Assembly (NCBI RefSeq): GCF_001194135.2
Contig: NC_068989.1
Coordinates: 64,657,865 to 64,711,631 of the forward strand
DNA from: Octopus bimaculoides
Lineage: Eukaryota
DNA length: 53,767 nucleotides
Reading direction: 5' to 3'
Positions within the stretch are counted from its first letter, which is position 1; each line of letters begins with the position of its first letter. Below the pieces are notes generated by a model. It was given only the letters and a program-made list of their open reading frames with translations, had not been told where the DNA came from and searched no databases. The translations under genes were made by a program, and so were the position numbers. Of this stretch, positions 1-53,767 are shown piece after piece.

Positions 1-101
1 TTTTCACTTCCCGAGCGTTTTACTAATACATATGTTTGTTTTCTACACCACCTGTCTTCGTCTTTTGTTTTTGTTTTGTGAATTCTCCCCTATATATATA
101 T

Positions 102-159
<58 letters not shown>

Positions 160-222
160 ATGTATCTTTATGTACATGTATGTATGTCTATATATGTATG
201 TATAAGCATCTCCGAAAGCTAT

Positions 223-430
223 ATGAGGTGCGTTCAAAAAGTATTGGATCTCATTTTTTCCCGCCCAAAATAATGCCGCGTGGACAAAATCCTTTGGGTT
301 GGGGGTGCTGTGTATGCACGAAAACTTTTGCGCTGCTAGGCTGAGTTAGTACCCTGGTGTTGCGCCTAGCATACAGATGTGTATTGCGCACTTGCTGCAT
401 TTTCGTTTTAACAGAGCGCATGCATAAACA
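223..430 (+). mobile_element. Possible mariner-type 5' terminal fragment
   Basis: TATGAGGTGCGTTCAAAAAGT resembles the TIR at 24727. No matching right end found. Confidence 0.35.
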
Positions 431-1068
431 CCCCCACACACATATATTGTTGTATTTCGGGACGGTCATTTTTTTGCCGGACAGTAATAACAGTAATAAA
501 CGAGTGAAGAACGAATATAGAGTGACTGTGCTTATTTAGGAAAGGAAAAATGACCAAACCGAAATACAACAATATCTGTTTCAACATACGATTTCACATC
601 AGGAATCTTGCAAGCATAAATTCATAAACGTATATTTTAAGTCGTGGTACAACAAGGCCCCAATGTTTACTGGAAATAGCAGTCGATAAATTTGTGAAGC
701 TATAGTAAATCTTCACTGTGTACATACTGGCAAAGACTTGTGAGGGTAGCGAACATGAAAAATTTCGTCTTAGCTCTAGGAAGAACATTAGATCAATGTT
801 CAATCCAGAATCGTATAATCTAATACCTAGGTTTCGGACTCTTCAAATACGTTTGTTATCGTAAATTTGATTAGTCTTCTTCAGCTAGATTTACCTGGAC
901 AATATTTCAAATGTTGCTAAATCAATGCCAGTATACTCTCCTGAACGCCTATGTATGTACATATATAGTAGAATAATAGAGAGAAACTTCTTGGTACAGT
1001 GTTATATATATTTGAAAGAATGAGTAGAGATGGCTTTTTTGTGGGGATAGTTTTTATTTTAATTTTGA

Positions 1069-1361
1069 TAATAATGTTTACAGTGAGTTACTCTGATATG
1101 AGATTCAAGCTTCAAGTAGCCATTTTCAAACTGAAAAATGTATGTTTTACTGGTTGCTTAAATAGCAAAGGATTTTTTCTAACAAGTATACATACAAAAA
1201 TAAAATATACAAAAAATATACATACATTTTTTGTATGTATACTTGTACAAAAAAATCTTTTTGCTATTTAAATAACCAGTAAAACATACATTTTTTCAGT
1301 TTGAAAACGGCTACTTGAAGTTCGAAATTCATATCAGAGTAACTCGCTGTAAACATTATTA
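1069..1361. mobile_element. Fold-back MITE (Tc1-like TA|CAGTG...CGCTG|TA core at 1081-1349)
   Basis: About 130-bp arms are near-perfect reverse complements around a short A/T spacer. Confidence 0.85.
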
Positions 1362-1374
1362 CTAAGATTAGAAT

Positions 1375-1640
1375 AAAACAGTTCTATATTTAAGAGATGA
1401 GGAATTATGCACATTATTTACATTTGACGGATATTTGTCCTCATCTTGTTTGTTGTTAACACAACTTTTCGGCTGATATACCCTCCAGCCTTCATCAGGT
1501 GTCTTGGGGAAATATCGAACCTGGGTTCTCATTCCTAAGCTATATTTCCATGTTATTATTACTATTATTCAGGTCACTGCTTCGAATCAAACTCGGTATC
1601 TTGCGGTTAGTAGACCGCATTCTTAACCTCTACAGCATAT
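1375..1640 (-). mobile_element. tRNA-derived SINE (family D) containing a hammerhead-ribozyme motif
   Basis: Minus-strand head at 1640-1570 with A-box-like TGTAGAGGTTAAG and B-box-like GAGTTTGATTC, then a TAA-like spacer and the hammerhead core at 1503-1458. Confidence 0.7.
1458..1503 (-). ncRNA. Minimal type I hammerhead ribozyme motif (Penelope-type), probably impaired
   Basis: GACAC-CUGAUGA-A-GGCUG(gaggguauau)CAGCC-GAAA-A-GUU-GUGUU. Helix I has 5 bp and helix II has 5 bp. Position 15.2 is A instead of C. Confidence 0.65.
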
Positions 1641-1744
1641 ACTGTACTGTATATTTTTAAAATTATTTTTATAATTTGTATATATTTATTTTATTATAAA
1701 TACAAAACAACACCACAGAGGAATCGACGTAAGTTTAAATAATA

Positions 1745-1787
1745 AGCCGCGATAGGTGAACCGCGATATGGCGAAGGATTACTGTAG
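1745..1787. mobile_element. pogo/Tigger-like TIR remnant
   Basis: aaccgcgatatggcgaaggattactgta; a related inverse motif caggatccctcgctatatcg lies at about 5561. Confidence 0.4.
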
Positions 1788-4010
1788 TACAAGAAACATT
1801 CTCAATTAACTGGAATTTTTCTTTGTGTTGGAGAAAGAAAGCGAAAACGTAGTTAATTTTTAGAGACTCTCCCTCTATCTCTCTAAAAAGGAAGAAAAAA
1901 AAAAAAATTAATTGTTAGTTTCTCAAAAGGAATTTACCGGCTTTGGTATTTGTCAGAAATAAAGCTACGAACATATTTCAGTCTTGTTGAACTGATTTTG
2001 CGATGCATTGTAAGACTGCAACCAACTTGATTAGTCGATAAATGTTTGATTTTTTTTTACTTATAAGATGCGTATTATTACAAACATTGTATTACAAACA
2101 TTGGCTAATAGTAATTTCTATAATTAAAATATACTATGTCCAAGGGAAATAACTCAAGTGAGTCACTGGCATGAGTTTAGATTTATAATTTTAAATTTGA
2201 TTCATTCAATGTCTTACAGAAAACATTCTCAATTTATTGAAATATTTCATTTAGTCTGAGTAAGAAAGTAACAGTCAAATAGTTTAAGTGACTTTCGAAA
2301 TAAATAGATTTAAGCTGAAAAGAGGAGAGTTAAGATTTGTTAATGACCATCACCATCCAGTTTAACTCCATCATTTGATAATAGAGATGTTTTATACACT
2401 TGGTTAGTATGGCTGCTTTGTTTGTCAGTAATGCAAATTATGTGTATTAGTTTTGAAGTAGGAAATAAATATTTTGTCTAAGATCAGTTTAGAAATGTGT
2501 AGCTCTGAATAGTAATGCCTACTACGGTATGCTCTTTAACAGATCGTTAAAAGGAAATATCGGATGAGGTATTCCTGGAAGGACGTGATGATCAAGGCTG
2601 GAATATCTATGATGATCTCAGTTCAAACAACAAACCATTATCACCGAGAACAACAGCAAAAAATCCCCCAAAACAAAAACAAAACAAATGACGAAAAGAA
2701 AGCACCATTGTATTTTCCCTAATGACAATAATCCCACCATGTTCTTTAACCGATCTAAAAACCGTTGTATTCACAGCAGAGGTTATACAAAAATAGACAA
2801 TTATTTCCACAGTGGCATAGTAACACAGAGAACACTAGAATTAAACGGAATTAAGAATAGACAATGCTTTAATACGTCTGAATTTAGCTATCTAGATCTA
2901 TGATAAGATCCTTATCTTTTGCATAATCTGAAAAATCTTTTGTGGAAAGTAGGAAAAGACAAAAATAATTATGACGTGTTATTACACGAGGTGACATAAA
3001 CTCGATTATTTTTAATTTCTTATACTTAACAATATGGGTTTCCTAAAATGTATTCTTCCCTATTATGATGAGTACATACACCATTATTTTTCCCGTTCTG
3101 ACGACATTTAGAGCAAGTGTTTTCAAGAAACATGAAATGAAAGAACAACACAAAAATGAACAAAGAAAAAACTTCGATCTGCCCACATAATCCTGATATG
3201 AAATTGATTTGTGGTTGTCACTTAAAAATGATTAAGTTTATTGCATTCCTCATTTTAGTAGACATTTAATAAGTAATGGACTTTAGATCATATGTAAATG
3301 ACCCGAGCCGCCATTAATTCTGATAGATATCTATTGAGATAATGACTTCAATAAGATAATGCAATGTTTCAAAAATTATTAGAGAAATGAACATATATTA
3401 CACAGCTTTAATGTCTTGTAGATAAAAGATTAAGAAAAAAAAATGATGTTTACCGGCTCTGTTTGGAAATTATGTAAAATTTAAGGATATCACAATATCA
3501 TGTGCAGCTGGTGATAAATATCTCTTAGATTCTCCAATATGGAGGGAAAATCCATTAAAAATGTACACCGACACAACAAGTAGTTTCCAAATCCGTTCTT
3601 TTTAGTGAATTTCGGATAGTATTAGAGAGTAAAGAAAATACTCTATCCGAATTGTTCTTATTTACAAATGATATTATTATATTTTGGTAGAATCATACTG
3701 CCAATAAAAGCACATGCATTGGAGATTTTTTCACTTCAGTTTCTTTATTATCAGCCAGTGAGATAGTTAATCTTCAGCGTTCTTTCGTCATAGCTTGTAC
3801 CCTTATCAATGACTTTGTGTCTCTTAAATACTCAATGCCTGTTTACTGTTCATCTCACGCGAGTTTTTGTAATTTTTCTTTTTCATCTATAGATTATCTA
3901 ACTGATTGATAATGAAACTAAAGTGAAACATAACCAGTGCATATGTGTTTATCGCTAGTATGACCCTTCCAAATGAAAAATAAGCTGCCAATATTTCTGC
4001 TGTAACAGAG

Positions 4011-4152
4011 GGTGGCGAGTTAGCAGAATCGTTAGCACGCCAGGCAAAATGCTTTGCGGTCTTTATGTTCCGAGTTCAAATTTCCCCAAGGTTGACTTTG
4101 TTTTCATACACCACCGCCAAAATTGCTGGCCTTGAGCCAAAATTTGAAACCA
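4011..4152 (+). mobile_element. SINE family A, partial
   Basis: ggtggcgagttagcagaatcgttagcacgcc...gagttcaaattt. Confidence 0.85.
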
Positions 4153-4209
4153 CTATTTCTGCAGAATTATTTGACCATAATATATTGTAAAAGTTCACAT
4201 TTCAAGTTT

Positions 4210-4400
4210 CGGAGTTGCATTTGTCTGGGAAGGGTTTTGATCTGACAGCGTGTCTTGAAACTAAACCAATTCAACGTGGAAGTCACACATCAGCCATTCA
4301 AAAACACAAAAAACTGTTAACTTCACTTAATCATGAGTCGTTTCGTATCAAAATTTTCGTTGCGCTAACTGCAACAGTTCTAGAGACGAGGCCACAGTTA
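4210..4400. mobile_element. Partial copy of the palindromic repeat at 11915-12240
   Basis: Shared block of about 90 bp, aligned by eye. Confidence 0.55.
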
Positions 4401-6475
4401 CTGCAGGAAATATGTTTTTTAACTATCTAATATGTGTTTTCTATGTGGTAGCATTCAGAATTATATCATAAAAATACCCTTAAGATTTAAGCTTTTCATC
4501 CGAATATATTTACTACATATCTATAGTTGTTACAAGTAGTTTCCCTATTAATTGTTCTTTTCAAACTATTTTTACTTTTCTATTTTCTCTAATATATTCC
4601 TGACAAACTGAGACAAATTTATTTCATGTCACAGTATTTGAACAAATTGAGTGCCTGATTGAGAAATCTGGAAATTATCGCCAGAAACTAACCTTGAGTA
4701 CTCAATCGGATGTTTTCTTTACAGATTACTGGTACTTTTTCATTTTCTGACAGCTAATGTATTGTTACTTTTAGTTAAAATGTAAACGGACGTTTTCACT
4801 AACAACGTTTGTTTGAATGAAGGCTAAGTAATACAATGAATAAAGATTAAAGACAAGACAATAAAGTTGAGCTACTTCAGCTGAAGACCACTTACTTTAT
4901 AACATGTGCCATTAATATATCAAAACCGAAACACACACACACAATCAATAGTAGAGGGAATTAGGAAGTATCGTTAATCAATTCCAGTACATGACTTTAA
5001 TTCCAATCTGTTAAATTAAAGGAATGAACCTTGCAATCTTTAACTTGGTAATTTTAAATTTCAATTGAAGAGATCGCTTCATAATTAAGCAAAAAGAAGA
5101 CCGTGATAAACCAGTTTTGATGCTTGTATCGAAACATCGAAAATCGATTTTCCAATATGTTTCTTTCTTCTTATCAGTGTTGAAACGGTTTCAAAACATG
5201 ACAAAAATTTTTAAAATCGTTCGAAATGATATTATCATACCATCAAATTGTATGAAGAACAAGGGAGATAAAACAGTTTATATTTACAAATCTACTGACT
5301 TGCTGAATTGTAATATCTCGCGGAAAACATCTTTGCAGTAAAAAAACTAAACAAGTATTGTTATTTTTGTTGTTTAGCTCCGGTTCAGGTCTTATCTGTG
5401 AGATTTATGATCAAAAGCCTTCTACTCCTGGTTACTCCACCTTATATTTTTAATATCTGGGACTTCAATGTTCAATGTATACCCACCTTTTTCTTTTTAA
5501 TGGCAAAGTGTGATTTGAGGGAGATTTGGCTGCTATTTATTGTACTTCGAGTGTTTACCTCAGGATCCCTCGCTATATCGTGTTCTCTCCAGATGCCTAC
5601 CAAGGAGAGAGCACATCTAAACGTATCGAATGCAAAAAGGTATTACGATGACTTTATTAGGACTAATACCTAGTTGTTAAATTGATAAGTAGGGACTCTC
5701 CTTTTAGAGAAAAGGGTTAAGATATATTACAGACACTGTATAGTTGATACCCATGTAAATTATTACAAAAATAATCATGTGATTTCAAAGTAACAAAATG
5801 TGATATAAATTATTCAAATTTCTGATTAAAATCAAAATAGTCATTGTGGTAATAATTATACAGAAATGTATTATCAAAGGAAACATTGGTTAAAAATGAA
5901 AGCAAAAACAAAACAAAATAGTTTAAGAATATCGCGATAAAAATTAAGTTAAATATTAATCTTTTATAGCTTTATTTCTAATGAAACACACTGTTTGTGT
6001 TTTAATTAATTTTAAAAGTGATAAAGAAGATGGGAGGGATTTAAGAAAAAAATAATTAATGTTTCTCATTATTAATCATAATTTAACAAAATGTTCTTTC
6101 TTACATAAAATTACGAGAGAAAAATTTAATTTAAATATCAACAGTTTAAAACAGACAGTTTTAATATAATAGAAGCAGAGGCGGTCTCAGGTGGGTTCAT
6201 ATCAAACGAGTTATTAAAGATACACACTTGAAATAAATCCCATCTGAATTTTGTAACATATTACCGAGTTATTTACATGAAAATACATTGATATTACTGT
6301 TTTGGCGTTCTGAGTTTGAATACATGCATAATGGTATTAAATAAAATGTAGAGACATCAAGAAGAAAACGCACATAACAAATATTAGCAGAATAACAACA
6401 AAAAAGAGTTCAAGTTGTATGCATCAACATTTACATTTCATAGTTTTTAACATCTTAATATGAATATATGAACGA

Positions 6476-6920
6476 AGGCTGCGAGCTGGCAGAACCGACA
6501 ACACTCCAGACAAAATACTTAGTGGCATTTCGTCCATCTTTACGTTCTGAGTTCAGATTCCGCTGAGGTCGACTTTGCCTTTCATTCTTTTTGGGGTCGA
6601 TAAAACAAGTATCAGTTGAGCACTGGGGTCGATATGATCGAATTAACCTCCCCTCTCTCGAAATCACTGGTCTTGTGCCGAAAATTTGAAATCAATACAA
6701 ATGTATTAAATAAAGCGGTGAGCTGGCAGAATCGTTAGCACGCCGGGCTAAAAGTTTTACGGCATTTCGTCTTTCTTTACGTTCTGAGTTCAAATTCCAG
6801 CAAGGTCGACTTTGCCTTTCTTTCTTTCTTTCTTTCTTTCAGGGTCGATAAAATAAGTACCGGTTGAGCACTGGTTGCGATCTGATCGAAATTGCTGACT
6901 TTTTGCCAAAATTTGAAGCC
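6476..6920 (+). mobile_element. Two tandem copies of SINE family A (6476-6695 and 6714-6920)
   Basis: Consensus GCGGTGAGCTGGCAGAATCGTTAGCACGCCGGGC...GAGTTCAAATTCC (B-box)...GTCGACTTTGCCTTTCATCCTTTCGGGGTCGATAAA..AGTACCAG..CACTGGGGTCGAT. The central domain resembles MetaSINE/MESC from memory. Confidence 0.9.
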
Positions 6921-6943
6921 AATAATTTCTTGATATATATATA

Positions 6944-7217
6944 GACGCAGGAGTGGCTGTGTGGTAAGTAGCTTTCTTACCAACCACATGGTTCCGGGTT
7001 CAGTCCCACTTCGTGGCACCTTGGGCAAGTATCTTCTACTATAGTCTCGGGCCGACCAAAGCCTTGTGAGTGGATTTGGTAGACGGAAACTGAAAGAAGC
7101 CCGTCGTATATATATATATATTTATATTGTGTGTGTGTGTGTGTGTTTGTGTGTCTGTGTTTGTCCCCCCAACATCGCTTGACAACCGATGCTGGTGTGT
7201 TTACGTCCCCGTAACGT
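6944..7217 (+). mobile_element. SINE family B (tRNA head, CORE-like domain, internal microsatellite), cut by a gap
   Basis: A-box tggctgtgtggtaag, B-box-like gggttcagtccc, CORE-like ggcaccttgggcaagtatcttct. Possibly octopus OR-type; not verified. Confidence 0.85.
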
Positions 7218-7227
7218 NNNNNNNNNN

Positions 7228-7271
<44 letters not shown>

Positions 7272-7334
7272 GAGTAAAATTATTTAGGTCATATTTCTCG
7301 CACAGCTAACACGAAAGGTAGTCTATGAACACAA

Positions 7335-8045
7335 CTGCTAACTGCTAGAACGTTAGGCAACTAATTTGTTATTGTTTCGCTTCTTTACATTCTGTGTTCA
7401 AATCTAGCCAAGGTCAACTTTGGTTTATATCTTTTCGAGGTTAATAAAATAAAGAACCAGTTAAATGCTAGGGTCAGTGGTGCTGCGACTTATACTATTC
7501 CTTCGAATCTGTCTTCCTACTGCCTAAATCAGAAATCATTGTCCCGGCTTCTTGCCCCTCTGAATTAATACATTTTAATATGGTCTGCTTATATGTGAAT
7601 GAGATAATGTTTTGGTGTGTGCATGTGTGTGTTGGTGATGATACAGGCTGTTACACATCAATAATCGCATCTCAATATGGTATTCGGGTATCATACTAAC
7701 ATAACGTATGATGACACATAGGTAGTCGTTTATAACGAGCCCAGCATGTGACTGGTACTTTATTTTATCGATCCAGGAGGGATGAAAAGTAAAACAGATC
7801 ACTGCTGGTTTTAAATTCAGTACATAAAGAGCCAGAAAAAAATACAGTAAGATATTTTCTCTGACATTTTATCAAGTCTGCCAACCCATCGTCCTATAAA
7901 AATTTTCAATGTATACAAAAGGCTACATATTTTGCCAGGAGGAGTTAGTCGATTATATCTACCCCAAAGCTTAACCGATGAATTACTTTATCGACATCGG
8001 ATGGATGGAAGGTAAAGTTAATCCAAGAGTGATTTGAGCTTTGAA
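7335..8045. mobile_element. Degenerate SINE family A pieces (7335-7530 plus; about 7733-8045 minus)
   Basis: Recognisable gtcaacttt, ataaaataaagaaccag and tggtacttta.tttatcga blocks. Confidence 0.6.
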
Positions 8046-8285
8046 CTTAACTGGAACTAATACCGTAATTGATTTTAACTTGCGCCCTAACGACACTGCC
8101 AATTCTTACAGAGATATTATGTTCAAGTGCAATAAAGTTGATAAGTGCAATTTTATGTAAGCAAACCATTAGTTCACGTATAACAATGATTTCATGCCGA
8201 TGATATATATATACAGCCATTAAACGCATACATTAAGACACAAACACTATATATATATATATATATATATACGCATACATGCATA

Positions 8286-9134
8286 CAGGGTCACCATTTA
8301 ATACTTTTAATTTCGTGCATGTGCATTGTTTGTTTTTGATTTTGTCAACTACACAGTATAGTAGGTCAATTGGGCACCGTCTGTGAGATAAAACAGCATC
8401 ATGACGCAAAACTTTGGAAACGACATGCTATACTGCTTGGCATTCGCGCCGGAAGCTCCAATACGAACATTTCAGAGTGTTTGGGTGTCAATCTGAGTGT
8501 TTGCCGTGTCCCAAAACATATACCAAGAGTGATAAAAATCAAATATCCAGTCAACATCATGGTGTTAGAAGTGGTCACTAGTATTGGCGATGTAATTCCC
8601 CCATTCGTCTTCCCACACGGCCTTAGACACAACACGGAGGCCTACATCAAGTACCTGGAGGAGGTAGTGCTGCCTTGGGTCAAGAGAGTGGCTGCTGGAA
8701 GGCCCTATATCTGGCGACAGGGCTCTGCACCATGCCGCACAAGCACGAGAATCCAGTCATGGTTGTCAGACAATTTCTGTGACCCTATCATCCCTAACAT
8801 CTGGCTACCTAACTCCCCAGACTGCAGCCCCCTTGATTATTGTGTGTGGGGCACAGTTGAACAGGAAACCAACAAAACTCCTTGTAAAACCAAAGACAAA
8901 ATGAAGGCAAGGATTATGGCAGCATTCACCAACTTAAACAAAGAGAGCGCCCAGAAGAGTTGAAGGAGATTCCGAAGTTATCTGGAGGCCGTGGATGAAG
9001 ACAATGGCGATTTTATTCAATAAATTTACTCTTTAGTATTTCAAGATAATTTTGGTAAATATGTGTTAAAATAAAATGTCAGTGTAATTTTCATTTTTAT
9101 GTAATTTAGACGACACTTTACTCACCGCACTCTG
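8286..9134 (+). mobile_element. Internally deleted Tc1/mariner of the DD37D (maT/Bmmar1-like) group; pseudogenised transposase
   Basis: ORF 8370..8963 joins an HTH start (LWKRHAILLGIRAG) to the C-terminal catalytic half (PVNIMV...PFVFP...WRQGSAPC...WLPNSPDCSPLDYCVWG). There are 37 residues between the second D (mutated to G) and the third D. A premature TGA at 8961 is followed by an in-frame tail to TAA at 9021-9023. Ends are CAGGGT and ACTCTG; the left TIR looks truncated. Confidence 0.9.
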
Positions 9135-9239
9135 TGTATATATATGTATGTATATACAGATACCTTTGAAACTACAAAGCATGCTTACAAAATATCTAAG
9201 ACAGAGTTACATACAGATACATTCATAGGTTTACAAATA

Positions 9240-9334
9240 AATAATAACAATGATGATGATGATGATAACATTAATAATAATAATAATAATGATGATGATG
9301 ATGATGACAATAATAATAGTAATAATAATAATAC

Positions 9335-9365
<31 letters not shown>
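9240..9365. repeat. (AAT)n/(GAT)n compound microsatellite just inside the intron after the 9376 donor
   Basis: Read directly from the sequence. Confidence 0.95.
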
Positions 9366-9375
9366 CTATACTTAC

Positions 9376-9862
9376 TGATTTATGTTTTCAAGTCGTACAT
9401 CGATATCGTTTAGAGATTGAATGTTGCCTTTTTCTGGATAATGATGGATCTCGAAGTCTAAGCCGACAAACTTGTTCATTGGCCCGGCACTTGACGATGA
9501 CTTGGGTGTGTAGGAGGTTCCGCTGGAATCCAGAGGGGATGGACCTGGAGGGTGAGGGACATGTGGAGAATCCAATAAATGTTCAGACTTTACAGGCTGG
9601 CGGCCCTGTCCCAACTGGGACATTCTGCTGGTGTCCATCGTTTTGGACGTCTTGTCAACAGACTGCTGACCTCCACTCCCAGAACACACCTGTTCGTGAC
9701 TGCTACTGGAGGGAGTCTGCTGTTGATGTACTTGTTGTAGAAGTTGTTGATGGTGATGGTGATATGGTAGTTGTTGGTGATGGTGTGGTTTTGCTTGTTG
9801 TTTTATAGGTTGTGCTTTGTGGTCTCGTCCTTTTACGGACGATACAATGCCTGCCACTGCGC
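9376..9862 (-). CDS. Internal coding exon 3 of 3 (487 bp, phase 1 to 2): His/Gln/Ser/Pro-rich low-complexity segment ending in KFVGLDFEIHHYPEKGNIQSLNDIDVRLENIN
   Basis: Acceptor caactttttgtAG at 9864-9863 and perfect donor CA|GTAAGT at 9375. 2+483+2 nt, matching ORF 9372..9857. The phase is compatible with direct splicing from 26137 (SIA-G-AVAG). Confidence 0.9.
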
Positions 9863-10287
9863 CTACAAAAAGTTGTGGAGCATGCTTAAGAGTTTTGGTA
9901 AAACTCTGCAGGTATAAGTAACACTATCTAACGTGACTGTATGTCGGCGTGGCTACTAACGTCATCGCAATATCCACAAAGTTACTAACATTCGCAAATT
10001 TATTCTCCCCGAATCACGCGCACGACCTAGATCTAACGTTCAACCTAACAACAAATATATGCATACACACATATATATATATATATANNNNNNNNNNNNN
10101 NNNNNNNNNNNNNNNNNNNNNNNNNNNNNNNNNNNNNNNNNNNNNNNNNNNNNNNNNNNNNNNNNNNNNNNNNNNNNNNNNNNNNNNNNNNNNNNNNNNN
10201 NNNNNNNNNNNNNNNNNNNNNNNNNNNNNNNNNNNNNNNNNNNATACATACATATACATATATAATATGTTTGTAAATGCATATATG

Positions 10288-10322
<35 letters not shown>

Positions 10323-11503
10323 GCATTTCTTTTCAATAAGTAATTTATATACACAATTTTTTCGCAAACGTGCATATTCTAAGATTTATTAATGAAAGAC
10401 ATAGAGAGAAGTTAAGTGCTAAACGCACACTGTCACACGTACATAGGCCTCTCGATTGTACACTTCATAAATAATATTTACATACCTCATTCTAATACAA
10501 ACCTACAGAGGTGCCGACGCCCAGTTACATATAAACACATACACACTCGTAAGAACTACACATGTATATTTGGGATACAGCTCTTTATTTAACCATGTTT
10601 AATTAACTTACTCGACAGAAAAATGTTTATGAAACACCTTCATGTTGAATCGTTAATATTTTCTTCCGGCATATCAGTTTAGTGAGTAGCGATGTCTAAG
10701 TTATTGGTCGAGCTTTCAGCTTCTTCAGGAAACAACATCACAGTGATGAGAGAATTATTAATTATATTAAAGTGTTAGTTTCAGATGAATTAGTATTCTA
10801 ACAAATAATGTCTAACCGTTAACGTAAACTACGAAACTAACACCATTTATACTTTGTACCTTTGTTCCAACGTATAATCAACGCATTAAATTCTTGAAGC
10901 ACAAACCAAAATGAAATCGATGAAATACTATAACATATTAAAACAACCTCTAGTCAGGTCGTACATTATCAAACTATGGAAGCTGAAAACTCTACTATAT
11001 GTTCATCACTACTTATTTTAAAATCAATATACTGTCTCTCTCACCAGACGTTTGCAGAACCATTAGAAGTTGTGATCGGCTCATTATTAAACAGGTTAAT
11101 AGAAGCTCTACTCGCGAATTTAAACCGTTTCTCACATGTTTATCATATCAGAATAATACTTCGAAAGTGAAAACAATGAAGAATACACGAGGTATTATAT
11201 GCAAATCAATACCGATTAATAGTATTTATCACTGCAATCTTAGCTATTATGTCCATCATGATGCATATATATATATATATGTATGTATGTATGCAAGTAT
11301 GTATGTATTCGTTGAATAGTGGTCTTATTTATACAACTAGGAGTTTTTCATGATTCTAGTGATATAACTAACCTGGAAGATGAATGTATAGTAAATTATA
11401 TATAATGGTGAGTGTATATAATTCTATAATTCTATTTGAAAATATACGACCACTTTAATGTTACTCTTAGACTGTCAGCAGAGATACATTATGTACATTA
11501 TGC

Positions 11504-11551
<48 letters not shown>

Positions 11552-11914
11552 ATCAATACGCACATGCACAAACACACAGAGTAACACATGTATTGGCTTG
11601 TTTCATTGAACTGCTGGACAATATCATTCATTTTACACACGTAGTTTCAACCCTCTGATCCTTCGTCTATCTTTCTTTGATTTGTCGATAACTATAACGA
11701 TTAATTCTAACTAAGCAATAGCTGAAATATATGTCAAGAAACAGTGCTATCATGAAAAAATAACATAAAAACTAATTCAACTGATTGAAATAAATTTCTG
11801 AATGTGATGCTAATTTAACTGAATCTACCGAGTAATTATAATGAATTAAAATCAGGATTATACCCCAAATAAGAAAAGACAATTATTTGAATATTTAACT
11901 CTGGTCAAGAAAAA

Positions 11915-12240
11915 CAGGGGAGATAAACACTGAAATTCAATTAAGTTACTGAGGTGTACTTGCCAAGCAAATGATTTGATCAGAGACGGTGTGTTGAAAC
12001 TAAAACGACTGCAACGTGGTAGATACATGTTAACCATTCAGAAACACACAACGACTGTTAACTTCAATGAAACATTTTTTGTTTGTGATAAAGTGTGAAA
12101 TCCTTCGTCGCTCAAAATTGTGACCTTGTCACTGACACGTTGCACTTCATCTCACGCAGTGTAAAGTTGTTAGTGACAAGGTCGCAGTTTCGAGCGACGA
12201 AAATTTTTGTCACAAACGTGAAATAAGTTATAATTGATTA
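11915..12240. mobile_element. Palindromic dispersed repeat (MITE-like); partial homologue at about 4210-4400
   Basis: 33-bp arms ttcgtcgctcaaaattgtgaccttgtcactgac and gttagtgacaaggtcgcagtttcgagcgacgaa. The block gtgttgaaactaaa...ttcaacgtgg...ccattca.aaacaca...ctgttaacttca is shared with 4250-4325. Confidence 0.65.
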
Positions 12241-12905
12241 AAATCAGGTTATAGTAGGGATTTCTGGCAGCACGTTGATAACTTCGGATTGTTATGTTTT
12301 TAGACTCATCAATAAAACCAATTCTGACAGTTACTGCAGAACTTAGATGACAAGGAATACACCATTTCTGTGAATAAACACTGAGTTTATTTGTAAGTTA
12401 AATGAAAGACTTCAAGGTAAAACATAACGACACCTACAAAATACGATTAATAAAGTTGTATAAATTGTTCATAAAGCCATAAAGCTAGCTGGTGTAGAAT
12501 CAATTAGTTCTACACCAACTAATTTTATGGATTTACGGTCAAATTAACTCCTTTTTTCCTTTCTTTTTCCATTTCCCCCCTTCCACTTGTTGCATTCACC
12601 TTCCCCTGTGTGTTTTTTTACTCGTGTGATTTCACTTGTTCTAATGTCATGGTTTATAACTTGTACAGGTCATGTGCTCAGAGCCCGAGATTGCTCACAG
12701 ACATCAGGTGCCTTATTAAAATCTGCCAAGAGACAACATCTCCAACTAGTAGTAGCTCATAACTATATATTGTGTACATTAGTGAATATATATACACACA
12801 CACACACACAAAGACACACACACATATATATGTATATATGTATACATGTATGTATGTACACATATGTATGTATCTATTGAATGTGCGCTTGTGTGAGTCT
12901 GTGTC

Positions 12906-12948
<43 letters not shown>

Positions 12949-12995
12949 NNNNNNNNNNNNNNNNNNNNNNNNNNNNNNNNNNNNNNNNNNNNNNN

Positions 12996-13049
<54 letters not shown>

Positions 13050-13409
13050 GGGAGAGAGAGAGAGAGAGAGAGCAAGCTGCCAGAAAATCCTTACGAACTA
13101 GTATTGTCTTTATAAATACACAATTTAACTTGGGTGTAAAAAGTAAACAAAAATGTTCTGAGTTCAGATAAACAATAACAATCTGAATAGTTTTGGCTCT
13201 TATGAACATTCCATCAGAGATCTGTTGACTTCACAAGGAGAATTTTAGTTTAAAACTATGTATAGTATATATAAATTCGCACAGAATTAAATTAGTCTAC
13301 CTAATTCGCATAGATATTTGCACTGTTATGCCAATTAGGCAGATAATTTATATGCATCACAATTTGTAAAATGGCTGTACTGAAATATAGCTTTCAAAAT
13401 TTGGCTCAA

Positions 13410-13603
13410 GACCAACATGTTCGAGGAAGCGGATATGTCGATTATATCGAATACAGTGTTCAAATGTTACTTATTTTATTGAGTCCGAAAGGATGAAAGC
13501 AAAGTCGAGCTCGGCGGAATTTGAACTCATAACCTAAAGATGGACGAAATGCCTCTAAGCATTTTGTTCAGAGCGCAAATGATTCTGCCAGCTCACCGCC
13601 TTG
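13410..13603 (-). mobile_element. SINE family A
   Basis: Reverse complement of the consensus, ending gattctgccagctcaccgcc. Confidence 0.9.
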
Positions 13604-13864
13604 GCTGTGTTGAAATCTTAATAAACTAGTGCTAGCTTTCTTTCTTTTTTTAGGACTGGTCTAGTTGGACAAACATGATAGTTTTGATAATACTATCACA
13701 GTTATATACCAAACCTGAAGTGATTAAGTCTAGTGGCTTCAGATAAAAGACACAAAGACACATTGAGTTGCAATATGTGTCTTTCGTCAGGGGATTTAGT
13801 GATTCTCTTTGAGATATATCTTGCTGTTGAGAAACTTATTTTTGAGATGCAAAACATGCTTCAA

Positions 13865-14056
13865 CCCTTTTGAAATCAACGCTCCTTGTTCTATGTTATA
13901 AACGTCATGTTTTAAAGTGATTCAAATTAAAAAACCTTAATCAAAATTTCATGTTAATTCATCTGTTAATTCCACCTTAGTAATAACAACGTTATTTTTA
14001 CTGAATTCTTTATTACTGAAATTGTGTATTTCGACAGAAATATGACAACAAAAGGG
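13865..14056. mobile_element. piggyBac-type MITE (CCCTTT...AAAGGG, TTAA target)
   Basis: tcaa|CCCTTT at 13861-13870 and AAAGGG|ttaa at 14051-14060. Confidence 0.7.
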
Positions 14057-14989
14057 TTAATGCGATGCCTAAAACATTTTTGTGTATGCACATTGAATAT
14101 TGCTTGATTGTGATTGGCCTGTCCTCCATGGGTTTAGGAAGCATTATTTCGAATGAATATGTAGGACTGGAGTACTTGGAGTTCATCGATCAGTCATCGA
14201 TTTGTGGTTTTTGCTAGAAATGAGGGAATATAAGCCTTATGAGTATGTAGCTAGTAATATTGATGAAAACTTTATTGATGTGGTTTGGTGTAGAAATAGT
14301 GGGAAACGGTCATTTCGTCTTTTGAATGCATTCGATATTCGTTAAGAATGATCAATGGCTGAATAGACGGAATACAATTCGTTGTTGGTGTTGGAAACGG
14401 AGCAGCAAATGTGTTTTTTTAGAGAAATTTCTATGGTTTCAGGGGAAGATAATTGGTAGGTATGTCGAGTTTTCGTTTGGTTTCCATAGTTCATTTGCTT
14501 AATTCTATATATTGAAAGTAATAATGTCAACTTATGGAGTAAATATATTGTGTAGCTTCCAATGGCTGTTTTTAAGTGTGGTTTGTGATATTGCTTCTTT
14601 AGTTTGTGACGATTGATTTTATTGAATTGCTTGATTAGAATATTAATCGATACACTATTAAACCAGTTGATGTTGCTATGTCTGCATATGATGTGCTATG
14701 GCCTGTCTTTGAATAGTTAATGTTAATCATTTGCATTATAATTCTACATGATGTATTCGTCTGTGATAGATCTAAAACATTGTTCTCTTATTTTTCCTAA
14801 GTTCTCTTATGTATAAACATTGAAATGTTGTCTTCAATCTTGTCTTAATTCAATTAGTTTTTGTACGTAGTGTTGCCTTCCAGAATTAATTTTATTGATA
14901 TGCCTATAGTTAGTGGAGAAACGAACCAAGGATGTAATTCAACGTTTCATTATTGTCTAACATCACTTTTGTTGCTGTATTCATTTTAT

Positions 14990-15175
14990 AGCTCTGGGCC
15001 AGCCTTCATTTAGCTGCTCTGTGATCAAAGGCATTCTAGTCGTGACCATCCCATTTATTTTCCAGACAGAAAATCAAAGATCATATTACCCTTGGTATTG
15101 TTTTTAAAAACGGAAGGTCTGAGGGTGATTTCACTGCTATTTCACGATCGTGAAACAACCCTTTCGTTTGCTCAT
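14990..15175 (-). repeat. Degenerate dispersed repeat; related pieces at about 38870-39050 (+) and about 2570-2620
   Basis: Shared weak motif ggatggtca.g.ct.gaat.c.tt.gat.a, aligned by eye. Confidence 0.4.
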
Positions 15176-15514
15176 ACATTGATATGTGAGTGACTATTTG
15201 ATTGTGTGTAGACAATTTGTCAATAGTTGGGAGAGAGGGTTTCAGTTCGTCATTCTGGTTCTACAAAGAGGACTTTTGAAATTTAAGCGTTCAAAACAGA
15301 ATTAAAATAATTCAGCAAGAAGTATTCATGATGCAGTTACTTGTTTCGAATTCACTATTATTTGAATTAAGTCAAATTCCGGTAAGAGATTTAAGACAGC
15401 CGCTGTGAAGTGTTAAGACAAATAGAGATTCGTTCGGAAACTATATACTGCTTGTGATTTTATTAAAATTTTTATGCTTCTAACACGATAATACTAATCC
15501 TGTGCCAGACATTA

Positions 15515-15550
<36 letters not shown>

Positions 15551-16441
15551 NNNNNNNNNNNNNNNNNNNNNNNNNNNNNNNNNNNNNNNNNNNNNNNNNN
15601 NNNNNNNNNNNNNNNNNNNNNNNNNNNNNNNNNNNNNNNNNNNNNNNNNNNNNNNNNNNNNNNNNNNNNNNNNNNNNNNNNNNNNNNNNATATATATGCA
15701 TGACTTTTAAACTTATGCGCTAAATGTGTTTCTTAATCTTCGTTATTTTCTCTCCATCATATGTGTCGAACATTTGGAATGTATACAGTTTTATGTGATA
15801 ATTCGATTTTTTTTCTGCTTAAAGAAACTACTTTGTGTGTTGATTAAGAATTGTAAATATATATCTCAGTCCGCCAGGCATTCGTTGTGTTAAATACAAG
15901 AGATTTTTATCTGTACTTTTAATACATATGCTAGTTGTATGGTTTAACGGTGATAAATTTATGTTTCTCAACGCTGAGGAATTAAAATTGCTTCTCTATG
16001 ATTGATGATCGATATTCGTATTACGTGTTCGTATATTTATACACTTCCTTTAATGAAATCGACCCCTTAGAGACATGGCTGTGGCCGCCTCAGTTTTGAT
16101 GGTAAGTTGGTTTTCATTCTTAATCTTTATGTTTCTTTGTTCTTTTTTCTCTCTGATAATGGCTGTCAGAAATGTTGTATCATTGATGTAACCAACGATT
16201 TATACCAAGCAAGTAACCATTTCTACTGGCAGTAGTTGCATGTCAGTGCTGTGATCTACATTACTTATTTTATTTCAGAAGAACATGAAGATCTCGTTTG
16301 GTCAGTCGCCATTACTTCTCTCTTAGTACCAGCCATTACATCTTTGTTGTGGTAATATCATTTTAAGCTTTATTACTGCATAGTTGGTGCTTCTGGTTTC
16401 ATCATGTACAAGATTGTAATCACTTTCAAACAGATTGATAA

Positions 16442-16442
<1 letters not shown>

Positions 16443-16514
<72 letters not shown>

Positions 16515-16572
16515 NNNNNNNNNNNNNNNNNNNNNNNNNNNNNNNNNNNNNNNNNNNNNNNNNNNNNNNNNN

Positions 16573-16634
<62 letters not shown>
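16443..16634. repeat. (GA)n microsatellite containing an N gap
   Basis: Read directly from the sequence; similar arrays at 12908-13070 and 37088-37148. Confidence 0.95.
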
Positions 16635-16637
<3 letters not shown>

Positions 16638-18059
16638 AACGAGTCTATATATCTATATTGCTTGCTTATACTATATTGTCAGCACTTTCTGTTTTGTTTT
16701 CAATCAGCTAAATATTTTCAAATAGTGGTATCCACTATGTATATACATACATACAAACATACATACATGCATACATACATACATACATACACACATATAT
16801 GTGTGTGTGTGTGTATATATATGTATATATATGTATGAGACCTTATAACCAGATCCGAGAACTATAAATGGTCTGTTAATTCTCTACTCACCTTTTTTTT
16901 CAATTTAAGATGCTGCAAACAGTTATGGTTTTTGATCACAGTGAGATTAAAGCTTTAGCACCCACTGATTGAGAAACCACACACGTCTTGTCAAAACCTT
17001 TATCAATTGATTTGGATATATTCATGTAAACTAATTTTCATCTTCTTATCATTGTAAAACATTTTATTACCTGATCTGAATGTTTTATGGAAACTATTTT
17101 TTGATTCATCACAAAGGATACACAAAACCTCAAACTTTTCCTTATTGTCCAAATTTTTATCACTTGATTTGAATACATTTATGTCAGCTAACTTTTGACA
17201 CCACAGAGGATACACAAAGCCTCACATTTTACTTTTGAAAATCTTTTTAAATAAGTGAAACCGGTTAAGTTAATAAATACTTTTAAAAGACTCCTGTATT
17301 TTCAGATTCTTTTTGTTTTGTTTTAAATCAGATAAATATTTACTTATATATANNNNNNNNNNNNNNNNNNNNNNNNNNNNNNNNNNNNNNNNNNNNNNNN
17401 NNNNNNNNNNNNNNNNNNNNNNNNNNNNNNNNNNNNNNNNNNNNNNNNNNNNNNNNNNNNNNNNNNNTATATATATATAATTATTGCTCTGACTAAGCAG
17501 CCAATAGATAGGTTTTCAGACTGTTTCATTGGGTAACATGTTATCATCCAATCGCAGTCTCGTCAAGTCTTTTTTCTTTAGTTTCGAAATCTTTATCTAA
17601 CAGTGACATTTGCAATAATGTGACCAATTTTGCAGTCGGTGTTAAGCTATTCTTTTACTTGATATATTTTGTTTTATCATGCATATATATTATGCATACT
17701 TCATCTATAGTGACCAGACACGAGGCACTTTTACGTAAAGAAATAAGTTAAAAGCACTTGAACCAAATAATTCATTGACTTGTATATTTATCAGTGGATA
17801 ACATAACAGCGATCTCTAGAAGTTAAATTTCAGGAATATATGAAGCCTGTTTCTTGACCGGACGTATCTGCACGACAATTCTGCTAACTATAGTTTTAGA
17901 AATAAAATGCAAAATCTGTATATATATCAATATATAATATAAAATATTAAATATTGGTATAAAATATAATTAAATATAACGTAGAATACACAGCAAATTT
18001 GATGTATATTCTCTAAGCTCTTTTTTATAACTATGGTCTAATATTTAAATATATATGGT

Positions 18060-18230
18060 CTATATAATATTTTGTAAAATATTTTCTGAGTCCAGCAATT
18101 TCAGAGAGTGTTTTAAGACAACGCAAGCTATTTATGTCAGTTCCAATGACATAAGCACAGTAAGTGGGAATGGAAATCGAGTTGCCAAGAGCTTACCACA
18201 ACACTACCATGCCCACCACCAATAACATGT
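18060..18230 (+). repeat. Diverged direct repeat, copy 1 (copy 2 at 19965-20120)
   Basis: ataatattttgtaa...tccaatgacataagcac.gtaagt.ggaatggaaatcgagt.gccaagagcttaccac..cactaccatg.ccaccaccaataacat is present twice. Confidence 0.9.
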
Positions 18231-18235
18231 ATAAC

Positions 18236-18274
<39 letters not shown>

Positions 18275-19964
18275 CACAATAACTTTTTCATAAACTCACT
18301 GCATTTAAAACATTCCACATCACATTAACACAAAAATGCATTTCAATTGTATTGGATTAAAAATATTCCAATCATATATATATATATATATATGTTTGTA
18401 TGNNNNNNNNNNNNNNNNNNNNNNNNNNNNNNNNNNNNNNNNNNNNNNNNNNNNNNNNNNNNNNNNNNNNNNNNNNNNNNNNNNNNNNNNNNNNNNNNNN
18501 NNNNNNNNNNNNNNNNNNNNNNNNNNNNNNNNNNNNNNNNNNNNNNNNNNNNNNNNNNNNNNNNNNNNNNNNNNNNNNNNNNNNNNNNNNNNNNNNNNNN
18601 NNNNNNNNNNNNNNNNNNNNNNNNNNNNNNNNNNNNNNNNNNNNNNNNNNNNNNNNNNNNNNNNNNNNNNNNNNNNNNNNNNNNNNNNNNNNNNNNNNNN
18701 NNNNNNNNNNNNNNNNNNNNNNNNNNNNNNNNNNNNNNNNNNNNNNNNNNNNNNNNNNNNNNNNNNNNNNNNNNNNNNNNNNNNNNNNNNNNNNNNNNNN
18801 NNNNNNNNNNNNNNNNNNNNNNNNNNNNNNNNNNNNNNNNNNNNNNNNNNNNNNNNNNNNNNNNNNNNNNNNNNNNNNNNNNNNNNNNNNNNNNNNNNNN
18901 NNNNNNNNNNNNNNNNNNNNNNNNNNNNNNNNNNNNNNNATATATGTATACATGCATACAAGAAAAGAAAACATTCATGGCTATGAAGAAGCATGTAAAC
19001 AATGAATATCTACTCGTATTAGAACAAACTCTGATTAAGAACCAAAAATATTTTTACATTATTAAAAGCATTCTAATGATAAATAACAAGGTACAGTTCC
19101 TTTTGATAACCAGAGAGGTTTTCGAACTTAATTGAATATTTAAATGCAATGTAATATTTATTACATGTAGATAAACTGAGAAGAAAAATGCAAAAACAAA
19201 ACTTTAAGTATGATGATATTATAATCACATCACATTATCTATCATTCTAAACATACATTCATTCAGTGATAAATCGATCAATCGAGCATTCAATCAATGT
19301 TTGTCTTTTAATCTAATCCGTCAATTCATTTGAAACATCCTTCGATGTCCCAGTATTCAAACTGTCGTGACAAAAACAAAAAGAAAATCCCTATTTAAAA
19401 AAAAAATGTTTCTTAATAAAAGAGCTATACTTGTTGGAGTTTAGCTGCCGTAATTATTTGATGTTTAGTTTATGAAACTGAACTAAAACCTTATGTTAGT
19501 CAATTAACGCCCTGATCTCTCTCTCTGTCTGTCTTTCTCCTCTTCCTTTATTACTACCTCTGATTATTTCTAGATTATTTAATCAAAATATACTTTTGTT
19601 TCTCATTATACATTATCTAATGTAGTCATTGTAATAAACAATGTTAACGACTTCCGCTATCTATATTCTTTTCCTTTAAATTTCTCTTTTCCATTCATTT
19701 CCCCATTCATTGTTTTGTTGTTCTTTAGAAACAGCTCAATTTTGATTCTGCTGCTGTCATGAGAAAGAGTCTTTCAACCGTAACGAATTTTCATATTTTT
19801 GTATATCTGGAATTACACCTTGCACGGTTTCTTTATTACCATTCCCCGACGGTAGGGAAGTGGTAATAATGTAGCAGATAGAATGACTAAGTAAAACTTT
19901 CCGTATCAATTCGTCCATATTAATGTTTCTTTAAAAGCTATGACAGGTATATATTTAATATCTA

Positions 19965-20120
19965 TAATATAATATTTTGTAATATATTTCCTGAGTCCTT
20001 CGATTTTAGAGAGTGTTTAAGGAAAACGCAAGTCCAATGACATAAGCACTGTAAGTAGGAATGGAAATCGAGTCGCCAAGAGCTTACCACTACACTACCA
20101 TGGCCACCACCAATAACATT
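19965..20120 (+). repeat. Diverged direct repeat, copy 2
   Basis: See 18060-18230. Confidence 0.9.
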
Positions 20121-22234
20121 TNNNNNNNNNNNNNNNNNNNNNNNNNNNNNNNNNNNNNNNNNNNNNNNNNNNNNNNNNNNNNNNNNNNNNNNNNNNNNNN
20201 NNNNNNNNNNNNNNNNNNNNNNNNNNNNNNNNNNNNNNNNNNNNNNNNNNNNNNNNNNNNNNNNNNNNNNNNNNNNNNNNNNNNNNNNNNNNNNNNNNNN
20301 NNNNNNNNNNNNNNNNNNNNNNNNNNNNNNNNNATATATATATATATATATATACACTCAGACATACACACCAGACACACGCGCGTACGTAAGATAACTC
20401 CTGAACAGAATTGGAGACAACTTTTCGTAACGTTGCGTATTTAATTACAATATTCAGTGAAGGATTTAAACTGATATTACAATAATAGTTTAAGAATTCT
20501 TTCTTTTTAAAGTTAAGTCTCATCTTTCAATGATCAAAATGGAAATTTAATGAACGTTTACCAGCATAACTAAATATAATATTCATACAACACGCAGAGC
20601 TAGTCAATTATTAAAGACCTCGATAAATGTTGCCTAACAACGCCTGTCATGCGTATTCCATAATAGTATTTGTTAATTCTTTTAATATTAGTTTGGTTTT
20701 GAGTAAAGGTTTGTATACATTGTCTTCGCAATCTCTCCGACACCGGTGATAGCGACGCAAGTCATGGCGTAGGAATTATCAATAAGAAATAAATTCCCTT
20801 TTATGCAAATCTTGTTAATGGGAAAATCAAAATGGGGAGAATATTTACATAGCAAAAATTAAATGCATTTATAAACAAGATTAAGTCAAACTTAAGAGAA
20901 TTTTAGAACTGACTAAATACAAAATGAAAAGTATTTTCGATGTGAAGAGCCATATGAGTGAGAAACATCCATTGCGTCTTTCCAGGGCTTTCGAGACTGA
21001 CGGGAGAAAAGATTAACCTACATATCACAAACATAGTTCAATTACAACAGAGTGAATCTGTTAAAGGCACTCGAAGAACAGGATGTAGCGTTGAACCAGG
21101 TAACGAATTAAATAGTTACCACGGAAGAAGAATGACGATCCATCTGCTCAAATCCACTCTCAAGGCTTTTGTTTTCCTTATTGAGATACTTGCTGAAGAT
21201 ATTGCGGAGTGAGATCGATTCTGAAATCACTTAGCTGAGAAGCGAATTTCTTCACAACATGCCTATGCCTATGATTATCAAAGAAGTATATACAACTATA
21301 TTATACCCAAATCGTTACATTTCCAATTAATTTCTTAATAAAACTTAACATGGAAAAAATCAATTTACATACATTTATTAATAAAGGAAAGATTATCATT
21401 TAGCAGGTTAGAAGGTGAGAGAAACAGACACATCTGGTCATTCCAACAACTGCCTTTCGATTAACGGACTTCACATCCCTGGAAACCCAATGAACAATAC
21501 ATCATATTCCCACACGTAACTATTTCTCATATGTGCATAAATTAACTTCTTGACTTCTCAGTCTCCTCCTCTTAAAATCCGCCACTATTCCTATTTTGTT
21601 GTGTTGTTTTGTATTTGCACATTTTACATGCCCTTATTTATTGTCTTCCCTTATTTGTCGATTCTTGCTAATGTTTTCTCACCAGTCGGATAACCAGCTA
21701 TCATTGTTCGAAGTCACGAGGTATCCCACGAACACATACGTGTGTTTTCACGTGAGTTTATATCTCTACTGTACGTATGTATGTTTTCATGCCCAGTGAT
21801 TTCTGTTCTTTTGCTTTACTACCATTTACTGTTTCTAACCAATCATTCATCTACTTGTAAAGTGTTGCGTCAGTAAGTTTTCTCTTTCTATTATTCCCTG
21901 TCTGCTGAACTTTGCTGTTTTTTTTTACAACTGTTCGTTTTTTGCTTTATCCACTATCTCATTGCCACTATATATTTTGTCTCTCCCTCTCCACTGCATC
22001 TTAGCAAATGCTCTTACTCTCATTGTCACAACTTTTCTCCTTTGTCTCTCTCTCCGGGTACTTTCCCTTGGTACCTGGAAATCTCAGAGCCAGCGAATTG
22101 CCACATCTGCATGGCTTTCCTATTTTCACTTCATTTTGTTCTAAAAGGGCTCTACACTAGCAAACCCACTTAAATAATTTTACATACATTTATATGCATA
22201 TGTACATATACACAATATTTGTATATATATATAT

Positions 22235-22298
22235 ATGTGTGTGTGTGTGTATGTGTGTGTGTGTGTGTGAGTGTGTGTGTGTGTTTGTGTGTGTGTGC

Positions 22299-22381
<83 letters not shown>
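22235..22381. repeat. (TG)n microsatellite
   Basis: Read directly from the sequence; one of many TA/TG/GA/TACA arrays in the window. Confidence 0.95.
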
Positions 22382-22385
<4 letters not shown>

Positions 22386-24726
22386 TGTGTATTCTATAAT
22401 GATCTGAAGAAATTTTGGAATTGAAATTAAAAAAAGATACATAATGCAGAGGAAACAAATTTCTAGAGAATAGAATAGATACATAAATCATACTTTCGAG
22501 ATACATTTCACTTCATATTTCAAACGTATCCACATGATAGCACTTCTAGTACTACCAATATAGGTATGATCTTGTAGATAATTTAAATGATGATACGTCG
22601 ACGGGGGAATACTTATAAACAATTAGATACCAAGATAAAATTATATAGACGTCAATTTGTCTCAGCTGAGCAGTTATATGAACAGCGGAAACTTCCTAAT
22701 TGTGTGTCTGCCTCTCTAAGTGTAAAGTTTATTACAAAGATTTTAACCAACAATCTGCCAAAATTAAAGAAAATTTTACTCATGATGCTTGTATTGTGCT
22801 AAAACGTTGTGAATAAATTTTACACATGAAACTTGTTCGTACGGAATGACTGAGGCGCCAAACTTTTAGTAGTGATAAGGTTTCTCGTGAATGGATTCAA
22901 AATATCCTAACACTGATATCAAGGTAACTGAGAAATAGGCTTCAGCCTGCGTTTCAAATACACACATACCTACGCATTTTTCCTATTGCTTTCCAAACCT
23001 CAAATATGAGAATTAGTAACTATTAGCCTATTATCAACTGCATTTTATAGACTTATATATATTTATTAATTTGAAATAATAATTTACTCCATGATATAGT
23101 ACTGCAGTTTTCTGCGGTACTGCTCGTAACCTACACGTGGGTAAAAGGGATGAATAGTGTATTCACATTCGGCTGCGTAAATTTTGGAAGTGTTGGTTGG
23201 ATATCTGTTGCACAATGTCGCTCGATCGTGTGCATACTTAACCCTAGCACTTTCAAATTTTATAATTGGAAATGCTACACTGAAGAGAGAAGTAAGTAAT
23301 TAAACACTTTAATCTCGAAACGCGTATGTGGCTAATCGGAGTCGTGTTGATTCAATGTTTTTCTCTTTGCCTACATAAAAGAGTGTGTTACTGTTGTGGA
23401 GATTCTTACAGTAGTAGAAAGGGAATTTTTAACTCCTATTTCTAAATTCGGTATGTTGTGAAGCAATTAGCTAACCCCTAATTATAATTATGTTTANNNN
23501 NNNNNNNNNNNNNNNNNNNNNNNNNNNNNNNGGTATTGTACTTGTCATGTCAGTTATTTGCTTAGAGAACTTGTGTTGAAATTAAAACGATTGTATAAAT
23601 ATATCTAAATTGTATGTGAAACTTTTCGATAAACATTATTAATCGGTATACTTTTGATATAAAAATAATTAATCTGTTTACTTTTGATTGATAAAAAAAA
23701 CGACTAATATTTATATATTTCGTTATATATTACATCCCTGTATAAATAGGATGGTTCATAATATTGAGATTCGTTTAATTAAGGCAATATCAACCATCCA
23801 TTGCGTTCTGCATGGCATAAGTTGCAATGCAAATGCTATTTGACTCATGTAATGACTTCATAAATTTGTAAATACATGTTAAAGAAATAAACACTTTTTA
23901 CGTTCCATTGAAACATAGGGAAGTTGATGTTCCTGTCGTGTAATGTTTAACAGCATTACTGAATAAGCAGGGTACTTGTTTTACAATTACCATTATTACT
24001 ATTGGAGCTTTCTTTACTATGTATTGCTTACATATATACACATTACTGCTGCGGATATAAATTATAGGCGTATCAGCATGCACGTGTGTTAGTATGCATG
24101 CGTGTATGTATGTATGCATGTACGTTGTACATATGCATGAATGCATGTACGTAACTACGTACGCATGTATATGTGCCATGCTCTCTATAGGTGAATTCTG
24201 CATCACTACAACTCTCCAACTATACCTGTGTGTATGTCTGTGTATGCCTGTGTGTATGCATGTGTGTGAGTGTGTGTGTGACTGAGTAAGTGTGTGTTTG
24301 TGTTATAAATGTATGCATGTATGCATATTTGTACGTGTGTGTTGGATTGAAAACACGAATGTGTTATAGTTTTATCTTTATATCCAACATTTCTCATATT
24401 CCTTATGATTTCGTTGCTGTTTACTTGGAACAGAAAAGTTCCTAAAAACGTCATAAACATGTCCCAGCTTTCGCTGCCTCATATTCAGAAGGAAATGATG
24501 TTGGTCTATGTTTCTATCTATTTCTAGTTGACTGATCCAACTTGATTGCTGCAGAAATCACCACCGGTATTTCAATTTTTGACTATCAATTTTGTGTCAT
24601 AAGTCGGGTGGCTTAGGAACAACGTATTTTAACTGAGCATTTGTTTTAACCTAGTACTGTGCTATGAGTAAGGATTTAATAATTAATGTTTCTTTTGTGG
24701 CTGAAGAATTTTATATAATGTAAATA

Positions 24727-24933
24727 CGAGGTGCATTCCAGAAGTTTTCTTAAGACATTTTAGAGAGGAAATTATAATTGTCCTGCATTATAGTAATTTT
24801 AGAATATCATTACTATACATCTCATAAGCTGATCAACCAACTTTTTCAGATTAAGCGATAAGAGTTTTGTACGTCATCAAAATTAATAAATGTATTTCCT
24901 GAAAAAGTGTCAAAACTCCTGGAATGCATCTTG
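24727..24933. mobile_element. Mariner-type MITE, 207 bp
   Basis: TIRs CGAGGTGCATTCCAGAAGTTTT versus reverse complement CAAGATGCATTCCAGGAGTTTT (19/22), with TA on both flanks. Confidence 0.85.
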
Positions 24934-25703
24934 TATTTTGTTCATCAACGATTTCTTCTTTAGATAGTATCTGTGTTACAATGCAGTGTGGTGGAATTGT
25001 ACTTTGTAAAAGACGCGTTGAGTCAACAGAAGTGTTATACTTCTATAGTGATTATAACTGTTGGAATCGATAAGTTTAAAATGAAATTTCATTGGTACTT
25101 TGCACTTGGTGTTCGCTATTTATAACATAGATCTTACGGTTAGTGTTTTTGTAATATTACTAACAGAATAGAATATGGTTTAATGTAATAATTTTCTATT
25201 TTGTTTCTTGTAATGTGCGCATCTATTTTATATTTTCTATGTATTTTACATTAACTGTGTTTTGTGCTTATTAATGGTAGCAGTGCTTGATAAAGTTAAA
25301 TTTTTGTTTGATGAAGATAGAAGTAGAATACAGTCATGTTTTCAATTAAACAGGTCTAAAAGAAAAGCAGTTCCCCATATATACAAAGGTATATAAGTAT
25401 ATATATATATANNNNNNNNNNNNNNNNNNNNNNNNNNNNNNNNNNNNNNNNNNNNNNNNNNNNNNNNNNNNNNNNNNNNNNNNNNNNNNNNNNNNNNNNN
25501 NNNNNNNNNNNNNNNNNNNNNNNNNNNNNNNNNNNNNNNNNNNNNNNNNNNNNNNNNNNNNNNNNNNNNNNNNNNNNNNNNNNNNNNNNNNNNNNNNNNN
25601 NNNNNNNNNNNNNNNNNNNNNNNNNNNNNNNNNNNNNNNNNNNNNNNNNNNNNNNNNNNNNNNNNNNNNNNNNNNNNNNNNNNNNNNNNNNNNNNNNNNN
25701 NNN

Positions 25704-25736
<33 letters not shown>

Positions 25737-26136
25737 CATATATATATATATGTATATATGTATATATACAAATATATCAATATTAAAACACGTTCTTAAA
25801 AGTTATACATTCCGTAATACACAACACGTACGCACTCACGCATACACACACACTCTCTCGCACAAGAACAAACATACACACACGTACACAGATGTGCAAA
25901 CACATAAACACACACACACACACGCATATGTACACACAAGGTAGCTCAAAAGTCCCTTTAGCAAATCAAATTTATGATTTTTGTGTCTCACTTGAATGCT
26001 GAAGGAACAACTGAATCATGTATATATATGCGTGTATGTGCGAGTACGTGTGCAAACATACCGTGCTTATATACCATATACATATATATATATATATACG
26101 TCTAACATTTAATCAATAGAAGAAAAACATTAATAC

Positions 26137-26346
26137 CTGCAATGGAACTAATAGATTCACGTTTTTTTGTGTCCAGTTCACTAGATGCATCGATCATATC
26201 CCGGCTAGCCTTCTCGGCGGAAAGCTCCACAATCCCAACTCCGTCATCGTCATCACTACCAGATAGACATGAAACGTCACTTGGTCGTCGTCGATCGGCG
26301 ATTGAGTTACGTTTTGAACCTAGGCGTTGACGGCTTGCAGTGCGTC
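26137..26346 (-). CDS. Internal coding exon 2 of 3 (210 bp, symmetric phase 1-1): (G)[69 protein letters not shown](G)
   Basis: Acceptor ctatgtttcAG at 26348-26347 and donor CAG|GTATTA at 26136. GC-richer than the flanks and open for 70 codons; it is the non-repetitive part of ORF 26102..26614. Confidence 0.85.
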
Positions 26347-26359
26347 CTGAAACATAGAG

Positions 26360-26411
<52 letters not shown>

Positions 26412-27173
26412 TATATATATACATATATATATATACATATATATATATACATATACACACACACATATATATATACATATATATACACATAAATATGTGT
26501 GTGCATGTATATGAATATAAATATATATATATATAAATAAAATTTATATACATATATATATATATATATATCTATAAAGGGTTTATTTAAATGAATATTA
26601 CAGTTATTTAGCATATATGTAGCCGTATTTCACAGAATCCATTTTTTTTTGTTCTGAAATGAAGCAGCTGAAATTCCCGCCGCTTGCACTTACCTTTTCT
26701 GTTAACAGAGTTAATGTAAATACAGTGATACACATAGACATGCATGCATCCACACAAAAGCACGCATGCGCATATACCGCACATATATCTATGACATATC
26801 AACCGTAATCAACATTTTATTATCCAAGTATTCTCAATCGGTAAAACCGTAAAATGATTTTAGACACAACAGAAACAAAATCATTTTACGGTTTTTTTTC
26901 TTGCATAGATTTTTAGTATGAGGTAGGTGAGACCCAGATCTCATTATTCTGTTCTTAGGCGTTCTTAGGGTTTAACAAACAATGATCTGACGTTAAATCT
27001 TTCTAGATTTATCCTCAAGAAGATTCTAATTGGCCAACGAAACTTATAAATAAAATACCCTTAAATTTTGTATTACTTTCAACGATGATCAGTACTACTC
27101 TTTTTAAATGTAACTTTGCAGCGAGGTGGGCCGTCGTTGAGAGTTAAGTAAATTGATATTGAACTCAACACAC

Positions 27174-27259
27174 CATTGGTGACAAAACACAGACTTCTGG
27201 GTTTGTCTTTCAGCACTTCAATTGTATCAGCCATCTGCAGTTCTTTCAATGAATTATTT
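27174..27259 (-). CDS. Internal coding exon 1 of 3 of an unidentified minus-strand gene (86 bp, phase 2 to 1): xNNSLKELQMADTIEVLKDKPRSLCFVTN(G)
   Basis: Minus-strand acceptor ctttcattttcttcttAG at 27261-27260 and donor G|GTGTGT at 27173. 1+84+1 nt, open. The final G joins GA at the start of the 26346 exon to give Gly in frame. Not in the ORF track. Confidence 0.75.
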
Positions 27260-27726
27260 CTAAGAAGAAAATGAAAGTTGACATAAAAACAATGAAGGTT
27301 ATGTAACCTTCACATCCATGTGCCAAATATGAGTTGTAATCAAATTTACAAACATTGCTCCGCTCCCCCAACCGCCATATCTCTTTCTTTTAGTCAATTC
27401 TTTACCAATCAAGTTTTGGCTCAATTACTTTCTTTACACGAACCAAATCCAACCAATACTCGAAAAACATTGACTTAAGTAAACTTTACGAACGTTGCTA
27501 ATTTCATTAGTATAGAGTTTGTGTCTTGGACTGCTCGGAACTAACATGCTAAGATATTCTTAGCTATGGAAATAGAAGAAAAATAAAAGCAAACGAAATT
27601 AAGGAAGACGTAGAAAGAGAGAAACAGAAAGAGGAGCGTGAAAGACAAATAAGGGGGAGGGAGGGAGAAAGAGAAAGAGAGAAAGAAAGCGATATAGAAA
27701 GAAAGGGAGAAAGAAAGAGAGAGATT

Positions 27727-27766
<40 letters not shown>

Positions 27767-28254
27767 NNNNNNNNNNNNNNNNNNNNNNNNNNNNNNNNNN
27801 NNNNNNNNNNNNNNNNNNNNNNNNNNNNNNNNNNNNNNNNNNNNNNNNNNNNAAAAGATATCGATAATTTCTGTATGTGAGAAAATCTAATAATTTGCTA
27901 TGGGAATTTTTAATATGTCAGTTTGAAATTTTTGAAAATATTCTTTTCTGCTTATTATAGATTCTCTTCTCCAATGTGTTGAGAAATCCAATCGAGGAAT
28001 ATTCACCAGGGTAGAGTTGAAATCAGTTGTCGAAGAAATAAGAAATGACATTCCTGGTGCGAAAAGGTGATATGGCGGTTAGTATGAAATAAGGCTCGCG
28101 TTCAATATTAGGCCTGCTAGAAACGGCTTTGGTGATATTTGAATAACGACTTTTGAGATATTTGGCATGATTCCTCTTCGATCTTTGAACAACAAAAGAA
28201 TGCAGTACATATCTCTTTGAAACAGAGAATATGTGCATACTTACTCATAAAACA

Positions 28255-28460
28255 TAGGGTGATCATAAAAATCTTGATAAAAGAGAAATATCAATAACAT
28301 TCTTGTTTTTTTTTCTTCCACAGAATATGAGTTTGTCTAAAGAAAAAAGAATTGAATTGGTACTAATCAGTAGACATGAGGGATGTTCATATCGACAGAT
28401 GGCAGATGCTTTCAACGTACATCATCCCATTTTGCCTACCGATACTTTACAGTCACCCTG
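28255..28460 (+). mobile_element. Short Tc1-like deletion derivative retaining the transposase start (MSLSKEKRIELVLISRHEGCSYRQMADAFNVHHP)
   Basis: Ends TAGGGTGATC and AGTCACCCTG are imperfect TIRs. The peptide resembles Tc1-like (DUF4817-type) HTH N-termini. Confidence 0.65.
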
Positions 28461-28603
28461 TGTAAAAACAAAGACATACGCATATTATTATATGCATACA
28501 GACACATATATATGTACATATACATACGTAGATACAAACATACATATATGCACACACACACACACACACAAACACACACACGTACGCATATATATCTTTT
28601 ATC

Positions 28604-28990
28604 TTTTACTTGTTTCGGTCACTTGACTGCCGCCATGCTGGGGCACCATCCCCATCACCGCTTGAAACCCGTGTTGGTGTGTTTACGTCCCCGTAACCTA
28701 GCAGTTCGGCAAAAGACGCCCAACAGAATAAGTACTAGGCTTTAAAAACGTCCTGAGATCAATTTATTCGACTGAAAACCTTCAAGGTGGTGCTCCAGCA
28801 TGGTCGCAGTCAAATGACTGAAAGGTGTAAAAGAATAAAAAATGTACATGCATATACGACGGACTTCTTTCATTTTCCGTCTACCAAATCCACTCACAAG
28901 AGTTTAGTCGGCCCAAGGCTATAGTAGAAGGCTCTTGTGCCACGCAGTCGGACTGAAATCTGGACCATGTAGTTGAGAAGCAAGATTCTT
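28604..28990. mobile_element. Rearranged SINE family B pieces (3' end minus, 3' half plus, 5' half minus)
   Basis: 28604-28647 is the inverse of 28787-28832. 28855-28990 is the reverse complement of the 5' half seen at 6944. Confidence 0.75.
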
Positions 28991-29020
28991 AACACACACA
29001 CACACACACAGACAGACACA

Positions 29021-29089
<69 letters not shown>

Positions 29090-29745
29090 ATATATATATA
29101 TATATATATAGGTGCATATATGTGTGTGGTTTCGATGAATTCTCAGCAACTTGGTGTTTTTGTGCAATATACTACTTTCTGCGTTATTGAAGTGAATGCT
29201 GAGAAAATAAGATGGGTTATAGCGGTGTAACTGGTTCTCGGTTTCATTAGCCAACGAAGGTAATGAGGTGTGCTTCAGTGGCTACTGTTCTCATTTATGA
29301 AAGTTACGGTGGATGTTTCATATTTTTGGGGTATGGTTTGAAACTTCGACGGTCAAGGTGAGAGAACTCTTGTTGAATTGAAATATTGTTAGAAAATTGG
29401 CAAAAATAGGGCAATTTTATAGTGTTCTACTGATCAGTGTGTGAAAGCATGTGTCATATTATGCGTTTGCGTATATGTAAGTTTATATGTGCATGTGTGC
29501 TCATATGCCCAAGTGTCTATTTTGTCTTCAGAGACATACAGAAAAAAAAAGCAGTATATTGGCAATAAAACTGATTTAAAATGCGTGCAAAATGTTTTCA
29601 GCACGAAAGAACTTATCGCTGTCAATGAAGCGGTTTTGCTGTTGGGGGTTGCTTCTAAATATAGACATTTTAATAACATGAACAGGAGGACAATACAAAA
29701 CCTTCGCAACAGCAATGTTATAAGGAAGATATACATAAAAAACCC

Positions 29746-29776
<31 letters not shown>

Positions 29777-29861
29777 CATACATACATCATATAACATAGT
29801 TACATACATACATGCATATATACACACACACACACACACATATATATATATGATATTCATA

Positions 29862-29957
<96 letters not shown>

Positions 29958-30596
29958 ACATATACATATATATATAACCTTTAATAAACGATTGAATTTT
30001 AAATTAGCTAACCATGAAAGGCAGTAATATTTATGTTTTCGGTGCATGTCTGGAATAGTGTAGCAATATCAAGCGAAACAACTGTGAACAACTTTTACTC
30101 AAAATATGCATCTTAAAGGAAGATTGTCAGTTTGTTATAAGGTTCAAGTGTTGTCTAACACAGCATGATGAAGTGGCCGTGAATTGCAAATCGAGCGAGG
30201 AAAAGGATCTACAGCCTTGAATTGCTTACTGGGAAAGCAAAGTTTTACTACTGAGTATTACATCTTAATAAATAAACGTTATAACTACTATCAAATATAT
30301 GTGTGCGTGTGTCTGACAGATTTGAAAGTGAATCTTTGATCGTTGTTGTTTGTCGTTAACGGAGAACAAGTGTTCCCTTTCGAAGATGTGTGTTCATAAC
30401 ACACATGATTCACCGATGCAAAGGAACACCACGGTGTTTAGACCTTGTTGTGTATCACCCCAGTCAAAGCTGCTCAGCTGGACGTTATTGTTTGGATTTT
30501 TGCTGTTTTGTGTTCATCCCCTAAAATATACTAGAAAATGAATCAGAATATTTTATTGTGGTGAATCAGAAGTTTTACAATAATTGTGCAACTTAA

Positions 30597-30811
30597 TGCG
30601 GTGAGCTGGCAGAAACGCTAGCACGCCGGGCGAAATGCTTAGCGGTATTTCGTCTGTCTTTACGTTCCGAGTTCAAATTCTGCTGAGGTCGATTTTGCCT
30701 TTCATCCTTTAAGGGTCGATGAAAAAAGCACCAGTTACGCACTGGGGTCGGTGTAATCGACTAGTCTCCTCCACCACAATTTCAGGCCTCCTTGTGTCTA
30801 TAGTAGAAAGG
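30597..30811 (+). mobile_element. SINE family A
   Basis: gcggtgagctggcagaaacgctagcacgccgggcgaaatgcttagcgg... Confidence 0.9.
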
Positions 30812-30844
30812 ATTATTATCATTATTATTATTATTATTATTATT

Positions 30845-31810
30845 CAGTGACTTTTGCTTTACACATGAACAAGTTGGCACCAAGTCTCACCAGATTTTCA
30901 TCTGCCTTAGTATTTATGGTTGGTTCAGAGAGTATTTCACTTTGCCTATCAGCTACCTTAACTCTTTCAATCATTACTGTATTTTCATCAGCCTTGGGTT
31001 GGTTTATAATTATTTCCTCTGTAGTATCTTCTTTAGCTGCAGCTTCGTTCCTTTTATCCCTTACTATTTGTTTAATTTGGTCAATCTATAATTCAGTTAG
31101 TAATTTCTTTTTCATAATGTTTCTTCTGACATTGGCAAGTTTGTTACTGTCTATGTAGGGTCTTACTTCAAGGTGTTTCTGCCTCCAGTTTAAGTAGGTT
31201 TGTACAGTATTTGATTTATTTGTGGGCAAATATATGGCATGGTAGAAGGCCGTAAGAATTTCTTTATCATCTTCCCTAGACCATTTTTATTTCTTTTCCT
31301 TTTGGTTATTTGATGACGAACATAGGTGGCCATCTGTTGGAATATTCCGGTTGTGGGGTACTTCCAGCTCCTGTGTTTCGGTAAGATTTGAACCAGTAGC
31401 TGATTTTTCGTATTGAATCTGGTTCATCATTCGAGTAGTGGCCCTTTATAATCCGGTCGATGACCGTTCCGGTTTGTATTTTGCCATGCTTTCAGTGAGG
31501 CATGACGAGCTTGGACGTTGACATTAGGGGACGGATCTGTCTAGGGTTAATTTTTTGATACAACACCGTCTCTGAGTTCTCTGCATGTAAACTTTGCTCG
31601 TAACGTAGCTTCTTAAAGTTAACAGATCTATATCGAGTACGTGACCCTTTGTGATCTGGTCGACGGCCAATCTGGTTTGTTATCATTGAGGCATGACGAG
31701 CTTCGACGTTGACAGGGGACAGATTTGTCTGTTTAGGATTAATCTTTTGAGACAACACCGTCACCGAGTTCTCTGCATGTAAACATTACTCGTAACGTAG
31801 CTTCTTAAGA
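30845..31810 (-). mobile_element. R4/Dong-like N-terminal (Myb-like) fragment with a tandemly duplicated leader, ending directly in (TAA)n
   Basis: Frame from ATG 31430: ...KEKK*KWSREDDKEILTAFYHAIYLP...YLNWRQKHLEVRPYIDSNKLANVRRNIMKKKLLTEL*IDQIKQ..., resembling R4-clade N-termini. No RT domain is visible. Confidence 0.7.
31430..31810 (-). repeat. Two diverged tandem copies of a 191-bp unit in the leader of the R4/Dong-like element
   Basis: gaggcatgacgagctt.gacgttgaca starts at 31497 and at 31688. gagttctctgcatgtaaac and ctcgtaacgtagcttcttaa are also duplicated. Confidence 0.9.
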
Positions 31811-32340
31811 TCTGTATTCGTCTGTATTTTTTTGTTGAAAAATTTATTTCCGAGCATAGTTTTTTGTGCTTTTAAACTTATGAATTGTTCACCCTGTTTG
31901 TGTTAGTTCTAAAAATAAAAAAAAATGTTTTTTTTTTGTTTTTGCTTCGTTTGTGACGCGTGTTTTCATATGCGTGAATGTGTGTCCTGTAAATTTCCCG
32001 TAGTTATGTAAACATTGAGATGTATGTGTAGTCCTATGGGCATCAAAATGTATATATGATTGTGTAGACATTCGAGTGTATGCGTAATTACTCAAATTAT
32101 GTACTTACTATTTTGTTCCATTTCTATTTTATAATTTGCAAACTTTCTGGTGTTGATTTCGCGTGTGTGTTTCGCACATGCTTCACTGAGACATCGTGCA
32201 TAGCAGAAACTGTGTTTTGTATGGCAGTAAAATTTCGTTTTTTAAAAATTATTTTCGTTAAAAGACCGCTTCCATCCAATTCCATCGATGTTATTAGATT
32301 AGATTTGTTTTTTAATGGGGGACCCGGTGTAGCGCATCCA

Positions 32341-32342
<2 letters not shown>

Positions 32343-32415
<73 letters not shown>

Positions 32416-32452
32416 CATTATTATTATTATTATTATCATCATCATTATCATT

Positions 32453-32489
<37 letters not shown>
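32343..32489. repeat. (TTA)n/(TCA)n microsatellite; 3' tail or target of the Dong-like element
   Basis: Read directly from the sequence. Confidence 0.95.
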
Positions 32490-33726
32490 CTTCTCTTTAT
32501 CACAGCTTTTGTTGGAGCACCTGGAGTCTTGCATGCGTAGCTGGTTTGCTACCTGCAGCCTACGGTACCATGCTACCCGCTCTTTACAGCTATCTAATAC
32601 TTTCCTGATTCCTCTGGCCATCCCAAGGAGGCAAACCTTTTGTAACTGCTCTACTGGCACTCTATTCCAATTTCCTTTATATTCCTTTTGATGCCTTCTG
32701 ATACTGTTCCCAAGGACCAAACAATAACTGGCACTATCTTCACCTTCTTCATTTTTCATAGCCGGCCCGTTTCTTTCTCAAGAGGGTTGTATTTATCAAT
32801 CCTTTCGCGTTCCTTCTTGACTATTCGTGGGTCAAAGGGGTATATAGCCGCGGAATTGCCATTTTGGGACATCGGCGGCAGCAGCGGTCCCGCCGTCGTC
32901 GTCGTCGTCGACATCCCGCCTGACTTCTTCGAAGAGATCGAGACGAAAAGGATCGCTTGCATACGATTCGACTTGCCGTTCGGAGTGACGTGCTTAGTGG
33001 AGCAGCTTCCACACTGCGATGTATTGAGTCTCTTCTCGCGAACGACACGATCCGCAAGAAGACTGAACGACTCTAAGCCGAAACCGTAGCCGGACCCGAG
33101 AAAAAAGAGGTGGCATGCTGGCAGAATCGTTAGCACGCCGGGCGAAATGTTTTACGGTATTTCGTCTGCCGTTTGCGTTCTGAGTTCAAATTCCACCGCG
33201 GTCGACTTTGCCTTCCATCCTTTCGGGGTCGATTAAACAAGTACCAGTTACGCACTGGGGTCGATGTAATCGACTTAATTCCTTTGTTGGTCCTCTCTAT
33301 ATTTAGCCCCCTGTGAGCAATAAATAAACAAAAAAAGGGGCATATAGCATATGTGGTACAGTTTGTCCACCAACACTAGGCCCGGTCTGTTATGCTCTAA
33401 CACCTGATCTGTTTGGATTGGCAAATACTAGATTTTACTAGTATCCGACTCCGCCACTATCTACAGTTTATGCTCATACTACATCTAGCCTCTCTCTAGC
33501 CCCACTTTTTGCCCAGTTTCTAATGTAGTACTTTTGCTTCCTGATCGTATCGCCACAACTTGTAGTGATTTTGGGCAAGTCTAGGGCACTCGTTCGTGAT
33601 ATGGGCAATGGTTTCATCCACTATATTGCAGATGCGGCACAGCGGAGACACTTGCTCATTCCTAAGGTTGACCCTCAAGTTCGTGCCAAAGCTTGGTCTT
33701 GCGCTGCCAGTATAGTGCTCTTGGTC

Positions 33727-33728
<2 letters not shown>
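32490..33728 (-). mobile_element. 5'-truncated R4/Dong-like non-LTR retrotransposon (CCHC knuckle, RLE endonuclease, 3' UTR), split by an insertion at 32849-33333
   Basis: Minus-strand translation gives STILAAQDQALA, SPLCRICNIVDETIAHITNECPRLAQNHYKLWRYDQ (CX2CX8HX4C), PFDPRIVKKERERIDKYNPL and EQLQKVCLLGMARGIRKVLDS, with frameshifts and stops. Flanked by (TAA)n on both sides. Confidence 0.85.
32849..33333 (+). mobile_element. Chimeric retro-insertion: about 257 bp CpG-rich unique segment plus family-A SINE plus A-rich tail, flanked by a 15-bp TSD
   Basis: aaaggggtatatagc (32834-32848) versus aaaggggcatatagc (33334-33348), 14/15 identical. The R4 coding sequence resumes across the duplication. 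Confidence 0.8.
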
Positions 33729-33781
<53 letters not shown>

Positions 33782-33797
33782 GTTGTTGTTGTTGTTG
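33729..33797. repeat. (TTA)n(TTG)n microsatellite
   Basis: Read directly from the sequence. Confidence 0.95.
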
Positions 33798-34200
33798 AGT
33801 GAGAGAGCAGTGCGTGCCATCAAATTGACACTGGGGTAAAAATATTCGAGGCCCAGTATAAGAATTATGACTACCCGTCTGATAAAGGTACACTGGGCAC
33901 ATGCATCACAAACATATTTGCGCGACATGGTGATCTCATATCAAGATAAAAAGCGCATGACCTTGCAGGTGGGGCCCCGTTAGAATTTTATTCAGTTTGA
34001 GTAGACCATCCTGCTCAAAAGGTCCCTGAATAAGGATTGTTTAAGGATGATAAACAGAACACCCATGTTTCTAGAAGTGAATTATCCAAATCCCAAAGAA
34101 TTCCTCGCAACGCGTGGCTATGATGCTCCCCAACTACTTCTGCCCGTGATCAGAGATGCACATATCGTCAGTCACTAAGAGGCATGCTCAACTGGTTAAG
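33798..34200 (-). mobile_element. Dispersed retroposon-like repeat with a (CAA)n/(TAA)n tail on the minus strand
   Basis: Non-coding, GC-richer block ending in a simple-repeat tail. Recalled as an abundant octopus repeat; not verified. Confidence 0.5.
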
Positions 34201-34367
34201 GTATGTATGAGCCAGTTTTTTGTAAATCAGTATTTTTGGTTCAATGTAATATTCTCGAGATTTTTAAAAGCAATTTATCAAAATAGTCACAATCATTTAT
34301 GTAAATGTGATTATTTTTTATTTTTGGTATTAATAGTCTACAGCTGCTGTTACATAATACATGTTTG

Positions 34368-34407
<40 letters not shown>

Positions 34408-34803
34408 CACATTATACGGACATATATATTTGCATATGGACAGTTTTATCTTTATCTTTGAATTTATTTATTTCACAATAAAGGTTATGCTATTTCTAAT
34501 GAAACTATGTGACCATCCTGTCGGTTCATTATCTAAATTGTTATAAAATATATTGATCTAATATAACTCTGGGTGCAGCCAGCAAGAATAATAATATAAT
34601 TTTATTTTATCTCTGTTCNNNNNNNNNNNNNNNNNNNNNNNNNNNNNNNNNNNNNNNNNNNNNNNNNNNNNNNNNNNNNNNNNNNNNNNNNNNNNNNNNN
34701 NNNNNNNNNNNNNNNNNNNNNNNNNNNNNNNNNNNNNNNNNNNNNNNNNNNNNNNNNNNNNNNNNNNNNNNNNNNNNNNNNNNNNNNNNNNNNNNNNNNN
34801 NNN

Positions 34804-34846
<43 letters not shown>

Positions 34847-37084
34847 ATATACATGTATGTATGTATATATATATGCATGTAAATATATGATGTGTTTCTG
34901 TGTTTGCACGGACACAAGGATAAGTGTGGGTAAATAGGTTTGAACAAGTGATATACAAGATATCAGCAAACAAGCTGTTATATGAGGATAACGATTATGA
35001 TAAAGAAACTGTTATAATTATATATAGTATGTGCTGCGGGAGACTACTACTACTTGTGTTCTGTCTACTGTACCTCTGAAGTAAATCGATGGTACTTGGT
35101 TTGGTTGTTTGGCGTAACACGACTCGACAGATAAAAGACCTAAGCAAAGGAGTATTAAGAGATTATTAAAGCATTTATAGTTATTTTTCGATTCTGATAT
35201 CTTACCTTTAGTTTAAACCAGAAGACCATAAGTAGCGTCACTCATGTAATAAGTATGCATGTATTTTAAATTTAAACGAATAATATATATAGATATATAT
35301 ATGGCAAAAATTTAGATTCAGGTGAATATGGTACTTAAGTTGAAGCACCAGAATTTAGTACGGTATTATCCATACAATTTCAAAGTAAGATGATTGAAAT
35401 CAAAATAAGCAACAAGGATATCCAGAGGTAATGCAGTACGATCGTTTCATGCAACTCCACTTAATTGAACAATGTAATCATAACATCAATTTAAAATGCA
35501 GAGCAATCCTCAGCTGCACAAAGACATAGAATTTAATTAAATTAGAACAGATGGACACATTAGTATAATTATACCTAAAATCTCCCAGAAGTTAAGGAGA
35601 TAAACAAAGAACATGTTGCCTCTACTACAACATAGAAGTTAATAAGAAGTTAATAAGTATAAATATTAAACTATTTCTGAATAATTTCTTTTCTTCCCAC
35701 TATTGTGGTAAAAGTTTGGTATATACTCAAAAGTATCCATAAATTTCTATCCTTTTGTCAAATCACATGATACTATCGAACCAAGGATCTCGTGGGTGCG
35801 AAGTGAACTTCTGAACCATTCGACTTTACTTGACCTATATGGCCTAAATAAATGGTAACGTTTGTAAAAACTATACGCGATCCTAAACCGAGAAGTAGAA
35901 TGTTGATCATAGTGTCAAATATCAAGTAATGTTATATAATATCAATCAATAACGTTTTCGATCTTATCGAAATATCGAAAGATTGTAATTAGATAATTTA
36001 AAGCAGCTCACATTTCTTAAATACTTTTTGAACGCAAAGCAAAGAAATAAATGAAATAAACTCACAAAAAGATTTTATAAAGGCAGAGTATTTGATAAGT
36101 TCCTAAATTTGCATGATTTTTTTCATTTACAGATAACTAAGTGCATTTTCTTGCGTTGTGTTATATCTGTTGAATATATCTTGGAAACGCTTGATTAAGA
36201 TGGGGTTATTAAGAAAGAAATACAGCGTTGGTTCTTATTCTCATGAATTGTTAAAATTCTGTACGTTGTTTTCAAGAAATTTTGATTAAGACTTCTATCA
36301 TCTATTCTTCAACAAAACTATTTATTTTTCGTAATGAACTCACACCTGCGACCTCATTCATTTTTACCTGATGATTTGACAATCAATTTTCGCACATTGG
36401 AGGAAAATGTTACAGGAGTATAACCTCTAGAATTGGTAGGCTAGTGTTTGCCTGTATAGGCGTGAATTGAATAAGAAATAAACACAATTGTATGTTCGAC
36501 TGTCATAAGATGATGAAGTATTGATTAACATTCCGGATAAAGCCTTTGCCATTTCTTCTCAGACAAAGAACCTTATTCCAAACGTTACTTTCTATTTCTC
36601 ACACGACAAATCAACATACTACCTCTTTTGTTTAGGAAAAATTAATTTCTTTGACTAGCAACTAAGCCAATTTTTCTACAGGAAAAATATTAGTCGATGA
36701 AATCAATCGCCATATATTATTACAAATAATTGCTTTTCTCACCCTAAAATATCAAAAGCAAAGTGGAACCCAGCAAGAATAAAATCATTATCAGACCAGG
36801 GACGGTAGAGCTTACAGCTAAAATGTCATGGCTTTCGTTGTACTAGGAACAAAGCCAACTCTTTTTTTCAAGGGTGGAATATATATTAAATTGATATCAG
36901 TATATACTTAATTACCCCACCATGAATATAAAGAAAATATGTACAGTTGATTTATTCCGAAAATATAAAATCACAATAACTAATTTCAGAAATACCATTA
37001 TCATTATGTGTCATACTCTATCAAAATTTCAGCGACTTTATTTTTCTACTGCAATACTGTGGAATTGGTTGTTTTCATAGCGAA

Positions 37085-37149
<65 letters not shown>

Positions 37150-37153
<4 letters not shown>

Positions 37154-37312
37154 GACTGCAGTTCTTGACTGGTAAGTTGTTTTGCTGACCCCACAAAAGA
37201 TGGGAGGCAAAGTCAACCTCACCATCTCTTGAACTCAGAACATAAAAGCTGGGAGTAAAATACCGCATTAATTTTGTCTGAGATTGCAACGATTCGGCCA
37301 GTCAGCAACGTT
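37150..37312 (-). mobile_element. Degenerate SINE family A
   Basis: ggcaaagtcaacctc, ttgaactcagaac, aacgattcggccag. Confidence 0.65.
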
Positions 37313-39244
37313 ACTTTGAAAAAATATCTTTGGAAATATACTTAGAAAGATATCCAGTGTAAACACATTATCACATTACTGAGAACTTATTGCTCTTGTA
37401 TCAGTAAAATGATTAATTGTTATTTTACAATATAATGCATTGAATTATATTAACATATTTTTTCTCTGCTTGTTGCATAGTTAAAGGGTAGTGGTTAGCA
37501 TAATCCACAGAGCAACAGACTGCATGGCTTCCCTATTTAGCTACTTTGGCTTTATATTTCAAATTTAAATTCCGCTTTGGTATACTTTCTCTTTTTCCCT
37601 TCAGGGATTATTAAAAAAATATACCAGCCAAGCTTTGAAATCGATATAGTCGAGGGTTCCTTTTCACGAAATGTGTGACCTTGTGACAGTATAAAAAATA
37701 TGCTTGATACATGATTTGAAACCGGCGGAGAACCATTCGCTTCTCGTATTAAAAATTAATATTAACACATTTATTTTGTTCTTTCCTATTTTAAAATATA
37801 CAAAAATTAATGAAAAATAATTCATATTCTAAAACAAATCAATAAAGACACAGAAAATTAATACAAATAATAGCACACACACATACAAACCCACCATCCA
37901 CAGATACACACGCACATACACACACATTCACACTCATTCAGATACACTCGCACATACACACAATCACACACACACACGTATTTCATCCTGAGGATAAAAT
38001 GCATGGAAAATAAATGAAGATACTTTATTTGTATTAATTAAATGATGTTGCAATAGAAGGATATATTTATTTCACAATAGAAGTATACATGCTCACATAT
38101 ACAGCTCTTACTATAAATTTATACAGAGATACTCAAAACTATTTCTGCTGAAATACATTTTCTCATTAACATATTTTGACATATCGTAGACTACGCCAGG
38201 CAGCTACTATTTATGTAACATAATAATGTAGTTTTATATAACACTTATCGTCGTTTGATGCCTGCTATCGTTTTAAGGTCCGTGTAGAAGAAAAATCAAA
38301 GAAAACTATATTATATGGTATTATTTTGAATTTTAGTTTTATTCTGTTCTGATACGAGAAAAATCACAAATCTGTTATATGTTTATCGCATTTCGTATAA
38401 ACATCATATTATAGAGATGGTAAAAAACGACAAGACAGCCTGGTCCCAAATTGGGTAGATCATAGCATCGAGTTTGTTGCCTCATTGATTTGTGTATGAA
38501 TTTTGCTACCATCAACTTTACCATTCACCTCTCCTGGTTCTGATAAAACAAATACTGTTAACAACATATTGAAATCGATTCAATCGAATATCGAATGCTG
38601 AAGCGTCTTTTCTAAAAATATCAATAAAATATTAATAATCTGTTTTTTTTTTCAGAAACACAAACTATAAATATTTTCTATGTAATTACTTCTATCTATC
38701 TAATTAATTACATAAGATTATCTTTTATCCTTTCCTCAACTTCGATTAACCTGACACTCCCTCCAAAACATCAAACATCCGCATTCCCCAAGCACCCCCT
38801 ACCCATTATACTCACCTCTCTGTTCCTCCTGTTTAACCTCTACTACATCAAAACATGTGATCCAAGTGAAGGAGTCCCTATGTGGTCGCTTACTCGGCTA
38901 GAAATAAAAGACATAGCTCTCAAATTGAAACCTATCGTGTTGAAATGGGAGGGAAACATTAGATGATGCAGTCAAGATACGCAGTGTCTGAAGAAAGGAC
39001 GAAATGGAAATAGCTGAAACGCTTTTGATGACAGGTCAGCACAATGAGCAAAAACAACTTCTATGTAATTGAAATACATACCCACTAATACATCATTTTT
39101 CAGATATAAAGGGGAACTCGTATCACAAGATTTCTAGTCATGAATCCAATTAAGAATATTCTTCAAATTGTGTTAATACTATTTCCTATTTTTTCATGAT
39201 ATTTTCTAGTTTTAAAAACAAAAATTTCATATTCTTAAACAGTT

Positions 39245-39805
39245 CCCCAAGTACTTGACAGGTACTTTATTTTATCGACCTCAGAGGGACGAAAAGCAAA
39301 GTTGATCTCTGCGGAGTTTGAATTCAGAACATTAAGAGCAGGAAGAAATACTGCAACACATTTTGATGACACTCTAACGATTCCATCAACTAGGCTACCT
39401 TCACGATTTTGAGAATTAATCGTATCTAATTATGCAAAAGACCAGTAATTTTGATGTGAGGGGTTAGTCGATACCACCGATCACAATATTTGACTGATAC
39501 TTATTTTATCGATCACCAAATGCTGAATGGCAAACCAGACCTCGCCGCGATTCGAACTAACAATGTGAAAAGCCGGAACAAATTCCGCAAAGATTTCCCT
39601 ACGCTCTAACGAGTCTGCCATCTTGCTGTCCTAAGCTGTTTCAAATTCTGACACAGGGCCATCGCTCTCAGTTGTTAATAAGTACTTTATTGATATTTAT
39701 TTTATCGACCACAAATAATCTGAAGGCGAAGTTCAGAGTAAAGTGTCGGAATGAATGCCTTAAAGCGTTTTCCCGAAGCTCTAACTATCTTGCCAGTTGG
39801 TCGCC
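39245..39805 (-). mobile_element. Three degenerate SINE family A copies in series
   Basis: Repeated tactttattttatcga...ttgaa.tcaga...ctaacga blocks. Confidence 0.7.
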
Positions 39806-39871
39806 TAAACAATTTGAAAAATAAAAGAAAGATTTTATATAAACACGAAATAAAAATGCCAGCTGTGAACT

Positions 39872-40188
39872 CGCGTGGCTTAGCGGTTAAGGGTATTCGG
39901 ATCACGACTGTAAGGTCGTGAGTTCGATCCCTAGCGGTTCGTTGTGTCCTTGAGCAAGACACTTTACTTCGTGTTGTTCCTGTACATTCAGCTAGCAAAA
40001 ATGAGTAGTACGTGTAATTCAAAGGACCAGCCATGTCACATTCTGTGTAATGCTAAATCTCCCCGAGAACCTCGCTAAGTGTACGCGTGTCTATGGAGTG
40101 CTCAGCTACTTGCACGTTAATTTCACGAGCAAGCTGTTCTGTTGATCGGATCAACTGGAACGCTCGCCGTCGTAACCGACAGAGTGCA
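39872..40188 (+). mobile_element. SINE family C (tRNA head plus CORE/V-like domain), apparently full length
   Basis: A-box tggcttagcggttaag, B-box gagttcgatcc, central gtgtccttgagcaagacactt. Confidence 0.8.
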
Positions 40189-40793
40189 GTTTAAAACTGT
40201 CAGCAGGATCTATTTCAGACACCATAGCTACATATTATCTCAGAATTAATCCACGACTTATAAGTTCCATCCGTACTTCGTCATGACAGTGATAGCAAAT
40301 ATGAAATTCAGAGTAAAAATTAGAGCGTTTTATTAATTAGGAATATGTTTCCATTAAATAAAATCTGGAGCTTTTTCTAAAACATACACGAAAATTTAAA
40401 ATATATGATTTTGGAGTTTCAGAAGTTGTAGCTACGTATATATGGCATGTATGTGTATATGTATTCATGCGCGAGCGTGTGAATGCAAATATTGGTTCAT
40501 TAAAATTTGATTATGTATTGATATAAATGTATATTAAAGAAAAGATGAATCAGATAAAATATTTCCGAGTTGATATTGTTTGTTTATTATTTGCAGATAA
40601 TTTAGTCGGTTTTCTTGGAAGGCAGATGGAATCTAAGTATAGATCTAATTATGGATATTATCTCAAATCAAATAGTTCATATAGTAAATGATCTGAGTGT
40701 AATTTGAATTAACATTTTGAATTATCAATTTGAATTATCAATAGTAAAGTGAATATCCTCTTCATAGAAGATTGACTATTATGATGCCTTGAA

Positions 40794-40870
40794 CTGTTCT
40801 CTATGACTCATGCACTGGAATGTTGGTAAAATAGAGGCAACATTCCAATACATGAGACTATAGAAATCAG
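40794..40870 (-). ncRNA. Candidate pri-miRNA hairpin (predicted 5p 40858-40837 GUCUCAUGUAUUGGAAUGUUGC; 3p 40824-40803 AACAUUCCAGUGCAUGAGUCAU)
   Basis: Stem of about 33 bp with a 12-nt loop. On the minus strand three apparent mismatches become G:U wobbles. UG at -14/-13 and CAUC (CNNC) at +17 fit the same Drosha register. Confidence 0.6.
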
Positions 40871-41765
40871 CATGAGTGATATCTTTATAAGTAATTTCCC
40901 TTCTTTTCTGTTTTTGTTTTGTTTTGTTTGGTGAGCCATTTGTGTCGTCGTTCGTTTAACATAACGTCGAAAGCAGTTTGTTATCAGGAAGAAGAAAGAA
41001 TGTTTCCATTGTACATTACTATGTCGAAACAGTTATTAAATAAAGATGATTGGTTGTTTATGCCGATGCTTCTTTGTTAGACTCGGTTCGCTGATGGGGT
41101 TTAATAGAACCAAAACTTGTCACCGTATTGCTAATGATCAGACTCACTCCGATTCTCAAGCATTCCAGTTTTCACCAATTAAAACCTTCAGAATACTCAT
41201 TAAGTTGATGATACTCTCTCTTCACGAATGTAATTACGGGTACAATTTTAATTAATTAAATTTTATTAGCTCACTCCACTAAATATATCAACACCAACTA
41301 GACTGTTTCCTTACTACAGATTTGTAATTATAATTTCTGCTTCATTAGTTGATAGAAAAGGTGAAACGTAGTCTAAATGCATATAGAGCAAATACCTTCC
41401 TCCGAGGTCTATGTCTAATAAGTGAACTGTGGTCTTTGTTTTTCATTCATTAAAGGACTCTTGAATACGGAGCAAAAGGAAGTCGTTTTGGTGAAGAAAC
41501 TTATCTTCCTTACACACAATGTCATCGTATCTACAAATGGGAAGGTAAATTAGAAGAGAGGTATCGGTTAACGGACAGTATTTAAAAAAATATGTCCCTT
41601 AAAAATATTTCTACTAGTTCTCTCTCTAACACACCGTCTTCTTTGGTTTCTGTTCTCTTTTCATTCTTTGTAATACATACTCAGGTATAGAAACATTCAG
41701 ATACATTTTATGTATGCCTAGAAACAATCCATCCATCCATCCATCCATCCACATACATACATACT

Positions 41766-41810
<45 letters not shown>

Positions 41811-41820
41811 NNNNNNNNNN

Positions 41821-41861
<41 letters not shown>

Positions 41862-42845
41862 CAATTTTTACCTATAAAATAATCTGCACTCGCATCCAGT
41901 ATCAATATAGATATATTTTTATGTATAGTTAGAAATGACATTTACATGCGTGTGCATATATATAAATATAACATATATAATCTCTAAGTATACATAAAGT
42001 CAATCCACACACAAACACAGAAAGCATACACACATGACCCTCAATATTGCATAAAATATCGTACACATGAACATACGCATACACACATATACACACGAAC
42101 ATATGGCAACATATATGTATAACGTATCCTCCACCTTCGTACGATCTATGGATAATCTGTACCGATGTACGACTAAAATATGCCTAGATATAACAATGTA
42201 GGAATATAAAGCTGCAATATTAATCATATCCAATCCTTGCAGACATACACGGAAGTACACACATACAGACACACACACGCGCACACACATACACAGACAC
42301 ACACAGATACGCATATACAAACACACACACATATATATGTATATAAATATAAATATATATATATACACACACGTACATATATGTTTATTCTAATGTAAAC
42401 ATGCCAACAACTACATGACAATGATGACATGTGAATCTCTGCATATACATTTTAAAGGTGAAATATACACATTTGTAATAGTACAAGTGACTCTTGAACA
42501 TCTCAGAAAAAAAAAAATTCTCGTTTTGTTCACCGGAGAAAGAAAGACAGAGAGAGAGAGAGAGGGAGGGAGGGAGAGAGAGAGAGAGAAAGAAAGAAAA
42601 CGGGAGATTATCTATTGCCTTTATGATAGGAATGTTACAGATAATGAGTGATGGTGAGAGGAGGTGAATATGTAGTTTAAAAAACTGAAAAATGATTGAA
42701 GTACTTGTACTTGACAATTTGTCCAAAATTGAGAGAGAAAAACATAGCATATCTGGCTGAAAGCGGAAATGTAAGGCACAACAGACAGGCGCCATTAGAG
42801 ACGGGTTTTGTCTAGTTCGTTCAGAAAAGGATATATATATTTACT

Positions 42846-43125
42846 CTCTTTCATTTGTTTCAGTCATGTAACTAAGGCCATGTCCAACAAATCGACGCCA
42901 CTACTTACTCTATCAGTTTCTTTTGCTTAAACGCTAAGTTACGCGGACGTAATCGCGCCACCATCGGTTGTCAAGTGATAGTGGTGGTGGTGGTGGTGGG
43001 GCAAACACAGACACACAAACATACACACATAGACACGCACACATACACATACGACGGGCTTCTTTCAGTTTCCGTCTGTTTAGCAAATCCACAATGCTTT
43101 GGTTGGCTCGAGGCCAAATATTAGA
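42846..43125 (-). mobile_element. SINE family B
   Basis: acgacgggcttctttcagtttccgtct...ggtt.gctcgaggc is the reverse complement of 7050-7110. Confidence 0.85.
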
Positions 43126-43204
43126 AATTTCTACTACCAGTGGCCTAGCGTGTAAAAATTTAGTCCATTGACTATATATTATTTATATAAATACAGTTTG
43201 GTGG

Positions 43205-43380
43205 GAGGCGATAAGTCAATTATTACATCAACCCCCAGTACTCAACTGGTATTTAGTTTATCGAACCAACCCGAAAGCGGAAAGGCAAAGTCAACTTCAG
43301 CGGAAATTGAATACAGAATGTAAAAACGGATGAAATGCCACTAAGCACTTGCCCGGCGTGCTAACGATTCTGCCAGCAAA
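43205..43380 (-). mobile_element. SINE family A
   Basis: ggcaaagtcaacttcagcggaa...cccggcgtgctaacgattctgccagc. Confidence 0.9.
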
Positions 43381-44052
43381 CCTAAAAGTAAAGCCATTAT
43401 AACTATGTCTATCCACATTTTCCAGTCAGATTCTCTCAAACTATATTTATTACAACATGTCGGCTGTTGAGTATAAAATCTAGAAAAGGGAGAGAATGCA
43501 AATTCAGATCAAATTACAAATCTAAAAATGTTATGGAGATTAAAATTATAAAATGAAAATGAACTGGAAGGAAACTAAATTTCGTTAAGTGTGTGCCAAT
43601 TTTAGCTTTATGTCTAACATTTGTAAATCTGACATTGGTATATAATGTCATGAAATCTAAAACATTTAAGATATTAAATATATTCTCGATAAATATATTC
43701 TCTGAGTTTAAAGTTTTTTTTTTTCAGCCAGACTTTCATCAAAATAATAATCATTGACGTACGATCGAATATGTCTCACTCTATTATAAAAGTATGGTGT
43801 TATCTTCACAGAAAAATGATCTTCGCTATTTTATATTATTACATGATATTATAATTCATCTGTATTAGATTTTAAAATTGTATTTGTTAACAGACGCCAT
43901 TGATAGAATTTCTGTTGCAGCAAAAGAAACTATATTAACTATAATCTTTCATCATTTGTAAGTGCGTTATTTTGAAGAATAATATATAAAGCGTATCCCT
44001 CATACACCAGGAATAATGCTGTTTGAGATTAGGCTAATATATTGACATAGAA

Positions 44053-44460
44053 AGGTGGCGAGCTAGCAGGATTATTAGCAGGCCGGGCAAAATGCTTAGC
44101 GGTATTTCGTACGTCATTAGGTTATCTGTTGAAATTCCGCCGAGATCGACTTTGCCTTTCATCCTTTTTCGGGATCGATAATATGAGTACCAGATATAAT
44201 CGACTTAACCCCTCCCTCGAACTTGCTGACCTTGTGCCAAAATTTGAAACCGTTCTTATCATAACTAACCGGCGTGTAAGGCGGTGAGCTGACAGAATCG
44301 TTAACACGTCGGGGAAAATGATTAGCGACATTTCGTCCATCTTACGTTTTGTGTTCAAATTCCACCGACGTTGACTTTGCTTTTCGTCCTTTTGGGGTCG
44401 ATAATATAAGTACCAGCTGAGCACTGAGGTTGATGGTCTTGTGCCAAAATTTGAAACCAG
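44053..44460 (+). mobile_element. Two tandem SINE family A copies (44053-44250 and 44279-44460)
   Basis: Both match the consensus head and central domain. Confidence 0.9.
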
Positions 44461-44989
44461 TATATTGACATAGATATTTAGAAAAGATAATTCTGAAGGA
44501 ATCAACGATCTAACCTCTAAACCGCTGTTGTGATTTAGTCTCTCTCTTTCGCTCTGTTTCTGATATGCGTACTGCTACTAGAGTAATATTTGTTATCCAG
44601 ATGTCGCTTTTCTATGAGAACTAATCATTGTACGTCATTGTTTTTTGTTGCCTCTCTTTCCCGTTTCAAAAAACTGCTCGAATCACAATTTCTCGTTAGA
44701 ATTCCATCCGTAATTACAACCTATTGATGACTGAGTAAATTCAATTACTCAGAAAAGAAGTAATGCAAGACTCTATTCAATTTCCTCTTTTCAAGAAGAT
44801 CCGAACAGGTAATTAGTATTGTCTTTCTTTACTCAGGTAGTACAAAAGACAAAATGGTGGACAGGAATTCAAATCGCCTGGCATCAGAAAAATTGAGAGC
44901 TTCCGGGTAACGTTGGAAGAATTGGAAAATGAAAATTAATACACATTTTTGTTTTACTACTATGTACATGAAAACAGTGATATTACAAA

Positions 44990-45218
44990 CCATATTTTTG
45001 TTACCATATTTGTTTTCACACACGCTGCCTTTGTTTCAATTAATTCTGAAAGTATTACAGAATTTAGTGAAATAATTGTCGTTATTAATCTGGCACTTGG
45101 AACACAGACTAAGACGAAATTTTAATGGAAGGTTTTAATTTAGATCGATTTAAAGCAGGAAGTTTGTATCATAGTACCAATGGTTTTTATGGATAGGTTG
45201 GCAATCAAAACGGTTAAA
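44990..45218. mobile_element. Diverged copy of the same TTAA-type MITE family, opposite orientation
   Basis: Ends aaaacggttaaa; internal ttttaatggaaggttttaattt is the reverse complement of aattaaaaaaccttaatcaaaat at about 13925. Confidence 0.45.
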
Positions 45219-45930
45219 TGAGAATTATAAGACTACCAAATAATTTGTTTCAGAAACACAATAGAAACACAATACTTAATATAAGTCTGTATTGTGGAGA
45301 TACACAAATGAAAATGTAACTTAGCATAACATAAAAAAAGGAATAAAAGCAAACTGCGTGACTCTTTCTCATTACCCAGAAGCATTTTATTTTGCAAAAG
45401 CTTTCAATTTCACTGGAAGATTTTGATATCCGATCAGTCCGAAATATATTTACTAACTTAGATACCAATGTTCAGAAAGTAACAGTTTAAACACCTTAGT
45501 GTTGTGAAAGCAAGGCATAGAGTAGAGCTAGATGTTGAGAAATAGGAGAAGGAAGAAATATGGAAATAGTCGAGAGGAGGATAAATATAATGAAGAAATT
45601 AGTTACACCCCTTTATGTTCTCAATAATAATCCCAACAAACCTGGTTTTTGGCTTTCATAGCCACTGGTAGTGCCCAAGAAAAGCAACAAAAATATACTG
45701 GACACAGTTCAATTGACCACATTTGTTTAGTCCAATTTTCTAACCTCATTCTTTGTTTAGAAATCAATGCCAATACCCTGAGCAAAAACTCACTATATCA
45801 AACACAAACAACAAGCTTGTTATATGCACGTTAGCAAATGCTTACAGATTTACAAAACACATTAGAACAATATTGAATCAAATTGTGTTGACTCTTTTAA
45901 CCAAATATGGATACATACATACATACATAA

Positions 45931-45987
<57 letters not shown>

Positions 45988-46631
45988 CACACATATATAA
46001 ATATATATACATATATATGTATATAAAAACATGCATACACACACGCACACATATATATATATGTATATACATATATATATATATATNNNNNNNNNNNNNN
46101 NNNNNNNNNNNNNNNNNNNNNNNNNNNNNNNNNNNNNNNNNNNNNNNNNNNNNNNNNNNNNNNNNNNNNNNNNNNNNNNNNNNNNNNNNNNNNNNNNNNN
46201 NNNNNNNNNNNNNNNNNNNNNNNNNNNNNNNNNNNNNNNNNNNNNNNNNNNNNNNNNNNNNNNNNNNNNNNNNNNNNNNNNNNNNNNNNNNNNNNNNNNN
46301 NNNNNNNNNNNNNNNNNNNNNNNNNNNNNNNNNNNNNNNNNNNNNNNNNNNNNNNNNNNNNNNNNNNNNNNNNNNNNNNNNNNNNNNNNNNNNNNNNNNN
46401 NNNNNNNNNNNNNNNNNNNNNNNNNNNNNNNNNNNNNNNNNNNNNNNNNNNNNNNNNNNNNNNNNNNNNNNNNNNNNNNNNNNNNNNNNNNNNNNNNNNN
46501 NNNNNNNNNNNNNNNNNNNNNNNNNNNNNNNNNNNNNNNNNNNNNNNNNNNNNNNNNNNNNNNNTATATATACATATATTAATAGTAATGGTAAGACAAC
46601 AAAAGAATGAAAGAGACCTCGATATTATTCC

Positions 46632-46680
46632 ATGCTAGCATGGAAAGCGGACGTTAAACGATGATGATGATGATGATGAT
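46632..46680 (+). mobile_element. Retroposon 3' terminus with a (GAT)n tail (RTE-like)
   Basis: catgctagcatggaaagcggacgttaaacgatgatgatgat. Confidence 0.4.
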
Positions 46681-46857
46681 ATATATACATATATACATAT
46701 ATATATACATATATATATGTATATGCATATATAAATTATATATATCTATATATATCGATCTATATATATATATACATATATATATATGCGTGTGTGTGTA
46801 TGTATATACGTACATACATATACACATATGTATGTGTATATATATGTATGTCTGTAT

Positions 46858-46897
<40 letters not shown>

Positions 46898-47352
46898 GCG
46901 TGTGTGTGTATGTATATACGTCCATACTTATGCACGCGCGTGTGTGTGTGTGTGCAACTTCCTTAAATCCTTAACAAGTATTCTCTTTACCCGAATTAGA
47001 GTAGTGATGAAGAGCAATCACGTATTACCAATTTACCGCAATCGAGGAATATTCAGTTACTGCATTTTGATTTAGATGATGATGGGAAAATTAATATGAT
47101 ATGATGGTAATCACAATAAGATGACAATATTTACAGACATGGTGAAAAAATAGGAATTATTTCCGGATAACTATTACCAATAACAAAAAAAAAAATATAT
47201 ATATATGAAGAAAAAATAAATGTCAATTCAGCAGAAATATTCTCTGAAATGTATATTCTATACTGCGTTTGTTATTGGTTTTAGTAACTGGAATGCAGTA
47301 ATGCTGGTGTTTTGTCTTCATGGTTTTAGAACTTGTTTCCAAATAGTGTGAG

Positions 47353-47421
<69 letters not shown>

Positions 47422-49348
47422 GAGTCTATAACCAGTGTGGGTTAGAAAGCTTGTTAAATATGAAACAATTTCAGTGATCAAATTGCTAGTGTTGTTGTTG
47501 TTATTGTTGCAATTGCTTAGCACAAGGTCAAAGCGAGTAGAGGGGCTCCAACCATGGTCTCTTCATGTGTTCATGCGTAAGCATGACTATGTTATTTAAT
47601 TTGTCCTTAATGCCAATGTATAATTACTGTGAGAAGTGAATGATTCAGCATATTGAAGAAATTTAAGTCTAATAAACACATTGAATTGGAGCAGACTTGA
47701 CTGCTATTATGAAGCGATCGAGTATGTACGCTTATTCGAATAGTGACTCCAAAGTTTCGGCTTGATGGGCTCGTCAGGTCATCTGACGAAGCAGGTGAGC
47801 CGAAACGTCGAAGTCACTGTCAAATATTTCCTTGTAAAAGAAATGTACACCACAAAAAGTATTTAGTAAATCTTCAGTTTAATGTTGAATTGTTTTTATA
47901 TACAACTTCACATAAACACATGCAGTAACATACATATATTGGAAGATGGGTTTGTGTGTTCATGTGTTTGGTTATACAGGTACATGTGTTAGTATTTTTG
48001 TTATGCGTATATAGTCTAGTTAATGTTGTTCACTGAATATGTATAATATATTTTAGAAATGAGTGAGAAAAATAAAATAACAAAAGCAACAAAATAGAAA
48101 AAGGGGACATTTTAAAAATATTCTTTAGTCGTTATTTAATAGATTCTGACGTTGTTATATACATGCATAATATGCGGATATATATGTATAATATATAAGT
48201 GTTTTGTGTATATTAGGAATATATTGGAAAGAATATATATATTATTTCCATTTGCTTGAATGTGCGAATATATTTATACAGTTGCTTTATACAGTAGTTC
48301 ATAATAATTTGAAATATTATAACATTTCCACAAAATACATGAAAAAATCGCAAACAAATAATTTAGAACAGAATTTTGAACAGCAGGGAATAAAGAATTA
48401 TAAAAGATTATTTGAAAATATTAAATAAAAGAATGAAAAAGTATAAAATAAGTAAAGCGAAGCGAAATAAAAATCTAGTTTTAAGAAGGAAAAAAATTTA
48501 AATGTTTGGAATGAGTTATATCCAGCAGATTATTCACAATTATATCTGTTTAAAATGAAAGCAATCTAATTAATCTTATTGTTACCAATAAGAGAGTTCT
48601 AATCATGCAGCAATAGTCTTGATGAAGAGGCTGAAACATATATGCACCGTTTTGTAATACACATCGTCTAATAATTAAAATTATATTAAATTGCCAAGAC
48701 TTTCATGTTTCAGACGAAATATTCTTTGAAATGCTTCAATAGATATTAGTTCGTATATAAAGAAGTACGAGGAGAATAATGAACGCAACTAGTAAGCATT
48801 GTTTTCCAAATATTTAATAAAACTTATAATAATCATGTCGAAATTTTTTCTGAATGATCAAAAACGTAGCTTTAAGATTTGCCTTGAATACGTGTAACGT
48901 TTTTTCATCCCTTGCGGTACGTGCTTCGTGTTGCATAACTTTATTTTCTGCACATCAATATTTTTGTATTGGGATTTATCATAAGAAGTCAATTCAACTT
49001 GATAACGATGGAAATGATGCCATATACATTCGTGACATTAGTGATATAAATTTTATGAGTTTTCAGACATCAATATTTCATCAATATTATTTTATACAAA
49101 CATGTATCGTATCTATATCCATATCTATATCTGCCGAAAAAAATAACACTGATTCATTTTGTTTCTTAATTCTAACAACCTGAAATATTATCTGAAGGAA
49201 AATAATAAAATGAAAACTGTAGACTAGAGAAAGAATGGGTATTGTATTTCAAAGTATATTTTGACGTTCATGAAAGATTGATAAATAACCATGCGTATTT
49301 CTCTTATTTGGATACCGGCAAATAAGACTAACATACTAATTTTTTAAT

Positions 49349-49409
<61 letters not shown>

Positions 49410-50813
49410 TTTATTCATATAATTATATTTGTATATATTTGTATTAAAATATGCAAATCGTAATATTTATTTAATATATTAATATTAATACATTAATTAA
49501 TTAGGCAATACGCATGATTTCATGCGTTTCAGTTTGATGACAGCGTCATGTGTATCTAAATGTTTCAAACACATTCATATCCTTTTAGATGTCTAAAATA
49601 TATTTTAAATGTATTTTAAATATTCTTATTGTAAACACTTTTAATATTATAACGTAAAAGATGCTTGTAGCAATGAGATTAAAATTACATAGTTACATAA
49701 TAATTGCATGAAGAAAATTACATGGCATTGTTTAGTTAGCATTACAAACATGGTGGTGTTTCATTGTTTCAAGCTCTTCTGATACCCACAGACACACACA
49801 CACACGCACACACACATAAGTATATACATATACACATATATACATATACATATATATACATATATGTATATATATGTATATATATATATAAATGTTTATG
49901 TATATATGTACATTCGTAAGTATGGAAATATGTATTAGGAAAGGAAATCAAACAAGAATTGAAGCTTGGCTGCGTGAGATTATTAATGTACTCACTCTTC
50001 CTCCGAGAATTCCCTGTAAAATGAAACCAACAATTTGAATTGTTCAGACTAGTCTTGAAAGATGATATTAAAATGTAATTTAAAGAAGGCATCGTTCCAC
50101 GTTTCCTTTGACTATTATTATGACAATTTTTTTTTTCATGAACATAAAATCAACAAAACAGGAAAATTATGTTTGGATGGTTTGAAAATTTACATAAACA
50201 TTTTTGTTGACATGCAAACATATCAAAGTAGATTATCACAACTTGAGAGACAAGCAATATTTCAAAACACATAGCAATTTCCTATAAATTTATAACTGAA
50301 AAATTGTGGAGCACGAAAGCTGTGATTTATCACTGAAACGAAATACCACGTAATGGTCTTTATGCCTTTACTAATAGCATTATTGATGAAAACCAAGTAA
50401 TTCTCTATAGCTGTGGGGTGGGTACAATGCCAATACAAATTAATTAATCAACAATATTTTAATTTCTATTAATGAACTTTAATATTCCTTTTAAAATAAT
50501 GAGAAGTCAAGAATTGAATTCTGATAAAAATCTACAACGATTTATAACTTAAACTTTGTGGAACATTAAAATTAATATTCATGATTAATACAGCAGAAAA
50601 AAAACCTTCCTAACATTAAATACTGTTAAATTGTATGAAATATGAGCAATGACATAAATATGTTCTGAAGATATGCGAGACGATACTACAGGAAATCGTC
50701 TTGCAGGATTTTTTCCAGTTTCATTAAATATCTCTAATAAATTACTTTCAGTACTGAGTTCATATCTGTTGTTCTCTGTACTTTAGTATAATTTTTTCTA
50801 TTATTATTATGAA

Positions 50814-51465
50814 GCAAAATGCTTAGTGGCAGTTCGTCTGTCATTATGTTATAAGTTCAAATGCAGCAGAGGTCGACTTTGCCTTTCATTCTTTCGGGGT
50901 AGATAAAATAAGTACCAGTTGAACACTGGGTTCAATGTAATCGACTTACTCCTTCCTCCTTCCTCTAAAACTGCTGGATTTGTGCTAAAATTTGAAGCCA
51001 TTATTATTATCATCGTCATGATGATGATGATCATCATCATTATTATTATCATTATTATTATTATTAGTATGATGATGATGAAACAAAATGCTTAGCGGCA
51101 TTTCATCCGTCTTTAAGTTATGAGTTCAAATGCCACCGAGGTGGACTTTGCATTTCATATTTTCGAAGTCGATAAAATACGTACCAGTTAAGCACTCGAG
51201 TCAATATAGTCGACTAGCCCTTCCTGCCAACACTTTCAGGCCTTGTGCTTTGAGTAGAAAAGATTATTGTCATTATGAAACAAAATACTCAGCGCCATTT
51301 CGTCCGTCGTTACGTTCTGAAATGAAATTCTGCTGAAGCCGACTTTGTCTTTCATCATTTCAAAGTGAATATAGTAAGTGCGAATTGGGCATTGAGATCG
51401 ATGTCATGACTAGTCCCCTTACACTTAAGTTTAGGCCTCGTGCCTATAATAGATAGGATTATTTC
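50814..51465 (+). mobile_element. Three 5'-shortened SINE family A copies, the first two separated by ATT/ATG simple repeats
   Basis: caaaatgcttag.ggca...gagttcaaat...gactttgc blocks at about 50814, 51083 and 51280. Confidence 0.8.
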
Positions 51466-53326
51466 CAAATCTACTACATATACACATTATCCACTGGACA
51501 CCTCTGAAACACCTGAGATGCATAAGGGATATGATGCTCTTAATATATTTGACGATAGTAAGGTATGAAGAATTGCAAGAACTTGATAAATTATTAGAAA
51601 AGGTGTACACGCGCGTGCTCAGAAAAATTCCTATGAAATTTAAACTGTTATTGCGCTTCACAAAATATGCACATTAAGGTTATTTATTTTAAGCATGGTT
51701 TTGCTGGTATCATGTCTATATATTTCTCTGTTTCTCGCGTTATTAACCCTAGTGCGCCTATTATAAATATCAGGTTTTTGTAGTGGTTTGCAACCTACAC
51801 ATTTTTGCAATTTCCATATCATGGTCTTTGTATTTAGTATTTCATTGAGTTTATTGTTATTATTTCATTTGTGCACAACAGATTAGACTATTGGAAAATA
51901 TTTCATAACATCGATCTACATCAAGTAACCTCATACTAAATATCCTAGCAGTCCCTTGTAATACGGTTTTCTGAAGCTGCACTAAACTAGGTTTTATGCC
52001 TACTTCCTCTATACATCTGTTCAAATCTTTAGGAATAATTCCTAACGCACCTATAACTACGGGGATACATTTTATTCACCACACTTTCCATAGCCTCTGT
52101 AATTCCATGCATAGGTCCTGATACTTTGCTATTTTTTCTATACTTCTCATATTGACTCATATTATTTAGAACTGTAAAGTGTGTGTGTGTCTTTTTCTGT
52201 GTCTGTGTGTGAATGTGTGTTTGTATGTGTGTATTTATATATAGAAATAATAGGACTTCTGTATGCCAGAATGAATAAGACATCCTATGTGTTTTAATGT
52301 AACATTCATATTTTTTAAACACTTATCTCGAAGAATTTAATTAGTATTAACCTGTTAATGTGACTGCATGGAAATTCATGTGTCTTCCAGTTACCTGTTA
52401 TATTACGTATTGTAAAAGAAAAATATCTGAAAAAGTTTGAGAATATTATACAAGAGTAGTTGTTTGTGAATCAAATCTTACATACCATCGTTAATTTCAT
52501 TTCTACGTTTACATTGTAGTCTAGGTCGCTTTTGTCTTATGAAGCGTAACGTTTCATCTTCGACTTTTCCTTTTGTTTTAATTTGGGCCAAAGTTCCCTG
52601 CAGACAAAGAAAAATATATATGTGAATATGAAGTAAGTGCATACACAGATACGTACAAGCAAACATACGCACATACATGTATATATGCACAATCACACGT
52701 ACACACTTGTATGTAAAAGTATGTGTTTCTGTCAGCTATCTGATTTGAACGGTCAGCTGGCTACCACGACTGATGGATGTTATCAGACAACGCCTTTATC
52801 ATGAAACCATGAGTATGAGCCTCGGTACACGGGTTGCAACTTGCATAATATATGACATAGACCAATAGAATCCTCTCAATCTCATTAAAGACGTTGGTAA
52901 TATCGCCCAAGGAACTGTGATTGCGTCTGCTTATATTTATAATATTTATAAATGAGATTTCAAGCGTCAAGAGAGCACAGTAAAATATAAATATTTGCAG
53001 ATGATTTCAAGACTCATTATCAAGGAAAAAGAAAACTGAACAAAACTTTCATTTGATCCATAAGCTGTAGTCAAAAGGAGGACAAAAACATTGTGCTAAA
53101 TGAAGTAAAAAATTGAAGTCATGAGTTTTGGAAAATAAAACTTACTCAAACAACCATACTGTTCTGATTCAGAAGAACCGCTCATAGAATCGAAATAAAA
53201 GAATCCGATTTAGATAAAACATATAGCTTACAACTTATATTCAGTAATTTCCATTCATTCGTTGTCAAACATTAACACGCACGCACACGCACGCACACAC
53301 ACAAACACACTCATATACATATATAC

Positions 53327-53408
<82 letters not shown>

Positions 53409-53767
53409 TGTGGGTACAAATGTATAATTTCATTGGATGGCAACAACCTCAGCATGGTCACAATCTAATGACTGGAACAAAGTCAATTTACATATATACG
53501 TATATACATGCATGTATGCCTGTATACATGTGTGTGTACGTACGCGCCGCGTGTGAGCGTGTGAGTACGAGTATGTGTGTATGTGTGTGTGACTTCATAT
53601 ATCGATTATAGTTCTATAAAGAGTGTATTACCATATAAGTCTTATTATATGAATCAAATGCTCCTCTGCATTTCCCAAAGCCTCGATATGATCACGTAAA
53701 TTAATCTAAACAACCCCTACATTTGAAAACCTTCTTAACCATAATATTCCTCAGAGGGATAAACTCA

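What the first reader, a model, noticed from the sequence alone, without database searches (positions are those of the whole stretch)
40783..40872. Candidate lineage-specific microRNA gene with full Microprocessor geometry (minus strand)
Seen: the minus strand reads CUGAUUUCUAUAGUCUCAUGUAUUGGAAUGUUG-CCUCUAUUUUAC-CAACAUUCCAGUGCAUGAGUCAUAGAGAACAG. This folds by hand into a stem of about 33 bp (19 uninterrupted pairs next to the loop, one U/U, one A bulge, one A/A) with a 12-nt loop. Three positions are G:U on the minus strand but A:C on the plus strand, which favours the minus strand, the same as the host exons. With the 5' cut at 40858 and the 3' cut at 40803, both arms are 22 nt with 2-nt 3' overhangs, UG sits at -14/-13 (40872-40871) and CAUC sits at +17 (40786-40783). 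Established: basal UG at -14 and CNNC at about +17 are bilaterian pri-miRNA processing motifs, and coleoids have many lineage-specific miRNA families. Inference: a real, possibly intronic miRNA; the 3p seed would be ACAUUCC. I do not recognise it as a conserved family, but it may already be catalogued.
Basis: partly seen in the sequence, partly recalled or inferred. Interest (0 to 1): 0.8.

Follow-up and report, generated by a model that had tools for sequence, protein, structure and literature searches.

The report
Unverified intronic microRNA-like hairpin
A real and very stable RNA hairpin with textbook microRNA-precursor dimensions sits in an intron of an ERG-type potassium-channel gene, but nothing available here shows that it is cut into a microRNA, so it is a good candidate and not an established gene.

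Summary
The minus strand of 40872-40783 folds into a 31-bp stem with a 12-nt loop (-39.6 kcal/mol, z = -7.6). The plus strand folds less well (-28.7). UG sits at -14/-13 and CAUC at +17 relative to cuts at 40858 and 40803. The hairpin is not chance: 19 uninterrupted pairs are expected 0.04 times per strand of this window. It is the only stable hairpin in the window with this full geometry. I also showed that it lies, in sense orientation, in a 26-kb intron of an ERG/KCNH2-like K+ channel gene.

The tests that define a microRNA could not be run. No small-RNA reads and no cephalopod genomes or proteins were within reach. Rfam has no match. The bivalve orthologous intron has no counterpart. The octopus microRNA tables that are held list no matching seed site, but they cover only about half of the microRNA names I sampled.

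The window holds two complex-sequence stems of this kind in 51 kb. That rate implies roughly 10^5 in a large genome, against about 160 annotated octopus microRNA genes.

My estimates:
- about 0.5 that it is a young, unselected intronic inverted repeat (at best a proto-microRNA);
- about 0.3 that it is a bona fide lineage-specific microRNA.

The parts
40783..40872 (-). Whole candidate pri-miRNA segment, from the basal UG to the CNNC
   Evidence: RNAfold gives -39.6 kcal/mol, z = -7.6. The hairpin is kept in a 301-nt context.
40793..40871 (-). Stem-loop proper: 31 bp, arms of 34 and 33 nt
   Evidence: Dot-bracket structure and arm lengths.
40871..40872 (-). Basal UG at -14/-13; G40871 is the first paired base
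   Evidence: Read. P(UG) at a fixed site is 0.067.
40837..40858 (-). Predicted 5p arm GUCUCAUGUAUUGGAAUGUUGC (22 nt)
   Evidence: It starts 13 nt above the basal junction. Sequence printed. This is an inference and has no read support.
40826..40837 (-). Apical loop CCUCUAUUUUAC (12 nt); no UGU/GUG motif in it
40803..40824 (-). Predicted 3p arm AACAUUCCAGUGCAUGAGUCAU (22 nt, seed ACAUUCC); the likelier guide, because it has a 5' A and A:U pairs at its 5' end
   Evidence: Sequence. The choice of guide strand is an inference from known AGO loading rules.
40783..40786 (-). CNNC motif (CAUC) starting at +17 from the predicted 3' Drosha cut
   Evidence: P(CNNC at +16 to +18) is 0.09.
52486..52597 (-). 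Upstream host exon (GTLAQIKTKGKVEDETLRFIRQKRPRLQCKRRNEIND-G). It has an AG acceptor and a GTATGT donor, and ends in phase 1.
   Evidence: tblastn of P0002 residues 220-264 matches it.
26137..26346 (-). Next host exon downstream of the hairpin; it starts and ends in phase 1
   Evidence: Its phase fits both neighbouring exons. A weak ortholog match exists in Solemya.
9376..9862 (-). Further host exon with a conserved C-terminal ERG segment and a GTAAGT donor
   Evidence: Twelve homologues found. tblastn hits.

Best explanation
The element is an evolutionarily young inverted repeat, single-copy in this window. It lies in lineage-specific DNA of a 26-kb intron of an ERG/KCNH2-like K+ channel gene and is transcribed, as part of the pre-mRNA, in the orientation in which it folds best.

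The RNA forms a 31-bp hairpin that happens to have the dimensions of a Microprocessor substrate: a stem of about 34 nt, a 12-nt loop, unstructured flanks, a basal UG and a CNNC at +17. My reading is that it is not an established, selected microRNA gene. Most copies would be degraded with the intron, and some would possibly be edited by ADAR. At most a small fraction would be cropped at 40858/40803 and diced into a duplex of about 22 nt, whose 3p strand (AACAUUCC...) would be the one loaded. That makes it a 'proto-miRNA'.

Shown: the fold, the geometry, that it is not chance, and the intronic sense location.
Inferred: transcription, the origin by inverted duplication, and the lack of selection.
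For: 1. Base rate. The window of 51 kb of called bases holds two complex-sequence stems of at least 19 consecutive pairs (12119-12186 and this one). It holds about five non-repetitive single hairpins at or below -35 kcal/mol per 90 nt, two of them more stable than this one. Scaled to a genome of a few Gb, that is on the order of 10^5 hairpins. Against this, 162-164 microRNA genes are annotated in two Octopus species (PMC9699675).
2. Stem shape. The stem is almost perfect: 19 uninterrupted pairs and an arm-to-arm DNA difference of about 6 in 33. This is what a recent inverted duplication looks like.
3. Motifs. That raises a prior of about 0.5-1% but does not overturn it.
4. Missing motifs. The apical UGU/GUG motif is absent. 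The lower-stem GAG (40801-40799) is fully paired and not mismatched.
5. Databases. No Rfam family matches. No 8-mer site for any of eight seed registers appears in the held target-site tables for O. vulgaris microRNAs.
6. Intron comparison. The orthologous intron in the bivalve Solemya velum is about 2.1 kb and has no counterpart of the hairpin. The hairpin therefore sits in DNA gained in the lineage, amid SINE and LINE debris.
7. Literature. Introns are the usual birthplace of new hairpins and microRNAs (PMC10270192).
Against: - It is the only hairpin in the window that combines the correct stem length, a loop of at least 10 nt, UG at -14/-13 and CNNC at +17.
- The basal junction predicted by folding falls exactly on the UG.
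- The apical and basal rulers (about 21-22 nt and 13 nt) agree on the same cut.
- It is in sense orientation in a gene of a channel class that is typically neuronal, and the novel octopus microRNAs are mostly neural.
- Four of the six arm-to-arm differences keep pairing as G:U on the transcribed strand. The binomial p is about 0.07 by my hand calculation, and it is biased by ascertainment.
- The catalogue check is weak. The held tables were cut when stored, and only 3 of 6 sampled 'Ovu-Novel' names occur in them. The hairpin could therefore already be an annotated microRNA.
Confidence: 0.5

Rival explanations
1. It is a bona fide, lineage-specific canonical microRNA gene, hosted in the ERG-channel intron. 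Drosha/DGCR8 crops the hairpin at 40858/40803, helped by the basal UG and by an SRSF3-type factor bound to the CNNC. Dicer removes the 12-nt loop. The 3p strand AACAUUCCAGUGCAUGAGUCAU (seed ACAUUCC) is loaded into Argonaute. It may or may not already be in MirGeneDB.
For: - The full pri-miRNA geometry was verified.
- The joint chance of the motifs is 0.6%.
- It is the only such hairpin in the window.
- It is intronic and in sense orientation.
- MFEI is 1.3 for the 56-nt precursor.
- Coleoids gained about 90 novel microRNA families, and the authors call their count an underestimate (PMC9699675).
- The motif definitions are given in PMC6298569.
Against: - There is no expression or conservation evidence of any kind.
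- No Rfam family matches.
- The seed sites are absent from the held O. vulgaris tables, but this is weak evidence.
- The base rate of comparable hairpins is high.
- The 5p arm starts with G, there is a bulge and a mismatch right at the predicted Drosha cut, and there is no apical UGU.
Confidence: 0.3
2. It is a remnant of a mobile element (a MITE or foldback-type palindrome) that is present in many copies across the genome. Any small RNAs from it would be repeat-derived siRNA or piRNA-like products.
For: - The window is rich in repeats: a SINE-like family with at least 9 copies and reverse-transcriptase debris.
- Other palindromes are present, for example 12104-12201.
- Near-perfect short palindromes are typical of MITEs.
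Against: - The arms and the surrounding 2 kb have no other copy in the window.
- No target-site duplication flanks the palindrome...ACTCAT|G...T|TCAAGG.
- The 79-nt size is shorter than usual MITEs.
- The unrelated metagenome hits to the 10-nt core do not extend beyond it.
Confidence: 0.12
3. It is an intronic dsRNA element that acts in cis, as an ADAR editing substrate or as a structure that affects splicing or stability of the host pre-mRNA, without producing a microRNA.
For: - In octopus, most A-to-I editing lies in introns and 3'UTRs, where hairpins are enriched (PMC9699675).
- A 31-bp stem is long enough to bind ADAR (established knowledge).
- It is in sense orientation in a channel gene.
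Against: - It lies 11.6 kb and 14.4 kb from the nearest exons, so it cannot pair with them locally.
- No complementarity to the exons was found in the window.
- Nothing suggests selection for such a role.
Confidence: 0.05

Closest known systems
Canonical intronic animal microRNA precursors (Drosha/DGCR8 substrates, as curated in MirGeneDB)
   Same: A stem of about 34 nt (optimum about 35 bp), a 12-nt loop, single-stranded flanks, a basal UG at -14/-13, a CNNC at +17, 22-nt arms with 2-nt offsets possible, and sense orientation in an intron.
   Different: There are no reads and no second-species ortholog. The apical UGU/GUG is lacking, and so is a mismatched GHG. The stem is more perfect than in most established microRNAs. 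There is a bulge and a mismatch at the predicted crop site.
Octopus- and coleoid-specific 'Novel' microRNA families (Zolotarov et al. 2022, PMC9699675)
   Same: The channel class of the host gene is typically neuronal, which would fit their neural expression.
   Different: None of the eight possible seed-site 8-mers appears in the held parts of their Data S2 and S3. Those tables cover only about half of the names I sampled.
miR-181 family (recalled from memory, not tested)
   Same: The predicted 3p strand starts with AACAUUC, the same first seven nucleotides as miR-181.
   Different: Position 8 differs and the rest of the sequence is unrelated. miR-181 is a 5p product, and the family is not known from molluscs. 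Rfam gives no mir-181 hit even at E <= 10. The resemblance is a seed coincidence and not homology.
MITE or foldback palindromes
   Same: A short inverted repeat with 19 uninterrupted pairs, in repeat-rich intronic DNA.
   Different: There is no target-site duplication and no second copy in the window. Genome-wide copy number is unknown.

Membership tests
Canonical animal microRNA gene (MirGeneDB criteria) | Hairpin with at least 16 complementary nucleotides between the two arms and a loop of at least 8 nt | tested here: met
   31 bp in total. 20 of the 22 positions of the predicted duplex are paired. The loop is 12 nt.
Canonical animal microRNA gene (MirGeneDB criteria) | Reads of 20-26 nt from both arms with homogeneous 5' ends | not testable with these tools
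   No small-RNA-seq data can be reached. The relevant public sets are GSE192550 and PRJNA791920 (named).
Canonical animal microRNA gene (MirGeneDB criteria) | 2-nt 3' offsets between the 5p and 3p products (the Drosha and Dicer signature) | tested here: inconclusive
   The structure allows 22-nt arms with 2-nt offsets at both ends. The real ends are unknown.
Canonical animal microRNA gene (MirGeneDB criteria) | Presence of the hairpin in a second species, with arms more conserved than the loop | not testable with these tools
   No cephalopod sequence is in any collection I could reach. The only testable ortholog, the bivalve Solemya velum, has a 2.1-kb intron without the hairpin. This only excludes deep conservation.
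Optimal Microprocessor substrate (Auyeung 2013; Fang and Bartel 2015, as summarised in PMC6298569) | Stem of about 35 bp with single-stranded flanks | tested here: met
   The arms are 34 and 33 nt. The flanks are unpaired in the centroid fold.
Optimal Microprocessor substrate (Auyeung 2013; Fang and Bartel 2015, as summarised in PMC6298569) | Basal UG and downstream CNNC | tested here: met
   UG at 40872-40871 (-14/-13) and CAUC at 40786-40783 (+17). The joint chance is 0.6%.
Optimal Microprocessor substrate (Auyeung 2013; Fang and Bartel 2015, as summarised in PMC6298569) | Apical UGU/GUG motif at the loop junction | tested here: not met
   The loop is CCUCUAUUUUAC. The nearest UGU is inside the stem, at 5p positions 17-19.
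Optimal Microprocessor substrate (Auyeung 2013; Fang and Bartel 2015, as summarised in PMC6298569) | Mismatched GHG in the lower stem | tested here: inconclusive
   GAG at 40801-40799 lies on the 3' side of the lower stem, but all three bases are paired. The exact register of the motif is recalled from memory.
Any described RNA family (Rfam 15) | Covariance-model score at or above the gathering threshold | tested here: not met
   No match at the gathering threshold in the whole window. At E <= 10 the only overlapping hits are noise: a plant MIR169_8 at 15.9 bits against a threshold of 107, and two plus-strand hits that only touch the 3' arm (mir-1829 at 16.4 bits against 60; snoZ103 at 16.0 against 44).
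Mirtron | Hairpin ends defined by a 5' splice site GU and a 3' splice site AG, with flanking exons | tested here: not met
   GU at 40858-40857 and AG at 40802-40801 exist. They would leave a 4-nt overhang. The donor GUCUCA is poor, there is no polypyrimidine tract, and there are no flanking exons.
MITE or foldback transposon | Terminal inverted repeats flanked by a target-site duplication | tested here: not met
   The flanks ...ACTCAT|G and T|TCAAGG share no duplication.
MITE or foldback transposon | Many dispersed copies in the genome | not testable with these tools
   It is single-copy within the 53.8-kb window. The source genome is not available.

The most novel reading that the evidence does not exclude
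A newly born, octopod-restricted microRNA hosted in an intron of an ERG-type K+ channel gene. It would have been created by a local inverted duplication and already be equipped with the basal UG and the CNNC. Its 3p guide would have the seed ACAUUCC. It would be absent from current catalogues because it is species-specific or restricted to certain tissues.
Probability: 0.2. Interest if true: 0.4.

Novelty: new member of a known kind. Interest (0 to 1): 0.25.

Why it matters
If small-RNA data confirmed it, this would add one lineage-specific microRNA to the already large coleoid expansion. It would also give a clean example of how a microRNA is born: an intronic inverted repeat in a channel gene whose class is typically neuronal, one that already carries the Microprocessor motifs. 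That gain is incremental and not surprising. If it is not processed, it is one of a very large number of intronic hairpins. In that case it mainly shows that structure and motifs alone do not identify microRNA genes.

Tried and rejected
Catalogue check
- I searched the full text of 8 million papers for both arm sequences and found nothing.
- I searched the supplements of Zolotarov et al. 2022 and of its preprint for the arm sequences and for eight seed-site 8-mers. None was found. The files hold no precursor sequences and were cut when stored, and only 3 of 6 sampled microRNA names occur in them.
- No supplements are held for the MirGeneDB 3.0 paper.

Orthologous loci
- A protein search with the host exons found no cephalopod protein.
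- Exact look-ups of three window ORFs found nothing.
- The nearest relatives are a bivalve and gastropods.
- One 1-kb ENA contig (L075) is only 77% identical in the exon.

DNA scans
- The metagenome scan for the core palindrome gave 74 hits. Their flanks match at random level, so they are unrelated.
- The bacterial and archaeal genome scan for the 3p 22-mer gave 0 hits.

Readings rejected
- Chance hairpin.
- Member of the window's SINE-like family.
- Mirtron: poor splice signals and a 4-nt overhang.
- tRNA or other known ncRNA.
- Homology to miR-1 or miR-181: a seed-level coincidence only, with the wrong arm.

I ran no further search on the ORF across the hairpin. The absence of the octopus host exons from that collection shows that the search could not succeed.

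Full report
THE OBSERVATION

RNAfold gives a single hairpin at -39.6 kcal/mol. The 200 dinucleotide-preserving shuffles average -16.8 kcal/mol (z = -7.6), and none folds as well.

The structure has 31 base pairs in blocks of 4, 7, 1 and 19:
- an A/A mismatch at 40867/40797;
- a bulged A at 40859;
- a U/U mismatch at 40857/40806;
- a 12-nt loop at 40837-40826.

The reverse strand folds to only -28.7 kcal/mol. This is because the G:U pairs of the minus strand (40850/40813, 40848/40815, 40865/40799 and the terminal pair 40871/40793) become A:C mismatches. The hairpin is kept in both the MFE and the centroid structures of a 301-nt context.

I recounted the geometry on the structure:
- With the 5p arm at 40858-40837 and the 3p arm at 40824-40803, both arms are 22 nt with 2-nt 3' overhangs at both ends.
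- U40872/G40871 are at -14/-13, and the G is the first paired base.
- CAUC at 40786-40783 begins at +17.

IS IT MORE THAN CHANCE?

Yes.
- First-order Markov sequences with the window's composition contain 0.04 stems of at least 19 consecutive pairs (G:U allowed, loop 3-30) per strand. Only 3 of 100 simulations contained any.
- UG at -14/-13 together with CNNC at +16 to +18 occurs at 0.6% of positions.
- I scanned the whole window on both strands in 90-nt steps and refolded every stable, non-low-complexity hairpin in 130 nt. Only this one combines arms of 33-34 nt, a loop of at least 10 nt, the UG and the CNNC.

The same scans also give the base rate. Outside microsatellites, the window holds two stems of at least 19 consecutive pairs (this one and 12119-12186). 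It holds about five single hairpins at or below -35 kcal/mol, and two of them (12104-12201 and 47733-47823) are more stable than the candidate.

CONTEXT

The window is AT-rich eukaryotic DNA with 14 assembly gaps, many TA and CA microsatellites, and repeat debris. I could not verify the organism.

I found the host gene. Three minus-strand exons have canonical splice sites and mutually compatible phases:
- 52597-52486, ending in phase 1 with a GTATGT donor;
- 26346-26137, phase 1 at both ends;
- 9862-9376, with a GTAAGT donor.

A HMMER search of 1.8 billion representative proteins found 12 relatives of the last exon. One of them, P0002, carries a cyclic-nucleotide-binding domain. It is closest to KCNH2/hERG among solved structures (E = 6e-87). 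It aligns collinearly to 52615-52481 and to 9596-9375 on the minus strand. A second search returned a gastropod protein named 'Potassium voltage-gated channel sub H member 2'.

The hairpin therefore lies, in sense orientation, in the 26.1-kb intron between 52486 and 26346. It is 11.6 kb from the upstream exon and 14.4 kb from the downstream exon. In the bivalve Solemya velum the orthologous intron is about 2.1 kb and holds no counterpart of either arm. The hairpin thus sits in DNA gained later in the lineage.

REPEAT STATUS

Neither arm, nor the surrounding 2 kb, has another copy in the window. The only other matches are microsatellites at the edge of the query. The hairpin is not part of the SINE-like family that has at least nine copies in the window. 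No target-site duplication flanks the palindrome. Genome-wide copy number could not be tested.

KNOWN FAMILIES

- Rfam 15 gives nothing at gathering thresholds for the whole window. At E <= 10 around the locus it gives only noise.
- Neither arm sequence occurs in the full text of the held literature.
- The supplements of the octopus microRNA paper (PMC9699675) that are held do not contain precursor sequences. Its Data S2 and S3 list 8-mer target sites per O. vulgaris microRNA. None of the eight 8-mers corresponding to plausible 5p or 3p registers of the candidate is present.
- This is weak evidence. The files were truncated when stored, and only three of six randomly chosen 'Ovu-Novel' names occur in them.
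- That paper required a novel microRNA to be present in both O. vulgaris and O. bimaculoides. It annotated 164 and 162 genes and called this an underestimate.

WHAT COULD NOT BE DONE

The defining tests of a microRNA are reads from both arms with sharp 5' ends and 2-nt offsets, and conservation in a second species.

No cephalopod protein or contig is in the collections:
- The host exons found only bivalve and gastropod relatives at 37-54% identity. The one higher match, P0015, is 73% identical over about a fifth of the query, on an unidentified 1-kb ENA contig.
- Exact look-ups of window ORFs failed.
- The metagenome scan returned 74 palindromes that share only the 10-nt core I searched with. 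Their flank identity is at random level.

WEIGHING

For a microRNA:
- The stem length matches the roughly 35-bp optimum, and the UG and CNNC are where Microprocessor and SRSF3 use them (PMC6298569).
- The basal and apical rulers agree on one cut site.
- The flanks are unstructured.
- The predicted 3p strand has a favourable 5' A and weak 5' pairing.
- The locus is intronic and in sense orientation, and introns are hotspots for new microRNAs (PMC10270192).

Against:
- The base rate is high. Two to five comparable hairpins per 51 kb scales to the order of 10^5 in a genome of a few Gb, against a few hundred microRNA genes at most. My rough estimate is that perhaps a tenth of those hairpins have the right stem and loop lengths.
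- The UG-plus-CNNC coincidence is worth a likelihood ratio of perhaps 5-25. I recall from memory that only a minority of real microRNAs carry both motifs. The cut site was also chosen with the motifs in view.
- This takes a prior of about 0.5-1% to somewhere between a few per cent and about 20%. I raise it somewhat for the coherence of the whole geometry.
- The apical UGU is missing. The lower-stem GAG is paired and not mismatched. A bulge and a mismatch flank the predicted crop site. The near-perfect upper stem looks like a recent inverted duplication.
- The G:U strand argument is weak. It gives a one-sided p of 0.125 for three transitions on one strand. Treating 4 of 6 arm differences as structure-preserving gives p of about 0.07. 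Both figures are biased, because the hairpin was noticed for folding well on that strand.

VERDICT

The hairpin is real, is not chance, and has the shape of a Microprocessor substrate.

My estimates:
- About 0.5 that it is a young, unselected intronic inverted repeat. It would at most be processed inefficiently (a proto-microRNA) and would possibly be a bystander ADAR substrate.
- About 0.3 that it is a bona fide lineage-specific microRNA, catalogued or not.
- About 0.12 that it is a multi-copy transposon palindrome.
- About 0.05 that it is a cis-acting dsRNA element.

Even if confirmed, it would be one more member of a known and already large class, so interest is modest. The decisive checks are simple for anyone with the genome and the public small-RNA data, and they are listed under next steps.

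Noticed in passing
window 52597-52486, 26346-26137, 9862-9376 (minus strand): Three phase-compatible exons encode the C-terminal region of an ERG/KCNH2-like potassium channel. The intron that holds the hairpin is 26.1 kb, against about 2.1 kb in the bivalve Solemya velum (L076 15563-17647).
   Followed up: yes
window 12104-12201 (both strands): A 98-nt near-perfect palindrome with 42-50 bp, at -66.6 kcal/mol in a 130-nt fold. It is more stable than the candidate, but its arms are 45 nt or longer and it has a small loop and no UG or CNNC. It is single-copy in the window. It may be a foldback or MITE-type element.
   Followed up: partly
window 47733-47823 (both strands): Another complex-sequence hairpin, at -41 to -44 kcal/mol per 90 nt, with an inner stem-loop. 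It is single-copy in the window.
   Followed up: partly
window 12452-12554: A hairpin of -36 to -40 kcal/mol lies about 250 nt from the 12104-12201 palindrome. On the plus strand its arms are 36 nt and it has a CNNC at +17, but no basal UG and a loop of only 6 nt.
   Followed up: partly
window ~4.0k, 6.5-6.9k, 13.4-13.6k, 30.6k, 33.1k, 39.3k, 43.2k, 44.1-44.4k, 50.8-51.2k: A SINE-like dispersed repeat has at least nine copies at 65-80% identity, including two adjacent copies at 44.1-44.4 kb. The hairpin locus is not part of this family.
   Followed up: partly
window 30.8-33.9 kb (minus strand), especially 33523-33819: Open frames that look like retrotransposon remains. Only a weak Pfam zf-RVT hit was found (E = 2e-4, below the cut-off). 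Long TAT/ATA-type runs are nearby.
   Followed up: partly
window 8340-8960 (plus strand): A 207-codon open frame lies in the intron just downstream of the last host exon. It has no Pfam match and no exact record in the gene collection. It may be a decayed transposase.
   Followed up: partly
window, 14 runs of N (e.g. 18403-18939, 46087-46564, 41811-41820): Assembly gaps, mostly next to TA and CA microsatellites. One 10-N gap lies about 940 nt from the hairpin, so local assembly errors cannot be excluded for the wider region.
   Followed up: no
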